IMG/VR virus record: IMGVR_UViG_3300037312_000268
Span: 1 to 64,000 of that record
Length of the DNA: 64,000 bases
Source: a virus
Lineage: Duplodnaviria > Caudoviricetes
Strand: one strand, 5' to 3'
Shown: positions 1-64,000 of the stretch, in pieces
How positions within the stretch are numbered: position 1 is the first letter of the stretch
How the letters are laid out: each line of letters opens with the position of its first letter
The notes under the pieces: generated by a model
Database searches by the model: none
Told to the model about the DNA's origin: nothing
What the model saw: only the letters and a program-made list of their open reading frames with translations
Position numbers and translations under genes: made by a program

Positions 1-2
1 GA

Positions 3-2441
3 ATGGCATATAATTTAACTCTTACTAATGCGACATTTGTCGCCAGCTCGTTCGGACAAGCCCTAAGCTCTGGTACTGGTGTTACCACTCCGATTACAGC
101 GATTACATCGTCTATGGCGAGTTGGGGCATCTCGCTCCGCATCAAAAAAACTGCACCTAGTTCGTTGACCATCGCGATTGGCCAGACCAAGATGTTCTAC
201 ATCGGCATTGACGGTAACGGTAACGTCCAGTGCAACTATGGCAGCTCGTCGGAACAGTCGGTTTTAACCAGTGGTACACGATACGATGACGGCGTGTCAC
301 ACCTCGTCGCAGTTGATTTTGATGCCAATGGTATGCGCCTGTATGTGGATGGTGTGCAAAAGGCTACTAAGGCTACGACTTGGGCGTCGTCAGGACCGGG
401 GACTCCGGGTAACATCAGTATTGGCAATTATAACGGCGGTTATGCATGGACGGGAGAAATCGACGATGTTGCGATCTTCTCCACAGCACAGCATACAGGT
501 GCGTCTTACACACCTCCGACGACAGCGACCAGTACACAGGCTCCGAACCTGCTGGCACTGTGGGCATTGGATGGTAACGGAAACGACACTGCGGGTGTAG
601 CACCACCGGCCGCTACGGCATTGACATTGACCGGCCCTACTTCGGGCGTGGTGAATACTGCATCTTCAAACTTCACTGTAGCCCTGTCTCCTACAGGCGG
701 TACAGTAGCCTCCGCAGTGACGGTAACTCCATCGGATGGTGGTGCAAGCGGCACATTCAGCCCAGCTACCGTTAGCTTAACGACTGCCAGCCCATCTGCA
801 ACTTTCACATACACCGCTGTAAGTACAGGTCCAAAAACAATCAGTGTGGCGAACAACGGATCGTTGACGAATCCTAGTGCAATTACGTACACAGTGACGG
901 CGACGGCAGACACGACTGCGCCGACTATGAACGGTACGTTGACCGTGAGTTCCATCACGTCTACAAGTGCGACCCTAACATGGGTCGCGGGTAGTGATGA
1001 TGTAGGTGTGACAAGCTACGAAGTTGACCCCGGCACAGGAACGTACACCAATGTTGGGAACGTTCTTACCTACAATATTACCGGCCTGTCCGCATCTACC
1101 GCATACACAGCCAATGTCCGCGCTGATGACGCAGCGGGTAACAAGAGCACTCCACTTAGTGCTCAGTTCACGACCGCAGCCCCGCCTCTGGTCAATTATA
1201 TTGATACATCCAAGATAAAGTTTTCGCCGGGTAATTGGGTTACCACGTCTACTACAGCAAAAGGCATCAACTCAGGCATCTATTTTGAAACTGTCTTTAC
1301 AGGAAATAACGTTACGCTTACATGGGATATGACGAATATCTCCAATGTGCAAGTTATGTGGCGTATCGACAAATACGGCCCGTGGACAATACAAGACATG
1401 GCCGCATCCATGCCACTAACAATGCCAACTGACACGTCAGCATGGGCTACGAAACCGGGCCATTTTCTGGAAGTGTTCATCAAGGCGCGCACGGAGAACA
1501 CGCTGCGCTGGTCGTACCCCATGACACTGAATGGCATTTATTTGGACAATGGTGCAACTTTGAATATCCCCCCAACCGCCCCGCTTAAAGGTATGGTTTT
1601 TGGGGATAGCATCACGGAAGGGTGTCGTACGGTTAAGCCTCTCGGAACACCTGACCAGTATAGCCACGATTCGTTTCTTGGATGGGCAAATGAATATCGT
1701 CATTTGTTGGGTGCAGAAATTGGTATTGTAGGGTTTAGTGCACAGGGTTGGGGGATTATGGGCGCAGGTTCTGTACCATCCTTTAACGGAGCGTATAACT
1801 ATGTTTATCAAGGGGTTCCTCGCACATTCCCAACGGATTTGGATTTTATTGAAATTGCACATGGGACCAATGACGGTTCAGGTTTAACGTCCGCAACTGT
1901 GCTGACAGGGTTAAATGGCGTTCTTGCTGCGACTACGTCCCGAACGAAGATCATTCTTACATCACCGTTTAGTGGTTCTGGGGCAACGGCAATTCAAACT
2001 GCAATTTCGCAATGCTCTGATCCAACACGCTGCTATTACATTTCTGGCATAGGTTTGTTCACTACCGCCAATTCAAGTGACGGCACCCACCCTTACGGTT
2101 CCGAGAACATTGTTCACATTGCTCCAGCAAAAGCATCCCTTGTGAAAACGATCCTTGCTGCTTCTACTGCTATTACACCTGTTGCACGTACTGTCACCTT
2201 GACATTAGGCGATGCAAGCGGGCCGGCGGCAAATCTGACAAACGTATCGGTGGCCGTTTATGAACAGTCTACACCGGGAAGCAGTGTCGCACCTGTGTAC
2301 AAAACTGAGAATGCCACTACAAATGCCTCGGGTGTTATGTCACTCACTGTTCAAACTACCCTCGCATCGGGAGCAACTGGTAGGGTTGAAGTTCGTACAC
2401 AGGATGGTAGACACTACAATGGACCTGTGAGTTTGGTATGA
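3..2441 (+). CDS. Multidomain virion accessory/fibre protein: LamG-like (concanavalin fold), Ig-like, fibronectin type III, SGNH/GDSL esterase, C-terminal Ig-like
   Basis: LamG motifs (HLVAVDF, RLYVDG, WTGEIDDVAIF); FN3 (DTTAP...TSATLTW...DDVGVTSY...TGLSASTAY...V.A.DAAGNKS); SGNH blocks FGDS / GTND / DGTHP. Upstream RBS is outside the window. Confidence 0.75.
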   Translation: MAYNLTLTNATFVASSFGQALSSGTGVTTPITAITSSMASWGISLRIKKTAPSSLTIAIGQTKMFYIGIDGNGNVQCNYGSSSEQSVLTSGTRYDDGVSHLVAVDFDANGMRLYVDGVQKATKATTWASSGPGTPGNISIGNYNGGYAWTGEIDDVAIFSTAQHTGASYTPPTTATSTQAPNLLALWALDGNGNDTAGVAPPAATALTLTGPTSGVVNTASSNFTVALSPTGGTVASAVTVTPSDGGASGTFSPATVSLTTASPSATFTYTAVSTGPKTISVANNGSLTNPSAITYTVTATADTTAPTMNGTLTVSSITSTSATLTWVAGSDDVGVTSYEVDPGTGTYTNVGNVLTYNITGLSASTAYTANVRADDAAGNKSTPLSAQFTTAAPPLVNYIDTSKIKFSPGNWVTTSTTAKGINSGIYFETVFTGNNVTLTWDMTNISNVQVMWRIDKYGPWTIQDMAASMPLTMPTDTSAWATKPGHFLEVFIKARTENTLRWSYPMTLNGIYLDNGATLNIPPTAPLKGMVFGDSITEGCRTVKPLGTPDQYSHDSFLGWANEYRHLLGAEIGIVGFSAQGWGIMGAGSVPSFNGAYNYVYQGVPRTFPTDLDFIEIAHGTNDGSGLTSATVLTGLNGVLAATTSRTKIILTSPFSGSGATAIQTAISQCSDPTRCYYISGIGLFTTANSSDGTHPYGSENIVHIAPAKASLVKTILAASTAITPVARTVTLTLGDASGPAANLTNVSVAVYEQSTPGSSVAPVYKTENATTNASGVMSLTVQTTLASGATGRVEVRTQDGRHYNGPVSLV

Positions 2442-3133
2442 CAGCATATTTAGCCCCGAACTCCCTAGGTTCGGGGGTGTACCTTGCTCCAAACACCCCC
2501 ACTACTTCCGCAGCACTTTCTTGTTCTATCTTAGCCACTTCATCGGCCAGTGCTTCACTGACTACTGCTATTAAGCTTTCTTCATCAATTTTATCACAAG
2601 CATCGGTTTTAGGTAGCCTTGCCACAGGGATTAATCTCAATGCCAGTTTACAGGCCATATCTTATGCGGCAGCTTCGCTGACAAGCTTGACTAGATTCAG
2701 TGCAACGATTGTTGCGCAAAGTTCAGTTGTAGCCGATTTAACATCTGTACAGGTAATCCCTATGTTTACACCAAGTCTAGCAAGAACAATTAGCGTACAA
2801 GCTGTGTCTCCTGTTTTCACAGGAGGTAAGTGGTGGACTCTTTCTGATCCTAAGAAACCTCGTGCAGCTAAAGACCCGGACGCTACTATTGATATTACTT
2901 TTGACTGGTCTGCATGGCTGGATGACATTGGCTCTGTGACTATTTCAGATGTAACGTTCACACTTAACGGTGTTAGTAGTGTTGGTACATTCTCGGATGG
3001 GATCAAAACAACCGTATTCGTTGCTGGAGGCACGTCCGGCAGTGCTGCCACAGTAGCTTGTAAAATTACGACGCTTACAACACCTCCGCGCACAGACGAA
3101 CGTACCATCTACTTAGATATTGGGGATGAATAA
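2438..3133 (+). CDS. Virion structural protein; C-terminal fibre/tail adaptor-like domain
   Basis: Overlaps previous stop (ATGA). Ser/Ala/Thr-rich repetitive N-half; C-terminal KDPDATIDITFDWSAWL motif typical of small phage adaptor proteins. Confidence 0.55.
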   Translation: MTAYLAPNSLGSGVYLAPNTPTTSAALSCSILATSSASASLTTAIKLSSSILSQASVLGSLATGINLNASLQAISYAAASLTSLTRFSATIVAQSSVVADLTSVQVIPMFTPSLARTISVQAVSPVFTGGKWWTLSDPKKPRAAKDPDATIDITFDWSAWLDDIGSVTISDVTFTLNGVSSVGTFSDGIKTTVFVAGGTSGSAATVACKITTLTTPPRTDERTIYLDIGDE

Positions 3134-3540
3134 TGCGCTCCTGTACTGTTGTGGTTGTAACAGAATCGCTAGATAAAGACGATGTTACTTTTGCAGCAAA
3201 GCCAAAGACAAGTCTTCGTGCTGTGCCTCTCAACTCGACATCAAAGCAAATCGTGAAGGAAGCTGAGGACATGTCTGTCGATGTGTTCTCAGTTTTTGAA
3301 ACGAACACAAGCTTGCCAGCAAACTTAACAGGGATGGCTTTGTTCATCACACTTAAAAATACTGACGATATTGTTGCACAGGTAAAAGGCAAGGTTAATT
3401 CTGATATCAAAAACATAGTGCACTTCAAGACAATTGAAGAGTCAGGCATTACAAAAGGATTCTATCAGTACGATGTCGTTGTGAAGGCGGCTAATGAGTA
3501 TGAGCAGAGCCTTCTATCTGGCTCATATGTTGTTCGCTAA
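3133..3540 (+). CDS. Hypothetical structural protein
   Basis: 135-aa ORF coupled to previous stop (TAATG), beta-rich composition, in the morphogenesis block. Confidence 0.5.
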   Translation: MRSCTVVVVTESLDKDDVTFAAKPKTSLRAVPLNSTSKQIVKEAEDMSVDVFSVFETNTSLPANLTGMALFITLKNTDDIVAQVKGKVNSDIKNIVHFKTIEESGITKGFYQYDVVVKAANEYEQSLLSGSYVVR

Positions 3541-3542
3541 AA

Positions 3543-3571
3543 TTGACAAGAATGTTGTCCAATGCTATAAT
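3543..3571 (+). promoter_or_regulatory. sigma70-type promoter
   Basis: TTGACA-17 nt-TATAAT, perfect consensus, 21 nt before the next ATG. Confidence 0.8.
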
Positions 3572-3592
3572 TCTGATCTATAAGGAGAGCGA

Positions 3593-4039
3593 ATGGGAAG
3601 CTTTCTAGACTCTCTAAAGTCTAACATTGAACGTGTGCAAACAGAGGTGAATGATAAAATCACTGACGTAGCATACAAGCTGTTCTATCGCGTTGTAAGC
3701 AACTCCCCTCATGTTGGCGATGGCCCGTATGTAGCAGGCCATTTCGTTGCCAATTGGTTCCCTGCTGTGAACATGTTTGATCCATCTATTACGAATGTTA
3801 CGAGCAATGGCAGCGACAGCCTATCTAGGATTGATAGCATCGTTAAGGGCTCTAAAGCATTTTATGGCAAGGATGGGTTTGTGTCAATGTCCAACAATCT
3901 TAACTATGCGTTCCGCGTGGAGTACGCTGGTTGGCCCGCTGGCAAAGACCCTATTAGTGGATGGACTTGGACAGGTATGCGGCGTTATTACGCTCCAGTG
4001 TCTACGTCAATTCTCGGTACGAAGGCAGACTTACAATGA
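3593..4039 (+). CDS. Tail completion / neck protein (HK97 gp10-like)
   Basis: AAGGAG RBS; motifs SP...G.Y.AGHFVANW and SNNLNYAFRVEY.GW; position before tail terminator. Confidence 0.65.
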   Translation: MGSFLDSLKSNIERVQTEVNDKITDVAYKLFYRVVSNSPHVGDGPYVAGHFVANWFPAVNMFDPSITNVTSNGSDSLSRIDSIVKGSKAFYGKDGFVSMSNNLNYAFRVEYAGWPAGKDPISGWTWTGMRRYYAPVSTSILGTKADLQ

Positions 4040-4434
4040 ACATTAGACAAGAAATTGAAGGTGCTATTGCGGCTTTCGCAGCGGCTCAAAGTCCTGCTAT
4101 CACGGTGTCTTACGAAGGTGTAGCTTTCAACAAACCTGTAGGCGCCCCGTGGCTTGAAGTTGTATTTCTTAACAGTGTTACGACCAATGCCACTGTAGAT
4201 GCTGCTAGAACTAGGACATACGGCACAGTGCAAATCGCGGTGTATGTACCTGACAACAAAGGCATGAAGCAGCTTGACACACTTACTAACGCTATTGCGG
4301 CACTGTTCCCTGTGACGGATCGTGCCCGCTATAGTACATTTTTTGTGGATCAGCCGCCTAACATTAGTCCTGCGATGATTGATACACAATTTAGGATGGC
4401 TGCTGTTAGGGTTAAATACCGTCAGGAAGCCTAA
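4036..4434 (+). CDS. Tail terminator protein
   Basis: Start moved to ATG 4036 (ATGA overlap; MNIRQEIEG). YEGVAFNKP..PWLEV and G.VQI.V..P...G motifs; directly before tail tube gene. Confidence 0.65.
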   Translation: MNIRQEIEGAIAAFAAAQSPAITVSYEGVAFNKPVGAPWLEVVFLNSVTTNATVDAARTRTYGTVQIAVYVPDNKGMKQLDTLTNAIAALFPVTDRARYSTFFVDQPPNISPAMIDTQFRMAAVRVKYRQEA

Positions 4435-4504
4435 TAACAAGATATGGCTCATGCCGTATAACAAGCATCTTTTGCAAAAGATTATTTAATATAAAGGAAA
4501 TAAA

Positions 4505-4957
4505 ATGAGCGGTTCTCTTGCTATTACATCGGCAACAACTTCTATCAGCATGTCGGCTACGCTGCCTGCTACGTACACTTCCACTGACTTTGCCTCTCTG
4601 ACATGGATTCCGATTACTGAAGTGTCGAACCTTGGCGTGTTTGGTGGTAAGACCACAGTGGTCAAATTTACAGCTGTTGACACGGCTGTAGTCACCAAGC
4701 GCTCGGGTAGTGTTGACTATGGCACTATTTCGATGACTCTTGCTAAGCACGCTGGCGCGGATTATACTGCACTTCAAACAGCATTCAATGCCCGCACCCC
4801 AGTTGCATTCAAGATCACTTACCCCGGTTCGATGGGTCATGACTATTTTTCGGGTATTGTAACTTCGCTGCAAGTTAACGTCGGTACTGCTGATAAGATT
4901 CTTGAGCAGACTATCGATATTGAGCTTGACAACTCGATTATTTTCTCTGCAACCTAA
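4505..4957 (+). CDS. Major tail tube protein
   Basis: AAAGGAAA RBS; 150 aa; I.EV.NLG.FGG...VV.F motif, KRSGSVDYG, G..DYFSG.V; upstream of chaperone and tape measure. Confidence 0.8.
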   Translation: MSGSLAITSATTSISMSATLPATYTSTDFASLTWIPITEVSNLGVFGGKTTVVKFTAVDTAVVTKRSGSVDYGTISMTLAKHAGADYTALQTAFNARTPVAFKITYPGSMGHDYFSGIVTSLQVNVGTADKILEQTIDIELDNSIIFSAT

Positions 4958-5094
4958 TAGTGATTAAGAGGGTTGCTGCCCTCTGTAGTAAGCGTAACGC
5001 TGTGAAGCGCCGCTGTTTGCAATTAGAAAGTGTGTCGGTAAAGCGCACTTTCTTAAGCATTCTTGACTTTACGAGAATATTTAAGAAAGCGTTT

Positions 5095-6309
5095 ATGCCA
5101 AATAAATTAACACAAGAAGAGTATATCACCAGATGTGTAGAAGCGCACGGTTCGTTGTACGGCCTACAACATATAGTATATAAGAACTCATCCTCAAAAG
5201 TGGCAGTTGAGTGCAAAAAGCATGGGATTTTCAGCGTTAATGCCAGCACGTTTATGAGGGGCACAGGATGTGCCAAATGTGCATGGGAGCAGAACGGGTT
5301 GAATCACAGGCTCACACAAGACGAGTTTTTAGCTACCAGTGTAAAAATGCACGGAGATTCTTACAACTACAAAAATACCGTTTACACTAGGAGCGATCTT
5401 AAAATCGAAATCTGGTGCAACTCTTGTGAGAACTTTTTCAGCATCACGCCAGAAGCTCATCTTGCAGGCCAAGGTTGTAAGGCTTGCGGATATAAGAAGA
5501 ACGGCGAGAATTCACAAATTAGTTTTGACACTTTTGTAGAACAATCAAACAAATCGCACAATGGTAGATTCTCTTACGAACATGTGAGGCTCACGTGGAA
5601 AGGCATTAAAACCACTAAATTTAACCTCTATTGCGACGTGCACGAAGAAACCTTCAGTACTACAGCAAGTCGTCACATAAAAGGCGCAGGGTGCCCGCGT
5701 TGTTCTAAGATTCTTGGAGGTATTAAGAATCGAAGCAACACTGAACAGTTTATTTCCGAGGCGGTTGGTAAGTTCGGAGATGTGTTTGATTATTCTAGAG
5801 TTGAATACACTAAAAGTAATATAAAAGTTGAAATACGTTGTGTGGCGCATGACAGATGGTTCAGTGTAACTCCAAATGTTCACCTTCATCCTGACAATAG
5901 ACACGGAGGATGTCCTGAATGTGTTCAAGCGGGTTATAAGACTGCTAAGCCGGGGTATTTATATGTGTTGCATGTCGATGAACTTACTAAGATAGGTATA
6001 ACGAATAGAAGTCCGGAGGCTCGTTGTAAATCTGTTGCAAGAGAATCCAGCAAGAATTTTGAGGTTCTTACTTCTTATTATTTTACAGATGGAGCAGTCC
6101 CAAGAGATATCGAGACGATACTTTTGAGGGAACTGAAAGAGTTGTATAACCAACCATATGAACGATTCGACGGATATCGGGAGACGTTCTACAACGTCAA
6201 TCTACCACAACTACTAAACCGTATAGAACAACTAATTTCACAACAAACCGCAGCACAAGCTGCACTCAAAGAGCAACATAGCTCTAACCTCGCTTCACAA
6301 GAAGCATAA
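5095..6309 (+). CDS. Free-standing putative homing endonuclease: four Cys/His zinc-ribbon repeats plus C-terminal GIY-YIG-like domain
   Basis: Start moved to ATG 5095 (MPNKLTQEEY). Repeats of F...HG..Y.Y..V.Y......V.I.C..H..F......H..G.GC..C; C-terminal GYLYVL...TKIGIT.R..E.R. Interrupts the usual tail tube-chaperone adjacency. Confidence 0.75.
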   Translation: MPNKLTQEEYITRCVEAHGSLYGLQHIVYKNSSSKVAVECKKHGIFSVNASTFMRGTGCAKCAWEQNGLNHRLTQDEFLATSVKMHGDSYNYKNTVYTRSDLKIEIWCNSCENFFSITPEAHLAGQGCKACGYKKNGENSQISFDTFVEQSNKSHNGRFSYEHVRLTWKGIKTTKFNLYCDVHEETFSTTASRHIKGAGCPRCSKILGGIKNRSNTEQFISEAVGKFGDVFDYSRVEYTKSNIKVEIRCVAHDRWFSVTPNVHLHPDNRHGGCPECVQAGYKTAKPGYLYVLHVDELTKIGITNRSPEARCKSVARESSKNFEVLTSYYFTDGAVPRDIETILLRELKELYNQPYERFDGYRETFYNVNLPQLLNRIEQLISQQTAAQAALKEQHSSNLASQEA

Positions 6310-6333
6310 CATAAACTAAAAAGGAACTCTACC

Positions 6334-6750
6334 ATGACTTTTGAATTGAACTCGCTGGCCCTCTCGGAAGAAACCACTGTACAACTGACTCACCCTGTTA
6401 CTGACATGCCGCTGTTTGCACCTATTGGTAAAGGTGGAGACCCAGAATCGAAGCCGGTACAAGTGACCGTCAAGGGCGAGGCTAGCCAAGCATATCGTAA
6501 AGCAGTCGACGCGATGATGAAGAAGAACGCCAAGCGTGGTAAGCGTGAAGCTACTCCGGACGAGATGCGAGAACAAAGCGTCGAATTCCTGACGGCTCTG
6601 TCGGTTAAGATTGACAACATGACTCTGGATGGCGAGCCTGTCGATACGCCTGATGCCTTCCGTAAGTTGTACTCTGATCCGCGTTACGATTGGCTGAAGA
6701 CCCAAATTAATGCAGCCATCGGAGACACCGCAAGTTTTTTGAAAGCTTAA
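6334..6750 (+). CDS. Tail assembly chaperone (gpG-like)
   Basis: AAAGGA RBS; 138 aa between tail tube and tape measure; ends just after a slippery T TTT TTG heptamer. Confidence 0.8.
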   Translation: MTFELNSLALSEETTVQLTHPVTDMPLFAPIGKGGDPESKPVQVTVKGEASQAYRKAVDAMMKKNAKRGKREATPDEMREQSVEFLTALSVKIDNMTLDGEPVDTPDAFRKLYSDPRYDWLKTQINAAIGDTASFLKA

Positions 6751-7232
6751 GCAGTCTTCTAATTCTCTATTGCCGACAAATCGCATGGCTGGGTGCAACA
6801 CCAGATAAACAAAAAAGTAGCCGTCTTGAACAGCTTGAGGGGCGTGCCCTTCGTGAGCGTGATGAAGATGGCGCTACAACGACTGGCCCAGCAGGGGTTC
6901 ATTTGCCGGACATCCCCGGTCCGTGGGCCTACCTGTTGGGCTTTTTTAATTTGTCTGGACAAGCAATGCAGTCGGGAATGGGCCTTATACCTCTGACTTG
7001 GCAAGAACTTAAAGCATTTAGAGAAGAGAACGAATTGGACATCACCCTTTGGGAACGAGAACTGCTTAAGAAGATGTCAGAAGCTTATTGTGCAGAGTCA
7101 CACAAAGCTACCGACCCCAAACGACCCGCACCGTATGTGCCGGAAGAAGAACCTGATGAAGTGGATAACATTGCTAAGGCTATGGGATTCATGGAGCAGA
7201 TGCGATTGTTAAGAAAAGGGAATGAACAATGA
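6735..7232 (+). CDS. -1 frameshift extension of tail assembly chaperone (gpGT-like)
   Basis: X XXY YYZ heptamer T TTT TTG at 6735-6741. The -1 frame is stop-free (FFESLSSLLILYCRQIAWLG...) and continuous with track ORF 6903..7232. Confidence 0.8.
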   Translation, partial: FFESLSSLLILYCRQIAWLGATPDKQKSSRLEQLEGRALRERDEDGATTTGPAGVHLPDIPGPWAYLLGFFNLSGQAMQSGMGLIPLTWQELKAFREENELDITLWERELLKKMSEAYCAESHKATDPKRPAPYVPEEEPDEVDNIAKAMGFMEQMRLLRKGNEQ

Positions 7233-10200
7233 GTCTTGAAGCATCGACACTAACTATTGTAGTTAATTCTACAGGTATTCAGGATGCCACAAAAGCCTTA
7301 AACGACCTAGCCAAAGCAGGGGAAGCTGCTGAACAGAAAACTTCCAAGATTGGTAATGGTGCACAAGCTTCTGCCAAGGCGCAAGTGGATGCTGCCCAAC
7401 AAGCTGCATCTTCTTACAATGCCATCATCGACATGATGACTGAGAAGTCTAACACGTTCTACCAAGACAAAGCTATGAAGGCTGCTATTGCTAGCCAGCA
7501 AGAGTTGTTCGATGGAATGTCCATGATGGATAAGTTGTGGGCCTACAGTCAAGAGATGGCGCAGAAGGAAGCTGATAAACGTTCTAAAGAGTCTGCTGAC
7601 GTTCGTGCGCAACAACAAGCCATCCTTGACGCTGCTACGGCACGCTATGCAGCAGAACAAGAGCTTGCTAATCGTATGAATGCTTCGTATGACAAGCGAC
7701 AGTCTGCAAGTGTTGAAGATGCGCATGCTGCTGCTATTATCGAAGATAAGAAACGTGCTTGGCAAGCGTTGGGACAAGTGCAATCTGAAGCCATCAAGAT
7801 TAACCGAGACTTGGATGCCGCGCAGAAACGACTTGAGGACGATCACGCCTCCGCGATTCTTGAAGATAAGCGTCGTGCGTGGAAGGCTCTTGGACAGGCT
7901 CAACAGGAGGCGTTGTCTATCAATACCAAGATGGATCGTGATGCCCAAGAAGCACGGGCTGAGGGCGATGCTTATGTAGCAATGCTGAAGCGTCAAGCTG
8001 AAACAGTTGGTATGACAACCAAGCAGCTTAAGGAATATACTGCTGCTCAACAACTTGCTCGTGCAGAGACACTTGGTGTACGAAATCAAGTGGAGGGATT
8101 TGTCAGTACTCTGCAACAAGCGAAGGGTCCGCACGAGAACTTCAACCTCCTTACAGCAGGCTCTGCCCGCGAGATGATGGTGTTGATGCACGAACTTAGC
8201 CAAGGCCAGCTTAACCGTTTCTACGGCTCTCTGATTGTGTTAGGTGAGCGTATTAACTTCCTCCCTAAGACGCTGGAAAAGGTTGCTGAAGCTGCTGCTT
8301 CTCTTGGTGTCAGTATGAGCACTCTGGTTGTCGGGGCCGTTGCTGCGGTTGTGGCAATTGGTGCAGCCATCTACACATATGAAAAAAGCCGTGTTGCGCT
8401 GAAAGAACTCAACGAGCAGGCTATTCTGACTGGTCACTCGTTTGGTGCGACAGGTGAAGCCATGTACGAGATGTCCAACAAGATCGGTAATGCCAACGGT
8501 CGCATGGCTGACACGCGCGAGACTATGGTTAAACTTGCTGCCACGGGTAAGTTCACAGCAGATGAAATTGGAATGATTACTGAAGCTGCTGTAGGTCTTG
8601 AGAAGTATGGCGGTGTTTCTATTGACAACACAATCAAGCAATTTGAAAGACTTGCTGCCGAACCTACGAAGGCTAATGTGCGGGGCTTTAAAGGAATCTC
8701 TCAAGCCGCCGTTGAACTTAATCAACAGCTTGGATTTCTTGAACCTGCTGTCCTCGCAGAGGTTATTCATCTTGAGCGTATTGGTGATGTCGCAGGTGCA
8801 TCTGCCAAGGTTATCAAAGCCCTTGCCGACGAAGAGAAAAATCGAATCGTTGAATTAAAAGGTGAGCTTACAATCTTTGGTCAAGTGTTGGATGATATCA
8901 CCACAAAAGCCAAAGCAATGTGGAATTCCCTTTGGAATAAAGGCACTCTCCAAGACCAGCTTAGTGAAGTGACAGAGCATATTGTTACTCTTAGCACAAA
9001 GATTGGCAATGGTGGAATGTTGGCTAATAATGGGGTGCTTCAAAACGAGTTGAATGGGTATCTTGTAAAGTCTAACGAAATTCAAGACAAGATTGCAGCA
9101 AAAGATAAAAAAGAAGCGGATGCCAAACACAAACGTGACGTAGATAATGCAGCAGACCTTGCACAGATTGAAGTTAGGAACATTCTGGAAAGGGCAAAGT
9201 ACGAAACTCGTTTCCAAGAAGATAAGGCCCGGCTCGACAAACGTTTTGAAGAAATGCATGCTGGAGGTATCACTACTGGGCTCGGTAGCCAAGAGTCATA
9301 CGACACAGCACTAGCTGCCCTTAAGAAACAGGATACGCCTAAAGAGGCAAAGCCAAAGTCTGACGGATTGGCAGGGCTTAATGAGCATCTTGCACAAGTA
9401 AATGCACGTTATGAGATTGACAAACGCTATTACGACAATCAAGTCAAGTTTATCAACGATTTGCAACAAAAGAAGTTGATTTCAGACTCGGCAGCAGATC
9501 ATGCCAAGAAGGAGTTTCTTGACAACGAATCTAAGATGGAAGCTGATTCGTTGGATGCCCAACTGAAACTTGTTGATGGGTTTTATTCCAAAGACACTAG
9601 GCTGATGGAACAGGCCGCAACTAAGCGTGCTGAAATCCAAAAGCGTATTGAAAAAAATCAAACTGACACTGCCGCCCGAAATAACATCAACGCAACAGAC
9701 CCTGCTGCTCGCCAACAAAAAGAGCAGGACGATGCAGATGCTAAAACAGTTCAATTCGTCACCCAAGTAAATTCTCAAACACAAGCTATTCAGGCGAAGA
9801 TTGATGCTTATAATCGCATTCCTGAAGCTGCCCGTGCTGCTATCACGAACGAAAAGCAAATGCAGGATGAATTTACCAAAGCTGAAATCGAATGGAAGCA
9901 GCAACAGATTGACACTATCTCAGCAATGGGCGAAGGTAGTGCTGAAGAAGTGATTCGCCTCACTGCTGAGAAAAAAGCACTTGAAGATCGTGCTAAAGCT
10001 CAGCAAACTTGGGAAGAAATTCAGGCCAAAATCAACGCAAATGCTGCGCGTTCCGCCGCACTGACTAAAGTGGCAACTGAACAAGTTAGGATGTGGAAAG
10101 ACATTGGCAGCGAAATTGAAAAGTCTCTCAAAACTGCTTTTGGTAATTCTGGTGAAGCTGCTGGCAAGATGTTCAAAGCTTTCGCAGAAGGGCAAGCAGA

Positions 10201-12814
10201 TGCTGTTGCTCTTTCTGACCAAATTAGGCAGGTTAAAGAAAAAGACGGGCTGTCTGAATACGAGCGCACTAAGCAAATTAATGATTTGCAATTACAAGGT
10301 GGTCAGAACCAAGTCGGTATGTACGGCAGTATGGCTGACGCTGCTTCTGGATTCTTTGAAAAAGGTAGCACAGGCTATCAAGCAATGGCTAAAGCTGCAC
10401 AAGTGCTGCATGCTGCTGAGGTAGCACTTTCCATTATCAAAGGTGTCAATGCAATTCTGACGCAAGGTGCTGGCGATCCATATTCTGCATTTGCACGTAT
10501 GGCTGCAATGGCAGCAATTGTGGCTGGACTTGGTGTTGCTATCTCTGGAAGCTTTGGTGGAGGCGGTAGTGCAATGTCCTCTGAAAATCAACAGAAGATT
10601 CAAGGTACTGGCTCTGTACTTGGCTCCCCAACAGTCACTGACGGTGTTGATGTCAAACTTGTTGGTGCAAAGAGCGATTCGATTGCAAACTCACTTAAGA
10701 TTGCAGAGAAGAATTCTGGCCTTGGTCTGGTTGTACAGAACGACATGTTGACAGCGTTGCAAAAGCTTAATGACAGCATTAACAGTTTTGCGATTCTCGC
10801 TGTGCAGAACAGCGGCCTGACAGGGAACACAGCATCAAACAGTCAGTCGTTTAGTGGTAAAGGCATCGCTGCTGCCGGGGCTGTTGGTGGGGCTATAGGT
10901 GGTGCAGCCCTTGCCGCAAACTGGGCAATTGGTGCATCCTTCATGTTTCCGGTTTTAGGCACTATTGCTGGCGCAGTGTTGGGTGCAGTGTTAGGGCACG
11001 GTATTGTTGGAAAAGCACTCAGCAGTGTATTCGGCGGCTCTCAATCTGTTGATGACACTGGACTCACAATCGGAAAGACCTCGCTTGGCCAAGTGGAATC
11101 GGCTGGCCTTGCAGGCAACCAATACACGAACACAACAACAAGCGGAGGATGGTTCCGCAGCGATAGCCACAATACAGCTACACAAAGTCTTGGTGCAGAG
11201 TTTAACGACCAGATTACTAAAGTTGTATTGAGTATGGAAGATGCTCTTAAAACTGCTGCTGTTGGTCTTGGTGTTGGTGGAGATGATTTCAACAAGAAGT
11301 TGCAAAGCTTTGTTGTGGACATCGGCAACATCAGTCTGAAGGGAATGACTGGCGATCAAATACAACAAACTCTTCAGAATGTGTTCTCTAAGCTTGGCGA
11401 CCAAATGGCCCAATTTGCTTTTGCTGACCTCCAAAAGTATCAGAAGATTGGCGAAGGTTTGATGGAGACTGTTGTTCGTGTTGCCAACGATTTGCAGCAA
11501 GTGAAAGATGTGTTTGACACGCTGAGCAAGACTATCCCTGCTGGCGTTGCTGCAATTGAAGCATCGGAATCACTCATCTCGCAATTTGGCTCTGTGGACA
11601 ATCTGACAAAAGGTGTTAAATCTTACATCAGTGCAATCTACACAGACCAAGAGAAGCTTATACCGATCATCAAGTCTGTGTCAACGGCAATGGACGGTCT
11701 TGGCTTGTCGTATGTGAAAACTAAAGAGCAATTCAAAGCTGTTGTTGATAGCCTTGATTTGACAACTGAAGCTGGTGCGAAGATGTTTGCAACGTTGATG
11801 AACATTGCCCCTGCATTTGCACAAACGATTGACGACAGCGAGAAGCTTGCTAACGATGCTCGGAGTGCTTTGACAGATGCTTACAAGCGTGAGTCTCAAG
11901 CCATCACTGATACACAAACCAAGATGAAAAACTTGGTGACGACCCTCAAGCAACTTGGTTCGTCGAGTCTTCTTGGCGATCTGTCTCCGCTCACACCACA
12001 ACAAAAGTATTTGGAAGCTAAATCTCAATTTGAGACAATTGCTGCAAAAGCACAAGGTGGCGATGAGACGGCACAAGGACAATTTGAAGCAGCTTATAAT
12101 GCGTTTCTTGAAGCTTCTAAAGTGGCTAATGCATCTGGTGCACAATATCAGAAAGACTTTGATTACGCTCAAAAGGTAACGCAACAAGCCACAGAATGGG
12201 CACAGAAGCAAGTGAATGTGCAGCAAGCAACTCTGGACGCACTGAATAAGCAAGTGGCAGGCTTGATCGATGTGAATGACGGATTGCTCACTGTTTCTCA
12301 AGCAATTCAAAACCTCATCACAGCCTTGAAGGGAACTCCGGCAGGTGCCACTGCTCAACAGCAAGCTTCCACTAATGCCAAGAATGCTATCGAAGGATTG
12401 TACGAGTCAATTCTCCATCGTGCATCTGATACAGCAGGTATGCAGTTTTGGATGGACAAAGTAAGTCAGGGTGTTTCGATTGCGGATATTGCTAAAGCTA
12501 TTGCTAACAGTGATGAAGCTATGGGCAATATCAAGCCAATTAGCACAGGTACAACATCTACATCTGCGGTTGCTCCAGTTACAGCAATGGTGGGTACGCA
12601 ATCTGTTGCTCATGCCGATGTTGTGACAGCAGTCAAAGAAATGCAAAATGCTGTCACTACTGCTATTGCAGAGACTGGGCAAACAACAACATCACAACTT
12701 GCAAGCGCTGTATATGACTCTCAAGATAAAGCGGCAAATAAAACTGTTGCTGGTGTTTCCGATGCAGTGGTTTCTACCAAAGTTGGAACAAGCTATCAAA
12801 TTAAACAAAGGTAA
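7229..12814 (+). CDS. Tail tape measure protein
   Basis: 1861 aa, Ala/Gln/Lys-rich helical; lambda-type TMP segment (LNEQAILTG...KLAATGKFT...TIKQFERLAAEP); central Gly/Ala hydrophobic stretch; follows chaperone genes. Confidence 0.92.
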   Translation: MSLEASTLTIVVNSTGIQDATKALNDLAKAGEAAEQKTSKIGNGAQASAKAQVDAAQQAASSYNAIIDMMTEKSNTFYQDKAMKAAIASQQELFDGMSMMDKLWAYSQEMAQKEADKRSKESADVRAQQQAILDAATARYAAEQELANRMNASYDKRQSASVEDAHAAAIIEDKKRAWQALGQVQSEAIKINRDLDAAQKRLEDDHASAILEDKRRAWKALGQAQQEALSINTKMDRDAQEARAEGDAYVAMLKRQAETVGMTTKQLKEYTAAQQLARAETLGVRNQVEGFVSTLQQAKGPHENFNLLTAGSAREMMVLMHELSQGQLNRFYGSLIVLGERINFLPKTLEKVAEAAASLGVSMSTLVVGAVAAVVAIGAAIYTYEKSRVALKELNEQAILTGHSFGATGEAMYEMSNKIGNANGRMADTRETMVKLAATGKFTADEIGMITEAAVGLEKYGGVSIDNTIKQFERLAAEPTKANVRGFKGISQAAVELNQQLGFLEPAVLAEVIHLERIGDVAGASAKVIKALADEEKNRIVELKGELTIFGQVLDDITTKAKAMWNSLWNKGTLQDQLSEVTEHIVTLSTKIGNGGMLANNGVLQNELNGYLVKSNEIQDKIAAKDKKEADAKHKRDVDNAADLAQIEVRNILERAKYETRFQEDKARLDKRFEEMHAGGITTGLGSQESYDTALAALKKQDTPKEAKPKSDGLAGLNEHLAQVNARYEIDKRYYDNQVKFINDLQQKKLISDSAADHAKKEFLDNESKMEADSLDAQLKLVDGFYSKDTRLMEQAATKRAEIQKRIEKNQTDTAARNNINATDPAARQQKEQDDADAKTVQFVTQVNSQTQAIQAKIDAYNRIPEAARAAITNEKQMQDEFTKAEIEWKQQQIDTISAMGEGSAEEVIRLTAEKKALEDRAKAQQTWEEIQAKINANAARSAALTKVATEQVRMWKDIGSEIEKSLKTAFGNSGEAAGKMFKAFAEGQADAVALSDQIRQVKEKDGLSEYERTKQINDLQLQGGQNQVGMYGSMADAASGFFEKGSTGYQAMAKAAQVLHAAEVALSIIKGVNAILTQGAGDPYSAFARMAAMAAIVAGLGVAISGSFGGGGSAMSSENQQKIQGTGSVLGSPTVTDGVDVKLVGAKSDSIANSLKIAEKNSGLGLVVQNDMLTALQKLNDSINSFAILAVQNSGLTGNTASNSQSFSGKGIAAAGAVGGAIGGAALAANWAIGASFMFPVLGTIAGAVLGAVLGHGIVGKALSSVFGGSQSVDDTGLTIGKTSLGQVESAGLAGNQYTNTTTSGGWFRSDSHNTATQSLGAEFNDQITKVVLSMEDALKTAAVGLGVGGDDFNKKLQSFVVDIGNISLKGMTGDQIQQTLQNVFSKLGDQMAQFAFADLQKYQKIGEGLMETVVRVANDLQQVKDVFDTLSKTIPAGVAAIEASESLISQFGSVDNLTKGVKSYISAIYTDQEKLIPIIKSVSTAMDGLGLSYVKTKEQFKAVVDSLDLTTEAGAKMFATLMNIAPAFAQTIDDSEKLANDARSALTDAYKRESQAITDTQTKMKNLVTTLKQLGSSSLLGDLSPLTPQQKYLEAKSQFETIAAKAQGGDETAQGQFEAAYNAFLEASKVANASGAQYQKDFDYAQKVTQQATEWAQKQVNVQQATLDALNKQVAGLIDVNDGLLTVSQAIQNLITALKGTPAGATAQQQASTNAKNAIEGLYESILHRASDTAGMQFWMDKVSQGVSIADIAKAIANSDEAMGNIKPISTGTTSTSAVAPVTAMVGTQSVAHADVVTAVKEMQNAVTTAIAETGQTTTSQLASAVYDSQDKAANKTVAGVSDAVVSTKVGTSYQIKQR

Positions 12815-12819
12815 TTAAT

Positions 12820-14298
12820 ATGGTTGATTTTGCTGCATGGCTGAAAAACCCTGCTGCTCCTCGTATTGTGTTGGTTGAGGTGAATGTAAAGAGTAGCGGG
12901 ACAGAAATTACCCGTTACTTGTCCACGGGGGCTTATGTTACGGCCCCTACAGACACACCAGCTAACCAACAATATCTCCCTATCCTGACATCTGGCTTGC
13001 AATATACTGAGAAGCTTGACATCGAAGGTACGGGAGGTTTGTCTGGCGGCGATCTTACGATTGCCAATTACAACGGGGAGCGGGACAGTTGGTTGGATGA
13101 TGTATGGGATAACAGGTCCATTGTAGCGTGGATTGGTGACCCTAGCTGGGCACGTCCTGATTTCCAAATGATTTTTAATGGTATTGTTGCCACTATCGAC
13201 AGCAAGGATGAAAAAACACTTACACTCACTATTCTTGATAAGCTTCAGAGACTAAATACACCAGCAACTGAGCAAAAGATTGGGGATGTGAATACAACCA
13301 ACCCTCCAAACAAAGACAACTTATTTAAGCTTTCTTTTGGGGAAGTTCACAACGTAACTCCAGAACTTCTTGACGCAACACTTCTTAAATATCAAGTTCA
13401 TAATGGTCCTATCGAAGATATTATTGAAGTGAGAGATAATGGTGTTGCTGTAGGTATTACAAAAAGTCTGACAGACGGCACATTCACTTTGTCACACTCT
13501 TCTGCCGGGACGATCACAGCATCTGTGCAGGGTGACAAGAATACGACGTACGTAAACACTATTGCGGGTGTCATTCGTCGATTGGCTACTTCGTTTGGCA
13601 CGGTTGGCTCCAGATACTCAGACTCTGACATCGATCTGTCAAACTTTACAGCATTCGATACAGCGTGCCCTCAACCTGTTGGTGTGTATCTTGAGAGCGG
13701 TGATAACGTTCTTACAACGTGTCAAGACTTGGCCAAGAGTGTAGATGCTCGATTGGTTACGTCGCGTTCAGGATTGCTTCGTCTTATTCAAGTAGATATT
13801 AATGGTACAGGCACCCCGGTGGATATTGGCCCCAGCCAAATCATGTCAGGCTCGTTAAAAATTAGCAGCCGGCCTCTTGTACAAGCATCAATCAAGCTAG
13901 GATTTGACAAAAACTACACTGTGCAGGATAATCTACTTACAAGCATTCCAGATGAACATAAAAAGCTTTTCGCCCAAGAATGGCTGACAACAACGTCTAC
14001 GAATACCACGGCTAAAGCGGATTACAAACTTAACGCCGCTCCGCCTCAAACAGATACTATGCTTCTTCGCAGGGTTGATGCAGCAGCAGAGGCGGATAGG
14101 CGAGTTGCTTTGTGGAGTACACCTCGTAGTGTATTTCAATTCACAGGCACGGCAGACTTGATCAATTCTCTTACATTGGGTTGTGCTGTCATATTGACGC
14201 ACACTCGTTTTGGATTATCGTCAGGCAAAAACGGAGTGGTTGTGTCCTTGAGCCCAAATTGGTTTAACGGTACAATCATGGTAGAAATTTTAATTTAA
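12820..14298 (+). CDS. Tail tip / baseplate hub protein
   Basis: 492 aa directly after TMP; beta-rich; FGEVHNVTP..L motif seen in siphophage hub proteins. Confidence 0.6.
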   Translation: MVDFAAWLKNPAAPRIVLVEVNVKSSGTEITRYLSTGAYVTAPTDTPANQQYLPILTSGLQYTEKLDIEGTGGLSGGDLTIANYNGERDSWLDDVWDNRSIVAWIGDPSWARPDFQMIFNGIVATIDSKDEKTLTLTILDKLQRLNTPATEQKIGDVNTTNPPNKDNLFKLSFGEVHNVTPELLDATLLKYQVHNGPIEDIIEVRDNGVAVGITKSLTDGTFTLSHSSAGTITASVQGDKNTTYVNTIAGVIRRLATSFGTVGSRYSDSDIDLSNFTAFDTACPQPVGVYLESGDNVLTTCQDLAKSVDARLVTSRSGLLRLIQVDINGTGTPVDIGPSQIMSGSLKISSRPLVQASIKLGFDKNYTVQDNLLTSIPDEHKKLFAQEWLTTTSTNTTAKADYKLNAAPPQTDTMLLRRVDAAAEADRRVALWSTPRSVFQFTGTADLINSLTLGCAVILTHTRFGLSSGKNGVVVSLSPNWFNGTIMVEILI

Positions 14299-14307
14299 AG
14301 GAACACG

Positions 14308-17300
14308 ATGGCTACAGTAGTGAACGATAGGGATGTGCTATTGTTGGGAACATCTCAACGGAACGTAAATTCTCAAGATGCAACAATTTTAATTACAAGT
14401 GATTCCCCTACATTCCATGTCAGTGCGACAGGCACTACTACGCCATCGTATATTACTGTTACAGCACACCTTCTGAACATTGTTGGAACAGCTTCTTTTA
14501 CAGCAGCCGGTGCCACGATTACGGATAACGGTAATAATACAGCTACAGTCGCATGGGACGGTATGACAGGTAGTTCTGCTGTCATTACAGCAAGCATTAC
14601 AGTTAATGGATCGACGTTTAACGCAAGTACAACACTAACTAAAGTGGTGGATGGTTCTGCCGGTCAAGCAGGGGCCAGCGCAAATTGGGTGGAGATTTCC
14701 ACACTTGGTGGACAAGTGTTCAGTCGCACGACTTCGACAGCAACATTTGCACCAACTTCTATCGCACTGAATGCCACTCCGTACGGCAACAATGCTACCG
14801 CATACCAGTGGCAATATTGGGATGGCAGCACGTGGGTTGATATTACTGGTGAAACATCAGCGACACATTACGTCAATTCTGGAGATTTTACTGCATCTCG
14901 TAATTATCGTGTGCAAGCCACAATCAATGGCAACGTGTATTTAGATGAAATGACCCTTGTGCAAGTTACAGGGGGTACTAATTCTATCAGTGGTTTTTTG
15001 ACAAATCAATCCATCACACTTGCAGCGGACTCTGAGGGTAACGTCGGAAGCTTCGCTTCTGCTACGGGCACATTTAAAGTGTATGATGGTACGACGGAAA
15101 AAACTGGCACGGCAGTAACCTATTCCGTGGTAACGCAGACAAATTGTACAGCATCTATTGCCTCCACGGGCGTTTATAACATCACAGCAATGACAGCAGA
15201 TACAGCGAGTGTTGTTCTGCAAGCTGTGTACAACGGTGTTACAATTCCTCAGACTGTAACTCTTGCTAAATCTAAGACAGGTGCAGCAGGTACGCCTGCT
15301 AACCAATATGCTGTAACCTATTTGTATCAATGGTCTTCGTCTACACCAGCTAGTCCAACTGGTTCATCAAATTATAATTGGTCTACTGGCGCTAACACAG
15401 GTTACGTGACGAATGATGGTTGGAGCATGTCAGTTCCGACAAATCCGGGAACTCCCAACCTTAAGCTCTACGTAGCTATTGCACAAGTAGTTGCTTCTAG
15501 CGGTACGACATCCAGCACGGTTAGTTATTCTAGCGCGTCTGTGCAAGCATGGACACAGAACGGAGGGACAGGCCCACAAGGTGCAAGTGGTGTGCAGGCT
15601 GCTACGGCAACAGTGTTTCAATGGGCTGTAAGCATTCCGGCTGGCCCTTCTGGAACATCAACTTACACATGGAGTGGTGGGGCTATCGGAACTGTGCCTA
15701 GTGGTTGGTCTACGACTGCTGGTACATCCCCTTCTGCTGGTATGACATTGTGGGCAGCTAAAGTATATATCACGGATTCCGCAACTGTTACACAAACAAG
15801 CTTTAATTGGACATCTGCGGCTATTTCGGCCGTGGGTTATGCTGGCACTAATGGGGCCAATGGTGGCTCAGGTGCACAGGGTTCTTCCTATGTCACAGCG
15901 TATTGCGCATCTGCCACAGCTACAACCAACACTGCACCAGATCAAACAACTGGAAAGACAAGTCTTCCTGCTACGAACGATGGTGGTATTACAGGCACGT
16001 GGTCCTCTACTGTTCCTTCTTTGACATCTGGGCAATATCTGTATCAGACAGATGGTATTTATGATCCAACTACTGACAAAGTTACATGGTCTATTCCGTA
16101 TTGGTCTTCTTTAAAGGTCGGCAGCCTAAGTGCAATTACGACTGATACAGGCACACTTAATGTAAGTGGAACAATCAGTTCTGCAAATGGTAATTTTACT
16201 GTTGACAATAACGGTGGTGTGACGATGAAGTCTGCCACTATTCAAGATGGCAGTGGTAATATTATTTTACAAGCTGGCGTTGCATTAGGCTCTCAGACAA
16301 GTCAAGTAAGCACTGCTATCAATTCGGCTGCACTTTCAAGTTTCTCACCATATAGCACATGGGACTTCACAGGGTCTATCCAAGGGTGGGCTGCTGTCAA
16401 CGGGGCCACACTCACTGCCAATACGGACTCGATCACTATCACTTCGACCAACGTCGATCCTATCCTAGAGTCTCCAGGGTCACTTGGCTTTTCTGGCTCC
16501 AAGTACGATAAGGTTCGTGTGCGTATTCGTCGCCTCGCGGGCTCTGGTTGGGACGGCAGTCTTTATTTTGACAAGCCGGGGGGTGTGGGTGAGGGCACAC
16601 TCGGGCGAGGATTCCTAGCCAACCCGAACCTTGGGAGCAACGTATGGACCACGTTGGAGTGGGATTTGTCCACCGTTACGGGCTGGACCTCCAACACCAT
16701 CGACCACATTCGACTGGACTTCGGCAGCACGGCCCAAGATGTATTCGAGATTGACTGGGTGTCCATTGGCCGCTACGGCGTTGGCTCGGACGAACTGTCC
16801 TCCGCTGCGGCAACGGCTCAAGCAGACGCTGATGCGGCCAATGCCGCTATCGCTGCCATCTCCAGCGATAGTGTGCTGTCCAAAGCAGAGAAGCCGCAGA
16901 TGATGATCGACGTTACAGCCATCTCCGACGAGAAGCCGGGCTTGGTTACGCAGTGCGGTGCCCTCGGAGTGGATAGTGGTCCATATCAGACTGCATACAA
17001 CGCGTTGTCGGACTACCTAGGCTCGCTTTCCCCTGCCTGGAATGACACTACACAGGACACCTCAATTGATGGCGTAACGTTCCGCACCAAGTTCACAGAC
17101 TACTACACGGCAAAGCAGGGTCTGGTCAATGACATCGCGTCCAAGGCTTCGACCATGGCGTCAGGCGTGACTCTCAGTGCTAGCGGTGTGCTGCAAGGCG
17201 CCGGGGGTGGACAGGTGACACTTCCGGGAATGGGACATAACACCTATCGGGTGATCACCATTGGCAACTCTTGCACGGCCACACTCCCTGCGGCCATAGG

Positions 17301-19194
17301 GCTCTATATCAACGGAGTTCTTCAGGGGGGTATAAACATCTCCCGGAGCTACACGGTGGTCGTTCTCAATCGCAGCACTGGGAATATCATTAGTGCTACG
17401 AACTATGACGTGTACGGTGTCGGAGAAACTAACGGTAAGACCGCGGCCACCATGGCGTCCGACCTCAACGCCCTGACCTCGGACAAGATCATATTGGTGA
17501 TCTCTTACGACGAGCCGTACGCTCACAGGCTGGATTCTGGACTTGACACCGCGATGTACCGTTGTGGGGCCAGCAGGGCGGTGTACGGATCTCCCAGCTT
17601 CAAGAGTCGTTCGGCCTATGTGCTGGTGGGTATTCCTGGGTGCGGTGAAGGCAATGGCGCAGAGGCGTATCAAGGCTCGGTCGACAGTGATCCGAATGCC
17701 TGGGTGGATATTGGCTTCGGCATCGTGAACGGCACCTTGACCGGGGTATCTGTGAACTACCGTCCGCGCACCCTGGCCGACTACAGCTACACCGGGGACT
17801 TGAATGCCACCAATGGCGCCACCATTGGCACCAATGTTAGTGGCCAGATCACCAGTTCTAATTCGTCCACACTTGTTGGAACTGGCGCTATTAATTCTGT
17901 GCATATTTCTGACCTACGTACGACCAACTACGCGGAAGATGGTTCTGGGAATCCCACTGCTGGCGGCAAACTGGCATCAACAGGAACTGCGTTTAAGGTT
18001 GCTTCCAATTCAATGCAAGTGGGTACTCTTGTTCTGTCTGATTACTGGTTCCGTTTAGTACAAGGTGTTGATGGGTCGGTTTCATCGAATAGGATTATCT
18101 GGCGTGGTAATAATGATGCCACGACACGTGGTGGTGCACCAGACATCAACTGCTTGTCGATAATTCCAAAGATGTCTATTGTTCAATACTATACTTCAGA
18201 CACCACACAAACAAACGTCGGCGGTCTTCCGGGTAGTGGCAGTGGTATGCACACTGTTTTTTATGGTTTCACCTTAACACCTACATCTTACTCTAGCAAT
18301 ACTGACAATCTGGATGCGATGCAACAAATTCATGTTCAATTTTTTGCAAAACCTAATGACACGTCTCCGTTTATGGAAATTTATCAATCCTGCCCTTCTA
18401 GAACATACAGCGGAACGACAGGGGCAGATGGTGCTGTGCAGGGGTCATTTGCGGCCAGTTTCCTGTTTAGTGGTAATGCACTATGGTATAGCCCGACTCC
18501 TGCTTCTGCTAATCCTAACCTTTCAGGCACCTCTCCGAACATTTTACATGGTTCTGTCGGCTCAGGAGGTACTTACGGGGTTTACTGCGGCTTCTTACGC
18601 GTCAGGGCAGCTAACACTTATGGATGGTCGGCAACCAAGGATTTCGGGCCAACTACATCGACAACTGGTGCCAGTACGTCAAGTACATCTACGACGTATA
18701 AGAACAACATCGCATGCCCGGCTGGCACCATTACTGGTGTTGCTGGGTCGTCTGGTGGAGGCTCCGGTGCATCGGGCGGTGCATGCCCTGCCCCTTGGGT
18801 TAAGGTGAAGTTGTTAAACGGTAAAGAGATAAATGCTTCTGATCTGCATAATGGAGCTAAGCTCGCTGCTGTCAATGATAACAATATGCAACATCTCCCG
18901 CAAGGCGGAACTGTGCGCGACGTAACAACAATCTGGGCACAGCGCTATCGTGTCAAGCTTACGAATGGAGAAACCACTGAATGGAGTGAAAACCATCGAT
19001 TTGCTGTTGCAGAGCGGGGTTGGGTCACTGTACAAAACCTTCGTGGTGGTGATAAAATCCTTGGCCTACAAGAAAGTGTTGTGGAATCTGTTCTAGCTGT
19101 TGGAGAAGGCCAAGTGGTGAGTTTCCGCGTCGAAGGCGCTGGTACTTATTTTGCAGGTGGTTTGCTTTGCCATAATACGAAAGCATCTTTCTAA
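14308..19194 (+). CDS. Central tail fibre / host-specificity protein with carbohydrate-binding-like and ILEI-like domains and C-terminal Hint domain
   Basis: 1628 aa, Thr/Ser/Gly-rich; three W-containing repeats separated by short G-x-x triplets; jelly-roll segment (~16345-16780); ILEI/GG-lectin-like segment (~17325-17680); Hint motifs C1 (18784) ... SENHRF ... GWVTVQNLRGGDKI ... TYFAGGLLCHN-T. Confidence 0.8.
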   Translation: MATVVNDRDVLLLGTSQRNVNSQDATILITSDSPTFHVSATGTTTPSYITVTAHLLNIVGTASFTAAGATITDNGNNTATVAWDGMTGSSAVITASITVNGSTFNASTTLTKVVDGSAGQAGASANWVEISTLGGQVFSRTTSTATFAPTSIALNATPYGNNATAYQWQYWDGSTWVDITGETSATHYVNSGDFTASRNYRVQATINGNVYLDEMTLVQVTGGTNSISGFLTNQSITLAADSEGNVGSFASATGTFKVYDGTTEKTGTAVTYSVVTQTNCTASIASTGVYNITAMTADTASVVLQAVYNGVTIPQTVTLAKSKTGAAGTPANQYAVTYLYQWSSSTPASPTGSSNYNWSTGANTGYVTNDGWSMSVPTNPGTPNLKLYVAIAQVVASSGTTSSTVSYSSASVQAWTQNGGTGPQGASGVQAATATVFQWAVSIPAGPSGTSTYTWSGGAIGTVPSGWSTTAGTSPSAGMTLWAAKVYITDSATVTQTSFNWTSAAISAVGYAGTNGANGGSGAQGSSYVTAYCASATATTNTAPDQTTGKTSLPATNDGGITGTWSSTVPSLTSGQYLYQTDGIYDPTTDKVTWSIPYWSSLKVGSLSAITTDTGTLNVSGTISSANGNFTVDNNGGVTMKSATIQDGSGNIILQAGVALGSQTSQVSTAINSAALSSFSPYSTWDFTGSIQGWAAVNGATLTANTDSITITSTNVDPILESPGSLGFSGSKYDKVRVRIRRLAGSGWDGSLYFDKPGGVGEGTLGRGFLANPNLGSNVWTTLEWDLSTVTGWTSNTIDHIRLDFGSTAQDVFEIDWVSIGRYGVGSDELSSAAATAQADADAANAAIAAISSDSVLSKAEKPQMMIDVTAISDEKPGLVTQCGALGVDSGPYQTAYNALSDYLGSLSPAWNDTTQDTSIDGVTFRTKFTDYYTAKQGLVNDIASKASTMASGVTLSASGVLQGAGGGQVTLPGMGHNTYRVITIGNSCTATLPAAIGLYINGVLQGGINISRSYTVVVLNRSTGNIISATNYDVYGVGETNGKTAATMASDLNALTSDKIILVISYDEPYAHRLDSGLDTAMYRCGASRAVYGSPSFKSRSAYVLVGIPGCGEGNGAEAYQGSVDSDPNAWVDIGFGIVNGTLTGVSVNYRPRTLADYSYTGDLNATNGATIGTNVSGQITSSNSSTLVGTGAINSVHISDLRTTNYAEDGSGNPTAGGKLASTGTAFKVASNSMQVGTLVLSDYWFRLVQGVDGSVSSNRIIWRGNNDATTRGGAPDINCLSIIPKMSIVQYYTSDTTQTNVGGLPGSGSGMHTVFYGFTLTPTSYSSNTDNLDAMQQIHVQFFAKPNDTSPFMEIYQSCPSRTYSGTTGADGAVQGSFAASFLFSGNALWYSPTPASANPNLSGTSPNILHGSVGSGGTYGVYCGFLRVRAANTYGWSATKDFGPTTSTTGASTSSTSTTYKNNIACPAGTITGVAGSSGGGSGASGGACPAPWVKVKLLNGKEINASDLHNGAKLAAVNDNNMQHLPQGGTVRDVTTIWAQRYRVKLTNGETTEWSENHRFAVAERGWVTVQNLRGGDKILGLQESVVESVLAVGEGQVVSFRVEGAGTYFAGGLLCHNTKASF

Positions 19195-19204
19195 AGGAAT
19201 TAAT

Positions 19205-19726
19205 ATGACTACTACTACTACAGATGTGCAAACCGCACTAGCAAATGAAGCGCGCCGCCAAGAGTTGCGTCAAAAGATCGCAGGGCTGCAAGGTTCTATG
19301 AACGCGACAGCATCTCTTGTGCAACGCCTTAACAGCGTTAACAGTGATGCTCAGATTTCTTTGTCGTCGGCTCAAGACGAGCTTGTCGCACTAGAAGCAG
19401 GGGCCGGGCCGGGCATCACTGCGGATTACGGCCCTAAATCTATTATCACACAGTTGGTAGAAACAGAGCGCTTTGCTGCTAAGAGTGCTGCCATTGATTA
19501 TATTAAAGCTAATCCGACGTGTACGGAAGACGAGGCTGCACAAGCTTGGAATGAAGCGGCTCTTGCAAGCCATACGGATTTCGTATTTGTTATTCAAGAT
19601 GCAATTATCATGTCGAAAGTGTATAGGGCTAATCTGCTGAAGGCCAATCTTATTCCTGATGACACATGGGAATCTTATCGTACCTTCATTGTTAACACAG
19701 ACAAAAGTGTTATCGAATCAATGTAG
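19205..19726 (+). CDS. Hypothetical protein, possible fibre assembly chaperone
   Basis: Start moved to ATG 19205 (AAAGGA RBS; MTTTTTDVQ); N-terminal coiled coil; immediately after the fibre. Confidence 0.5.
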   Translation: MTTTTTDVQTALANEARRQELRQKIAGLQGSMNATASLVQRLNSVNSDAQISLSSAQDELVALEAGAGPGITADYGPKSIITQLVETERFAAKSAAIDYIKANPTCTEDEAAQAWNEAALASHTDFVFVIQDAIIMSKVYRANLLKANLIPDDTWESYRTFIVNTDKSVIESM

Positions 19727-19732
19727 CCTATT

Positions 19733-19761
19733 TTGACAATAGTAGATAGCCGTGATACAAT
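19733..19761 (+). promoter_or_regulatory. sigma70-type promoter
   Basis: TTGACA-17 nt-TACAAT. Confidence 0.7.
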
Positions 19762-19801
19762 CTTTTAAGAATTTTATACGTCCAATTTTTGAAAGGGTAA
19801 C

Positions 19802-20614
19802 ATGGCAAATCTACGAGTTATCTATGACAATGCGGCAGATAGGGCAACCCTCTCGACATCTGCTACGGCAGCAAATCTGGATGCCACAAAACTTGTCACA
19901 GATATTAAATCCGATGTATGTCGGTCTACAACAACATCTCTCACCATTACAGCAACTTGGGCATCTCCAGAAACGATTAGTGCAACTATTTGTGCATTCA
20001 CTAACTGCACAGACAACGGGACGATCCAAGTTGATGCCTACACGCTAACTACCGATTCAACTCCTGTATATTCTACAACAGTTGTAGCTTCCTGTGGTGG
20101 ATTGGTGGCTAATCGTGGTGTCAACAACTTTGCTTATGGTGGTGGTATTTATGCCCGCTGCTGGTTTGATGCTCCAGTGTCGATTACGAAGCTTGTAATC
20201 ACGCTTACAGATACTAACAACTCACAAGGATATGTGGAAGTTGGTAGGTTGATTGTTGGCAATCACTGGGCTCCTGTAGTTGGCGTGGAGCAGGCTAATA
20301 CAGCACTGGCTGTTAATGACACTAGCGAGCAAACACGCACGTACAGTGGTGACATGCACGTTACAGTGAAGCCTAGGTTCCGTAAACAGACTCTTTCTAT
20401 GCCTTCTTTGGACAAGAATGACAGGGTGTTTTTGTGGCAAGTGTTATGGAACAACAGCATGGTGACACCTGTGTTCATTAGTCTTTTTCCTAATAATACA
20501 GATCAGAATTTGGAACAAGCACATATGTTGTATGGAAGGTTGTCTGCATCTGTGGCCATGGGAACGCCATATTTCAATTTTATGTCGGCTAAGCTTGATA
20601 TTGAGGAAATTTAG
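19802..20614 (+). CDS. Minor tail protein (distal-tail-like, beta-sandwich)
   Basis: 270 aa; GYVEVGRLIVG...W.P motif typical of phage minor tail proteins; context. Confidence 0.55.
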   Translation: MANLRVIYDNAADRATLSTSATAANLDATKLVTDIKSDVCRSTTTSLTITATWASPETISATICAFTNCTDNGTIQVDAYTLTTDSTPVYSTTVVASCGGLVANRGVNNFAYGGGIYARCWFDAPVSITKLVITLTDTNNSQGYVEVGRLIVGNHWAPVVGVEQANTALAVNDTSEQTRTYSGDMHVTVKPRFRKQTLSMPSLDKNDRVFLWQVLWNNSMVTPVFISLFPNNTDQNLEQAHMLYGRLSASVAMGTPYFNFMSAKLDIEEI

Positions 20615-20615
20615 A

Positions 20616-21122
20616 ATGAAGTACTCTGAGTTTAAGGATGTATGCAAGAGTGGTGACATTGTGGCAGTAAGCCACAAAGAGTGGAATACGGTTGCTGATA
20701 TCGAATCGCAAATTGTACGTATGGTTACAGAGTCGGAGTACAGCCACGTGTGCGTCATCTGGAAGGATGCTAACGGTGAGCCGCATGTGATTGAAGCAGT
20801 GGTGCCTCAAGTATCTGTTAATCCTCTTACTAAGTATCTCGATCATGGATTTTACCATATTCCAACTGACAAACCAATGAGCAAGGAAGAAGAAGCTTAC
20901 GGCTTCTCTAAAGTGGGACAACCGTATTCTAAGCTGGAAGCTGTTGCTGGGTATCTCCATCTGCTAAACATCGGCCAAGATATGCACTGGCAATGTAGCG
21001 AGCTTACCATTTCTATGCGTAAGATGTCTGGGATAAATCTTGGGCCTATCGCTACGCCTGCCGCTGTAGTACAAAAAGCTCTTTCTAAGGGCTACACATT
21101 AACCTATGTAGAAAGAGATTGA
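20616..21122 (+). CDS. Permuted papain-like amidase (YiiX/YaeF-type NlpC/P60)
   Basis: Start moved to ATG 20616 (GAGG RBS; MKYSEF). GDIV...YSHV..., VIEAV, G.PY, and late catalytic CSEL: His before Cys, the permuted order. Confidence 0.8.
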   Translation: MKYSEFKDVCKSGDIVAVSHKEWNTVADIESQIVRMVTESEYSHVCVIWKDANGEPHVIEAVVPQVSVNPLTKYLDHGFYHIPTDKPMSKEEEAYGFSKVGQPYSKLEAVAGYLHLLNIGQDMHWQCSELTISMRKMSGINLGPIATPAAVVQKALSKGYTLTYVERD

Positions 21123-21410
21123 ATGGAAACATTAGACATTTTGAAGTACTCATTGGGATTGATTCAACTACTTATGTCAGCATGGTGTTACCACATGTAT
21201 AACGAAATTGGAAAAGCTAAGGATGCAACATCTAGAGTGGAAAAGGAACTGGCGGACCACAAGTTGCACACGAGTGAGACTTACATGACCAAAACTGAAG
21301 TGTCGCGGGCGTTTGACGCCATCTCTCGTTCTATCGAGTCTCTTGGCCAATCCATGGGCCAACGTTTCGATAAGATGGAAGAAAAGCTAGATAGAAAGGC
21401 AGATAAATGA
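21123..21410 (+). CDS. Holin-like membrane protein (one N-terminal TM plus coiled coil)
   Basis: Hydrophobic ILKYSLGLIQLLMSAWCY then coiled coil ending RFDKMEEKLDRKADK; directly before endolysin. Confidence 0.5.
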   Translation: METLDILKYSLGLIQLLMSAWCYHMYNEIGKAKDATSRVEKELADHKLHTSETYMTKTEVSRAFDAISRSIESLGQSMGQRFDKMEEKLDRKADK

Positions 21411-21820
21411 TTAACAGTAGAAATATAGAAGATTTGACTCCTGCCATGCAAGAGAAATGCAAAGAGTTTATTACTAAGTGCAAGGAGGCGGGTATTGACG
21501 TAATTATCACGTCGACCTATCGAGATATCGAGTCACAGAATGCCCTGTACGCGCAAGGACGCACTACACCGGGTAGCAAAGTGACTAATGCTAAAGGCGG
21601 TGAGTCGTTCCACAACTACCATATTGCGTTTGACTTCTGCCCTGTAGTGAATGGTAAGGCTCAATGGAATGACATTAAAACGTTCATTAAGTGTGGTGAA
21701 ATGGGAAAGTCTCTTGGACTGGAGTATGCGGGGGACTGGGTGTCGTTCAAGGAGTACGCCCACTTGCAAGAAGCAGGCCATACCATCGCAGAACTGAAGA
21801 GGAAGAACAATGTTAGCTAA
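21407..21820 (+). CDS. Endolysin, peptidase M15 family (L-Ala-D-Glu peptidase, CwlK-like)
   Basis: T.R....QNALYAQGRT.PG..VTNAKGGES.HNY..AFD, GL...GDW.SF.E..HL motifs. Confidence 0.9.
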   Translation: MINSRNIEDLTPAMQEKCKEFITKCKEAGIDVIITSTYRDIESQNALYAQGRTTPGSKVTNAKGGESFHNYHIAFDFCPVVNGKAQWNDIKTFIKCGEMGKSLGLEYAGDWVSFKEYAHLQEAGHTIAELKRKNNVS

Positions 21821-22268
21821 ACTGAAAGCCTTTTGGGCTGTGTTTGAGGCGGGCAAATCCGTAGCTGATCCGAAAACTTGGAAGATGCACCAAGTGTCGG
21901 CCAACGCCATTGCGGCATTGCTGTTCGCTATTGTACAACTGGGGAAAGCTTGTGGTTACGATTTTGGTATTGATATGCAGACTTGTGCTGATATTGCAAT
22001 TGGTATTCTGGCCATTGTCAACGTTGGCCTCACTGTCGCAACAAGTAAACACGTCGGACTGCCTTCGACTCCCGTACGAGAAGCCGAATCGCCTGTGCCA
22101 AGCACTGAACAACCTGCCGAAGAAGAACCCGCCCAAGTGCAAGATGTCAACACATCTAATGTGGGACGAGGAAATGTTAATACGTCAATTGATGATGACG
22201 TACGTAAGCGAGCCGCTGAATGGGTCAGACAACATTCGGCAACAAACGGCCTTACAAATGATGCGTGA
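21810..22268 (+). CDS. Holin-like two-TM membrane protein
   Basis: Two hydrophobic helices (ANAIAALLFAIVQLG; IAIGILAIVNVGLTVAT) and a Pro/Glu-rich tail; overlaps endolysin stop. Confidence 0.5.
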   Translation: MLAKLKAFWAVFEAGKSVADPKTWKMHQVSANAIAALLFAIVQLGKACGYDFGIDMQTCADIAIGILAIVNVGLTVATSKHVGLPSTPVREAESPVPSTEQPAEEEPAQVQDVNTSNVGRGNVNTSIDDDVRKRAAEWVRQHSATNGLTNDA

Positions 22269-22282
22269 CAACATAAAAGGCA

Positions 22283-22312
22283 TTGACATCTCTTTGAAAT
22301 GTCGACTATAAT
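22283..22312 (+). promoter_or_regulatory. sigma70-type promoter of putative sRNA
   Basis: TTGACA-18 nt-TATAAT with no ORF downstream before the terminator. Confidence 0.75.
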
Positions 22313-22316
22313 TACC

Positions 22317-22431
22317 AGCGTGAACCCCTTGATCCGGTAATTCACGCTTTCCTTGGCACTTGGTAGAGTGCCGTCTCTAACGAGACACCCTTCGCCCCTT
22401 CGCCTAACGGTGTTGGGGCATTTTTATTTTT
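22317..22431 (+). ncRNA. Putative ~115-nt small RNA with four hairpins
   Basis: Starts at the expected +1; stems AGCGTGAA/TTCACGCT, GGCACT/AGTGCC, GTCTC-TAAC-GAGAC, and terminator stem with a second C-TAAC-G loop; ends in T tract. Confidence 0.7.
22394..22431 (+). terminator. Rho-independent terminator (end of + strand block)
   Basis: GCCCC-TTCGCC-TAAC-GGTGTT-GGGGC followed by ATTTTTATTTTT. Confidence 0.75.
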
Positions 22432-22702
22432 ATGCTACTGCTGCTTGCACAGCTTTGGGGAACGCCTTGATACTGTTATAAAACGTAACAACAGCAGCAA
22501 TCATCTCAGTGATTTGGCTAACAAGGTTGTCAAACGGCACAGGCGGGTTGGAGGAGTTGTACAAAGGTTTAATGATTGCAATAGCAAGAGCAAGTTTATC
22601 CTTACCGTTGCCCGCACCCATCACAGCTTCGACATTTTTAACAGTATCGGTGACGATAGGCAGAAGGGTGAGGATGACATTTGCAGTAGAAATGATGTTC
22701 AT
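22430..22702 (-). CDS. 90-aa amphipathic protein resembling LL-H-type holins
   Basis: AAGGAAAG RBS; hydrophobic N-terminus; V..VEA..GAG.GKDKL motif and C-terminal I..MIAAVV.FYN resemble the LLH holin family (recognition by eye). Confidence 0.6.
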   Translation of the reverse strand: MNIISTANVILTLLPIVTDTVKNVEAVMGAGNGKDKLALAIAIIKPLYNSSNPPVPFDNLVSQITEMIAAVVTFYNSIKAFPKAVQAAVA

Positions 22703-22813
22703 GTTTAAGCTTTCCTTAGCTAGTAATTAGTTTGGTAGAAATGTACTTCGTTGTTTACTACTTGTTATACCGATTCGGTGAGATTGGTCTTGTTCCGGAT
22801 CAGCATGTTTGTA

Positions 22814-22843
22814 AGCATATACCTACAGCTTTATTTGCGTCAA
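22814..22843 (-). promoter_or_regulatory. sigma70-type promoter for the 90-aa gene (about 105-nt 5' UTR)
   Basis: On - strand TTGACG-18 nt-TATGCT. Confidence 0.55.
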
Positions 22844-22942
22844 GAAATATTCGTGAGAAATCACGTCTCATAAAAACGACATATACATGATCTTTGTTAC
22901 ATTATTGCACTGACAACGTTGATTGTCTCACGTCAACAACAG

Positions 22943-23206
22943 TTATTCGTCCACAGCTTTGCTCAGTGCCTCCAGCGTTTCAGCTTCGGCAACAATGTCT
23001 TTGGTGGTGGCTTTATAACGAGCCTTGAAGAACTTGCGAACAATCTTCTTGTCCAACTTGGTTGCATCAGCAGCTTCTTGAACAAGGGACTTGAAATCTT
23101 CCTTGTTAGCTTCTTCTTCAGCTTGCACATTAATGGCACGGCGCAGGAAGCCAGTCAGATCGTCGGTATTGAAGGTTGCTTGGTCGATGGTCACAGTTTT
23201 GGTCAT
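22943..23206 (-). CDS. T4 DsbA-like / GapR-like double-stranded DNA-binding protein
   Basis: DDLTGFLRRA...KEDFKSL...A....LDKK..RKFF.ARYK......AEAE.L aligns by eye with T4 DsbA (EDLAKFIKEA...GVDGKMFNRLL...FEAETE); 87 aa. Confidence 0.65.
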   Translation of the reverse strand: MTKTVTIDQATFNTDDLTGFLRRAINVQAEEEANKEDFKSLVQEAADATKLDKKIVRKFFKARYKATTKDIVAEAETLEALSKAVDE

Positions 23207-23218
23207 TGTTGTTTCTCC

Positions 23219-23380
23219 TTAATATTGTTGTGCTGCGATTTCAAAGATGTGTTCTGCTGCGCTGAGGGCATCTTCGGAAGGGTCGTCAGAGTACTCTTTG
23301 AATACATCAGGTGTTTCTTTGTTCTCTGTATAGTAAACAGTTAGGGCTTTAATAAGTTGTTCTTTAGTGAGGCTGTTCAT
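23219..23380 (-). CDS. Hypothetical protein
   Basis: Start moved to ATG 23380 (MNSLTKEQL), AAGGA RBS. Confidence 0.55.
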   Translation of the reverse strand: MNSLTKEQLIKALTVYYTENKETPDVFKEYSDDPSEDALSAAEHIFEIAAQQY

Positions 23381-23381
23381 A

Positions 23382-23600
23382 TTAGTTTCCTTTCCGTTGT
23401 GCCTTGCGGGCAGCACGTTGTGCTTTCAATTCACGCTTATCCCAGTTGATAAAAGTACCGAAATGGAAGCTGTCGTGGAACAGCACACCTTTCAGGAATT
23501 GCTTCGTAGCTTTGTTAGTTGCGGTACGACGTTGGCGATAAGCTTCATACGACTCGCCATCTCCACGAGCAAGAGTGCTGTGAGTAGTTTGTTCAGTCAT
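23382..23600 (-). CDS. Hypothetical basic protein
   Basis: AAGGAG RBS, 72 aa. Confidence 0.6.
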   Translation of the reverse strand: MTEQTTHSTLARGDGESYEAYRQRRTATNKATKQFLKGVLFHDSFHFGTFINWDKRELKAQRAARKAQRKGN

Positions 23601-23629
23601 TCAAATTCTCCTTAGTTGTATTATTATTA

Positions 23630-23812
23630 TTATGCAAAAACCTGCACACGATGCTTCCCATCTTCGCCAGTGTACGAAGCCCACAGCTTACCCTTACCGA
23701 CATACGCACAAGCGTGGAACTCTGCGTTGATGTAACGAGCAACCTTCTCTTTCGATGCACCAGTGCGCAGGATGTTGTTAACACGGTCAGCGATTTGTTT
23801 TACGATGGTCAT
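23630..23812 (-). CDS. Hypothetical protein
   Basis: AAGGAG RBS, 60 aa, downstream of promoter 23860-23888. Confidence 0.6.
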   Translation of the reverse strand: MTIVKQIADRVNNILRTGASKEKVARYINAEFHACAYVGKGKLWASYTGEDGKHRVQVFA

Positions 23813-23859
23813 TCAATTTCTCCTTAAATTTGTTTGTGTCGTTTGCTGCGACAGGAAGA

Positions 23860-23888
23860 ATCTTACGCTTGTTGCTGCTTCCTGTCAA
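23860..23888 (-). promoter_or_regulatory. sigma70-type promoter
   Basis: TTGACA-17 nt-TAAGAT, bracketed by inverted repeat GACAGGAAG/CTTCCTGTC. Confidence 0.75.
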
Positions 23889-23901
23889 CAGGTTTCTTAA
23901 A

Positions 23902-24144
23902 TTATTTCAGTGCTTCCCACTGTTCGTCGGTAAGCTTGGTAAGACCTTTGTACCCATCTTTCACAACTAGCTCATCACCGTAGTAAATTTGAGGTAAAGA
24001 ACGGTGGCCTTTCTCTAGAAGGAAATCCCTTGCGCCCGGAGTGTTCTCAATTTTAACTACGGAGAATGGCACACCTTTTTGCTCCAACAGCGCAATAGCC
24101 TTGCTGCATTCAGGACAGTTATTTTTAGAGTACACATTAATCAT
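23902..24144 (-). CDS. Glutaredoxin (RNR electron donor)
   Basis: VYSKNNCPECSKA CxxC, RSLPQIY, GY..L motifs; ATGA overlap with nrdB stop. Confidence 0.9.
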   Translation of the reverse strand: MINVYSKNNCPECSKAIALLEQKGVPFSVVKIENTPGARDFLLEKGHRSLPQIYYGDELVVKDGYKGLTKLTDEQWEALK

Positions 24145-25232
24145 CGATAGCTCCATTCAATGATCTTGTCTCCAAGATCGTCAACAATAATATTCAGGCG
24201 ATAGTTGGCTTGGTCGCCCTCTTGGTTGGCATTCTGGGTCTTGTTCAAGTCAAGCCAGTTCTCCATGTACTTCAGCGGATTCTTCTCGATCTTACGAGGC
24301 GGCTCAAAGCCAACTACCTCATACACTTCTTGTGCGTTGTAGTCAATCCAATCAACGCCAAGTTGATGCGAGAAGCCCGTCACCTTGCGTCCATTGCTGT
24401 GCAGATGGTCGTTCCAGCGATACTCTGAATACCTCACCTCTTCAAGAATGGTGCGAACAGACATCTCATTCTTTGCAAACCATTCCTTGCCTCGTGGTGT
24501 TGCCAGTTCCGTCTTGATAGCGTACTTACCAACCTCAGCGTGGATGTAACGCTCGTCCTGCATAATCTTCTGCACCAGCTTGCCAATACCTTGGAAGTAT
24601 CCAGATTCCACAACACCGAACGTGGCAGCGAATGACACCATGAACTGAAGTCGCTCAAGGCAGTACAATGCAACAACAGCGCGCATCACAGCATCGTAGG
24701 CATTGTGTTCTTCAATCATCCCGAGTTTAAATAGCGCACCTGCACTGCTCAAATCACTGAAGGCGTTCGCCACAGTCTCCATGCGGCCTGTAATCGCATC
24801 GTTCTTCATGATACGCTCAAAGATGTCCTTCGGATTCTCCATGCAGACGCGGACAATCTCGGAATACGTAAGAGCGTGCAATACTTCAATCTCGCTAATC
24901 TTCAGCAGCGCTGCCCAGTATTCGCTGTTGGTGACGAACGGTGCGAACAGCGGCGCAATGCTTCGTGCGGCTATCGAATCAGCTTCCCACTGGAGCGCAA
25001 GATTCTCCACCATGATTTCGCGGCTCTCAGCAGGGCAAGTAATCATATCGATACGGGATTGCTCCAGATCGATTTCATCCTCGCTCCAGTCAGCTTGCTT
25101 CTGCTCCTTGTACTTCTTAAACAGGGTGGGGTGCGTTACGTTGATACTGTCATGCAGCCCAGGTGCTTGCCCGAGAAACAGACTATACTTGCCAGTTTTC
25201 CACTCATCATTCTGTTGATTAAACACGCTCAT
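24141..25232 (-). CDS. nrdB: Ribonucleotide reductase class Ia beta subunit
   Basis: W...E..L..., EVLHALTY, ERLQF..SFA, DERYIH diiron motifs; C-terminal QE.D..NY; start at MSVFNQQ overlaps nrdA stop. Confidence 0.93.
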   Translation of the reverse strand: MSVFNQQNDEWKTGKYSLFLGQAPGLHDSINVTHPTLFKKYKEQKQADWSEDEIDLEQSRIDMITCPAESREIMVENLALQWEADSIAARSIAPLFAPFVTNSEYWAALLKISEIEVLHALTYSEIVRVCMENPKDIFERIMKNDAITGRMETVANAFSDLSSAGALFKLGMIEEHNAYDAVMRAVVALYCLERLQFMVSFAATFGVVESGYFQGIGKLVQKIMQDERYIHAEVGKYAIKTELATPRGKEWFAKNEMSVRTILEEVRYSEYRWNDHLHSNGRKVTGFSHQLGVDWIDYNAQEVYEVVGFEPPRKIEKNPLKYMENWLDLNKTQNANQEGDQANYRLNIIVDDLGDKIIEWSYR

Positions 25233-27466
25233 AGCTTGCAAGCCTCACAATCTTCTTCACTCTCTTCCAAAGTCAATCCAGCCTTCGTGTTGGAATAATA
25301 TCCACTCTTGAGTCCGCAGATAATCCGATATAACCAATCTTCAAACATCTCCGTCGCACTGATCTTAGGCGTTACTCCTGCTGGGAATGCCCGATACTTG
25401 TCTGCGCTAATCGCCTGCCCACAAAACTTTTGGAAGATGCCGTACATGTCTGTAATGTCTTTAGCCGGAACCGTCCAAGCGAGTTGATAGCGACCTTTCA
25501 ACATCTCAAGATCAGGTGCGAGGAACACATTCTTGTTGGTGCCACTAGTCTTAACAACAACAAGTTCACGCACGGGATAAATACTGTTTGTCGTGTTGCC
25601 AGCAATGCTGCTCGACTCAACAGGCATATAAGCCTCAAGAACGCTGTTGCGCATGCCGTGCTCAGCAATCTCCTTGCGAAGCCCTTCCCAATCACACAGC
25701 AAAGGCTGATCCGTCACATTATCGATGTGTTTGCAGTAGGTGTCAATAGGCAACCAACCATCTGCGTACTTCGTCTTGTGGAACCAATCACATTTGCCAC
25801 GTTCCTTAGCAAGCCGTACAGAAGCCTTATGCAGCCAGTACGAATGCATCTCAGCCAGTCGGTGCATGTAAGCCTTTCCTTCTGCTGTGTCGTATCGCAA
25901 CCCTTTAACCGCCATATCATGTGCAAGATTCGTAATACCGATACCAGCGGAACGACGAGCCTGTGCAGTGTACTTCAAATGAGGGAACGGGTAGTCCATG
26001 ATACTGATGACATTATCTACCATCTTCAATGCACGATACGCCACTTCCTCATACGTCTCAGGCGTTACACGTCCAGCAACGATTGCAGCAAGATTACATA
26101 GGCCAATCTCACCTTGCACATCGTCGTCCATCCGGTATAGTTCAGTGACATCTTTGTACCCTTGCGTGGGCAAGCCAATTTCCTGGCACAAGTTACTGCT
26201 ATAAATCGGGTCTTTGAACGGTGTGTGGCGATTCATCTCATACGTGTTGTGCTCGTACATCCGTCCAGTTTCTTCTTGCATACGAAGAAATTCCAGTGCC
26301 AGCTTCCGGGCAGAAACAAGCTTCTTACGCTTGCTACTTTTTTCGTGCTCCTCGTACAACCTCTCAAAGCTTCCATCAGCACGATACATTGCTTCCCACA
26401 AACTTGGATTTATTTTGTAGCTGATGTTCATCCAGTTCTCATTCTTCGCCGCTTTCTCAGCCAGCAGCGGGTGGAAACCAAAACTATAGTCCAGACGACG
26501 TTCTGCTTTCGATGCAACAGTTGTCGGGTGACGAAGACGTAGTAGCGTTTCAATCTCAGGGTCAAGAGCATTGATGTGCATCGTCTCGGCCCCACCACGG
26601 CCACCTTGCAGGTTAGCATTCACTGCGCTAGCCTGAGCATTGTAGTACGGCAGCTTGCCGCCATGTCGAATAGTATTCTTACGAACGCCATCGCCTTTAC
26701 TGCGAGTCATCAGCATGCCACCAATACCTGCACTGGATGCCGTCATGATGGTTGCAATGTGATCGCCCGCAGCCAAGCTTCCAAGCTCGTCATTGCTCTT
26801 GTAAACGCAGCAAGAAGCATAAGTGCGCTTAGGAGTGCCAAGATTGTTGATGTTCGGCGTAGGGGCATTGATAGCGCCTGTAGCAAAATCCTCGTAATAC
26901 TTCCGCACTTCCTGCATGCGAGTTTCTTTAGGCTCATCCTTGCACACACCAAGCGCCATACGCATCCAAACGAACGCAGGTGACTCTAGGACAATGTTCT
27001 TCTCAATGTCCTTGATGGCATACTTTGTCGTAATCTGATTGATGACAGAGTAGACACTGTTCAGGTCACGTTCGTGGTTGATAAACCGTTGCGCCCAGAA
27101 CAACTCTAATTCGCTGTAACCCATTTCCTCCCACAAACCGTCTGCAACCATGTCGTGATACATTTTAAACACAGTCGGAACGTGTTCATGCCCACCAAAC
27201 GCTTGCTTGTACACATCACCAATCAACAGACGGCCAGCCATCAGCATATGCGGAGTATCTTCATAATCCATACAAGCTTGAATCATCGCCTGTTGCAACT
27301 CTTTCGTCGTGCAAGTCTCAGGAAGCTTCTGATACGTGTCCGCAACAATACCAAACCAATCTACACCAATGTTGCCAGCCCACTTGGCCCAGCGAGTAAG
27401 CTTCTCAGGATCAAACGGGACAACGGAGCCATCCCGCTTAGTTACCATAATATGCTTCTCAGTCAT
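25229..27466 (-). CDS. nrdA: Ribonucleotide reductase class Ia alpha subunit with ATP cone
   Basis: VTKRDG ATP cone, PTP, ASCC, SNLCQEI, LCNL, GYY and C-terminal CEACKL; no intein. Confidence 0.95.
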   Translation of the reverse strand: MTEKHIMVTKRDGSVVPFDPEKLTRWAKWAGNIGVDWFGIVADTYQKLPETCTTKELQQAMIQACMDYEDTPHMLMAGRLLIGDVYKQAFGGHEHVPTVFKMYHDMVADGLWEEMGYSELELFWAQRFINHERDLNSVYSVINQITTKYAIKDIEKNIVLESPAFVWMRMALGVCKDEPKETRMQEVRKYYEDFATGAINAPTPNINNLGTPKRTYASCCVYKSNDELGSLAAGDHIATIMTASSAGIGGMLMTRSKGDGVRKNTIRHGGKLPYYNAQASAVNANLQGGRGGAETMHINALDPEIETLLRLRHPTTVASKAERRLDYSFGFHPLLAEKAAKNENWMNISYKINPSLWEAMYRADGSFERLYEEHEKSSKRKKLVSARKLALEFLRMQEETGRMYEHNTYEMNRHTPFKDPIYSSNLCQEIGLPTQGYKDVTELYRMDDDVQGEIGLCNLAAIVAGRVTPETYEEVAYRALKMVDNVISIMDYPFPHLKYTAQARRSAGIGITNLAHDMAVKGLRYDTAEGKAYMHRLAEMHSYWLHKASVRLAKERGKCDWFHKTKYADGWLPIDTYCKHIDNVTDQPLLCDWEGLRKEIAEHGMRNSVLEAYMPVESSSIAGNTTNSIYPVRELVVVKTSGTNKNVFLAPDLEMLKGRYQLAWTVPAKDITDMYGIFQKFCGQAISADKYRAFPAGVTPKISATEMFEDWLYRIICGLKSGYYSNTKAGLTLEESEEDCEACKL

Positions 27467-28040
27467 TAACACTCCCTTCTTTATCTTTACGCTTGTGTTT
27501 CTTGCGACGCTTCTCAGCAGGTTTAGGATTTTTGTAATCTTCTAGGCTCTTGTACGAACCATCAGGATTCGTTTGATCTCCACGAATATGAAACAGAATA
27601 TCTTCTAGTTGCTGAATCTGTTTTGCAATCTTACGTTCTTCTGCTGCGTATTCATCGTCATAGCGGACAGGGACGTTTTCATCTAGAGCATGATTTGAAC
27701 CATATCCAGAGCAGCGAGAGTTCATCGCATACAGTTCTTCGTACAAGCTCTTATCTTGCGCTTGGGCAGCAAGCATAACATCCTCAAGCGTGCTATACGG
27801 CCCTTTGATGTGCTTTCGTGAAAAGTTGTGTTCGCCTGCAAACACGTAGCCAATCTTCACTTCATTCGTCAATGTGCGGTGTTGTGCTGCATAAATATGT
27901 ACCGCCTTGTTTGTATCAAATCCTAGTTCGGCAAGAACGCTGTAAACCTTATCCGCATTATCCATATGACAAATATCAAAGATATTCATACCTTGCAACG
28001 GCTCTGCTACCAACAGATCATAACCACTAATCACCTTCAT
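27459..28040 (-). CDS. Hypothetical protein
   Basis: Start moved to ATG 28040 (GGAGGT RBS); basic C-terminus. Confidence 0.6.
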   Translation of the reverse strand: MKVISGYDLLVAEPLQGMNIFDICHMDNADKVYSVLAELGFDTNKAVHIYAAQHRTLTNEVKIGYVFAGEHNFSRKHIKGPYSTLEDVMLAAQAQDKSLYEELYAMNSRCSGYGSNHALDENVPVRYDDEYAAEERKIAKQIQQLEDILFHIRGDQTNPDGSYKSLEDYKNPKPAEKRRKKHKRKDKEGSVND

Positions 28041-28716
28041 TGTCACCTCCAACGTTTTCGTAAGATTCAGGCCGGATTGCTCCCCGGTACTTCAATTCTA
28101 GTTCTTCTCGTTTTGCAATCGCATCTATAAGATTATCAAATACACCGCCATACTCGTGAATACCATTTGTTGAAATTTCAACAGAGTATTTCTCTTGAGC
28201 AGCAAGATAACTTACCCCTGTTCTGCCAGTTGTATTAGCTTTTGATTTTCGCTTGTTTTGCGCCTGTTCTTCCGCCGAAGCCCATCTACAGTTTTCTTTG
28301 TAATACCCTTGATTACAGTCTCTACGATCTAAGGATTTACCTTCGGGACGTTCTCCCATGTCTTTTAAGAAAGTTTCATAATTGTGCCATTCTTCGCAAA
28401 CCATGATTCCTCTACCGCCGTAATTTTTATAGGCTTTGACGTTAGGGTTGTTACACCTCGACATCATACCCCTCCAGATTCGGTAGGTCTTGGTGTTAGA
28501 CTTGCCGTGGGTTCTAGATGGGCAATTGATGTCGTGAAGGCATCCACACGACGACGTATGACCCCTTACCACCAAATCTTTGGAAAGTGCTTTTTCATTT
28601 CCACAGTCGCATACAAATAAATAATAGATTCTACTGCCTTTATTTTCTACACGACTGTAAACAGTAAGTTTGCCGTATTTATCTCCGGTTTTCAGGGGCT
28701 TGCTTTCTTTCCCCAT
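28027..28716 (-). CDS. HNH-type homing endonuclease with AP2-like C-terminus
   Basis: CDCG...SCGC, W..M..RC, YGGRGI.VC..W, SLDR.D...GY..ENCRWA....Q..N, TG..GVS motifs. Confidence 0.88.
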   Translation of the reverse strand: MGKESKPLKTGDKYGKLTVYSRVENKGSRIYYLFVCDCGNEKALSKDLVVRGHTSSCGCLHDINCPSRTHGKSNTKTYRIWRGMMSRCNNPNVKAYKNYGGRGIMVCEEWHNYETFLKDMGERPEGKSLDRRDCNQGYYKENCRWASAEEQAQNKRKSKANTTGRTGVSYLAAQEKYSVEISTNGIHEYGGVFDNLIDAIAKREELELKYRGAIRPESYENVGGDNEGD

Positions 28717-29132
28717 TAATAAGCCTTTCCGCCCGCAGCTTCACGGTTTTCCTTCTTGTGATCAGGACGAATAGCATTGAATGCAAGCTTCTCTTCAATA
28801 GCCCCGCCAAGATCAAGATTAAGTGCACCACAAAGGTCCGCGATACGAATTACGGCATCGGCCAGTTCAACTTCCAGCATACTGCGATGTGGCAGCTTGT
28901 CGTCCATAAGATTCTTACGGTGGCCTTCCATACCTTCGCTAACTTCACTGTGGGTGAGGCAAAGTTTCTGTGCAACGAGTGCACCTGCCAGCAGTGCTTG
29001 GAAGTCGTCAAGCGGTTGATTAATCATTTGCTTAAGGTCCATGCCCGTCTTACTGTGATGCCACCAACCAGCATTGTAGGATGCGCCATGGCAGACATCA
29101 ACTAGATTGTTTACTTCATTTTTAATATTCAT
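28716..29132 (-). CDS. MazG-like nucleoside triphosphate pyrophosphohydrolase
   Basis: HSEVSEGMEG.RK and ELAD.VIRI.DL all-alpha NTP-PPase motifs. Confidence 0.8.
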   Translation of the reverse strand: MNIKNEVNNLVDVCHGASYNAGWWHHSKTGMDLKQMINQPLDDFQALLAGALVAQKLCLTHSEVSEGMEGHRKNLMDDKLPHRSMLEVELADAVIRIADLCGALNLDLGGAIEEKLAFNAIRPDHKKENREAAGGKAY

Positions 29133-29323
29133 TTGTTCTCCCAAACCACTTGTTCATACTTTGCCCAATTGCCATCCATGACATACTGAATAGCATCTTC
29201 TAACTTCTCAAAATGCACTGCGCATTCGTCAAAGGTTCCCCAATCGTACATGAAGTGCCAAAAGAACCAACTCTTGTATTGTGGGTAGTAATATTTTCCA
29301 CATTTATAGATACGAGTCTTCAT
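29129..29323 (-). CDS. Hypothetical aromatic-rich protein
   Basis: 64-aa ORF coupled to both neighbours. Confidence 0.55.
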   Translation of the reverse strand: MKTRIYKCGKYYYPQYKSWFFWHFMYDWGTFDECAVHFEKLEDAIQYVMDGNWAKYEQVVWENK

Positions 29324-30271
29324 TTACTTCCCCGTATTCGTAAGGCTGTTATCTTTGTTGTGTATAGAATTGTTACTGCGCGACCTATTCATTTTACCAC
29401 AATCAACGCACTTGTGGATGTCGAATTCGGAAACGCTCGTGTAGTACTTCTTATCAATCACGGTGAGGTGTTCACTGCCGCAACACACACAACGCAGTTT
29501 TCCAGATGGCTCGTACAGTGCTACGTTTGGATGTGTCTTGCTCCAATGACGCAGGCGCATATACACCTCTTCCAACACCACAACATCTTGAATATTGTAC
29601 GTCAGCATCTCTTCAAATGCCTCGTCATCCATCGCCATACAGCGAGTCCACAGTTCAAATCCGCTATGGCTGGCCTTGCGGTGCAGACCGAGATATGCAG
29701 CAATGCTATCAAGACTGTTACTAGGGAAGCGGAACTCTGCCTTAGCAATCTTAAGCGTGTCAACAATCTTACTAGGTGCAGGTGGAGTCATACCAAGGGC
29801 AACCATGCGTGTTTTGATGAGCGGAATGTCAAATTTCTGAGCGTTATGTGCAACACACAGGTCTGCTTGGCTCATCAGGTCGGCAAGCTCTTGCACCAAC
29901 ACTTCATCATTCCGTGCCTCGTAAATTCGATTTGAGATGATTGTAGGCTCACCAAGCCATTTAGCAGAATAAGTCAGCAGATAACCCTCGTGCACAACCT
30001 GCTTTTGGCTAACATTGTTGTCCCAACGGCCCCAAACGTATGCCGTGGTGGGCGCACACTCAATGTCAAGAAGAAGAATCTTTGCTGTGGTGGGAACGTT
30101 ACCCTCAACAGGATCGACATCAACTTTCTTAAATTTAAAATACTTACGCAAGTAGTCACTCACAGTCGATTTGGCAACACCAATCTGACGGCTGATTTCA
30201 CGCCACGACATATCGGGGTTGTCGTTTGCCATCTTCACTGCTGCAACGGTCCACTCTTCTTGTTCAATCAT
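29324..30271 (-). CDS. DnaQ/RNase H-like 3'-5' exonuclease with N-terminal HTH and C-terminal Zn ribbon
   Basis: LLDIE, AHNAQKFD, DTL, YNIQDV (DEDD motifs); SWREISRQIGVAKSTVSD HTH; CVCC...CVDC. Confidence 0.85.
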   Translation of the reverse strand: MIEQEEWTVAAVKMANDNPDMSWREISRQIGVAKSTVSDYLRKYFKFKKVDVDPVEGNVPTTAKILLLDIECAPTTAYVWGRWDNNVSQKQVVHEGYLLTYSAKWLGEPTIISNRIYEARNDEVLVQELADLMSQADLCVAHNAQKFDIPLIKTRMVALGMTPPAPSKIVDTLKIAKAEFRFPSNSLDSIAAYLGLHRKASHSGFELWTRCMAMDDEAFEEMLTYNIQDVVVLEEVYMRLRHWSKTHPNVALYEPSGKLRCVCCGSEHLTVIDKKYYTSVSEFDIHKCVDCGKMNRSRSNNSIHNKDNSLTNTGK

Positions 30272-30489
30272 TCGTATTCCTTCACAACTTCGTCTTCAAG
30301 TTTAACAGGTGCCCTGTCACACGCCTCAAGCATTCTAATAAGATTGCCTTTGATGTCTTCCATAAGCTCCCAACCACTGGCACAAGCAGGCACCCACCCT
30401 TCTAGAACACCCTCTTTATTGTAGTAACACTCAACGATGTCGTAACAATCTTCGTCAACGTTGACAGCAATACGATAGTTCCAACTCAT
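30268..30489 (-). CDS. Hypothetical protein
   Basis: GGAG RBS; MSWNYRI...VECYY family-like start; coupled ORF. Confidence 0.6.
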   Translation of the reverse strand: MSWNYRIAVNVDEDCYDIVECYYNKEGVLEGWVPACASGWELMEDIKGNLIRMLEACDRAPVKLEDEVVKEYE

Positions 30490-31064
30490 GCCATCTCCTC
30501 AATTTTCTTCAGCAAATCTGCCTTCGTGGCCTCGTAATTCGCCACAAGACGTTTGTAGTGCTCAATCGACTGTTCATTCAGCTTGATAGCTTGCTCAAGC
30601 TGAGCGACACGTTCTTTGAAATCGTTCAGTTGGCGTTGTTGTTCGGCCGTGAGTACACGCTTTGTTTGAATAGTCCATATCCCGTCGTTGAGATATTTCT
30701 TAATACCTTTTTCAGTGTAATGCATGTCACTAAGCGACAAACCACTATCAAAATCGAACGCAAACCAGATTTCTCCTATCTTGCGCATTTTCCAATGTCC
30801 GCCAGAGTACGTATTCGTGGCAACAAACTCGCCCGGCAATTCGTTTTGTTTAGGAGGTTCGTCCGCAACAATCCACGCACCCATCTCAACCAAACCTCGT
30901 ACATCACATTCATCAAACACTACACGAGGGATTTCACGAATCTTGTTAGGATACCCTCGTGCCCACTTCACCTCATAATACCCATGACCGTTCTTGGAAC
31001 TCGTATGTGTAAAGCCGGGATATTCTTCAATACGGAATTGAAATTTGTCAGACAGCTTCATCAT
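30486..31064 (-). CDS. Hypothetical protein with C-terminal coiled coil
   Basis: Start moved to ATG 31064 (GGAGG RBS). Confidence 0.55.
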   Translation of the reverse strand: MMKLSDKFQFRIEEYPGFTHTSSKNGHGYYEVKWARGYPNKIREIPRVVFDECDVRGLVEMGAWIVADEPPKQNELPGEFVATNTYSGGHWKMRKIGEIWFAFDFDSGLSLSDMHYTEKGIKKYLNDGIWTIQTKRVLTAEQQRQLNDFKERVAQLEQAIKLNEQSIEHYKRLVANYEATKADLLKKIEEMA

Positions 31065-31233
31065 TTTCCTCCACGATATGTGTACGTTTGTTATCAATCA
31101 TATTTTTCATCTCGTCCTTCGGGAACGCTGCTACATATTCACCTTCGCAATATACTTTATACAAACCGTCTACTAGTGTTGCCTTGTAGAGCGACCGGAA
31201 GCCTTGATAGTGGAAATTGAATTCGTTGGTCAT
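31048..31233 (-). CDS. Hypothetical protein
   Basis: AAGGAG RBS, 61 aa. Confidence 0.55.
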   Translation of the reverse strand: MTNEFNFHYQGFRSLYKATLVDGLYKVYCEGEYVAAFPKDEMKNMIDNKRTHIVEENDEAV

Positions 31234-31297
31234 TGTTGGTTCTCCTTAAGAATGTTGTAGAACGTATTCTACATGGGTTGTTGTGCTGATGCAAGCC

Positions 31298-31831
31298 TTA
31301 TTTTACAGAGCGCAGAATTTGCTCTACAGCCATTCTGCGTTTATCGGGATTGCTCAATTGTGCATCAGTATAGCCGTAGTCATAACAGAAACGCTTCACG
31401 TCACTGACTTTACCTTTACAGATGGCGATGGCTTCTTTCTGCAACTTTGCTTCTTCTTTAGTGTACCCGTGCTTGTCCATTAATGTTTTACAATCATGAC
31501 ACTCATGACACAACACTTGCAAACCCTCAGGGCCGCAGAACAGACGCTCTACAAAGTCGGCAATGTCATCCTTGCAGTTCAGGGCGCCCGCAGGAATTTT
31601 ATGGTCCACTGCCACTTGTTTGCTTTCAAAAAGCATGTCGCATTCTGCACAGACGTAACTCCATTTGCGTCGCTTGTTGTCGCCCTTGTATGGCACTTTC
31701 GCTTTGTCTAGGGCTTCGTAGATGGCAGACCATCGGCGCGACAGCTTTCTTAAACCTGAACGCAACCATACATAGAAATCGACAGGCTTCTTGTCTTTCT
31801 TGGCAGGGGATTTCTTAATACCAGTAGGCAT
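31298..31831 (-). CDS. HNH endonuclease
   Basis: CAEC...VDHKIP...GLQVLCHECH..KT. Confidence 0.85.
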   Translation of the reverse strand: MPTGIKKSPAKKDKKPVDFYVWLRSGLRKLSRRWSAIYEALDKAKVPYKGDNKRRKWSYVCAECDMLFESKQVAVDHKIPAGALNCKDDIADFVERLFCGPEGLQVLCHECHDCKTLMDKHGYTKEEAKLQKEAIAICKGKVSDVKRFCYDYGYTDAQLSNPDKRRMAVEQILRSVK

Positions 31832-32030
31832 ACCCCTCCTTAAGATTCATAAACCTTGCACGCTCATGAGCACGAAGATGGCCCCACCCGTCAAAATCCA
31901 AGAAACGCTTGACAGTTTTGAAGTGCTCGGTAAGCGTGTCAAGAATTTTGTAACCATACCATGTATTGACAACCATGTAGCGGACAGGTTCCGCAAAGAC
32001 GATTCCCTTAGTCATCTCGCGCCACCACAT
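31815..32030 (-). CDS. Hypothetical protein
   Basis: ORF in the tightly packed operon; start uncertain. Confidence 0.45.
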   Translation of the reverse strand: MWWREMTKGIVFAEPVRYMVVNTWYGYKILDTLTEHFKTVKRFLDFDGWGHLRAHERARFMNLKEGYAYWY

Positions 32031-32223
32031 CTGCTAAGTAAGTTGGAAGATACGTTTGTTCCCCTAGCCATTCATGATCGCACGTAATATACTCTGGGAT
32101 AATATCTAGTGCCAGTAAGACCTCATACACACTAAGATTATGTGCTTGCAAGGCAATCTTACCATCAATGTACAAACCTTCCCAGTCGTCTTCGTTCGAT
32201 ACGATGGTAATTTTCTTAGTCAT
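32008..32223 (-). CDS. Hypothetical protein
   Basis: ATGA overlap; DDWEGLYIDG motif. Confidence 0.55.
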   Translation of the reverse strand: MTKKITIVSNEDDWEGLYIDGKIALQAHNLSVYEVLLALDIIPEYITCDHEWLGEQTYLPTYLADVVARDD

Positions 32224-33224
32224 ACCTTCAATCCAAATTTATCAAGTTCTTCATCAAGGATAAACTTGTAGTCCTCACTTGTCATCATGCGGCTCATAAT
32301 ACAGTTTTCGTTCAGCACATACTTCCAATCTACCTCAAACTGATTACCACGCCATCCTGTGATAACACGAGGTTCAGGGTAGAGCTTCTTATACACTTTG
32401 ATAACGGCTTCCCACGCTTCTTTCTCGTTGGCGCAATCCTTCAGTGCCTTATACGCACTCTTCTCTCCCCACCGCTTCTCAGGGCATGCAGAGTTTGCCC
32501 AGTACTCGTCGGAATCATCACCGCTGCACACTTGCATAAGCCACCAGATGTAGCCGTAGCCTTTTACAGCGTCCTTACCGTTGATGTACAACTTACCAAA
32601 GCCATCAATCTTGAAAGGTTCTTCCATGTCGCCATGAATGTAGAACTTAAGATTGTTACCAAAGTAATCCTTGTCAACTCCCGCAAGAATCAGATCAGGA
32701 TCGTTGGTACAATCAATCACACAATGGTCATCTGCCTCAAGACCGCGTTTGATAATACCTTTGTGTGTTGTGATAAGGTACTTCTCAACTTCCTCAAGAT
32801 GCACAGGTTTCACAAGACTGCTACGGCTTCCTTTGTACTTGACAATCGTGGAGGCTTCGACGCGCCAACTGTCACCCTTACCGATGTACCCATAGTACTC
32901 GTCAACACCAAGCTTCTCAACCATATTGTTGATATGATTCTTAACGGACGACAGAATGAATTCTAAAGGCTCCGCTTGTTGCTTGTCTACAAATTCAAAC
33001 TCTTCTAGGGTGAACGGGGGTTTGCCATCCTGCATGCGGGACAAGTTTGTTTCTGCCAGCCAACCCCCATTCTTTTTCTTCCAGTGGCCGTAAAACGATG
33101 TACGATTGTCAAAATTCTTAATACGCCCAGTAGGTTTATGAATCACATCAACCGTACGTTTTTCCCCTGCCGCTCCAATTTGGTACTTAATGTAGTCCAT
33201 GTCAATTAGCAATCTTTTTGCCAT
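32220..33224 (-). CDS. 5'-3' exonuclease / RNase H (T7 gp6-like, FEN family)
   Basis: LIDMDY, YKG.R...KP, LEADD, VDKD, GD.SD acidic motifs. Confidence 0.85.
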   Translation of the reverse strand: MAKRLLIDMDYIKYQIGAAGEKRTVDVIHKPTGRIKNFDNRTSFYGHWKKKNGGWLAETNLSRMQDGKPPFTLEEFEFVDKQQAEPLEFILSSVKNHINNMVEKLGVDEYYGYIGKGDSWRVEASTIVKYKGSRSSLVKPVHLEEVEKYLITTHKGIIKRGLEADDHCVIDCTNDPDLILAGVDKDYFGNNLKFYIHGDMEEPFKIDGFGKLYINGKDAVKGYGYIWWLMQVCSGDDSDEYWANSACPEKRWGEKSAYKALKDCANEKEAWEAVIKVYKKLYPEPRVITGWRGNQFEVDWKYVLNENCIMSRMMTSEDYKFILDEELDKFGLKV

Positions 33225-33227
33225 ATA

Positions 33228-33845
33228 CTACATCTCCTCTCGATAATCGGACGGAAGGCTGTAGACACTCAAAGCATGCAAGACGCGCTCATCTACCGTA
33301 AATTCACCAGTCATAAGCGAATTAAGCCATCGGCGAGCCTCTTGCTCTTTAGCCACCTTATACGCAGTGTAAGCCTCGTCCGGACTTTCAAAGTATCCTA
33401 GGTGCGTATTCTTTCCTCCTATGCAAACTTTGGCACATAATTTACCGACAACGCTGTTATAGTGAACACCCCTTGGAAACTCCCCTCTGCTGCTTCGCTT
33501 ATCAGTAAGAAATTTATTCAATGCTTGTGGCAGATACACGCAAAAATCTTCACAGTAAATCTTGTTATTTTTACACAACAAATCCTTATCTAATTGATAC
33601 CCGTCTTTCCCACCACCCGGTTGTTTTGTGGACCACTCAATGAAGTTGTCTGGATTGCTGAACTGTTCGCTCATCGTGCAGCCCACGTATGTGGGGTACT
33701 TACTTTGCCACTTGCCACCTAACTTGCACCTCTGTCTCATGTCACACCACACTTTGTAAGACCTTGTGAAAAACTGTCTCCCTCCCTCTCTATAAGAGCG
33801 AACCCATTCACCTTTTAGTTTGAAATCTTCAACAATAGTTCCCAT
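33228..33845 (-). CDS. HNH-type homing endonuclease with AP2 domain
   Basis: W..MR.RC, YQLDKD.L..NNKIY....CV..P..LN, LGYF.S..EA..AY; start moved to ATG 33845. Confidence 0.85.
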   Translation of the reverse strand: MGTIVEDFKLKGEWVRSYREGGRQFFTRSYKVWCDMRQRCKLGGKWQSKYPTYVGCTMSEQFSNPDNFIEWSTKQPGGGKDGYQLDKDLLCKNNKIYCEDFCVYLPQALNKFLTDKRSSRGEFPRGVHYNSVVGKLCAKVCIGGKNTHLGYFESPDEAYTAYKVAKEQEARRWLNSLMTGEFTVDERVLHALSVYSLPSDYREEM

Positions 33846-33859
33846 TCTACCCCTCAGGC

Positions 33860-33891
33860 AAAAATGCCCCACACCCTTTCGGATGCAGGGC
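33860..33891 (-). terminator. Rho-independent terminator after ssb
   Basis: - strand GCCCTGCATCC-GAAA-GGGTGTGGGGC then ATTTTT. Confidence 0.7.
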
Positions 33892-33906
33892 AACGCTACT
33901 TACAAC

Positions 33907-34542
33907 TTAAAAAGGTGCTTCGCTCAGGTTTTCTTCCTCGATTTCAGGTTCAGGCTGCTTAGCCTTACTAGCTCGCGCCTTCGTTGCAGATTCTTTGGCC
34001 GCTTCCTTTTTAACAGTCTTGGAACCAAACTCATCCCCTGCTTGACCACCAGTAGACACGTACTCTTTAAAGCCGTCTTCCGTCATAAGAACGTTATTCA
34101 GCTTAGCGAACGTACCGAAGTCGTTGGTGGAGATTCGGTAACTAATCTTACCAAACGAGCCATTAGCAATAAGTCGACTTTCAGTGATGTCAACACGATC
34201 ACCGTTATCATAGTCCACAAACACACGCGGACGATGCTCCGGGTAGAATGGTTCGCCATCTTTCGTAGCGTCTTTCTTTAGTTTGATTTCGTACACGTTC
34301 TTCTCACCCTTCAGATTATCAGGCAGAGCAACTTTGTATTTACCTTCAAACTCACTAGCTTTGATCTTCTTGGCGGGTTGTTTCTTAAAAGTCGAATCCC
34401 AGTTGTCAGCAGTATCTTCATCGACAATGATGCTAATCGTGTATTCAAAGTCTTTCGATTGATACTTCTGCGACGGTTCTGCGATTTTTGCAAAAACAAA
34501 CATACCTTCAACAACACCAAAGTTAGATTTCTTATCAGCCAT
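33907..34542 (-). CDS. Single-stranded DNA-binding protein (T7 gp2.5-like)
   Basis: OB-fold-type N-part, IANGS.G motif, acidic tail ending in F (EEENLSEAPF); lies between polymerase and exonuclease. Confidence 0.75.
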   Translation of the reverse strand: MADKKSNFGVVEGMFVFAKIAEPSQKYQSKDFEYTISIIVDEDTADNWDSTFKKQPAKKIKASEFEGKYKVALPDNLKGEKNVYEIKLKKDATKDGEPFYPEHRPRVFVDYDNGDRVDITESRLIANGSFGKISYRISTNDFGTFAKLNNVLMTEDGFKEYVSTGGQAGDEFGSKTVKKEAAKESATKARASKAKQPEPEIEEENLSEAPF

Positions 34543-34647
34543 TTTGTTTCCTTTTCACTTGATTAATAAATTTACAGCACTTGCGGAATGCCACTTGGCG
34601 ATTCCTCCTATTCACTCTTGAGAATGCAAGAGTGCACATTTCTTACA

Positions 34648-34788
34648 TCACTTGCCCTTCTTATACCGCTCGTAAGCAGTCTTGCCAGAGCGATTCTTAC
34701 CAGTGCGCTCAAAGCAATTCTGGTGCGAACAACACGCACCGCCCATCGCCTTCTTGTCTGCTTCAGTCATAAAATCTTTACGCTGCAT
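34648..34788 (-). CDS. Small hypothetical protein (46 aa, below track cutoff)
   Basis: AAGGAG RBS; MQRKDFMTEADKKAMGGACCSHQNCFERTGKNRSGKTAYERYKKGK. Confidence 0.45.
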   Translation of the reverse strand: MQRKDFMTEADKKAMGGACCSHQNCFERTGKNRSGKTAYERYKKGK

Positions 34789-34810
34789 ATTTATTTCTCC
34801 TTAATTAAAT

Positions 34811-35023
34811 TTAGAACAGCTTCTTACTAAAAAACTTACTCTTGTTTGCGATGTAAACCAACGCTGCAAGAGTTGTCACAACATTGAGAACAGGGCACAG
34901 TGCAAACAGTACAAACCAGAATGCATGTGCAACCGTGACATCCTCTTTATCAGATTTAACAACATAGCAGCATAGGGCAAACACAACAAGACTAAACACA
35001 AGATACACAATCACCGGCGTCAT
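34811..35023 (-). CDS. Two-TM membrane protein
   Basis: Two hydrophobic helices, PVLN motif. Confidence 0.6.
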   Translation of the reverse strand: MTPVIVYLVFSLVVFALCCYVVKSDKEDVTVAHAFWFVLFALCPVLNVVTTLAALVYIANKSKFFSKKLF

Positions 35024-35232
35024 TGCTCGCCTCCCACTTCTTGTGCAGCCGCTTTAAAAGCTAGATAAAACACACCTAGAATAAACAATGTGTTAACAAC
35101 TGGCACTACTGACAGGGCAATGCCCATTACGAGCTTACTGCCTGTAAGTTTCTCCGCTTTGTCTGAGAAGTGTTGATTACAAAGAATCAATATCATGCAC
35201 AACAAAGCGGAGATTAGGTAGAAAATTGTCAT
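35020..35232 (-). CDS. Two-TM membrane protein (paralog of neighbour)
   Basis: Two hydrophobic helices, PVVN motif. Confidence 0.6.
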   Translation of the reverse strand: MTIFYLISALLCMILILCNQHFSDKAEKLTGSKLVMGIALSVVPVVNTLFILGVFYLAFKAAAQEVGGEQ

Positions 35233-35495
35233 GCACCACCTCCTTCATCATAAAGCTTCAAAATTTCTTCTTCAATCAATGCCATCGTCGTACCGCCACA
35301 TAGCCGTGTAATGTCATAATCATCAACAAACACAGCTTCGATAATCACCTCTTCTGGACTCTCAGGCTCATCTGCTGTAGCAGGAATAGCTTGGTAGAAT
35401 CGAAACTCCACTTCTACTAACAACCCCTTGATAATTAACTTGCGGACGAAGAAATTATTTTTGTCGGAATAGCTCAAGAATGTCCTCCCATACAA
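35229..35495 (-). CDS. Hypothetical acidic protein
   Basis: 88-aa ORF coupled to next gene. Confidence 0.5.
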   Translation of the reverse strand: MYGRTFLSYSDKNNFFVRKLIIKGLLVEVEFRFYQAIPATADEPESPEEVIIEAVFVDDYDITRLCGGTTMALIEEEILKLYDEGGGA

Positions 35496-35540
35496 TCAAT
35501 AAGCCAATCTTAACAATCATCCAGCGGTAGGCTAGCTCAT

Positions 35541-35735
35541 TCATTTTGGAGTCACGTTGTAGTGTGCACACACAAATTCGACAACCTCACGAATATCAGA
35601 ATCGTGAATACCTGATGTGTTGCTCCAAACAAAATTACTAATCTCGTCAATCAAAGATTGACTAGTTTCCCACCCTATTGCATCAGCTTCTCGCTCAAAG
35701 ATTGAGCCATCATCAGTTTGCCACACTTGTTTCAT
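35541..35735 (-). CDS. Hypothetical protein
   Basis: GGAGG RBS, KQVWQTDDG.IF motif. Confidence 0.55.
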   Translation of the reverse strand: MKQVWQTDDGSIFEREADAIGWETSQSLIDEISNFVWSNTSGIHDSDIREVVEFVCAHYNVTPK

Positions 35736-35999
35736 TCTGCCTCCAGTTGTTCCATCTTGTCCAATATTCCGAACAATTTATTAATCTCGTATTGCATCAT
35801 ACGATTCTCTTCTTCGTTGGCATTCATTTCGTCTTCTAGAAGATCAATACGATTTTCAATTTCTTGTTTAGTCATACGATGTTCTCAATTCGCTCTCAAG
35901 ATTAATAATTTCGTCGTTAATGTCATAAATTTGATATTGCAGCATCTCGCGCTCTCTACTCAAATTATCTAGACGTTCATAAATCTCTTCTTTCGTCAT
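35732..35999 (-). CDS. Two tandem small coiled-coil ORFs (35868..35999, 43 aa; 35732..35875, 47 aa)
   Basis: MTKEEIYERLDNL... and MTKQEIENRIDLL...; translationally coupled; below track cutoff. Confidence 0.55.
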
Positions 36000-36451
36000 C
36001 ATCCTTCCTTAATTTCAGATGTAGAATTGTACTCCACTTTTTCCTCTGTGTCAACAACAATATCAAAATTCTGTGAGATTTTTGCTCCTTTTAAGAATTC
36101 TTGCTCAGGTGTTGCGAGAAGCCTATCAACCTCGCCCCACATGTTCACCACTGTGCGCATGCTCTTGACGATGGCTTTAGCGTCTTGCGACAGATGGCCA
36201 TGCTTGTTAAGCCAGTTAGCAATCTTGAACGTCTTAGCACGATACCAGTTGTATTGACTGTCACGCTTGGCCAAGACCCCTTTTGGGAAGTCTTCAGCCA
36301 ATACGACGAAATACGGCAGCTTGATTACAATATCTCGGCGCTTATCAACAATTGCCGAGACAACGTGTTGAGCTAGGATTGCATAATCATCTGCTGTCGC
36401 AGCATGTGTAGCTGCTCGCTGCTCTCGTGTTGGCTTATGGCGAGATACCAT
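35999..36451 (-). CDS. Hypothetical protein
   Basis: Start moved to ATG 36451 (TAATG overlap). Confidence 0.55.
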   Translation of the reverse strand: MVSRHKPTREQRAATHAATADDYAILAQHVVSAIVDKRRDIVIKLPYFVVLAEDFPKGVLAKRDSQYNWYRAKTFKIANWLNKHGHLSQDAKAIVKSMRTVVNMWGEVDRLLATPEQEFLKGAKISQNFDIVVDTEEKVEYNSTSEIKEG

Positions 36452-36663
36452 TACAGCATTACAGCCTTTGTAATGTACCCACAATCCTCAGCACTCTCTT
36501 CATCACTTGTCCATTCATCATAAATATTGTGGTCAAGAGATTCTACAAAAATCTCCGAAGGCACGCTCACTTTCTCAGGCGACTGTCCATGATCACAATA
36601 GCCGTACACTTCAAGATTACCATCAAAGTTCTTTAGGTGTGCAATTAGTTCTTTGACCTTCAT
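36451..36663 (-). CDS. Hypothetical protein
   Basis: MKVKELIA.LK..D..LEV start common among phage small proteins. Confidence 0.6.
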   Translation of the reverse strand: MKVKELIAHLKNFDGNLEVYGYCDHGQSPEKVSVPSEIFVESLDHNIYDEWTSDEESAEDCGYITKAVML

Positions 36664-36811
36664 TTCATCTCCACATCGTATAAATTGCCCTCAAGCCCCT
36701 CTGCAATTTCTTGCAACTTCTGCTTCACCCAAATCATAGTAATGCCGTAAACGTCGTCTGAGAAATAGTGCTCAGGAATGTTGTGAATTTGTACGTGAAA
36801 GGTTAATTCCA

Positions 36812-37375
36812 TTATTGCTCCTGTTTACGATTTGGCTTCAGTCCATGTTCTTCAGAATACCCCGCTCCCTCTGAATTTAACCTGCAAATGGCAGAATACC
36901 TTGTGCCACATGTCAACAAAAATGCTACAGTGTCGCCATATTTAGATACAGCAAAGCTTTCTACACTTCTTGTTCCGTCCGCCTCTGTCCAGTATGCTAA
37001 CCAATAAAATTCACCTCTATTCTTTTCATCTAAGGAAACTCCCGGCACGCCACTCCTATTCGTACAATTCCTCTTACTATTCCTTAAATTGATTATCCAA
37101 GGCACTTCTCTTAAATTGGATGCTTTGTTATTATAACTATCTCCGTCGATATGGTCTATCACATTCCCGTCAGCGATCTTCACACGGTTAACCATCTCAT
37201 AAACAATCCTGTGAACCGGGTAAGTTTTGCCGTTGACTGTAACGTACCAGTAATCTCTCGGATGTTTAGTCCCTGTAACAGCATCTTTAGGAGCTTTTAC
37301 ACCACGTTTTACTTTGTTGCGTAAACCACTAGGACTAGTTTCATCGTACTCAAAATAATAGCTCCAATCCATCAA
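36812..37375 (-). CDS. HNH homing endonuclease next to DNA polymerase
   Basis: HRIVY...IDHIDGD..NN...NLREV...N..N, SG..GV. Confidence 0.88.
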   Translation of the reverse strand: MMDWSYYFEYDETSPSGLRNKVKRGVKAPKDAVTGTKHPRDYWYVTVNGKTYPVHRIVYEMVNRVKIADGNVIDHIDGDSYNNKASNLREVPWIINLRNSKRNCTNRSGVPGVSLDEKNRGEFYWLAYWTEADGTRSVESFAVSKYGDTVAFLLTCGTRYSAICRLNSEGAGYSEEHGLKPNRKQEQ

Positions 37376-37390
37376 ATCTCCATAAAATAT

Positions 37391-37594
37391 TTATTCGGGA
37401 TCACTTGATACGTATCCCCGTTGAATGCCACGTCTCGCGTACTTGCGCGTGTGTTCCAAGGCGATTTCGTCGTCCTCCGCTGCATCGAAGCCTTGCTGCC
37501 ATTCTGCATATTGCTCTGTACCTTCATCGTATGGGTTGTTCGTTTTGCCGAAAGCATAGTGCTGATAGCCCTCATAATAAATCTTACTGCGCAT
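37391..37594 (-). CDS. Small protein with ribosome modulation factor-like motif
   Basis: Y.EGY....G...NPY...T..Y.EW..G..AA pattern; starts in polymerase stop (TAATG). Confidence 0.45.
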   Translation of the reverse strand: MRSKIYYEGYQHYAFGKTNNPYDEGTEQYAEWQQGFDAAEDDEIALEHTRKYARRGIQRGYVSSDPE

Positions 37595-39708
37595 TAGTGT
37601 GTTCCCATCCAATTCGTTGCCACCTTGTATTCGCCATCCAATTCTACATTCATTTTAAGATACTTACCAGCCTTTTTAATACACTCAACAAACACTTGTC
37701 CAACCTCCTCTGCTACTTCTGGTGATGTCTCCGCCTGCAATTCGTCATGTTGGTAGAGTACGCGCTTCACGACACATCCCTTGTAGGAATAATATGGCCT
37801 GCCTTTTTCGTCCAGTATAAACCCTCCCATAGCATTGTCAAAATACACAAGCGCTAAGTCTGTCGCGATTGCACCAGCACTTTGACACAGTTGATTCACG
37901 AGGCTGTGAGGTGAACGGGTCCGCAGAATTCGTCCATCAATTGCTGGTAAGAACTGCGACTTGCCGGTTGTCTTCCAGTAGTTTGTAACGGCGTCACGAA
38001 AATCTCTCAGTGCTGGGTTAGCGTTCCAAAATGCCTCAAACGCCTGTTTACCTTTTCTATCTGGGATACCCAATGTTTGTGCTAGCTTCGCAGCCTGCCC
38101 ACCATACAACAAACAATAAAGACCATTTTTAGCCTTACCTCTCCATTTCTTAAACTTGGGATGATCCTTGTCGTGATCTGGTGAGGATGGGTCAAATCCT
38201 TTCGTTTCCTCTGGGAAGAAGGCAACTGCATTATAACTGTGCGAATCTCCGTTAAGAATAATATCTGCGTAAGCTCCGTTATCGTACTTGAAAGTGTAAG
38301 AGGCGGTGACACGGTTCTCCAACGCAGCACTGTCCCCACCAACGAATGCCATACCCTCTTCGGCCTTGAACAGTGAGCGCATCTCTTCACCGAGCATGCT
38401 GCCAACTTTAGCCACGTTGCACACGCAAACGTGTTTCTGCCTGTGCGTAGAGGTAATGCCACTACTGCTTGCACTCAGTCTTCCATCCCACGCCAAACGC
38501 GGGTTTGCCAACCAACCTTCCAACACACCAAGACGGTTTTTGATGCTCAGGTAACGCACAATCTCCTTGATAATCGGGTTGTCCATCGCTTCAAGATTAG
38601 GGCACAGCTTCCCGCCTTCCTGAAGCTTTGGCGAAGTTTTAATAGCCTGTTTCCGTTCATCACGCATGACCTTACCATTTGCATCTTTTTGCAGGTTGTG
38701 CATTGTCGGCACCCAACCTTCTGCAATCAGAAAGTTTTTGAAGTCGTCTTGGTCTTTCAATTCCATCGGAAGTTTGATGTCTAGAAGCTTCTGCCCTTCG
38801 ACCTTGTAAACTTTACCGTAGAACTCTACATCTCCGGACTCCAACACTTTGCCACTGTGCTTTTCAATAAAGTTGAGCATGTGGCTACTGAACGTGCCGT
38901 CTTTTTTATAGGGCTTCGCGGGCATAGTGTACTCTTTCTCTTCACCCTTTTTCAAAGGACGTAGAGGAAGTTTTGGCAACACTTCCGCCTTAATTTCATC
39001 AACCATCACAACAATACGTTCGCGTAGTTTTGTCGCAGCTTCAATGTCAAAACTGACACCTGTGAATGCTTGTGCATTCATCAGGAAGAAAGCTTTCTGT
39101 CCCATGCGAAAAGATGGTACAAGCCATTCACCCTTGTACAACTCTTTCATCCCTTGGACTAACCTAAAGAACACTCCGATGTTCGCATCAACGTCGGCAT
39201 CGCAGTAATCATCAGTCTGAGGATAACTGTACAGTTTAAATTCAGCACCTTTAGGTGCAGCTTTATCTAGCACGCCTGCATCAATCAGGCTCTGACGATA
39301 ATCTATCTTCTCAGTGCTACTTCCTCGTGCGAGATACTCCAGAGAGTGGCTTGCCGCATCCGGCTCGTAAAATTGCGAGAGATATAAGGTGTCCACAAAC
39401 TGTACGTGTTTATCTTCGATGTAATCTTTGCCGTTCCTACCCACAGTTGGCACAATATCGAACAGTTTCCACAACACCCATTCATCGTACCCCAAAATGT
39501 TGTGACCTATGACAAGTGCACCATCATCGAAGCTGTTCACCCACTCCATGAACTGTGAGTAAACTTCTTGCTTTGTCATACGAAATGGATATAGTTTGGC
39601 AGAGCGTGCACCATCCAACGACTTGAGACGAATGTACCAGACTTTTGTACAGCCTAGATACAAATCGTCACCTTCGATGTCATAGCACCAGCCATACAAG
39701 TCTTTCAC
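37594..39708 (-). CDS. DNA polymerase, family A (T7-like) with 3'-5' exonuclease
   Basis: YDIEGD, GHNILGYD, YCDADV exo motifs; motif A GDSAALENR, motif B KAKNGLYCLLYG, motif C HDELQ; no intein or intron. Confidence 0.95.
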   Translation of the reverse strand: MKDLYGWCYDIEGDDLYLGCTKVWYIRLKSLDGARSAKLYPFRMTKQEVYSQFMEWVNSFDDGALVIGHNILGYDEWVLWKLFDIVPTVGRNGKDYIEDKHVQFVDTLYLSQFYEPDAASHSLEYLARGSSTEKIDYRQSLIDAGVLDKAAPKGAEFKLYSYPQTDDYCDADVDANIGVFFRLVQGMKELYKGEWLVPSFRMGQKAFFLMNAQAFTGVSFDIEAATKLRERIVVMVDEIKAEVLPKLPLRPLKKGEEKEYTMPAKPYKKDGTFSSHMLNFIEKHSGKVLESGDVEFYGKVYKVEGQKLLDIKLPMELKDQDDFKNFLIAEGWVPTMHNLQKDANGKVMRDERKQAIKTSPKLQEGGKLCPNLEAMDNPIIKEIVRYLSIKNRLGVLEGWLANPRLAWDGRLSASSSGITSTHRQKHVCVCNVAKVGSMLGEEMRSLFKAEEGMAFVGGDSAALENRVTASYTFKYDNGAYADIILNGDSHSYNAVAFFPEETKGFDPSSPDHDKDHPKFKKWRGKAKNGLYCLLYGGQAAKLAQTLGIPDRKGKQAFEAFWNANPALRDFRDAVTNYWKTTGKSQFLPAIDGRILRTRSPHSLVNQLCQSAGAIATDLALVYFDNAMGGFILDEKGRPYYSYKGCVVKRVLYQHDELQAETSPEVAEEVGQVFVECIKKAGKYLKMNVELDGEYKVATNWMGTH

Positions 39709-39717
39709 ACATCCTCC

Positions 39718-39972
39718 TTATTTATTCTTCACAACACTCTTATCGCACCCCAAAGCTGCCCTAGCAATCATATCAATCACAATTTCAGCGGCATATTCAT
39801 TTGCCGTATCACGATCACTCACGGTGCAATAGTCCTCTTTAACAGACAACTTCTTGCCATGAAAGTCAAAATCGTACTGATACTGGTAAGTTGCATCATG
39901 CTCACAGCCCATGTAACGCAATCCTAGCACTTGAGCAACATCCCACTTGCTAATCTGTACACTTGCCATCAC
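39718..39972 (-). CDS. Hypothetical protein
   Basis: 84-aa ORF in operon. Confidence 0.5.
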   Translation of the reverse strand: MMASVQISKWDVAQVLGLRYMGCEHDATYQYQYDFDFHGKKLSVKEDYCTVSDRDTANEYAAEIVIDMIARAALGCDKSVVKNK

Positions 39973-40400
39973 CCCTCCAAATCGTCAAGGAACTTCTGCA
40001 CAACAGTAGGCTCAACAAACCCTTCCTCCGCAGCAATCCGAGCCTGTTCTAGCCAGAACGCATCTTCTTCAGCGTTCCACGATTCCATAGCTTGCTCATC
40101 CTTCAATTCCTGCTTCAGCGCCTTCTGCACCTGCTCGATAGCTTTAATACGCTTGGCAAACTTGTTGATATATGGGGTGAACACAGCGGCTTGCTCGCGA
40201 TGTGCTTCAGCCTTGACGTGTTGTTCATCTGCTTTATCAAATTGCAATGTTTGAGAAAAAGAACAGCACATCTCGTCAAACTCATCAGCCTTCTCGTTAT
40301 ACATCTTACGACTCTTGCGCAGATTGTTGTACTCTTCATAAAGCCCTGTAAGAGCCTGCGCATTCAGGCCAATTTGGGTTTGGATAAAACTTGCTTTCAT
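39969..40400 (-). CDS. Hypothetical coiled-coil protein
   Basis: 143-aa ORF, overlaps both neighbours. Confidence 0.6.
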   Translation of the reverse strand: MKASFIQTQIGLNAQALTGLYEEYNNLRKSRKMYNEKADEFDEMCCSFSQTLQFDKADEQHVKAEAHREQAAVFTPYINKFAKRIKAIEQVQKALKQELKDEQAMESWNAEEDAFWLEQARIAAEEGFVEPTVVQKFLDDLEG

Positions 40401-40804
40401 TCTACAACCTCCTTACGTCCATTTGTCAAAGTAACTTCCCTTCCCTCTTTTGGAAGCCATTCTTTCCACGTCTTCACCCAAGGACCACGGAATGACAACA
40501 CCCATGTGCGCTTTGCCATGCCGTACACTTTGTGCATTCTATCTCGTGCCGTGTAGATAGGTTTGATAGAAGGTTTAATTCTGCTTTGTGTAAAGCCAAA
40601 AATGTTGTCAGCCTTTACCCGCTCAACAAGAAGACCCTTCAACACCCACGACACAGCATTGAATGCATGCGAATGATATGCCTCCCGGCTACCTTCATCA
40701 AAGCGCAGCAAAACGATTGAACCAAAACGTTTAGATTCAAACAACCAGTATCCTGTGACATTGGATTCTTGTCCACCATCTTTACCTTTGAAGAGTAATT
40801 TCAT
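40397..40804 (-). CDS. Cupin-fold protein
   Basis: HSH...VSWVL.G...E ... H.V.....WVLSFRGPW double-stranded beta-helix motif; start moved to 40804. Confidence 0.6.
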   Translation of the reverse strand: MKLLFKGKDGGQESNVTGYWLFESKRFGSIVLLRFDEGSREAYHSHAFNAVSWVLKGLLVERVKADNIFGFTQSRIKPSIKPIYTARDRMHKVYGMAKRTWVLSFRGPWVKTWKEWLPKEGREVTLTNGRKEVVE

Positions 40805-41171
40805 TTGCACTCCACTTCTCGCAGCCAATACCAAGAATACTCACATTCTTTTCTGCCGCCACCAGCGAGTACATAATCGGCAGATTCCTCGTTCTCATCA
40901 ATTATCTTCATAATTTGTTCACGAGTAGGTTTTGTCAGGAAAACCGCCTCAAAGTACTCGCCAGATTGATCATAGTCGTTGTACTCGGAAGTAAGAATCC
41001 AAACTTTCATTTCCCACCCTCTTCACGTTCGAGTTGCATGTACATGTCTGCCACTTGATCCCAAGTGAATCCACCATCCATAAGACCAATATTTAGCACT
41101 GCAAGGCTCTCTTGTACACTAAAGCCCATAGCCCAGTATTCCCGTACAAGTTCTTTCGTCTCAACAGCCAT
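40801..41171 (-). CDS. Two small hypothetical ORFs (40801..41010; 41007..41171)
   Basis: Coupled by ATGA overlaps. Confidence 0.5.
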
Positions 41172-42085
41172 CACACACTCCCCTTCTCAAACACATATTT
41201 GTAAGCATCTTCCCACGTACTGAAGAATTCATAGTCAGGAAACTTAGCCTTGATCTTCTGAACATATTTGTGCTCGTCGCTGTACAGCTTGTTGGTCTGC
41301 ACAACAACCTTGTGCTTCTCACAGATCTTGAAATCTTTGTCCAGAGAAATCATACCATGTTTGTACCAAGCCTTGCAAATACTAAGCGGGAACTGTGGAA
41401 CCACTGTGTCTTGTGTTTTATACTTCATGAACATAAGCTGCACGTTTACACCATCAACAACCGCAGAAAACACACAGTTAAGGTCAGGATTCAGCTTGTA
41501 CCACTCTGGCAAATCTTCTCCAGCACGCCCTTCATCCATAAGATTGATGCCTACATGGCGAAGCATCTCTGCAACAATCGTAAGCTGATCAACACTCGTA
41601 TAAAAGAAAATGTCAAGATCGGCAGCAGGCTTTCCAAAATGCCAATCACGAGGTGCACCGCCAGCGCAAATTGCAAATGGATCAATCGGAAACAATTTGT
41701 CAAGCACTTTGTCTGCGATGGCTTGTTGTTTGGTGATAAGTTGTTCATCATCAACAGCATCGTGAGCAGTATACAAGTCGACGTTTTGTTGCTGATCTTC
41801 ACACACAAAGCATTTGCACTGAGTCTCAGGCTGCACAAAATACGTACTCGCCTTCTTCAACTCATCACCTACAAGCACATATTCTTCATTCGGATGACTT
41901 TTGAAGTACTCCATGTCATCCGTCTTCATAATGATGCCGTTGTCATAAGTGAAGAACGCCTTAGCGTTATTATAAACTGCGGCATCACCAACGAATTGAT
42001 AACCTAGATTGTGCAGCACGTTAGCAATATGTGTGCGATTACCGAACGGATCGGATAAGGCGATTTTCATCTTCTGGTAAGTCAT
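41171..42085 (-). CDS. Nucleotidyltransferase of the tRNA-nucleotidyltransferase / poly(A) polymerase head type, with extra N-terminal domain
   Basis: AGGAPRDW.FGKP..DLDIF signature. Confidence 0.75.
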   Translation of the reverse strand: MTYQKMKIALSDPFGNRTHIANVLHNLGYQFVGDAAVYNNAKAFFTYDNGIIMKTDDMEYFKSHPNEEYVLVGDELKKASTYFVQPETQCKCFVCEDQQQNVDLYTAHDAVDDEQLITKQQAIADKVLDKLFPIDPFAICAGGAPRDWHFGKPAADLDIFFYTSVDQLTIVAEMLRHVGINLMDEGRAGEDLPEWYKLNPDLNCVFSAVVDGVNVQLMFMKYKTQDTVVPQFPLSICKAWYKHGMISLDKDFKICEKHKVVVQTNKLYSDEHKYVQKIKAKFPDYEFFSTWEDAYKYVFEKGSV

Positions 42086-42115
42086 CTTCCCTCCTTAGAA
42101 TGTTAGAGCGTAAGA

Positions 42116-42145
42116 ATTATAGCAAACTTTTTACGCCCGTGTCAA
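42116..42145 (-). promoter_or_regulatory. sigma70-type promoter
   Basis: TTGACA-18 nt-TATAAT. Confidence 0.75.
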
Positions 42146-43864
42146 TTAGAAACTGTGACCTGTGTTGCTGATCGCAGCATAGTCTGCAAGACGTTCAACA
42201 CTGCTCTCCAAGAACCCCTCTGGTGGCTCAAGATAATTGCCCGTCTCTTGGTCGTAGTACACTTTGAAATAGCCACTACGCCCATACTTGCGATCTTCAA
42301 GCAGAACAATTGTAGAAGTGTTACGCTCTTTAGGGCTAATGTCAGGGTCTTTGTTACGTTCAATGCCCCACATGTAGTAGGTGCTTCGCATCATAGCACG
42401 AGAGCCTGTAAACTGGTGGCTCAACACTTTTCCACCTCGCTCGTGTGCAGGGCCGCTTTCTGGAGCCTTCAAGTGACAAAAGCAGTAGTAGATGAATCCG
42501 AGGTCTTTGGCCATCTTACTAAGCTCGTCAGCGAAACGCTCAAGCTCTGTGTTTGCTTCCGCTGCTGTCAAACCTTGCACCATCCTAGAAATCGGGTCAA
42601 GAACGATATCAGTCACACCTTCCACAAGAACAGCATGGCGGATAGCGCCCTTAACAACGCTCCACGAACATGCACCATAGTTGTTGTAGTAGATGACAGA
42701 ATCGCCAACCTCATTCACGGCTTTGGTGAGGGTTTCTTGATCGAAATAGCCTCGCGAAGTGTCGTAGATGTCATTGCCGTAGATGTCCCGTAGCACACCA
42801 TCATCACCAACGAAGATAACTTTCTCAGGATTCGTAAAATCCTTGCCGTACATCTTACCTGCAATCTTCTTACAAGTGATTTCTGGCTCCTCTTCAAACT
42901 TAAAGAGAGCGATCTTGCTTTTCTCTACCTTGATAACATACTCGGAAAGCTGGTTGACGAACTCACTCTTACCAATCTTAACACCTGCGCCGATGTAGTG
43001 CCCTTCGCCAAGACGACGACCAAGACTAAGTTTAGTCATTGAAGGCCACGGCCACGGCTTACCAAGTTGAGGCAGTTCTGATGCTTTAGATGCGAAGCTT
43101 TCAAACTTAACAAAACCATCTGGCGTATAATTCTTAGGCTTCATAACGCACCAGTACAACTGATCAGCCATTCCGTCGCGGATCATGTCAACAGGATCGT
43201 AGTCATCAGGTAAGTCTGCAACAAGAATATCCGGCATAAGGCTGTACACTGCCGCCGTAGCATCCTTACCCTTCATGATCTTTTGCTTTTCGCGCTCCTC
43301 TTGTGTGGCCTTATCTGCGTCAAATGCTGTAATACGCTCAGAAAATTTGGACAGCCAAGATTGGTTCTGCTTCTGTCCAAGATTCTGAACAGCGTTAGCG
43401 GTCCCTGCTGCAATGCTAACAACATTAGGATTTGCTTGAGGATACTTCTCCTTCATCACAGTCCAAGTTGCAGCAGCGTCATACTCACCTTCAGTGATGA
43501 CAACCTTCTTGCCACCAGTTTTGTTAGCACAATGCATGCCGAACAAGTCGCACTTAGGGGATTGGAATCCCACAACAGAAAAGTGCCCTGTTACCATCTT
43601 AGGGACAGTTAGATCGCGCTTTTTGTACCCAACCAACTCACCATCGTAATGATATGGAAAGTAGTGTGCGATAGGTGTCTTACCATCTTTCGGACTAAGG
43701 GCTGTTTTGATGCCGAAGTGCTCGGCTGCTGCCTTAGAAATGAATCGCTCAGGAATAGCGAGAACAGGATAATTCGCCACGTCCACCATCGCCTCTTGTG
43801 GTTCGTATCGACTGCCTGTACTCTTAGTTGCTGCCATATTCTTCTCTCCTTTCCAATAGCCCAT
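42146..43864 (-). CDS. Primase-helicase (T7 gp4-like TOPRIM + DnaB-type helicase)
   Basis: ITEGEYDA and FDAD TOPRIM motifs; Walker A AGVKIGKS; IVLDPI; HLK; GSRAM; KNK; DRKYG. Confidence 0.9.
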   Translation of the reverse strand: MGYWKGEKNMAATKSTGSRYEPQEAMVDVANYPVLAIPERFISKAAAEHFGIKTALSPKDGKTPIAHYFPYHYDGELVGYKKRDLTVPKMVTGHFSVVGFQSPKCDLFGMHCANKTGGKKVVITEGEYDAAATWTVMKEKYPQANPNVVSIAAGTANAVQNLGQKQNQSWLSKFSERITAFDADKATQEEREKQKIMKGKDATAAVYSLMPDILVADLPDDYDPVDMIRDGMADQLYWCVMKPKNYTPDGFVKFESFASKASELPQLGKPWPWPSMTKLSLGRRLGEGHYIGAGVKIGKSEFVNQLSEYVIKVEKSKIALFKFEEEPEITCKKIAGKMYGKDFTNPEKVIFVGDDGVLRDIYGNDIYDTSRGYFDQETLTKAVNEVGDSVIYYNNYGACSWSVVKGAIRHAVLVEGVTDIVLDPISRMVQGLTAAEANTELERFADELSKMAKDLGFIYYCFCHLKAPESGPAHERGGKVLSHQFTGSRAMMRSTYYMWGIERNKDPDISPKERNTSTIVLLEDRKYGRSGYFKVYYDQETGNYLEPPEGFLESSVERLADYAAISNTGHSF

Positions 43865-44249
43865 CAATCCTCCTCAATCTCAACATCCGCACCTGTACTA
43901 AGAAGCAAATCATACATCTCTTGTGCGTCATCTCTCTGATCACTAGAAATGGAGTCAAAATAAAACGCCTGAACGGAATCATCTTTAATCAGGCACACAG
44001 TGATAACGCCATCTTCGATATGAATCTTATATTTGTTCATACATCCTCCTTGTATTTATCACCACAAGAAACGTGACTTTCACGATTGCATCCCACAACA
44101 TCCATGTCCTGATACCGAAACACAGTCATGTTAAGCTTCTTATCCAACTCAGTGATTTCTTTGTAACCTAAGAATAGGTATTTCGGCACTCTGCCAGTCT
44201 CAACTATATACCCAACTCGCTGAGATTCGATACGATCTAGGATACCCAT
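43864..44249 (-). CDS. Two small hypothetical ORFs (43864..44040; 44037..44249)
   Basis: GGAG RBSs and overlap coupling. Confidence 0.5.
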
Positions 44250-44259
44250 TGCAATTTCC

Positions 44260-45462
44260 TCATGAATTCTCCCTACTGTCAAAAATCAATTTATCTACAA
44301 AATCTACTACCTCTTGGTAATACTCGTAGTAAGTCGCTTCCGTTTTAAACCCCTCAATGTCTTGTGGATTGCAGGGAAATCGCTTTTTGACTACCTGCTC
44401 AATATTCCACGCTTGTTGACCTGTAACATAGAATATTTGTGTTGCGCCTATTTTAAGGCCAGCACGTTTAAGATTTCGTGCGTGAGTGTGCAGTCGACGG
44501 TCAGGTGTGTTTGAAACACCAAAACCAATAAAACTGTGGCGGCCCTCCACTTTCAGTATGTAAAAACCAGCGTCAACCCCTTTCTTATACCCTGACGTGG
44601 CACAATCAGGACACCTATTTCCTACAGCCAGGAACGCGTGGATGTTAACAGGCCAGTTACCATGAACATCACAGTTTAGTACTATCTTACTGCCAACATT
44701 CTTGTAATTGTCCTCCCACCCTACGAAGTTATACTTGAATCCCTCATATTCTAGAGTAGATTTTACTTGAAACTCTCGCTGTTGTGCCGTCCATCTATAC
44801 GCCCTTGAACACCTGCAAGACTTCTTACCCACAGATAGGTTAGCATAGCTGGAATTAAACAGTCCACTACACAGCCCATTCTTTACAAAGATATCGTCAC
44901 TACAAACACCGCAACGATATTTCCACTTATTACCCCTAGATTTACATCTACCGAAAATTGTGCCAGAAGGAAACTTGCCCACCTCAAAAAATTTCTCTAC
45001 GCAATGTTCGTCTGTGTATCCATTCTTCTCCGAGATAGTATTATTTGCACACACCCTGCATCCCACTTTGGAGGTGAGTAAAGCACTTGCCCGTAAATTA
45101 GACCACTCATTTCCGTCTAAATTACAACGTAATTTTATCTTAGTTGAATTACCTGCGAAATCCTCAACAAATCCAAGAAACGTATAATTTCTTTTTGAGC
45201 ATTCCCGTTCAACTCTCACTTTACACTGAGCCAGTGTCCATCTGTACACTCTACTTTCGCAAGCACAGGGCGTTGAACCTCTTGTCAGGCTGGATTTAGC
45301 AATAAGAAACTGGCCATCTCCAAACAATTCTGGATCAAGATTGCAGATGTGGCAAACAACTCTGTAGACCTTATCGTGTCCGCTGGACGTAACACCATCT
45401 TGACATATGACTTCTATTTGGTTGCTTTTACCAAACCTTCGCCCAATAAAAGAGTCTGTCAC
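44260..45462 (-). CDS. Zinc-ribbon repeat + GIY-YIG-like putative homing endonuclease
   Basis: Multiple CxxC pairs, SCRCS..YRWT..QREF, G.RCP.C..SGY, GFYIL...FG.SN..DRR...H. Confidence 0.75.
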   Translation of the reverse strand: MTDSFIGRRFGKSNQIEVICQDGVTSSGHDKVYRVVCHICNLDPELFGDGQFLIAKSSLTRGSTPCACESRVYRWTLAQCKVRVERECSKRNYTFLGFVEDFAGNSTKIKLRCNLDGNEWSNLRASALLTSKVGCRVCANNTISEKNGYTDEHCVEKFFEVGKFPSGTIFGRCKSRGNKWKYRCGVCSDDIFVKNGLCSGLFNSSYANLSVGKKSCRCSRAYRWTAQQREFQVKSTLEYEGFKYNFVGWEDNYKNVGSKIVLNCDVHGNWPVNIHAFLAVGNRCPDCATSGYKKGVDAGFYILKVEGRHSFIGFGVSNTPDRRLHTHARNLKRAGLKIGATQIFYVTGQQAWNIEQVVKKRFPCNPQDIEGFKTEATYYEYYQEVVDFVDKLIFDSRENS

Positions 45463-45650
45463 ATAGCCTCCAGTCGAGCTTTAAGCCTCCGCTTGCTGAC
45501 AATCTTACGGGCCATTTGAATCTTCTCAACCATGTCGCCCCTACCTTTATTTCGGTAGTATGCTAGCATGGTTGAAATCACTGGTGCTTTAGTCACTTCG
45601 ATGTGATCTGCAAGTTCATCAATTGAACATTCTTGATAATTAAAATTCAT
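45459..45650 (-). CDS. 63-aa helical protein coupled to endonuclease gene (paralog of 53586..53774)
   Basis: 33/60 aligned residues identical to 53586..53774 by manual alignment. Confidence 0.7.
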   Translation of the reverse strand: MNFNYQECSIDELADHIEVTKAPVISTMLAYYRNKGRGDMVEKIQMARKIVSKRRLKARLEAM

Positions 45651-45678
45651 AGTAAGATTCCTTTCGTCAGAAACCTTA

Positions 45679-45707
45679 ATTATAACATCTTAATACAATC
45701 TTGTCAA
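45679..45707 (-). promoter_or_regulatory. sigma70-type promoter
   Basis: TTGACA-17 nt-TATAAT, perfect. Confidence 0.85.
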
Positions 45708-45723
45708 TTTATAAGTTTTCGGG

Positions 45724-46778
45724 TCACACTGCGCCTCGATTAGCCAAGAAGCTGGCAAGCCGAGTCATCAGCTTGTGCTCTCCATAACCTTCTTTCTTCG
45801 TCTTCTCGATAACATTAGGCAGAACATCCAACAAATCGTGCACGGCGTTGATTTCAGCTTGGTATTCTTGCTGATTCTTATAGTAATGATCTTTCATGTC
45901 ATTTGCCTGCTTGAGTTTAGATGCCAGATCAATTGCTTGTTTGTCAAGCTCTGCAATTTGACGCTTCAGCGATGTAACATTTTCTTTCTTAACAACCATA
46001 AATCCTCCTTAATTAATATGCGTTTCAAACTCATCAGCAAATGCCCTGATTTCCTGCCAAAGTGCACTTGGGTCAAACGCATCCGTTCCATCTTCGGCCT
46101 CGTAGTAGAAATGCTCTGATTGCAGCTTGAGGAACAAAATTAGGTCTTCAAAGACTTCTTTCATACTAGCACCCGATATCCACGATAAGCTTACCAAAGC
46201 CGCCACAGAATGCCATAAACACCATAATCATTTCAGTAGCAAATCGGCTATCATTAGACCACAGCGAAATGTCAAAGCCAACATTGTAGAATGCGCCCAT
46301 CAAGAAACCAATAAGAGCGCCTAAGATTGCTAAGAGAGTTGCTTTCATTGTTTTACCCCAGCAGACTCGTCAGAGGACGTGACCACCTCTGGGAAGAATT
46401 GTCCATATGTCCACATATGGAAACAGAACCAAATCTTGTTGTACGCGCCATCTATATCAATATGATATTTGTACCAAGTATCCGAAGTATAAACTTCTTC
46501 GATACGCCTTTTGACATGAGTGTGTACGAGATGGATGCGAAAACCTACAACAAGCCACCAAACAAGTAATACAATCGGCGCATAAATATAAATCATACAG
46601 CCTCCAGTTCAGATTCATGCATTATCTGCCACATACCATCATTGTCGACGTACCAAGCGTATTTAGCCGATCCGTACGACCAACTAAGTTTCACAAGAGT
46701 GTTTAAAGCATACTCGTGATCTTCGTTTTCAACGATTACACGATGTGTGGGAATAAACCCCAATGTGGGCGTGAACAT
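45724..46778 (-). CDS. Run of small hypothetical ORFs (45724..45999, 46009..46164, 46166..46348 membrane, 46345..46596 membrane, 46593..46778)
   Basis: Tightly packed ORFs with RBS or overlaps; two have TM helices. Confidence 0.5.
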
Positions 46779-47003
46779 CACTTTTTCCCAACAGGGCACT
46801 GAAACTCGTCTGCAACAACTACGATAGGAACAACAATAGTTTCGCTGAACACAATAGCAAGAAACGTATTCCATCCGGACAGCTTGTACTCAAGGTCAGG
46901 CTTCTTATCTTGCAGCACACCGATGCATTCGCCGTATTCGGTTTTAGTTGTGCAACCTGCTGCGAGAATTGCGAACAGTGCACACAAAATAATACTCTTT
47001 CAT
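46778..47003 (-). pseudogene. Lipoprotein gene with an apparent +1 frameshift after the start codon
   Basis: GAGGAG RBS precedes ATG 47003, whose frame stops after 19 codons; removing one A from ATGAAAGAG gives MKSIILCALFAILAAG-C with lipobox, continuous with ORF 46778..46987. Confidence 0.55.
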
Positions 47004-47012
47004 AGCCTCTCC

Positions 47013-47252
47013 TCAGTTTTGAATACCAAACACAGGTTGTTTCTTACTCACCTGTGCATCCATTTGATTCATCGTTTCGTAATACCAGACATTCCCTTTA
47101 GAGTCCTTTGCAACGAAGCGATACGAACTCACTTCGTACACATCCTGCGTACCGACTTCTCGCACAACACTGTCTCGGCACAGTGTATGATCATAGCTGG
47201 AGCAACCAGACAAGGTGAATGCCAGTGCAGCAAAACCAATAATTTTCTTCAT
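47013..47252 (-). CDS. Lipoprotein
   Basis: MKKIIGFAALAFTLSG-C lipobox; start moved to 47252 (AGGAG RBS). Confidence 0.75.
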   Translation of the reverse strand: MKKIIGFAALAFTLSGCSSYDHTLCRDSVVREVGTQDVYEVSSYRFVAKDSKGNVWYYETMNQMDAQVSKKQPVFGIQN

Positions 47253-47265
47253 AGCTTCTCCTGAA

Positions 47266-47604
47266 TTAAAGCGCTTTCCAATTCTTCCGAATAACTTTCG
47301 CAATTTCTGGGAATGTCATACCTCCATCATTCATGATTGCCAGATTTTCACCATTAGCAATAACTCCAGCATCACTGTCCATACCTGCCCAAATCATCAC
47401 TTCTTCCGGCAACACACCTGACTCGCCGAGGTAAAACCCTTTGCGTTTCTGTGTTGCGGCTACTTCAGGATGCGCCTGTGCGTGCATGTTGCAAAGGACT
47501 CCGAGGCAGCACCACTTATCCCTGTTACGAAGGCGATGGAATCCTTGCTTGTACTCGCCACTGTCCAATGCAGCAGCCCACTTACGTGCCACACTACGTT
47601 TCAT
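47266..47604 (-). CDS. Conserved phage hypothetical protein
   Basis: W..AL.SGEY.QG...L......CCLGVLC and ND.G.TF.EIA motifs. Confidence 0.65.
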   Translation of the reverse strand: MKRSVARKWAAALDSGEYKQGFHRLRNRDKWCCLGVLCNMHAQAHPEVAATQKRKGFYLGESGVLPEEVMIWAGMDSDAGVIANGENLAIMNDGGMTFPEIAKVIRKNWKAL

Positions 47605-47655
47605 ATTCCCTCCTTGTTCATTAATTATAAACGTTCACGTCCGCGAAACAGCGCG

Positions 47656-47684
47656 AAAAATGAACAGAAGGGCTTTCGCCCTCC
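47656..47684 (-). terminator. Rho-independent terminator
   Basis: GAGGGC-GAAA-GCCCTTC then TGTTCATTTTT. Confidence 0.65.
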
Positions 47685-47693
47685 CTCTACAAA

Positions 47694-48065
47694 TTACAGA
47701 CCCGGCTCTTTGACAGCCTTCTTACGACGAGCCAGCTTCGACACACCAACCAGACTCACCAAACCGAAGCCCAGACCAGCCATTGCGAACGAATCACTAT
47801 CGTCTTCCTTCTTAACGTATTGCGGAGCAGAGACAGGCACACCGCAGCAATTCATAGTGCCAACACTAGCGGCAACTTGAGGGGCACTAACAGGGATGCC
47901 ACAGCAATCGCTCAGCGTAGGAGCAGGACGACGGCCATCTTTTGCGTCAGATGCCAGTACAGGCGCCGAAACATCATCTGCCACAGCCGAAGCAGAGACA
48001 GCGATTTGTGCGAAAGCCGACGTTGCAGCGATCGACAGGATGATAGCGGAGATAGTTTTCTTCAT
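47694..48065 (-). CDS. Secreted protein with signal peptide, CCG.PVSAPQ repeats and PEP-CTERM-like C-terminal anchor
   Basis: MKKTISAIILSIAATSAFA; CCGIPVSAPQ / CCGVPVSAPQ; FAMAGLGFGLVSLVGVSKLARRKK. Confidence 0.7.
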   Translation of the reverse strand: MKKTISAIILSIAATSAFAQIAVSASAVADDVSAPVLASDAKDGRRPAPTLSDCCGIPVSAPQVAASVGTMNCCGVPVSAPQYVKKEDDSDSFAMAGLGFGLVSLVGVSKLARRKKAVKEPGL

Positions 48066-48121
48066 GTTGTTTCCTTTATTTGTGTTGTGAATTTTGTACC
48101 CCGTTGTAGAGCACAGAACAG

Positions 48122-48150
48122 AGTATGCCTGAGATTGGAAGGCTTGTCAA
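48122..48150 (-). promoter_or_regulatory. sigma70-type promoter
   Basis: TTGACA-17 nt-CATACT. Confidence 0.65.
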
Positions 48151-48158
48151 CAACTATT

Positions 48159-48539
48159 TTACCAAGTAGAAGTTCGAGTGACGATGCCATCAAAATCATA
48201 GAAGCCAGCGGGCTCTGGATAAGGCTCAGTTTTGTACCTGATGCGGGAAGCAATCAACTGCTCGTCGTCTCGACTAACAAACCCAGAACAGAACACGTGT
48301 GTGAACACATACCCTGCCACATTAGGCCAAACGTCTTGTCCAGCGTCGAAGAAGTGGACTTTGCCGCCACACTCACTGATGTACTGGCGAGTGTGCAACT
48401 TTAACAAACCAGAACCAATCCAGTCTTTGCAATCGTTAAGATTCTGGTGGATACGAATGTCAAACACGGCTACAACAGCATTAGGGTCATTGTCTGCAAT
48501 GCTTACAGCTTTTTGCAACACTTGTTCAAATGTTTTCAT
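48159..48539 (-). CDS. Hypothetical protein
   Basis: 126 aa, ATGA overlap with thyX. Confidence 0.6.
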   Translation of the reverse strand: MKTFEQVLQKAVSIADNDPNAVVAVFDIRIHQNLNDCKDWIGSGLLKLHTRQYISECGGKVHFFDAGQDVWPNVAGYVFTHVFCSGFVSRDDEQLIASRIRYKTEPYPEPAGFYDFDGIVTRTSTW

Positions 48540-49285
48540 TTTGATTCCAGTTCAAAAGCTTTAACACTCTCTGGGAACTTCTCTTCAAGAATAGCACGCA
48601 GCTTACAACCAAATTCCTGCGCAGCACCTTGCGCATGACTATCAACACGCTGCTTTACAACGCGCAGGAATGCCATCAGACTTCCACTCCAAATCCAGTG
48701 CGTCATTGAGTTTAGAGGAAGAACAATACGTGCCTCTTCGCCTGCCACACCCGCTTCAAGAAGGTTGTAATAGGTTTCGACAGAAGACTCACTTGACTTT
48801 TGAATAGCCTCTAGTGCAGTACAGTGGTTGTCGTCCATGCAGCGAATGTGGTGATAAGTGTGAACTTCTTTACTAGCACCTTGCTTAGCATTCTCAGGTT
48901 TCTTGTGCACTACTTGTGGAAGCCACAGGGCCACATCTTCTGTGATATACCTGCGGCTCTCCTCGTTAATCACAAGGCCAACAGTATGCTTGTGGAGTTG
49001 GCGTGCAAGGAAAATTGGCACAGCAACACGCACTGTTAGGAAGCAGTGTCCGAACGGGGTCCAGTGGGTACTAGCCTTAGCACGCTTCTCCCAATCATCA
49101 CGTTCACTGCTTGGCAAACCTGTTGCAAGGTATGAAAGCAATCCTTTCTGCTTGTCATTAATCTCTACAGACTCGTCATCCCACTTATTGAAACTCACCT
49201 TCGCAACATTGGACACGCGAAGATCACTGCCCATGTAATCAATCAGTTCTACGCCAATTTCCTCGTATTTAATTTCTCGGCTCAA
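48536..49285 (-). CDS. thyX: Flavin-dependent thymidylate synthase
   Basis: MGSDL.V.N.AKVSF, HWTPF.H, RQLHKH.VG..INEESRRY, EEAR.VLP, HAQ. Confidence 0.92.
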   Translation of the reverse strand: MSREIKYEEIGVELIDYMGSDLRVSNVAKVSFNKWDDESVEINDKQKGLLSYLATGLPSSERDDWEKRAKASTHWTPFGHCFLTVRVAVPIFLARQLHKHTVGLVINEESRRYITEDVALWLPQVVHKKPENAKQGASKEVHTYHHIRCMDDNHCTALEAIQKSSESSVETYYNLLEAGVAGEEARIVLPLNSMTHWIWSGSLMAFLRVVKQRVDSHAQGAAQEFGCKLRAILEEKFPESVKAFELESK

Positions 49286-50385
49286 TCTACAATCTCCGTT
49301 TCAACATCGCTCCACTTGTCATCCCAAACAACATACACAGTTTTGCCTTCTTTCTCATGAAACGGTGCAGTTCGTACGCTGGCAGTTTTACCAAGACCTT
49401 CTACGAAATCTGTATCATATTCTGCAATCTGCTGTGCAGCAAATTTGAACAACTCTGCGTATTTCTCTTCCAACGTATCACCTTCCAGTACAAACATATA
49501 TGATTCAAACTCTTTGATATACTCTGGTGTAAGAATACTATCCTTCAGTTCGATTTCGTACTCTTTTGTGATTTGTACTCGGGCAGTTTTCTTCATTTCT
49601 CACCAATCATATGTAAAAGAGTAAAGATTCTTAGAAAGCACATCTTCTTTGAACGCTACAATGTCAATACCGGCAGGATCAACATCGCAGTCTTCAATTT
49701 CGCCAAGAATATCAAGAATAAATTCCATATCAACAGTTTGATGTCGTTCGGCATAAACAGGGCCGTCGTATCCAATAAACTCTTCCGGAAGACCTTCGAA
49801 CCGTTCGAACCACGGACTTGTTCCACGCAAATTGGCAGGTACTTTCATAAACACTTCCCACCGAACCTCTAGAGGAATGTTTTTGTCCTTGATATAAGCT
49901 ACAAACTCTTCCTTGATGTCTGCGATTTGTTTGTTGAGGGCTTCTACACGTTCTTTGAAGGTTGTCATTTCTTCTCCACATCCACAACATCGCTAAACTG
50001 CTTAAGAATTCCGACAATAAACTCAGCCTTTTGTACAGCATCTTCGTCGTTCTCTGCCATCACACCTACTTTGAATTCCATATCAAACCTGTGCAGCTTA
50101 GGATTGTTATCTTTTTTGTCTTTCATTCGTTCTTCAAAATTCTTCATCAGATTATCGTTCATGTCAGCCCTTATCAATGTTTTCGTAAATAGAATCATCT
50201 TCTTCAGAAGATTCTTCCTCCATATATTCTTCGTCAGTGCACTCTACATCAATAAGTCCTGCATCGCTTACGTAAACCTCGTCATTGAGCATCAACGCAG
50301 TTTCGATACGGGTAGCTTTTCGATGAGCATCTTCCCAGTTGTCGGCTTCAAACACAGCCCAAAGTGATACGCTAAATGTTGGCAT
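49282..50385 (-). CDS. Four hypothetical ORFs (49282..49596, 49600..49968, 49965..50162, 50164..50385)
   Basis: Packed ORFs with RBS or overlaps, acidic composition. Confidence 0.55.
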
Positions 50386-50390
50386 TATTC

Positions 50391-51293
50391 TTACTCTTTC
50401 TTATGCGGCTTGACGATTCCATTCTCAAGCCCTTGTTCAAATTTCTTAACAAACTCGTCGCTGTACATCGCTTGGATGTCGTAGTAGTTTTCCCATACAA
50501 ACTCACGGAACCACCCAGAAGAAATCGAAGAAGCCAACTTTGCGTGTGCCAGATCGAAAGCTTTCTTAACGTCAGGCCACTTGTCACGATGAGGCACCAA
50601 CGCACGCTCAATGCATAATACACAGATTTCCTCGTACGCAGCGTTCAGCTTAATCTGCATCGGAAGATTGTCCCACATTGCCTTACTCACCATCACTTCG
50701 CTGTCTTCAGGTTTGAACTCAAGATATGCAGGGCGTTCACCAATCGCAACAGCTACATGAATAGTATCATGATCGTACGTGTAGATGTCGTCACGGAAGA
50801 AGCCTTCTTTGCTCTGGTTCAGTTTCGGTAGAGTGTTTGTGTACGTCTCCTTCTCCCGTTGCTTGAAGAACTCTTCGTGCTCAGGGCGAATCTTAGCGCC
50901 AAGATTTCTCATATAATGAATATCGCCCATAGTCTTGAGAAAATGCGGCGAATCTTTTTTGTAACGATGGCTCATCTTCAACAAATACAACACATCCAAG
51001 CTTGGCACAAGCGTACCACTCGCCATAACAATGTTGTCATCCTGCGCTTCCACAAATTTGACCAGCCGCTCAGCCATGCTATCAGGCCATGCAACCTCTG
51101 CTTCCACGATGGCACCGCCCACACGACGCATGTAGATGGATTTTCCGCTGTTAATAGGGTAACACACCTTCGCGTTGATGTTTTTACGGTGCGCCATAAT
51201 CTCGTCGTAGGTTCCTACCAAATCAACATCAACAGTAGGGCGCACAAGGTGTGTTACGTGCGTCTGAAGGGCCAAGCTGCCAATCAAAATCAT
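50391..51293 (-). CDS. Nucleotidyltransferase-fold protein
   Basis: N-terminal LIGS.A......R...DVD.V pol-beta-type motif; LKMSHRY...HF.KT..D; YDHD.IH. Confidence 0.7.
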   Translation of the reverse strand: MILIGSLALQTHVTHLVRPTVDVDLVGTYDEIMAHRKNINAKVCYPINSGKSIYMRRVGGAIVEAEVAWPDSMAERLVKFVEAQDDNIVMASGTLVPSLDVLYLLKMSHRYKKDSPHFLKTMGDIHYMRNLGAKIRPEHEEFFKQREKETYTNTLPKLNQSKEGFFRDDIYTYDHDTIHVAVAIGERPAYLEFKPEDSEVMVSKAMWDNLPMQIKLNAAYEEICVLCIERALVPHRDKWPDVKKAFDLAHAKLASSISSGWFREFVWENYYDIQAMYSDEFVKKFEQGLENGIVKPHKKE

Positions 51294-51310
51294 GTCAAGA
51301 TCCCTTTATC

Positions 51311-51748
51311 TCAGCAATACGACGCATTCCAGTCACTCACTTCCGACTCCATACTTTCCAGAAGAAAGTACAGCTTGTTCGTCCTGTCAGTGTCAAACCC
51401 AGCATCTTCAAGCTGATTGGAGTATGGTGTGCTGTCTGGGTAGTACTCCGCTTGCCGATCATAGTAAGGAATCTCAAACGGAACTCCAGACACATCACTC
51501 ACAAAAGACGTAGCGGAAAGAATGTCATGGGCATTTTGTGCCAGATTATCAATCTTGTCCACATCTTCTTCCGAATCAAGCTCAAGCATCTCGTCCAAAA
51601 CCTTACGTGCAGCAGAGATGTTCTCAGCAATAAACTTTGAAGCCCCTTGACGAATTTTTCCACATGCATCTGACATTTCTTTTTGCAGTGCATCGTGCTT
51701 GGCCTTCAGCTCGTTCAGATTGACACCATCAATAATGATTTCTTGCAT
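51311..51748 (-). CDS. Hypothetical protein ending SDWNASYC
   Basis: Start moved to ATG 51748 (AGGGG RBS); 145 aa. Confidence 0.65.
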   Translation of the reverse strand: MQEIIIDGVNLNELKAKHDALQKEMSDACGKIRQGASKFIAENISAARKVLDEMLELDSEEDVDKIDNLAQNAHDILSATSFVSDVSGVPFEIPYYDRQAEYYPDSTPYSNQLEDAGFDTDRTNKLYFLLESMESEVSDWNASYC

Positions 51749-51759
51749 TCTTATTCCCC

Positions 51760-52014
51760 TTAGCAGTTGTAGTACGAGCTTTGCCAATCCGAATTCAGCA
51801 TACCAATCTCATCAATCAGACCGGTGAATTCATACTCAAGCCTGACAGTGGCACCAGAGCGCTCACTAACATCTTTAATATCTCGCAGAAGTTGCTTAAT
51901 CGCTTCCACTTTCTCTGCAATGATTTTGTTGCCGTCATGGACAGAAATCACTTCCTCACCAGCCTTAGCCAGCAGTTCATCCAGACGTTTATTGCTAATC
52001 GTCACCATACTCAT
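51760..52014 (-). CDS. Hypothetical protein ending SDWQSSYYNC
   Basis: AAGGAG RBS; 84 aa. Confidence 0.65.
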   Translation of the reverse strand: MSMVTISNKRLDELLAKAGEEVISVHDGNKIIAEKVEAIKQLLRDIKDVSERSGATVRLEYEFTGLIDEIGMLNSDWQSSYYNC

Positions 52015-52041
52015 GTTTTCTCCTTTGTGTTAATAAAATGT

Positions 52042-52260
52042 TTAGCAGTTTTGCGACGAAGGGTTCCAGCCGTCGGATTCGTCACCCCATTCGTTAGTCC
52101 CACCAACTTGCTCACCATCGAAATAGCCACCCATACCGTACGCCGGAGAGAAACTAAAACCAAGTTTGTGTTCCTCTGCAAAAGCCTCTGCTGCACGAAG
52201 TGCATCGTAAACTTCTTGAACCAGTGCAGCCAGTTGTGCGTTCAGTTCTTTAGTGCTCAT
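52042..52260 (-). CDS. Hypothetical protein with AYGMGG motif ending SDGWNPSSQNC
   Basis: AAGGAG RBS; 72 aa. Confidence 0.7.
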   Translation of the reverse strand: MSTKELNAQLAALVQEVYDALRAAEAFAEEHKLGFSFSPAYGMGGYFDGEQVGGTNEWGDESDGWNPSSQNC

Positions 52261-52280
52261 AATATTTCTCCTTAGTTAAT

Positions 52281-52595
52281 TTACCAGATTTTGACTGCGT
52301 GAATTACACGTGGCTCAACGGATTTGAAAATTGCTTTCCATCGCTCATGAGCATCCACAACATGATTGATTAGCGTGTCAGGGCTTTCGCCACCGATTTC
52401 AAAGCCAACGAACCAATCTTCTCCACTATGGCAATCAAGACACATCGCACACATCCCTAGATGCGTACCACCATCACACATATCTGTAATCTGGTCTTCC
52501 GTCAAGTACGTGTTCTCTGCCAGAAAGTCTACAACTCGCCACTCTTTGCCGAACCGCTTACCGATTCCGAGGAAAGCTTCGTATTCGGTGCTCAT
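52281..52595 (-). CDS. Hypothetical protein
   Basis: AAGGAG RBS; 104 aa. Confidence 0.6.
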   Translation of the reverse strand: MSTEYEAFLGIGKRFGKEWRVVDFLAENTYLTEDQITDMCDGGTHLGMCAMCLDCHSGEDWFVGFEIGGESPDTLINHVVDAHERWKAIFKSVEPRVIHAVKIW

Positions 52596-52776
52596 TCTCT
52601 TCTCCTTTAGTTATCTCTACAAAATCTATGCGAATCAACAACCCTGTCACATTTCAACCTACTAGCCCATGCAGGTGCAATGTCCTTGCGGAAGTAATAC
52701 GTGTACCTGTCATCCAGTACGTGTAGCATACCTGACTTTTCCCATTGTAGCAAGAACTTTTTATTCCGTAATATTG

Positions 52777-53589
52777 TTATGAGCACAGGCTGTAGGCAAT
52801 TTTCTCTTCTACAAAAGAAATAAGATCATCATAATTATGGTAGCTAGTAGATTCTTCTATAAAACCTTTAACATTAATACCTGACTTGTAGAAATTTTTT
52901 CGTATTTCACGCTCCATTGACAGTGCCATACTGCCCGTATTAAAATGAAAGAACTCCATTTCAGTCATTACGAAACCTTTTTTCCTGAGAGAACACTTAT
53001 GTTGACGGATTCGATGGTCTACGCAACCGCTTATTCCATACCCTGTAAAAGACTCGCCTGTAACGTTGTTTACAGCACGAATTACGTAAAGTGCGCCGGG
53101 ATTGTTTGCCTTGAAACCTGTGGTGGAGCAACATGGACATCCCGCACCGTTCATAAAATTACCTATGGAGATTGTCCACTCGTAGTTTTTTACACATTTC
53201 AGCACCATCTTGGAAAGTGCGCCATGATAACCGTCTCTCCACCTTACGAACTCTACTCCATCACCACGCTCTTTTAGAATTTTATTTATTACGAATTCTC
53301 TTTGATCTTTAGTCCATCTGAAAGCCTTAGAACAGCGACAAGAAAGTTGGCCTTTTCTAAGCGTAGCCTCTGCGCTCTCAAAAATACCATCACAAAGACC
53401 CGCATCTACAAATTCATCATTAGAGCATTTGGGGCATTTGTATTTCCAATAATACAACCTTTTAGAGTTTTTCTCTGTGTCACTCGGCCAAAATTCAAAG
53501 CCTCCACCTATACTGCCAGCACGTGTAAACTCCGCTATTTTCCACTTCACCCATTCATCAAAAGAATGCTTAATTGAAGGCCATTTCAT
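52777..53589 (-). CDS. Zinc-ribbon + GIY-YIG-like putative homing endonuclease (shorter paralog of 44260..45462)
   Basis: WKYKCPKCS.D.FV..GLC.G.F, SCRCSKAFRWT..QREF, GCPCC..GF, ALYVI...YGIS. Confidence 0.75.
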   Translation of the reverse strand: MKWPSIKHSFDEWVKWKIAEFTRAGSIGGGFEFWPSDTEKNSKRLYYWKYKCPKCSNDEFVDAGLCDGIFESAEATLRKGQLSCRCSKAFRWTKDQREFVINKILKERGDGVEFVRWRDGYHGALSKMVLKCVKNYEWTISIGNFMNGAGCPCCSTTGFKANNPGALYVIRAVNNVTGESFTGYGISGCVDHRIRQHKCSLRKKGFVMTEMEFFHFNTGSMALSMEREIRKNFYKSGINVKGFIEESTSYHNYDDLISFVEEKIAYSLCS

Positions 53590-53774
53590 TGCATGGCTTC
53601 CAATTGTCGGAGCAATTTACGTTTCTTGACAATACGTCTTGCCTCCTTGATCTTCTCAACCATCTCTACAACACCCCTGTCACGGTAGTAGATAAGTTGC
53701 TGGGTGATCCTAGCAGCAGGGCTGACCTCCACAAAGTCTGCCAGTTCTTCAACAGTACAAGTCTGATAATTCAT
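53586..53774 (-). CDS. 62-aa helical protein coupled to endonuclease gene (paralog of 45459..45650)
   Basis: GGAG RBS; ATGA overlap with endonuclease start. Confidence 0.7.
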   Translation of the reverse strand: MNYQTCTVEELADFVEVSPAARITQQLIYYRDRGVVEMVEKIKEARRIVKKRKLLRQLEAMQ

Positions 53775-53800
53775 AATATCTCCAATCGTCCAAAGATGTT

Positions 53801-53829
53801 ATCTTACCACGACATTGAGTTGCTGTCAA
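53801..53829 (-). promoter_or_regulatory. sigma70-type promoter
   Basis: TTGACA-17 nt-TAAGAT. Confidence 0.75.
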
Positions 53830-53833
53830 GTAT

Positions 53834-54247
53834 TTATGACTTGCTACAAAAGTAGACTAGTTTTCCTATCTTAGAGACCTTAGTCATCTTATCAGCCCAT
53901 TTGGGTGGCTCAATATCTGTACTGTAGAAGTGGTCAGCGCAAGGTGGTAGTACAGGGCGCATCCTACGCGATTCCTCATATCGTACCAACCAGTCTGGAG
54001 TAGTTTTCATCTTAATATTCTTACGCCACCATGAAAATTGCCCTCGCCGAGACACAATCGCCCTACAACTCTTGTGCTGCTTTTGCATCCTGTGCTGCAC
54101 CACTTCTATAACTCCTTTCACAGCGCGCAAGCTTTGGTTCTCAGCTTCACGCTTAGCTGTGTATGCTAGGCAGGTGTTGTCTGCCACCTTCGCTTGAGCG
54201 CTGCTGGAGAGCGCCATCAGGAGCAAGATGGCTGAAGCTGTGCTCAA
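53834..54247 (-). CDS. Cell wall hydrolase (SleB / Hydrolase_2 family)
   Basis: Signal-like N-terminus; CLAYT..REA..., V...V..R, IV...GQFSW, FY.....P.WA. Confidence 0.8.
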   Translation of the reverse strand: MSTASAILLLMALSSSAQAKVADNTCLAYTAKREAENQSLRAVKGVIEVVQHRMQKQHKSCRAIVSRRGQFSWWRKNIKMKTTPDWLVRYEESRRMRPVLPPCADHFYSTDIEPPKWADKMTKVSKIGKLVYFCSKS

Positions 54248-54492
54248 CTAACATCCTTCTCAATCGTCATCATCAGCCCCTCAAAATGTGGATGCATACC
54301 CAATCCAGTGTACGGTCCGAATATCTCCATCAAATTCCAAAGCTGGATTCGCAACGTTTCTCCTGCCACCTTCGTATCGATTTCATACCTGTCAGGAAGA
54401 TTTAGATTTTTGTAACGGGCATTATAAATTTGTGCTCCGCCTTGCGTCAGCTTCACTTCTACAGTCTCGTTAAGATTGATTTCAAATTTCAT
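54244..54492 (-). CDS. Hypothetical protein
   Basis: INLN..V.VKLT..G and QLW.LM.IFG motifs. Confidence 0.6.
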   Translation of the reverse strand: MKFEINLNETVEVKLTQGGAQIYNARYKNLNLPDRYEIDTKVAGETLRIQLWNLMEIFGPYTGLGMHPHFEGLMMTIEKDVS

Positions 54493-54680
54493 CGCCCTTG
54501 ATCCTCCATAGGAAAGCCCAATTCGTCCTTCGCCTTTTGTGTTGGCGTTCTTGTGTCTTCTACACTCATATACCCTCCTAATCAGTTAAGTGCAGCCACT
54601 GTACCAGCATTGTTCGAACACGTCAACAACAATTTTAGCGAAGCTATCCATTCTTACGCAATGCTATCTCAACATAGTGC

Positions 54681-54710
54681 TTGACAGCATCCTCCCGTGT
54701 GATGTACTCT
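54681..54710 (+). promoter_or_regulatory. sigma70-type promoter at the strand switch
   Basis: GTGC-TTGACA-18 nt-TACTCT. Confidence 0.55.
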
Positions 54711-54740
54711 ACAGGCTCTTAACAAACGTAAGGAGGAAGT

Positions 54741-55379
54741 ATGAAGGATTGTTCCACTAGTGTGAAACGTGTTAAAGTGGTAAAAGCTGAAAAGAACTCC
54801 TATTGGTATGCATCGGAAATCGGAAAGTGCTTCGATGTTGTGGAGATCAACAAATATGGTAGTCAGTACAAGGTTGTTGATAAGGATAAGTATTTTGCGG
54901 AGGGAGATGCGGTAGTTGTTTCTGAGCCACCTAACTTCCCATTCAAGGTGAGGTGTATTAATAATAGCGGCGCAGAAGAAGAACTTTGTGTCGGACATGT
55001 GTATGAAGTTTTAAGCAATTACTCTATGAACAATTACGTCCTTAAAGGTGTAAGATCATGCTATCACCAAGATCGTTTTGAGATTGTCGAGGAAAACGTT
55101 GTGCAAGAGTCAAAGGGTGCACCTGTACAGAACAAATACATGAGGGAGGTTAAAAAGGGAGTCTGGATAGATGTATATGACGTACTCCGTGCATGGGAGG
55201 TGACTGACCCTTGCCTTCAGCACTTGCTCAAGAAAGCTCTCCAACCCGGCAAGCGTCATCACAAAGACCTTGGCGAAGATTTGAAAGACATTCTTGCAAG
55301 TGCGAAGCGGGCTGTAGAAATGTTTGAAGAGTGGAATCAGGAACCATTTCCGAAGAATGCTTTCGACAAGATTGAGTGA
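54741..55379 (+). CDS. Hypothetical protein with DUF3310-like C-terminal domain
   Basis: AAGGAGG RBS; NKY.R...G..IDVYDVL.A..V..P.LQH..KK.L..G.R..KD...DL. Confidence 0.65.
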   Translation: MKDCSTSVKRVKVVKAEKNSYWYASEIGKCFDVVEINKYGSQYKVVDKDKYFAEGDAVVVSEPPNFPFKVRCINNSGAEEELCVGHVYEVLSNYSMNNYVLKGVRSCYHQDRFEIVEENVVQESKGAPVQNKYMREVKKGVWIDVYDVLRAWEVTDPCLQHLLKKALQPGKRHHKDLGEDLKDILASAKRAVEMFEEWNQEPFPKNAFDKIE

Positions 55380-55419
55380 CCATCCATTTCATTTCCAAAC
55401 TGTAGAAACGAATAGAACC

Positions 55420-55800
55420 AAAAATTAGTGCCTGAATGGCGATCATCGAGGCACTGGGATCAACGAGGGTATGTCTAGGATTTCCAGATTTTTGTGAAGT
55501 CCTAGCCCTCTTATCAATTCACGCTCCTCAAAAACACGTTCTAGAAAACGTGCCCAGCATCGACGATGCTCTCCCTCCAGGCAAAGCTTCGCCATTCAGC
55601 CCTGTTAAGGCCGTCATTACGATTCTTTTGACGTAGCAATCCCCTTACCCGTTGTTACACAGGTTGTTTCGATGCCGTCAGGTAAAACGCTCCCTACCCT
55701 CAGCTATGAGGGATTCTCTCTACCTGTCATCCTACGCCTGTCTTTTAACGCACTCCCTATCAATTCTGATAGGTTCTCCTCTGCACCTTAGCGTTAGTCA
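55420..55800 (-). ncRNA. Candidate structured non-coding RNA (at least nine predicted helices)
   Basis: Dense nested inverted repeats in an intergenic gap; final stem AGTGCCT/AGGCACT followed by a T tract on the - strand. Confidence 0.5.
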
Positions 55801-56009
55801 ACGTACATAAGATAACCGGCGCAAGAATTACAATCACGTTACGCCCTTTATTGCAGAATGTACACAAAATGTTGTGATTATTTGGTGAGAATTGTAGGCG
55901 GACGCTGACAAGTGCACTTACAACAACTGTTTATGCATACAGCAAGCTTGTGAAAAATCACGCTTACCACGTTACGGAACAGAAATCTAGGGGTATATGA
56001 AAATTTATG

Positions 56010-56038
56010 TTGACTCTGTGTTTTATATGCCTTATGCT
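56010..56038 (+). promoter_or_regulatory. sigma70-type promoter
   Basis: TTGACT-17 nt-TATGCT. Confidence 0.65.
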
Positions 56039-56119
56039 TCACTCATCGACGGGCAAGACAGAGAAGGAAAGCAAGGCTGTCGAGGCAGTTAAAGCTGCGA
56101 AACCTGTAAGCAGAACACA

Positions 56120-56148
56120 ATACGTAAGTAACGTGATACGTAAGTAAC
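56120..56148 (+). repeat. Direct repeat ATACGTAAGTAAC x2
   Basis: Exact 13-mers at 56120-56132 and 56136-56148. Confidence 0.85.
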
Positions 56149-56179
56149 ACTACTTAACTACATATATAGGAGTATCACC

Positions 56180-56827
56180 ATGAAACAAGTTATCGCTCGC
56201 ATCTATCCCCTCACGAACACTCCAGTGATCTTCGACGTGGACTCCCGCGCAGAGGGTAACGGACGCCTCAAAGCGTTCATGAACGGCAAGGATGTTGAAG
56301 TGGGCTATGATTTCTATATGCACACGGAGCATCTTCCTGCTGATCAAGCCCTTCAAGTGGCACAGGCATACGCTAAGCATATCAACCTTCCTGAACATGA
56401 TATCTTGGTTCGTCAACGCTTCCCCAAGACGAAGCCCCTGCCGCGTAAGCTGAACGATGCCAACCTTGTACTTGTGCAGAAAGACGAACAAAAGAAGGGT
56501 CAGCCGGAATCTCTGCAACAGCTTGCGCAAGAAATGCATGACAAGGAAACAAAAAAGCCAGAACAGAAAGCCTCTGCTGACAAGCCTGAAGGCGCTGTTG
56601 TAAAGCGTTCGGCAGAAGAAAAGAAGCGAGCATATAACAAAAAGACAAACAAGCGCTCTGAAGCTGCAATGAAGCGTTATCTCGCCGAGCTTGGTCAAGT
56701 GGCTGCTGAGTCGCCCACGTTGCTTCAACCTGTTGTGCCGGGTCCGGGTGTGACGCAAGCTGAGATTGATGATGCCACGATGCAACTCGCAATCAAACTT
56801 GCAAAGCTGTTGAAGAACGTAATGTAG
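56180..56827 (+). CDS. Hypothetical protein (monocistronic, Lys/Glu-rich middle)
   Basis: TAGGAG RBS; 215 aa; own promoter and terminator. Confidence 0.75.
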   Translation: MKQVIARIYPLTNTPVIFDVDSRAEGNGRLKAFMNGKDVEVGYDFYMHTEHLPADQALQVAQAYAKHINLPEHDILVRQRFPKTKPLPRKLNDANLVLVQKDEQKKGQPESLQQLAQEMHDKETKKPEQKASADKPEGAVVKRSAEEKKRAYNKKTNKRSEAAMKRYLAELGQVAAESPTLLQPVVPGPGVTQAEIDDATMQLAIKLAKLLKNVM

Positions 56828-56856
56828 GAATTATCCCTCCTCGTGAAGCACCTTTG

Positions 56857-56885
56857 CCCCAGCCTCGTGCTGGGGTTTTTCTTTT
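56857..56885 (+). terminator. Rho-independent terminator
   Basis: CCCCAGC-CTCGT-GCTGGGG then TTTTTCTTTT. Confidence 0.85.
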
Positions 56886-56901
56886 GTACGACAGATTTGT
56901 G

Positions 56902-56931
56902 TTGACAGCCATAAGAATCTTAGGATACACT
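56902..56931 (+). promoter_or_regulatory. sigma70-type promoter
   Basis: TTGACA-18 nt-TACACT. Confidence 0.55.
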
Positions 56932-56966
56932 AGAAACACCTTAACAAATTTAAGAGGAGGAACAAC

Positions 56967-58001
56967 ATGACTGAACGTGCAATGGCGTCTATCCGCCGCA
57001 TCTCTGAAATCCGCAACCATCCAAACGCTGACAAACTCGACATCGCCATCATCGACGGATGGCAACTTGTGACAGCAAAAGACAACGGCTTCAAAGCTGG
57101 CGATATCGTGGTCTACTGTGAGATTGATTCGTGGATTCCTAGCGAGGTTGCCCCATTCCTGTCGAAAGGAAAAGAACCGCGCGAGTACAACGGTGTGAAG
57201 GGTGAACGCCTGAAATCCATCAAGCTTCGTGGAGAACTTAGTCAAGGGTTGATTCTTCCGTTGAACATTTTAGAGGCTATTCCTGAATATCCCACAGTTT
57301 ACACGGAAGGGAAAGATGTCTCAAACGCTTTGCGCATCCAAAAATGGGAACGCCCAATGAATCCACAGCTTGCAGGACAAGCCAAGGGATATTTCCCGTC
57401 GTTCCTGCGCAAGACGGATCAAGAGCGTATCCAGAACGAATTTAAACGTATGAAAGCAGAACACTTCGCTGACACGTATGAAGTAACGCTTAAGCTTGAC
57501 GGCTCCAGCATGACCGTGTATTACAACAATGGCGAATTTGGTGTATGCTCTCGTAATCTGGAATTGAAGATTAATGAAGAAAATGCAGGCAATGCATTCA
57601 TCAAAAAGGCTGTTGAACTTGGCTTGGAAGAAAAGCTTCGTGCTTATGGAAAGAACATTGCCATTCAAGGAGAGTTGTGGGGGAATGGTATCAACGGCAA
57701 TCATGAGGGAATTTCACACCATGAGTTCTCTGTGTTTGATATCTTTGATATTGATGAACAGCGTTATCTTGGTGCGGAGGTTCGTCATGGCATCTGCCAC
57801 AGACTTGGCCTACAACACACGCCTGTGATTGAAGGTATTGACTTGCGGAATTTCAAATCTGTGCAAGACTTCCTTGCTTATGCAGAACGCCCAAGCATCA
57901 ATAATAAGATTGCAGAAGGTGTTGTCTTTAAGAGCATGAGCAATCCTGAGTATTCGTTTAAATGCATTAACAATCAGTATTTACTGGAGGGCGGAGAATA
58001 A
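56967..58001 (+). CDS. ATP-dependent RNA ligase (DRB0094 / Rnl2-like family)
   Basis: N-terminal HPNADKL...VVY.EIDS domain; motif I KLDGSS; GELWG; FDI; EGVVFK; FK.IN..YLL. Confidence 0.92.
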   Translation: MTERAMASIRRISEIRNHPNADKLDIAIIDGWQLVTAKDNGFKAGDIVVYCEIDSWIPSEVAPFLSKGKEPREYNGVKGERLKSIKLRGELSQGLILPLNILEAIPEYPTVYTEGKDVSNALRIQKWERPMNPQLAGQAKGYFPSFLRKTDQERIQNEFKRMKAEHFADTYEVTLKLDGSSMTVYYNNGEFGVCSRNLELKINEENAGNAFIKKAVELGLEEKLRAYGKNIAIQGELWGNGINGNHEGISHHEFSVFDIFDIDEQRYLGAEVRHGICHRLGLQHTPVIEGIDLRNFKSVQDFLAYAERPSINNKIAEGVVFKSMSNPEYSFKCINNQYLLEGGE

Positions 58002-58002
58002 C

Positions 58003-58299
58003 ATGATCATTGACAAGCTGAACATGGATATTATGAATATTCCGTGCAATATCCCAGCAGGAGCTACAAACCATGCTGTAAAAACTGCATACAAGTTAGG
58101 TCATCGTGACGCTCGACACGCTGCTGTGGAAGTGGTGTTGGAGCATAACAAGGCCAGCGGGAGCGGCTGTTCCGTCGCTGCCGGGGCGATCCGCGACCAG
58201 ATCACGGCGGACGCAAATTGCATCCTGCACCTGCTGGACACCGTGGACAAGCTGGTGGGCGGCGCGAGCGGCGCCATGCCCCAAGCTAAGACAAAATAA
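58003..58299 (+). CDS. Hypothetical protein with GC-rich 3' half
   Basis: GGAG RBS; 98 aa. Confidence 0.55.
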   Translation: MIIDKLNMDIMNIPCNIPAGATNHAVKTAYKLGHRDARHAAVEVVLEHNKASGSGCSVAAGAIRDQITADANCILHLLDTVDKLVGGASGAMPQAKTK

Positions 58300-58311
58300 C
58301 CATCTTTCACA

Positions 58312-58340
58312 TTGACTAACAGCCATTTCCAAGATAACAT
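58312..58340 (+). promoter_or_regulatory. sigma70-type promoter
   Basis: TTGACT-17 nt-TAACAT. Confidence 0.55.
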
Positions 58341-58371
58341 GTTTGCATATAAACAAACAAAGGAAATCGGA

Positions 58372-58830
58372 ATGGCTGAAATGTCTATGTACGAAATCAC
58401 AATTCTCAGTGCGACAGATATAGAGTTGTATGCTTACATCAAACACTTCTCTCTCGATAAAGATTGGCCTTTAGAAATCATGCACAACGGAGTAAAATAC
58501 ACGTACGAGGTTTATTGGACCCTTCCTACCGAAATGGGAAGTGGATACGTGCAAGCTGCTCGCTATCTTAATGAGGAATGAATGAACACAATTAAACATT
58601 TCGCATACACACTCATCACCCTTGTCGTGTTTGCTTTCGGATTGACATTCTTAAACCAATCAACGGAGCTTAACAATGCTGCTGTTGTGATGTCTCTTTC
58701 AGTTATTACGTTTGCAGGTTATTTATCGTACGAACTCATCACAACTGAAGATTATAAAATGGTGCCATTTCTTGTATTTGGTGCTGTGATTGCTACTTTG
58801 TTTGCTGCAATGTATCGCTACGGAGGCTGA
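58372..58830 (+). CDS. Two small ORFs (58372..58581; 58582..58830 three-TM membrane protein)
   Basis: RBSs present; second ORF strongly hydrophobic. Confidence 0.55.
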
Positions 58831-58968
58831 TGTGAAGAAAACATTCATTGCTGTAGGATTGGCTATTGTGTCAACACTGATGTTTATGGATTGGGCCAAT
58901 TACGAGCACCACTTGAAAGAAAAGAGAGAAGCAATTTTGGCGGGAACGTATGATGGGAAATAATGTTT

Positions 58969-58992
58969 AGAGGGCCGCATGGCCCTCTTTTC
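58969..58992 (+). terminator. Rho-independent terminator
   Basis: AGAGGGCC-GCAT-GGCCCTCT then TTT. Confidence 0.8.
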
Positions 58993-59312
58993 ATTTTGGA
59001 ATCTGAAACGTGTTCATATTCAGAATTTCGTTGATGACTCAGGATCACAACACCCCTGCGATCAACGAGGCCATATAAGATTTTCTGTGTAAATTTAGTC
59101 CGGTGCAGGATTTTCTGAGATTGTGTAAAGATTTCTTAGGTCGATGCTGAAAGGTAGTGTGTTTCTCTAAGATGCTTATCGTGATAACGGACATCGTGAT
59201 AAGGATTGTCTTCATATCGATTGCAGGTTCAACGCCACAGGTACAATGCTATATAGAGAACGTCTAAATCCTCGTGTTTGGTGCTTATGTGGGCTTGTCG
59301 GACTAAAAGTGC

Positions 59313-59341
59313 TTGACACGCTTTTTGTTCTGGTCTAAGAT
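59313..59341 (+). promoter_or_regulatory. sigma70-type early promoter
   Basis: GTGC-TTGACA-17 nt-TAAGAT. Confidence 0.75.
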
Positions 59342-59375
59342 GTACTCATTGCAGCGAAAACCAACGGAGAACATC

Positions 59376-59588
59376 ATGATTGTCAAAGAATTGAGCTACG
59401 CATACCCTTCTAGTACGATGGCTAAAAAGCTTGGCTTTGCTCGTACAGGTTGCTACTTCGTGACCACTGGTGAAGAGGATGCAGATTACGATATGCGTAA
59501 AGTTGTGCAAGGATTTGACAAGAAAGAAGATGCGCAAAAATGCATGGACGATATCAATTTTCCTATTGGTTTCTACAGCATAAAATAA
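59376..59588 (+). CDS. Hypothetical protein
   Basis: Start moved to ATG 59376 (GGAG RBS). Confidence 0.6.
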   Translation: MIVKELSYAYPSSTMAKKLGFARTGCYFVTTGEEDADYDMRKVVQGFDKKEDAQKCMDDINFPIGFYSIK

Positions 59589-59591
59589 AGC

Positions 59592-59620
59592 TTGACAGCT
59601 TCCAGATAAACAAGCATACT
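59592..59620 (+). promoter_or_regulatory. sigma70-type early promoter
   Basis: TTGACA-17 nt-CATACT. Confidence 0.65.
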
Positions 59621-59653
59621 AAGCACATCAACAAACATTTAGGAGCAAACCAA

Positions 59654-60199
59654 ATGAACGCACAAGAGAAAGATAACGCATATACGCAAGCTGTTGCACA
59701 AGCTAACAGCATCACTGCAATGGTAGCAGCGCTGGAAGTTGATTATGATCGTCTGGAAGAATTGAAAGATGAGCTTGAAAGTGCTTGCGAAGATCAGGCA
59801 GAGGGAAACAGTTTTGACGTTTGGGTGGTGAATCAGGCTAACGACGATCAGGCAATGTTCCATGATGCAGCTATTGAATATCATGATTTAGTGGAAGCAG
59901 CAAATGGCAACGAATGTGAAGACGGAGCACGCGAAGCTATCCAGAATGATGCTCTTGACGTGCAAGTGCGCTCCGACTGGCATGCACCGGGTGGTGACAA
60001 CAAGCCTAGCGAATTTCAGATTCTGCTGTGCACTGGCGGCCCTGCCGTGCGAATCATTGGCGAACTGGACAATTATAGCGAACCGTGCCGCGCTTGGATC
60101 GAATATCAAGATTGGTTTCAACCGTGGCAAGAGGCTGTCGGTGTTATTGAGCAAGATGTTTTGCTGACGTATTGCCGACAATTCTGGTTTGGGGAGTGA
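59654..60199 (+). CDS. Conserved phage early hypothetical protein
   Basis: Start moved to ATG 59654 (TAGGAG RBS); ILL.TGGP.VRI.G...QDW..PW motif. Confidence 0.65.
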   Translation: MNAQEKDNAYTQAVAQANSITAMVAALEVDYDRLEELKDELESACEDQAEGNSFDVWVVNQANDDQAMFHDAAIEYHDLVEAANGNECEDGAREAIQNDALDVQVRSDWHAPGGDNKPSEFQILLCTGGPAVRIIGELDNYSEPCRAWIEYQDWFQPWQEAVGVIEQDVLLTYCRQFWFGE

Positions 60200-60201
60200 T
60201 T

Positions 60202-61241
60202 ATGAGTCTTTCTTACCGACCAGACTTTAAAGCTATCGCTGAGTGCATGGAGGAAGAAATTGCACAAGCCACAGAACGGGCCGCACATAAATATTTAGAA
60301 ATATTCAGGCAAATGTTAGGGAAGTACAATTTCAGCCGTCATAAAATAACTCTCTTCTGTGCAATGGGTGTAAGTAATGTGATGGTAGATGACAAATTCT
60401 TGCATGAGCGCCCTAATTGGAAAGAGAATGCACCGTATAAGCTATTACAAGAAATTGAGGAGTGCATGGACTGGGATTGGGCATATCATCTTGACGGTAA
60501 AAGTTTGAATTAAGGAATAACATCATGGCTGAAATCATTGGAAACTATCGCGTTTATTCGTCAAACTCCTCACGCAATCAGCGCCCTAGCGTAACTGTCC
60601 GTCGTGACGATGGGGCAATCGTGGCAAGGATTTATTCTGAAAAGAGTCAACCTTTGCGCTTCCTTCGCAATTGGATTAACTGCACTGAACGCTTGGAGCT
60701 AGTGGACCAGCTACGCGGCAATGGCGTTCCACCGGGCATTATCAAGGAAATCATCTCTGTGAAGGATTGACGATATGCTAACCATCAAATGGCGTTACGA
60801 GTCGGACAACTGGCACGAATACATAACAGAAGATAGTGCCATTGCTGGACAAATTTTCCGCTTGAAGGTGTTGGAACCGAAAATTATGGAAGTGAATCTT
60901 TGCAGAGACGATGTTCTAATCATCCGGTATGTGAAAGAAGATGAGGAAGATTAAAAATGCGACCAATAAAAACTAAATACTACCAAGGGAAACGTTATCA
61001 CGATCCCGTACAAGTTAATAGCGCAAGTGATGCGAATTGGGCTGTTGCTAAATGTGTTGCCCATATGCAAGTGAATCATTATGGAGCAACGAGCGCTGAA
61101 GTGTACGACGACAATACAGGCGAATTGCACGCTATCGTTACACGAAGCATTAACGGGCGAATTCAGATTGAATACAGGCGTGATCCTGTTAAGTTTGAGA
61201 CGAGATTAGCTATTGGCGCATTGTTTGGAAAGGGGAAATGA
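60202..61241 (+). CDS. Four small hypothetical ORFs (60202..60513, 60525..60770, 60775..60954, 60957..61241)
   Basis: Packed ORFs with RBSs. Confidence 0.55.
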
Positions 61242-61242
61242 A

Positions 61243-61389
61243 ATGCCTATGTCATATTGGGAAGGTTATAAGGCGTTCCAAAATGGTAAACCCTATGAAA
61301 GTTGCCCTTATCCGTTTGTTGACGAAGAAGAAAGCGATCATAAATGGTGGGTTAGCGGATGGTATGATGCGAGGAGTGACAGCAAATGA
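61243..61389 (+). CDS. Ribosome modulation factor-like small protein (48 aa, missed by track)
   Basis: MPMSYWEGYKAFQNGKPYESCPYPFVDEEESDHKWWVSGWYDARSDSK; GY.A...G....CPY...W..GW..A matches the RMF pattern. Confidence 0.6.
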   Translation: MPMSYWEGYKAFQNGKPYESCPYPFVDEEESDHKWWVSGWYDARSDSK

Positions 61390-62582
61390 ACAAACAACAA
61401 GCCCACGAATTGAAGCTCAAGATGGCCCTGTTCGCTGAAGCGACCGCAATGCTTGCTTTGCTAAAAGATAAAGAGCAATCTAAATGGGATTTAGCTCTGT
61501 CAGCACGAGACAGAGCACGAGAGGAACTATATACGTTTATTGATGAATTGACGGAGGAATAAATGAGCTACACAAAAGAAGAATGGAAAGTTGAAGGCAC
61601 AACGGTTTATGCCGAGTGCCCTAGTAACGCCAATCAGTGCCGTTTTTGGGCAGAGTGTTATTCATCAACGGATGCTACAAAAGAGGAATTGGTTGCAAAT
61701 GCGCGTTTAATGGCAGCATCGCCGTTATTGTTGGAAGCTTTGCAAGCAGTAACACAAACTCTTTCATGGCAATACTTCGGAGAGTGTAGAGGTTTTGACG
61801 AAGGGTTGCTTGCACCAAAGGATGCAGTAGATAAAGCACTAGCAGCAATCAAGAAAGCTTTGGGAGAATGAAATGAACAAGCCACATAAACACAAAAGTT
61901 TGATTGTTGCATGGTCTGACGGTGCTATCATCCAATACTGGAACACATATGCCACTGTCCCACATTGGGTGGACGTTGTAGACAATAAGCCTGAATGGGA
62001 TGAAGGCACAGAATACCGCATCAAGCCAGAAAAGGAATATCCGAAAAGCACTCTTGATTATGACGATTTGTGCAAGCTTGTGAATCGTGCTGCACAAGAA
62101 CACCGAAAAGAGGGGACACATCAAGGTATTCAAACTTTCATAGCTAGGATTGTTGCTGATGCTGCGGTTAAGCGTTACATTCAGGAGAACGAAAAATGAC
62201 TTGGATTCTTTTTGTTTGGATTATCGGCTACCACGACAACCAATCACAAATCACACAAGAATTTGTCAGCAAAGAGCGTTGCGTATCTGCTGCTGATGAA
62301 TGGCGTAAAAGGGTAGATAACACTAGATCATATAGTGATTTTCAAGTCAGGGTGTTGTGTGTTCCTAAATGAGGAGAATCAGTAATGAGCCGAGACATAT
62401 ACACAAGAGTGTGCAATGGTGAGCTAATCAACGATGTCGACCTTGCACAAGCAATCAAGGACTACAAAGCCGCAGAGGCAGCATTGTTTAAGCTTGGTCC
62501 TTCGTTTGAGATTGCACGGAAAGCTGTGACGATGACATTGATTACCCTTGAAGGGTTTGAACAAGCTAGGCGTAAGATGTAA
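61386..62582 (+). CDS. Run of small early ORFs (61386..61562, 61563..61871, 61873..62199, 62196..62372, 62385..62582)
   Basis: Coupled ORFs; 61563..61871 has the common ANARL.AA.P.LLEAL motif. Confidence 0.55.
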
Positions 62583-62589
62583 ATAGTGC

Positions 62590-62619
62590 TTGACTTGCTT
62601 GTATAAGGCACTGTACACT
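62590..62619 (+). promoter_or_regulatory. sigma70-type promoter
   Basis: GTGC-TTGACT-18 nt-TACACT. Confidence 0.55.
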
Positions 62620-62667
62620 AGCTCTACAGTCTCGCCAGAGACACACAATGAACGAAGGAAGGAAACT

Positions 62668-63660
62668 ATGAACATCACTTGCACAAACAGAGAGTTGACA
62701 TACGCCCAAATCCGGCATATCGTGTTGGAAGAGGCAGCGCAAGCTATCCTTGACGATACTGTTGTTGTACAAGGTGAGGAATGTTACAGAATGAATGCAC
62801 AGTATTTCGCAAACAAACTTCGTCAAATGCGCCATGAGGGGACAAAATGAAAACGCTTAAAGCTATCGTTGCACATATGTTTGAAAGCCCGTGGACCTAC
62901 AGCGACCATTGTAATGTCCGCACAAACAAAGTTACAGGTAAAGTGGAATACTGGCACGTCGATCCGTGGGGAGGCTGGTATGATGATGAGCCACAGTTTG
63001 CGGGGTGAGAAATGAACAACACTAACAGAATCTACAGCACAGAAAACAATTATCTCTGTTGTCTTGTCAAAAGCGCATGGGGATATGACATTGTATTCCC
63101 TCCGGAAGAGACGCTTAAAAGCAAACATGTTAAACGTCTGGACGATGCTTATTGGTGGCTTGATTATTACTTTGGCTTGGGTGAATGGGTGCTGAAATGA
63201 ACAAACAAGAGTTATCTATTCTTGAACGTGCTTTCATTCTTGAAATTGAGTCAGCGCTCAACAAAGGGCCGTACCTGTTGCAGACAAAGAGTAAGGTAGC
63301 GGCTGCATTGGCTCAGGAAGGCTATCTAGAGGCCACGCAGGAGGTTTTCAAGGGCGTTGTGTTGAAAGGGTACAGGTTGACACATCTTGGGCGTATGACG
63401 TATTGTGAGACGTGCGAGGGGGAGTGATGGCCCGTAGCTCTTGGAATTCATGGCTGCTAACGTTTGAGCTAGGCGAAAGACGCTACGTTGACACAACGTT
63501 AGAACGCTACGCATCGGACATGAGGACAATCAACACCCCAAAGAGTAGACGGCCTGATATCATGATTGGCCTAGAGTTTGAGACAACGTTGTTTACTGCC
63601 GTCTCTGCGAGCAAAGCGGGTGATGTAAGGTATTTAATTGCGGTGGAAAGGGTGGCTTAA
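62668..63660 (+). CDS. Run of small early ORFs (62668..62850, 62847..63008, 63012..63200, 63197..63427, 63427..63660)
   Basis: Coupled ORFs with RBSs. Confidence 0.55.
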
Positions 63661-63906
63661 CATGGGATACCTAGTACAAGGATTCAACATAGATACACAA
63701 CAGTGGGAAAGCTTGCCATATCAGACGGAAGACTTTCAAACACATTATGTGTGGCCTGTTGAACATATGGCAATTGAAGGAATGAAAACGTAAGCTCAAC
63801 TTTGGCCGGGGGAATACCGTGTGATTCCGGCAAACAAATCTTGACATGCACCAGCACACAGCTTTTGTTCATGTGACGCATCACGAGAATAAATCTTAGA
63901 ATGTGC

Positions 63907-63935
63907 TTGACATGCTTGTTTGTCTTTGCTATAGT
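63907..63935 (+). promoter_or_regulatory. sigma70-type early promoter
   Basis: GTGC-TTGACA-17 nt-TATAGT; AAGGAG RBS and ATG follow at the window edge. Confidence 0.75.
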
Positions 63936-64000
63936 TCTTACATCAGCAGCGCAAACACACTAAGGAGCTAAAAAAATGTTACTCTCTAAAATCGAAGTCA

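Follow-up and report, generated by a model that had tools for sequence, protein, structure and literature searches.

A candidate antisense RNA behind a phage lysis cassette, complementary at two sites to the leader of a convergent gene for a distantly holin-like protein

Introduction

Why should a phage place a consensus promoter behind its lysis genes when no open reading frame follows it, and on what could the product of such a promoter act? This question is raised by a locus in a window of 64,000 nucleotides (positions 1 to 64,000 of IMG/VR record IMGVR_UViG_3300037312_000268). The window belongs to a genome of 87,417 bp, a viral contig of metagenomic origin that lacks an integrase and looks virulent and complete. 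Targets are known for few of the small RNAs that virulent phages encode, and the classical view places holin action and lysis timing at the protein level. The locus raises the question whether phages gate lysis-associated membrane proteins with base-pairing RNAs. Both the RNA and the sites that it would target, as well as their co-variation, can be read from the sequence here, in a compact pair formed by a ~110-nt RNA and a ~105-nt leader.

The small RNA gene

The promoter (22283..22312, + strand) matches the sigma-70 consensus in 12 of 12 positions, with the -35 box TTGACA at 22283-22288, a spacer of 18 nt and the -10 box TATAAT at 22307-22312. It is kept in relatives, and its spacer carries a conserved TGAAATGTCGA, an imperfect inverted repeat. 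Six perfect promoters were found in the 87,417-bp genome, and this was the sole one without an ORF directly downstream. The small RNA gene itself (~110-114 nt) was placed at 22319..22432 on the + strand from the fold, a covariance model and the homologues; its 5' end was derived from the -10 box and its 3' end from the U-run. The predicted fold consists of four hairpins with an energy of -42.3 kcal/mol (z = -5.2), which was equalled by none of 200 shuffles. Coordinates and fold were in agreement with an earlier note on this DNA, which had described a TTGACA-18-TATAAT promoter driving no ORF and a structured unit of ~115 nt with four hairpins and a terminator. The RNA contains no ORF, and no tRNA was detected in it by ARAGORN. 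Comparison with Rfam gave no family at the gathering score, and only chance-level rows were obtained at E <= 10. Genome-wide, the covariance model recovered a single copy (89 bits), and 15 homologues scored 59-116 bits.

Hairpin 1 (22319..22346) has a covarying stem and a variable loop. Changes on both sides were observed in 4 of its 9 stem pairs, and 92.6% of the cells were paired. It is followed by box 1, the anti-Shine-Dalgarno segment GCUUUCCUUGGC (22346..22357), whose core CUUUCCUU is unpaired in the predicted fold, between hairpins 1 and 2. This core showed no variation among the nine homologues that were aligned first, and one-base variants appeared in later relatives. The stem of hairpin 2 (22355..22372) differs among relatives yet pairs, UGGUAGAG being invariant in those first nine homologues. 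Its loop region UUGGUAGAG (22360-22368) constitutes box 2, and the loop starts with UUGG, which we take to be a YUNR-type motif. Hairpin 3 (GUCUC-UAAC-GAGAC, 22373..22386) is an optional insertion, present in the window and, with a different sequence, in relative L007 only; the other relatives lack it. The two C-UAAC-G loops and hairpin 3, which had been pointed out as features, were found to be restricted to the window or replaced in relatives.

The unit ends with an intrinsic terminator (GCCCC...GGGGC plus U-run, 22394..22432), which serves the small RNA and, by position, the lysis cassette. A terminator-like stem lies at 22403-22417 with a T-run beyond, and there is no U-run in the opposite direction. 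The five outer stem pairs were paired in 15 of 15 homologues; four were constant and one showed a both-sided change, in one sequence. The small RNA has both a U-tailed intrinsic terminator and a single-stranded seed, as Hfq-dependent trans-acting small RNAs have. All these elements lie on the + strand. A minus-strand ORF at 21956-22345, with its GTG just past the antisense AAGGAAAG, was also considered and was rejected: it overlaps the 152-aa gene of the lysis cassette and its GTG is lost in relative L004.

The leader of the convergent gene

The convergent gene (22430..22702, - strand) encodes a protein of 90 aa. The promoter of its own and the leader of ~105 nt that had been proposed for it could both be located: the promoter is TTGACG-18-TATGCT (22814..22843, read as 22843-22814), kept in relatives, and the 5' leader of the mRNA spans 22703..22808. 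A terminator-like hairpin (22852-22865) directly precedes the promoter. Near its 5' end the leader is predicted to fold into a local hairpin that relatives share (about 22767-22806), and it continues with a mostly unpaired stretch in which boxes 2 and 1 are located. Target box 1 in the mRNA, GCUAAGGAAAGC (22709..22720), is the Shine-Dalgarno region at -18 to -7. Target box 2, UUCUACCAA (22732..22740), is found at -38 to -30, and UCUACC(A/G)A was invariant in the leader alignment; the upstream box UCUACCAA sits at about -40 to -25. Both boxes are predicted to be accessible, since the modelled leader past the 5' hairpin is largely unpaired.

The word UGAUCCGG occurs at 22795-22802, with a copy at 22330-22337, and a 5'-3' fold-back of the mRNA through it had been suggested. 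This fold-back was discarded. The word is common to both sites in the window only, the 8 nt found there being reduced to 3-4 nt in nearly all relatives, and every relative folds the local 5' hairpin.

Two-part complementarity of RNA and leader

In box 1, the unpaired linker CUUUCCUU of the RNA is complementary to the Shine-Dalgarno sequence AAGGAAAG. The 12-mer that the earlier note had reported, GCTTTCCTTGGC at 22346-22357 against GCTTTCCTTAGC at 22709-22720 (+ strand), was recovered and turned out to be half of a two-part complementarity. The pattern GCYAAGGAAAGC was found at two sites only within the window, with 0.00 expected from 100 shuffles. The second complementary block, missed by that note, involves the RNA loop at 22360-22368 and the leader at 22732-22740. 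Here the hairpin-2 loop UUGGUAGAG is complementary to UCUACCAA, a conserved box located 10-40 nt further upstream in the leader. The two-part pattern would be expected 0.04 times by chance in the window, as estimated by shuffles. Together, the boxes of the window RNA and leader give ~24 intermolecular base pairs. RNA site and target sites are ~360 nt apart and do not overlap; on the + strand the two-part motif forms a direct repeat, with one copy in the RNA core and the other in the antisense of the leader.

Complementarity of both boxes was observed in 16 of 16 distinct pairs, with 6-13 contiguous bp over the Shine-Dalgarno in box 1 and 7-13 in box 2. The box flanks co-vary by lineage in four cases. 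In L011/L015, the RNA has AGUAAG and the leader CUUACU, resulting in 12-13 pairs. An additional complementary block, UAAGUGCU:AGCACUUA, is present in L174, the complementary block GGUAGAAG:CUUCUACC in L175, and in L007 box 2 is extended to 13 pairs. Conservation and covariation of the 12-mer in related phages, named beforehand as a way to examine the match, were thus seen as complementarity in 16 distinct related pairs and as lineage-specific co-variation. The mean duplex energy was -27.1 kcal/mol for cognate and -23.9 kcal/mol for non-cognate combinations, and 0 of 50,000 permutations were as extreme. A run-length test of cognate versus non-cognate combinations gave p = 0.004-0.007. At the computational level, the analysis establishes the predicted RNA gene and its fold, as well as a complementarity in two parts that co-varies among relatives.

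The selectivity of the match was evaluated as well. In the window, the duplex reached -30.6 kcal/mol, compared with -10 to -18 at 7 of 8 start regions examined nearby. At the remaining one, a questionable GTG start at 23416, -29.3 kcal/mol was reached via an arm of the hairpin 1 stem. Only two gene starts in the genome have AAGGAAAG. The 12-mer is one of the two longest complements of the RNA core genome-wide, the other one (37750-37761) being situated in apparently coding DNA. A crude co-fold ranking of 148 gene starts placed the 90-aa gene fifth, and the top four require unfolding most of the RNA. A plain duplex scan, in which accessibility is ignored, did not single out the 90-aa gene and was dominated by implausible long imperfect duplexes.

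Conservation and distribution

All close relatives that were recovered have the small RNA together with its promoter and terminator, and they provided 16 distinct RNA/leader pairs. Over all 18 pairs of the RNA structure, 94% of the cells were paired, against 36-58% in slid controls. Five pairs of the stems showed changes on both sides, and the covariation score was reached by 0 of 500 shuffles.

A motif scan of IMG/VR matched more than 118 stretches, which were then filtered with the covariance model. L119 and L138 were the only new members confirmed; L156 also matches, but shares its contig with L002. No new RNA members were found in a metagenome motif scan, and no copy in 185,579 bacterial and archaeal genomes (motif scan plus model). 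Scans of IMG/VR for distant homologues with P0021, P0024 and P0027 returned nothing, and the sequences of the broad alignment had diverged too far for it to serve as a query. Among isolated phages, no DNA or protein match was obtained for the region, the 90-aa protein or the neighbouring 270-aa protein, and the endolysin alone matched widely. The predicted small RNA represents a previously undescribed phage RNA family, absent from Rfam.

In distant phages (40-53% protein identity), the 90-aa gene is in the same place and its leader is short or different. Significant RNA/leader complementarity was not found in the distant relatives L164-L169; the homologues of L165, L166 and L169 have leaders of 16-33 nt and lack the pairing RNA. 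In 3 of 5 distant phages an RNA-like element with a GGUAG-loop hairpin was detected. As this element persists there without the pairing, hairpin 2 may have another or older role. In L165 and L168 the hairpin reads GCUC-GUGGUA-G(A/G)GC, a D-arm less one base, and their mRNAs contain no complement to it. In L173, another gene lies between the RNA and the 90-aa gene.

The 90-aa protein

Three helices are predicted for the 90-aa protein. The N-terminal one is weakly hydrophobic, with borderline hydropathy: just one window is >= 1.6 (19-residue mean 1.66, residues 3-21). In the predicted model it extends over residues 3-28 (pLDDT 71-82). The protein gave no match with Pfam at E <= 0.1. In its family, 6 of 100 members matched Pfam Holin_LLH (PF09682) at E <= 0.01 (best E 8.7e-5), and 5 members matched PHROG holin families. 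LL-H holins recurred among the best viral fold matches, with TM values of 0.5-0.78 and all E > 0.1, and solved structures returned generic helical bundles only (Foldseek E > 3, Z <= 7.3). In the Atlas, the nearest Pfam-bearing cluster was PF09682, with a score of 0.85. These weak but convergent results point to a remote, sub-threshold relative of LL-H-type holins. The resemblance to LL-H holins, previously noticed by eye, has in this way gained weak but convergent profile, fold and Atlas support, although the protein itself has no Pfam match.

The protein resembles Holin_LLH (PF09682, Phage_holin_6_1) in its length (about 90-110 aa), in its helical make-up, with a hydrophobic helix, borderline here, at the N-terminus and more helices after it, and in being encoded beside endolysin genes. 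It differs in that it falls below the Pfam model, its gene is opposite to the lysis cassette, and that cassette has other membrane-protein holin candidates (152 aa). The 90-aa gene reads toward the replication genes and is always convergent to the lysis cassette, also where the endolysin type differs.

Proposed mechanism

The RNA most likely blocks translation of the 90-aa protein, since the two segments that it exposes are complementary to the ribosome-binding region and co-vary with it. Judged on sequence evidence, the locus probably encodes a phage antisense RNA, c4-like (P1/P7) in action, that represses a lysis-linked holin-like membrane protein. The linker CUUUCCUU and the hairpin-2 loop UUGGUAGAG would pair with the two boxes in the leader; pairing over the Shine-Dalgarno AAGGAAAG would keep ribosomes off, and translation of the 90-aa protein would be repressed. 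The product so controlled would be a small helical protein with an N-terminal anchor and a distant relationship to LL-H-type holins. Only the location of box 1 leads us to infer repression and not activation or mRNA stabilisation; we also infer that the RNA is produced, its timing and the role of the protein.

The small RNA lies directly after the lysis cassette, convergent to the 90-aa gene. No terminator separates it from the lysis genes, and lysis-cassette transcripts would therefore carry the element at their 3' end. This would couple transcription of the lysis genes to silencing of the 90-aa gene.

The c4 RNA has a two-site a'/b' arrangement. In P1/P7, this short structured phage RNA is complementary to sites around the ribosome-binding site of a non-overlapping target mRNA and blocks its translation (PMC12197685). 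The likeness concerns the mechanism only: exposed short RNA segments are complementary to separate sites around the target ribosome-binding site, and the genes do not overlap. However, c4 belongs to temperate phages, in which it shares a transcript with its target, precedes it and controls an antirepressor and immunity. In contrast, a separate promoter precedes the present RNA; its gene converges with that of the holin-like target and follows the lysis genes of a phage that looks virulent, and no Rfam family matches it. PAK_P4as15, directed to an endolysin, was proposed to delay lysis by antisense repression (PMC12197685). Like P22 sar (directed to ant), it resembles the present case: for each of these phage RNAs, translational repression of a single phage gene through pairing at its start region has been proposed or shown. 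Both are cis-antisense RNAs overlapping their target, whereas the sites described here are ~360 nt apart and consist of two short boxes.

Alternative explanations

Alternatively, the RNA may mainly serve elsewhere, as the 3' end or terminator of the lysis operon, as a tRNA D-arm-like decoy or as a host-directed regulator, the leader match being a by-product of duplication. The direct repeats on the + strand, with their common two-part motif, suggest a duplication origin, the hairpin-2 loop is identical to UUGGUAGAG, a word common in tRNA D-loops, and the near-D-arm hairpin of L165 and L168 has no complement in their mRNAs. The lysis genes and the element are, moreover, not separated by a terminator. 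A precedent is sRNA2 of PAK_P3, a virulent Pseudomonas phage of about 88 kb, in which a word identical to a tRNA loop was described (PMC4933390). That word belongs to the T-loop and the RNA has no demonstrated phage target, whereas here the D-loop word comes with a conserved, co-varying target in the phage. A passive duplicate would decay; instead, the box cores are invariant and the flanks co-vary. The element also has its own conserved consensus promoter, no tRNA-like fold was found by ARAGORN or Rfam, only the D-arm-like hairpin 2 resembling tRNA, and the 185,579 bacterial and archaeal genomes scanned contained no copy. A main role elsewhere is considered unlikely.

A type I toxin-antitoxin-like module, with the 90-aa protein as toxin and the RNA as antitoxin for addiction, abortive infection or superinfection control, is judged rather unlikely. 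Type I pairs with non-overlapping or convergent RNAs include tisB/istR-1, shoB/ohsC and zor/orz, as well as txpA/RatA and bsrG/SR4. The locus shares with them a small membrane-type protein, a long leader, here with a 5' hairpin, and a small RNA encoded nearby that is complementary to the start region of the mRNA. The RNA has a stronger promoter than the 90-aa gene, and the 90-aa mRNA, which has no terminator on its own strand, may read through antisense to the RNA, like convergent type I pairs. Type I toxins have also been likened to holins (PMC2887945). However, with 90 aa and a borderline hydrophobic helix the protein fails the usual size (under 60 aa) and strong hydrophobicity of type I toxins. 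The gene is kept without the pairing in distant phages, which argues against an obligate toxin-antitoxin relationship: homologues there occupy this position with neither a long leader nor a pairing RNA, which indicates that the protein is tolerated when no antitoxin is present. The partners are separated by another gene in L173. Finally, the known pairs belong to chromosomes, plasmids or prophages, and addiction would be of no obvious use in an integrase-free, apparently virulent, complete genome.

Chance, by which the hairpins would be a mere terminator region and the 12-mer would follow from a purine-rich Shine-Dalgarno, is highly improbable: the anti-Shine-Dalgarno core is short, a second 12-nt complement exists in the genome and the energy-based target ranking did not put the 90-aa gene first, but the shuffle expectations are 0.00 (12-mer) and 0.04 (two-part), AAGGAAAG is found at just two gene starts, and a second box, 16 conserved pairs, co-variation and a conserved promoter are present.

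A possible lysis switch

Antisense repression of the 90-aa gene could be part of a lysis switch at the RNA level, a tentative extension that we regard as possible rather than probable. The RNA, made from its own promoter and as the 3' end of lysis transcripts, would silence a holin-family protein transcribed early or with the replication genes, and lysis timing would be set by an RNA-RNA interaction and not by protein accumulation alone. The RNA would have arisen by duplication of the leader onto an older D-arm-like hairpin. The 90-aa protein might be a holin that is held off until the RNA level falls. Alternatively, it might be an antiholin-like brake, removed once the lysis genes are on.

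As a separate observation, A-rich AACAAG repeats occur in the leader of the 90-aa gene, a mere hint of possible Hfq binding.

Genome setting and lysis cassette

The viral contig from IMG/VR comprises 87,417 bp (45% G+C); the window covers positions 1 to 64,000. Its completeness was 100% (CheckV), and no tyrosine integrase was found in the 87,417 bp. The structural genes are located on the plus strand and end in a lysis cassette of the same strand, with genes for a 95-aa protein, an M15/VanY endolysin (21407-21820) and a 152-aa protein whose transmembrane segment is clear. Leftward-transcribed genes start at 22430 and include the 90-aa gene (22430-22702, minus strand), an 87-aa gene, glutaredoxin and ribonucleotide reductase. 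The RNA locus is the point at which the rightward structural and lysis block and this leftward block converge.

Across the window and related phage stretches (L164, L166, L168, L169, L171, L174 and L176), the endolysin varies between M15/VanY, glycoside hydrolase 19 and glycoside hydrolase 108 types, while synteny and the flanking small genes are otherwise kept. The highly charged 87-aa protein (22943-23206, minus strand) precedes the 90-aa gene in nearly all relatives with called genes, most of the distant ones included (89 aa in L173; absent from L169). It matches PHROG 639 'transcriptional regulator' (E 2e-5) and, weakly, NCBIfam PRK13694 (E 0.022), and looks like GapR/DUF2312 proteins by eye. 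In L171 and L174, the second gene upstream of the 90-aa gene encodes a small protein that weakly matches Pfam Acb2_Tad1_hairpin, an anti-CBASS/Thoeris sponge family (L171:354-641; L174:126-488).

The RNA gene and its promoter

All features described in the earlier note were found in place. Its observation was confirmed and extended, and its interpretation, a small RNA silencing a holin-like gene, was partly supported. Segment 22319-22432 (plus strand) was predicted to fold into the four hairpins ending in a terminator that had been proposed (-42.3 kcal/mol, z = -5.2), with CUUUCCUU as the unpaired linker between hairpins 1 and 2. No tRNA was found in the region, and no Rfam family was found for the RNA, even at E <= 10.

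Relatives were obtained from IMG/VR with the 90-aa protein and the 152-aa protein as queries, from motif scans followed by a covariance model filter, and from look-ups of homologous proteins. All of them carry the RNA unit at the same place, in the order sigma-70 promoter, hairpin 1, CUUUCCUU linker, hairpin 2 with loop word UGGUAGAG, and GCCCC...GGGGC terminator. The two C-UAAC-G loops that had also been pointed out, and hairpin 3, are not conserved. In an alignment of 15 homologues, which was fitted to the covariance model and is thus biased towards the structure, 94% of the stem cells were paired, as against 36-58% with the partners slid; five stem pairs showed changes on both sides, and the covariation score was reached by no shuffle. 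Hairpin-2 stems vary (GGCAC, GCAAC, GCUC, AACUC, GAC and others) with pairing kept and the loop fixed. These comparisons mark the RNA gene as genuine and conserved. The covariance model found one copy in the genome, and a motif scan filtered with the model found none among 185,579 prokaryotic genomes. In L173, the 90-aa gene and the RNA gene are separated by an inserted 159-aa gene (L173:1378-1857), and the RNA stays at the end of the lysis cassette.

The RNA promoter, TTGACA-18-TATAAT, matches the consensus at 12 of 12 positions. Six perfect TTGACA-N17/18-TATAAT promoters were found in the genome, at 3543, 22283 and 80938 (plus strand) and at 42145, 45707 and 73171 (minus strand). The one at 22283 is the only one without a start codon within about 25 nt downstream, in line with the earlier claim that it drives no ORF. 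Since the other five have short leaders to start codons, the phage seems to depend heavily on the host sigma-70 polymerase. The -35/-10 spacer holds an imperfect inverted repeat (22285-22303); TGAAATGTCGA is conserved there in many relatives and replaced by TGC(A/G)ATGC in a second subgroup. This repeat, which on the minus strand scores as a terminator-like hairpin, could be an operator timing the RNA promoter.

Complementarity with the leader

On the plus strand, the leader of the 90-aa gene (22703-22808, minus strand) reads, outward from the start codon, GCTTTCCTTAGC, a spacer and TTGGTAGAA, and the RNA has both words in the same order. Because the RNA core and the antisense strand of the leader are direct repeats, the RNA was probably born by duplication of the leader. 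The linker (22346-22357) can form 12 pairs, one of them G-U, with the Shine-Dalgarno region (22709-22720; -18 to -7), as had been noted. The hairpin-2 loop (22360-22368) can form 9 pairs with UUCUACCAA (22732-22740; -38 to -30). Together they make up a duplex of 24 intermolecular pairs. Its energy is -29.8 to -30.6 kcal/mol when folded as a duplex; co-folding, net of unfolding costs, gives -15.0 kcal/mol. The leader is predicted to be mostly unpaired 3' of its 5' hairpin. The loop starts with UUGG, in keeping with YUNR, the U-turn motif known from antisense recognition loops.

Only two matches to GCYAAGGAAAGC occur in the window, the 12-mer itself and the near-copy over the ribosome-binding site (0.00 expected). 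The two-part pattern (0.04 expected in the window) was found at three sites: the leader, the antisense of the RNA itself and one apparently coding stretch. A second 12-nt complement to the hairpin-2 region, with one G-U pair, lies at 37750-37761 (minus strand); it is apparently coding, has no upstream Shine-Dalgarno sequence and is probably due to chance. When 148 gene starts were ranked by co-folding, that of the 90-aa gene was fifth, and the four above it need most of the RNA unfolded; energy-only target rankings are not decisive.

The earlier note had also proposed a possible 5'-3' fold-back, which was not supported: UGAUCCGG, the word common to hairpin 1 and the start of the leader, has 8 nt in the window, and in nearly all relatives the shared stretch has 3-4 nt. 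What all leaders fold instead is a local 5' hairpin (CUGAU...AUCAG type; -6 to -12.7 kcal/mol).

Co-variation in relatives

The covariation that the earlier note had suggested looking for was observed. Both boxes were kept in 16 of 16 distinct RNA/leader pairs, UCUACC(A/G)A being the only stretch in the central part of the leader alignment that never varies, and the flanks change together. In L011/L015, RNA AGUAAG faces leader CUUACU, giving 12-13 contiguous pairs. L174 has gained a block of 8 pairs that lies between its two boxes (RNA UAAGUGCU, leader AGCACUUA), L175 combines GGUAGAAG with CUUCUACC, and the L007 box 2 forms 13 pairs. The L171 loop is changed to CGGUAGAG, which matches codons 4-6 of the gene perfectly over 8 pairs. 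Mean duplex energy was -27.1 kcal/mol for cognate and -23.9 kcal/mol for non-cognate pairs, a difference reached by 0 of 50,000 permutations, and contiguous-pair counts also differed (p = 0.004-0.007); both tests are indicative, as the relatives are not all independent. Since shared descent alone gives no advantage of cognate over swapped pairs, this points to selection for RNA/leader pairing.

Proposed mechanism

The best-supported mechanism, as judged from sequence, is translational repression, in which the RNA would occlude the Shine-Dalgarno sequence of the 90-aa gene, aided by the upstream contact of hairpin 2 with leader box 2. The c4 RNA of P1/P7 represses translation by occluding its target Shine-Dalgarno sequence (PMC12197685), and the likeness lies in this mechanism, which non-overlapping type I antitoxin RNAs share. 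The RNA is a member of none of the described families; it is a putative new family of antisense RNA, in a new arrangement but known in kind, that the comparisons support well. As no terminator was found in the sequence between the 152-aa gene and the RNA, lysis-cassette mRNAs should also carry the RNA element at their end, and transcription of the lysis genes would then be coupled to silencing of the 90-aa gene.

The 90-aa protein

The protein was modelled as three helices (pLDDT 77), the first weakly hydrophobic, and almost all homologues have about 80-110 aa. It matches PHROG 36560 (unknown function). The resemblance to LL-H holins seen by eye held in part: of 100 family members, 6 match PF09682 and 5 match PHROG holin families, but the 90-aa protein itself has no Pfam match. 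LL-H holins recur among its best viral fold matches and PF09682 is the nearest named Atlas cluster; solved structures gave generic bundles only. These several lines indicate a weak LL-H-type affinity, and the protein is treated as a remote relative of the holin family, not a member. Because it is oriented with the replication genes and the cassette has other membrane proteins, it may be the holin, an antiholin-like partner or something else.

Distant relatives

The 90-aa gene is also convergent to the lysis cassette in more distant phages (40-53% protein identity). Leaders are 16-33 nt in three of five, and convincing RNA/leader complementarity was found in none of the five. An obligate toxin-antitoxin pair of the 90-aa protein and the RNA is therefore disfavoured, since relatives keep the gene without the pairing and in L173 another gene separates the partners.

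RNA-like elements at the syntenic spot of three of the five (L165:645-658, the hairpin; L168:1474-1587; L164:1774-1898; all minus strand) contain a GGUAG-loop hairpin. Because it persists without convincing complementarity, hairpin 2 may be older than the pairing or serve a second function. The GGUAG-loop hairpin is GCUC-GUGGUA-G(A/G)GC in L165 and L168, a tRNA D-arm minus one base, and CACUC-UGGUA-GGGUG in L164; no complement was found in the neighbouring mRNA. The terminator loop of L165 contains a UUUCCUU word. In L166 (1468-1616, minus strand), a consensus promoter drives a predicted RNA whose hairpin 1 pairs AAGGAAAGC with GCUUUCCUU, Shine-Dalgarno-like and anti-Shine-Dalgarno words; the ribosome-binding site of the neighbouring gene differs (AGGAGA).

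Follow-up and report, generated by a model that had tools for sequence, protein, structure and literature searches.

The window, a stretch of 64,000 nt from a virus of the Caudoviricetes (IMG/VR record IMGVR_UViG_3300037312_000268), belongs to a genome of 87,417 bp. Three consecutive genes on its minus strand code for small proteins with a common C-terminal tail, called a, b and c below, and the gene of a nucleotidyltransferase (NTase)-like enzyme starts 17 nt past the stop codon of gene c. The features of the locus are as follows.

52042..52260 (-): tail protein a, ORF of 72 aa, pI 4.05, C-terminal end ...ESDGWNPSSQNC-stop, i.e. GWNPSSQNC-stop
52045..52068 (-): tail of protein a, eight residues, W-N-P-S-S-Q-N-C; no variation at W65, S68 and C72 among 26 homologues
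51760..52014 (-): tail protein b, ORF of 84 aa, pI 4.75, ending in ...NSDWQSSYYNC-stop
51763..51786 (-): tail of protein b, eight residues, W-Q-S-S-Y-Y-N-C, from the ORF translation
51311..51748 (-): tail protein c, ORF of 145 aa from the ATG at 51748 (158 aa from an alternative TTG start at 51787), pI 4.18, ending in ...VSDWNASYC-stop
51314..51331 (-): tail of protein c, six residues, W-N-A-S-Y-C, of the W-x-x-S-x-C class
50391..51293 (-): NTase-like enzyme of 300 aa with DUF7277 (residues 1-72) and DUF7275 (residues 101-279), from Pfam, phrog and AlphaFold2 (AF2)
51222..51281 (-): Pol-beta NTase signature of the enzyme, G5-S6 ... D22-x-D24, invariant in the enzyme alignment and held in the N-terminus MILIGSLALQTHVTHLVRPTVDVDLVG

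The original prediction had described three adjacent genes sharing a W-x-x-S...C end, followed after 17 nt by a 300-aa pol-beta-type NTase. The re-derived ORFs match this description for all three small genes, and for the enzyme the ORF, the Pfam domains and the intact catalytic residues agree. The statement that no further ORF of the window ends in this way holds for the entire 87,417-bp genome: among the 833 ORFs of at least 35 aa scanned for W-x-x-S-x(1-4)-C-stop, only a, b and c matched. Looser W...C ends found elsewhere in this genome belong to antisense or junk ORFs. Promoter and terminator scans of positions 49000-54500 yielded nothing beyond shuffled expectation, a search for tRNA genes in the window was negative, and megablast matched the region to none of the phage records.

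The bodies of the three small proteins had been taken to be unrelated, a view that profile comparisons with the tails removed overturned. Using hhalign, the tail-free profiles of a and b matched with a probability of 96.5% (E 8.6e-10) and those of b and c with 93.6% (E 2.2e-7), and the a-c pair scored 35%; reversed controls stayed at or below 3.3%. Since the profiles match even without the tails, proteins a, b and c are, judging from their sequences, diverged paralogues of one phrog_899-like family. Matches to phrog_899 itself were obtained with protein a (E 2.8e-13) and protein c (E 3.4e-4). The bodies have in common one small conserved core made of a helix, a strand and a Gly-rich motif. In protein a, a long N-terminal helix is followed by an F-x-F strand, a PAYGMGGYF motif, an acidic loop and the tail. 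tblastn searches matched protein a to 191 phage records and protein c to none, and 18 orthologues of protein c were found in related loci, with LESMESxVxDWNTSYC as their common end. Several paralogue lines per phage are conserved as orthologues across phages, with up to five to six of them per enzyme.

The AF2 model of protein a (pLDDT 87) comprises a helix at residues 3-30 and strands at 45-47 and 65-67, with the Trp residue of the tail packed back on the protein's own GGY motif. Because of this packing, the tail may be part of the fold rather than a free acceptor peptide. Fold searches with this model found nothing above Z 3.7 in the PDB, where small helical proteins give a weak structural signal, and the protein's own family alone in BFVD. 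In the ESM Atlas only unnamed clusters were matched, at 0.78, and the structure rows were uninformative.

The tail itself is a real feature under selection. A tail-free profile of the family matched 927 clusters at 50% identity among 1.84 billion representatives, which sets the size of the tail family at a minimum of 927 such clusters, and 139 of the best 150 matches end in the tail. Furthermore, Trp, Ser and Cys are invariant, whereas the bodies show a mean column identity of ~35%. That nearly all matches of a tail-free profile carry the tail, and that its three residues do not vary on such diverged bodies, identify it as a selected part of these proteins. Full-length paralogy of the ordinary kind had been named as an outcome that would go against the idea of a tag. 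The proteins are indeed paralogues, but the contrast between tail and body shows that they are not ordinary ones.

Two classes dominate the 217 unique tails, the 8-mer W-x-x-S-S-x-x-C (150/217) and the 6-mer W-x-x-S-x-C (58/217), and the spacing from Ser to Cys ranges from one to four residues. The 'x' positions are kept within each paralogue type. The tag as initially worded, S-D-(G)-W-[NQ]-x-S-x(2-3)-C, thus survives in its W/S/C core, which is found across the family; by contrast, the S-D element is local to the phage group of the window, the residues before the Trp being family-wide just acidic or Gly. Carriers of the tail are 60 to 200 aa long, with a median pI of 4.5.

We then analysed the association between the tail genes and the enzyme in 80 IMG/VR loci (815 kb) collected with the NTase as a seed. 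One to five tailed ORFs were present on the same strand within 3 kb upstream of the NTase gene in 72 of the 80 loci, and the median gap between the tail gene and the enzyme start was 17.5 nt. In total, 175 of the 1,094 same-strand ORFs in the 3-kb upstream regions have the tail, as do 13 of 2,193 same-strand ORFs elsewhere in these loci and none of 3,850 ORFs on the opposite strand; the difference between the upstream and the opposite-strand ORFs places the tail far beyond chance. Conversely, in loci seeded with the body motif the NTase gene lies within 1.6 kb downstream in 35 of 36 cases, the sole exception being a contig end. The co-occurrence and synteny proposed for the tail genes and the NTase are therefore borne out in both directions. 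In four complete genomes (RB69, ESCO5, Apostate and RsoM2USA), every clean W-x-x-S-S-x-x-C-stop end is within the array adjoining the enzyme gene. In RB69, the enzyme is ORF134c, and the tailed proteins include ORF136c, ORF137c and ORF138c. A few enzyme loci have no canonical tail (L054, L078 and L081, the last with ...WSSSNCY).

No third gene is conserved across the 80 loci, including genes for RNA ligase, export, immunity or protease functions. The pair thus travels alone through unrelated phage groups: it is spread over Tevenvirinae, Twarogvirinae, Stephanstirmvirinae, jumbo phages and the 87-kb group to which the window belongs, and it was found on viral contigs only. The tail genes and the enzyme gene form a near-obligate, virus-only module of two gene families, in which one enzyme is accompanied by one to six small paralogues. 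One might argue that an ordinary tandem paralogue family simply has its ancestry and location in common with the gene next to it, to which it has no functional link, and a, b and c are indeed paralogues. We regard this as highly improbable, given the recurrence of the pair in unrelated phage families with no other common neighbour and the complete lack of the tail on opposite-strand ORFs.

The same tail is common to phages of Escherichia, Acinetobacter, Ralstonia, Pseudomonas and uncultured hosts, as would be expected for a universal target. This distribution raises the idea of a conserved host factor as the target of the tail, which might be, for instance, a decoy or an inhibitor with its terminal Cys engaging a host enzyme; the NTase would function in the same host pathway and would not touch the tailed proteins. 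Their acidity is in line with such a role, many phage mimic proteins being acidic. A near-obligate adjacency in both directions is nevertheless easier to explain by a direct partnership, and we consider the host-factor proposal quite unlikely.

The enzyme belongs to phrog_2141 (E 2.6e-89), and its two Pfam domains, DUF7277 (PF23942; E 4.9e-8, 34.0 bits) and DUF7275 (PF23940; E 1.1e-60, 205.2 bits), both score above the gathering cut-offs of 27 bits. Such an enzyme is present in 731 deposited phage genomes. The Pol-beta superfamily motif hG[GS]...[DE]h[DE]h is present, together with a third carboxylate (E64) on a later strand. In an alignment of 93 unique tail-linked enzymes, G5 and S6 are each conserved in 87, D22 in 90 and D24 in 92; S6 is replaced once by Gly and D22 twice by Glu, and all other deviations are alignment gaps. 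E64 occurs in 84 and K106 in all 93, and 13 more residues are invariant or nearly so. By this conservation, the enzyme is a Pol-beta-type NTase with an intact active site and is predicted to be active. Neither longer or fused enzymes of 526 to 2000 aa nor, among the 120 closest enzymes, any with the tail at its own C-terminus were found.

Sequence searches did not link the enzyme to characterized families. The Pfam scan up to E 10 returned DUF7275 and DUF7277 only, with neither DUF1814 nor PF10127; the sequence profile search of the PDB gave nothing at E 1 or below, PADLOC gave no match, AbiE models included, and NCBIfam nothing meaningful. We also considered RlaP (PF10127), an RNA-ligase-associated NTase (PMC7824862), as a candidate identity and rejected it on the lack of a PF10127 match at E 10 or below and of a conserved RNA ligase gene in the 80 loci.

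The AF2 model of the enzyme (pLDDT 92.5) has an NTase fold. Its nearest solved neighbour is MenT1 (8an4; Z 9.8 over 149 aa, rmsd 3.8), a likeness at the level of the fold only, followed by TglT/MenT3 (6j7n, Z 9.2) and MenT4 (6y56, Z 9.0). The alignments with the MenT proteins cover 138 to 149 residues, reaching residues 266-270 of the enzyme, with a sequence identity of ~12%, and a Foldseek comparison with the MenT-type fold gave an E value of 8.5e-5. ANT(2'')-Ia (Z 8.8) and LnuA (Z 8.5) match over the N-terminal ~130-150 residues.

These neighbours make it conceivable that the module works like MenAT systems. The enzyme would then be a tRNA- or RNA-directed NTase serving host shut-off or repair, and the tailed proteins would inhibit or regulate it, in a role like that of the 68-aa antitoxin MenA1. 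They would bind the enzyme by their N-terminal helix, and the tail would plug or re-tune the active site, e.g. through the Cys thiolate and the carboxylate on the catalytic metals, as a cysteine switch. A small helical partner encoded immediately upstream, at a gap of ~17 nt, is what toxin-antitoxin operons look like, and the small helical protein MenA1 acts via its N-terminal helix (PMC11375011), protein a having a 28-residue one. However, in MenT enzymes a phospho-acceptor is located two residues before the first catalytic Asp, T39 in MenT1 and S78 in MenT3 (PMC11375011), and this position is not conserved as Ser or Thr in the 93 enzymes, Pro being the most common residue (47 of 93; Ile, Ser and Gly in six each; T20 in the window). 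The missing sequence match to DUF1814 or to the AbiE models, and the restriction of the module to viruses rather than to chromosomal toxin-antitoxin loci, also speak against this reading. Furthermore, a single inhibitor would not easily account for up to five to six long-diverged, orthologous paralogue lines per enzyme. We hold such a regulatory role to be possible rather than probable.

A sister clade of DUF7275 enzymes, which together with its companion family is new in this analysis, offers an independent view. These short-form enzymes, such as those of Gordonia OneUp (gp10-12), Streptomyces BillNye (gp180-187) and KVP40-like vibriophages, are devoid of most of DUF7277 and have kept the G-S...D-x-D start. 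In 31 of 33 short-form loci we identified a small partner family of their own (GGEG...TVYE), in one to four copies on the same strand, and in one case enzyme and partner are naturally fused (L159:3788-4951). The recurrence of this partner family and the fusion lend independent support to the idea that enzymes of the DUF7275 type operate together with small proteins. The clade thus resembles the window in its DUF7275 domain, its catalytic start and its organization as one enzyme with several small same-strand partners. It differs in the partners, which are unrelated to the tail proteins, have no Cys tail and are usually encoded downstream. hhalign detected no similarity between the companion core and the tail families a, b and c. 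The idea of a split enzyme, with the companion supplying the missing DUF7277 strands, was rejected at the sequence level (hhalign probability at most 0.2% against residues 25-100 or the full enzyme).

Genomes that carry the short enzyme alone have no Cys-tailed genes, which again is easier to explain by direct partnership than by action of the tail on a host factor. Similarly, the swapping in of a different partner family, once fused, argues against a lack of functional link. The fusion also means that a partner can act in cis with its enzyme. This would suit an adaptor role, in which the tail docks onto the enzyme, each diverged body brings in a different host or phage macromolecule, and the NTase modifies that target and not the tail. 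The combination of a single enzyme per array with a variable number of diverged bodies, all bearing the invariant tail, would fit as well. Such a role nevertheless appears improbable: an invariant Ser and an obligatory terminal Cys exceed the usual needs of a docking motif, and the bodies share one small core instead of having distinct binding domains.

The reading that we tentatively favour is that a MenT/ANT-like NTase is paired with one to six acidic paralogues, recognizes their invariant tail and modifies each of them as a substrate. We infer that the two partners come into physical contact through the tail, W-x-x-S-(x or S-x-x)-C-COOH, which would be the element recognized by the enzyme, every paralogue being a dedicated protein substrate. 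A complex prediction with the NTase and protein a, both as alignments, scored 0.09, which we count neither for nor against such contact. The Trp would anchor the tail, and the Ser hydroxyl at Trp+3 would be the likely acceptor of an NMP, or of a phosphate, at the D-x-D/Glu metal site. The terminal Cys could contribute its thiol and carboxylate to binding at the metal site, or to a subsequent reaction. In the infected cell, the diverged bodies might then direct the modified tails to different targets. The MenT1, MenT3, MenT4, ANT(2'') and LnuA fold neighbours put NMP on hydroxyls, either of tRNA or of small molecules. MenT enzymes are, in addition, capable of phosphorylating protein Ser/Thr residues within their own active site (PMC11375011). 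Because several orthologous paralogue lines are conserved per phage, multiple substrates or effectors fit better than a single inhibitor.

Several sequence features nevertheless appear to count against the substrate hypothesis. The paralogue-specific 'x' residues would not be required by one common enzyme pocket, the spacing from Ser to Cys is variable, and the few loci without a canonical tail do not seem to fit either. In addition, an upstream coupled small gene and a MenT-like fold would accommodate an antitoxin-like regulator equally well. A broader proposal, which we put forward as somewhat doubtful, is that DUF7275 enzymes represent an undescribed class of phage protein-modifying NTases, each clade with its own multi-copy substrates. 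For the long-form clade, this would mean O-nucleotidylation of the invariant Ser of the tail, after which the terminal Cys might react further, for example by elimination and thiol addition to form a C-terminal thioether ring or by capture of a target, yielding covalently armed small effectors during infection.

The linkage of the tail family with the NTase points to a putative two-part phage system, and the tie of an invariant Trp...Ser...Cys tail to an NTase that looks active is suggestive of a defined biochemical reaction. We found no paper on either gene family or on the module. Carriers of the enzyme include the laboratory phage RB69 and therapeutic-candidate phages of Acinetobacter, Klebsiella and E. 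coli. Modification of the tail, if true, would be a new post-translational chemistry of phages; regulation of a MenT-like enzyme, if true, would mean that lytic phages carry toxin-antitoxin-like tRNA-modifying modules. Either way, several conserved genes that count as 'hypothetical' in many large phages would gain a function.

Among known systems, RiPPs and the MccA-MccB pair had been invoked, and they share with the module a conserved C-terminal element adjoining a nucleotide-using enzyme. MccB is an E1/ThiF-type enzyme acting on the C-terminal Asn of a 7-residue peptide. The analogy fails on all the points that define these systems, since the window module has a Pol-beta-type enzyme, tails that end in Cys and, as their carriers, folded proteins of 60 to 200 aa that are homologous to one another, and conserved genes for export, immunity or a protease are lacking. 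MenAT and AbiE systems (MenT1-MenA1, MenT3/TglT-TakA, MenT4, AbiEii-AbiEi) likewise combine a two-domain Pol-beta NTase of the G-S...D-x-D type with a small partner gene directly upstream. They differ from the module in the features of the enzyme given above, and in that the partner of the window enzyme is multi-copy and defined by its W-x-x-S...C-COOH tail, which to our knowledge is present on no known MenA or AbiEi protein; the module, moreover, occurs on viral contigs only. Lastly, ANT(2'')-Ia and LnuA have small-molecule substrates, no protein partner and no DUF7275 helical domain with its invariant His, Asp and Glu residues. What they share with the window enzyme is the N-terminal fold, and they transfer NMP onto the hydroxyl of an acceptor other than a nucleic acid, the same type of reaction as is proposed here for the tail Ser.

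Reading the ORFs of segment 50391-52260 on the minus strand revealed four closely packed genes, three of which code for small proteins (a, b and c) with a Trp-x-x-Ser...Cys tail and are followed, after a gap of 17 nt, by a nucleotidyltransferase (NTase) gene, as originally predicted:

52042-52260, minus strand: protein a, 72 aa, C-terminal end ...ESDGWNPSSQNC
51760-52014, minus strand: protein b, 84 aa, C-terminal end ...NSDWQSSYYNC
51311-51748, minus strand: protein c, 145 aa from ATG (158 aa from an alternative TTG start at 51787), C-terminal end ...VSDWNASYC
50391-51293, minus strand: the NTase ('the enzyme'), 300 aa, N-terminus MILIGSLALQTHVTHLVRPTVDVDLVG

All three tailed proteins are acidic (pI of 4.05, 4.75 and 4.18 for a, b and c, respectively). 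The claim that no other ORF ends this way was confirmed by a regex search for W-x-x-S-x(1-4)-C-stop, which, of the 833 ORFs of at least 35 aa in the whole 87,417-bp genome, matched these three alone. The module sits in a leftward run of small genes, between 52777-53589, presumably a GIY-YIG-type gene, and 48536-49285 (minus strand, 249 aa), whose product contains ...ESRRY... and which we take to resemble flavin-dependent thymidylate synthase (ThyX). Large Cys-rich ORFs are found on both sides on the minus strand (52777-53589 and 44260-45462, 270 and 400 aa), and no tRNA genes were found in the window. The source phage belongs to an uncultured group with genomes of ~87-90 kb; its closest cultured relative by DNA polymerase is Pseudomonas phage vB_PsaM_M1 (45.5% amino-acid identity).

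The same layout was found in four unrelated cultured phages, namely RB69 (tailed ORF136c, 137c and 138c, enzyme ORF134c), ESCO5 (tailed gp061, 062 and 064, enzyme gp060), Acinetobacter phage Apostate (tailed orf064 and orf066, enzyme orf061) and Ralstonia jumbo phage RsoM2USA (tailed genes 119 and 120, enzyme gene 118). Whole-genome pattern scans of these phages placed every clean W-x-x-S-S-x-x-C-stop in the array. A W-H-V-S-T-G-N-C-stop sequence at 133742-133768 of RsoM2USA (MG752970.1, minus strand), at a distance of ~52 kb from the enzyme gene, either is an orphan tail gene or matches by chance. The predicted co-occurrence and synteny of tails and NTase were verified in both directions. The enzyme alignment retrieved 80 IMG/VR loci; in 72 of them, one to five tailed ORFs lie within 3 kb upstream on the enzyme's strand, and the last tailed-ORF stop is separated from the enzyme start by a median of 17.5 nt. 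Conversely, the enzyme lies within 1.6 kb downstream in 35 of 36 loci seeded solely on the body motif [AT]YGMGG[YT][YF], the remaining one being a contig end. Tails are carried by 175 of the 1,094 near-upstream ORFs of the 80 loci, 13 of the 2,193 other same-strand ORFs and none of the 3,850 opposite-strand ORFs. The eight loci devoid of an upstream tail comprise three contig ends, two with downstream tails, one (L081) with an ORF that ends in ...WSSSNCY 91 nt into the enzyme ORF, and two (L054 and L078) with no tail. Gene linkage is obligate, and mere synteny with no functional link is practically excluded.

Clustering of all ORFs in the 80 loci identified no third conserved gene. Enzyme patterns retrieved six loci from 185,579 prokaryote species genomes, all on MAG contigs and all with upstream tailed ORFs. 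The module is a virus-only, two-part cassette. A 157-kb viral contig (IMGVR_UViG_3300012943_000029) harbours two enzyme copies (L071 and L078), one directly preceded by a canonical tailed ORF and the other with just an ORF in which ...DAWSSQEA... is internal and a terminal Cys is absent. In 14 of the 80 loci, an ORF related to 48536-49285 is found ~1.7 kb downstream of the enzyme gene.

Pfam searches assigned enzyme residues 1-72 to DUF7277 (E 4.9e-8) and residues 101-279 to DUF7275 (E 1.1e-60), and the protein belongs to phrog_2141 in PHROGs. No further Pfam family was detected up to E 10, which rules out DUF1814 membership by sequence; an RlaP identity is not supported either, given no PF10127 match and no ligase neighbour. 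Neither PADLOC nor a profile search of PDB sequences returned a match. Homologues number 1,211 at E <=1e-5 in a large protein collection, and tblastn found the enzyme in 731 phage records. G5, S6, D22, D24 and E64, together with K106, H109, K113, R146, H175, D176, H179, E221, E222, R230, K252 and R263, are invariant in 35 diverse homologues, and this conservation also holds among 93 unique tail-linked enzymes; the nucleotidyl-transfer signature is intact. The confident AlphaFold2 model (pLDDT 92.5, pTM 0.86) best matched the MenT toxins 8an4 (Z 9.8), 6j7n (Z 9.2) and 6y56 (Z 9.0), with alignments extending to residue 266-270; the matches to ANT(2'')-Ia (Z 8.8) and LnuA (Z 8.5) are confined to the N-terminal half. 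These nearest folds and the invariant signature residues place the enzyme among the Pol-beta NTases, in the MenT/ANT structural class, whose members put an NMP onto hydroxyls or phosphate onto their own Ser/Thr. The MenT phospho-acceptor is located two residues ahead of the first Asp (PMC11375011), a position that is unconserved among the 93 tail-linked enzymes. A long-form-specific insert contains a W-x-x-S motif of its own (W69-P-D-S72, window 51078-51089, minus strand), with Trp in 64 and Ser in 68 of the 93 enzymes; its spacing equals that of the partner tails, which may be a coincidence.

Distant homologues, ~250 aa long, are encoded by Gordonia, Streptomyces and KVP40-like Vibrio phages. 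These short-form enzymes retain G-S...D-x-D and the entire DUF7275, and match only the first ~30 positions of DUF7277. None of them has a Cys-tailed neighbour, and 31 of their 33 IMG/VR loci harbour one to four same-strand copies of a companion family with the core GGEGxGD...VFKV.D..RYFRK.GYY.SYDG..WDG..EV.P....TVYE; the two exceptions are contig ends. Companion genes mostly lie directly downstream of the enzyme gene; in the KVP40 group they precede it. The companion family has no match in the 80 long-form loci, and profile comparison revealed no resemblance to the DUF7277 segment that short-form enzymes lack, or to the Cys-tail family. At L159:3788-4951, short enzyme and companion are joined in a single 387-aa ORF. 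The short-form loci are as follows:

L120:2429-4058, L121:3354-6216, L122:3094-4151, L123:3300-4461, L130-L162

As each clade has an exclusive multi-copy partner, and given the natural fusion, we infer that the small proteins partner directly with the enzyme; the two clades and the fusion are the best available argument for this. The enzyme probably contacts the tail, and a common host target, acted on by both with no direct contact, is improbable. In Gordonia phage OneUp (L120:4110-5426), the short enzyme and two companions immediately precede the tRNA gene cluster of the phage. A polynucleotide kinase gene is found ~2 kb from the enzyme gene of Streptomyces phage BillNye. Both neighbourhoods may hint at an RNA-related role.

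The tail is under selection and is the most conserved part of the family. In 26 type-a homologues, at a mean column identity of 35%, solely F35, W65, S68 and C72 are invariant. A non-circular profile (A4), built minus the last ten residues and run against 1.84 billion cluster representatives, retrieved 927 clusters at a threshold of E <=1e-3, of which 507 reach E <=1e-10. A W-x-x-S-x(1-4)-C ending is present in 139 of its 150 top matches; the rest are mostly truncated or have 1-3 additional residues past the Cys. The related loci yielded 217 unique tailed ORFs, of which 150 end in W-x-x-S-S-x-x-C and 58 in W-x-x-S-x-C, the Trp being mostly preceded by Gly or an acidic residue. Rare tails with 1-3 residues past the Cys (P0133, P0159, P0235, P0266 and the L081 ORF; ...WSSSNCY, ...STESCN, ...STQSCS, ...SSEGCS and ...SHSCYYR) indicate that the Cys is not strictly terminal in every member. 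The reading we favour, at somewhat less than even odds, is that the tail is an acceptor for the enzyme: the invariant Ser at W+3 would be modified, the Trp would serve as an anchor, and the terminal Cys would bind the metal site or react afterwards.

The original prediction described the three carriers as unrelated-looking, an impression that our analyses contradict. Proteins a and c both match the C-terminal part of phrog_899, and after removal of the last 12 residues the bodies of the 217 ORFs mostly formed one cluster by BLAST single-linkage. Using orthologue-set profiles with the tail cut off and one sequence common to the sets taken out, hhalign gave 96.5% probability for a-b (E 8.6e-10), 93.6% for b-c (E 2.2e-7) and 35% for a-c (E 4e-4), versus 1.7-3.3% for reversed-sequence controls. 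These matches show that a, b and c are old paralogues. Their common core consists of one long helix and a short hydrophobic strand after it (...AExxAxEHxLxFxF-PAYGMGGYY in type a). In the AlphaFold2 model of protein a (pLDDT 87), which resembles no solved fold (Z <=3.7), helix 3-30 precedes strand 45-47 (the GGY motif), which pairs with strand 65-67 (W-N-P of the tail). This predicted packing of the tail onto its own body counts against an acceptor role, as does the conservation of the tail's variable positions inside each paralogue type. Each type persists among related phages as a line of orthologues, in mostly unchanged order, and several such lines suggest multiple products rather than one inhibitor. 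They argue against regulation of the enzyme by the tailed proteins in the manner of MenAT, which is consistent with the fold and gene order and which we consider rather unlikely; an adaptor function is quite improbable. There is a real chance that the module represents a new protein-modification system.

We found no paper mentioning DUF7275, DUF7277, their phrog identifiers or the RB69 ORFs, and the short-form clade with its own companion and the L159 fusion are new here. The proposed analogy of the tails with MccA/MccB and RiPPs was rejected, as it fails in all defining features. In kind, the module couples a Pol-beta NTase to a small protein dedicated to it as a partner. Among described systems it comes closest to the MenAT/AbiE NTase toxin-antitoxin modules, with which it has in common the fold class and a small upstream partner, but from which it differs in sequence membership, phospho-acceptor, partner type, copy number and virus-only distribution.
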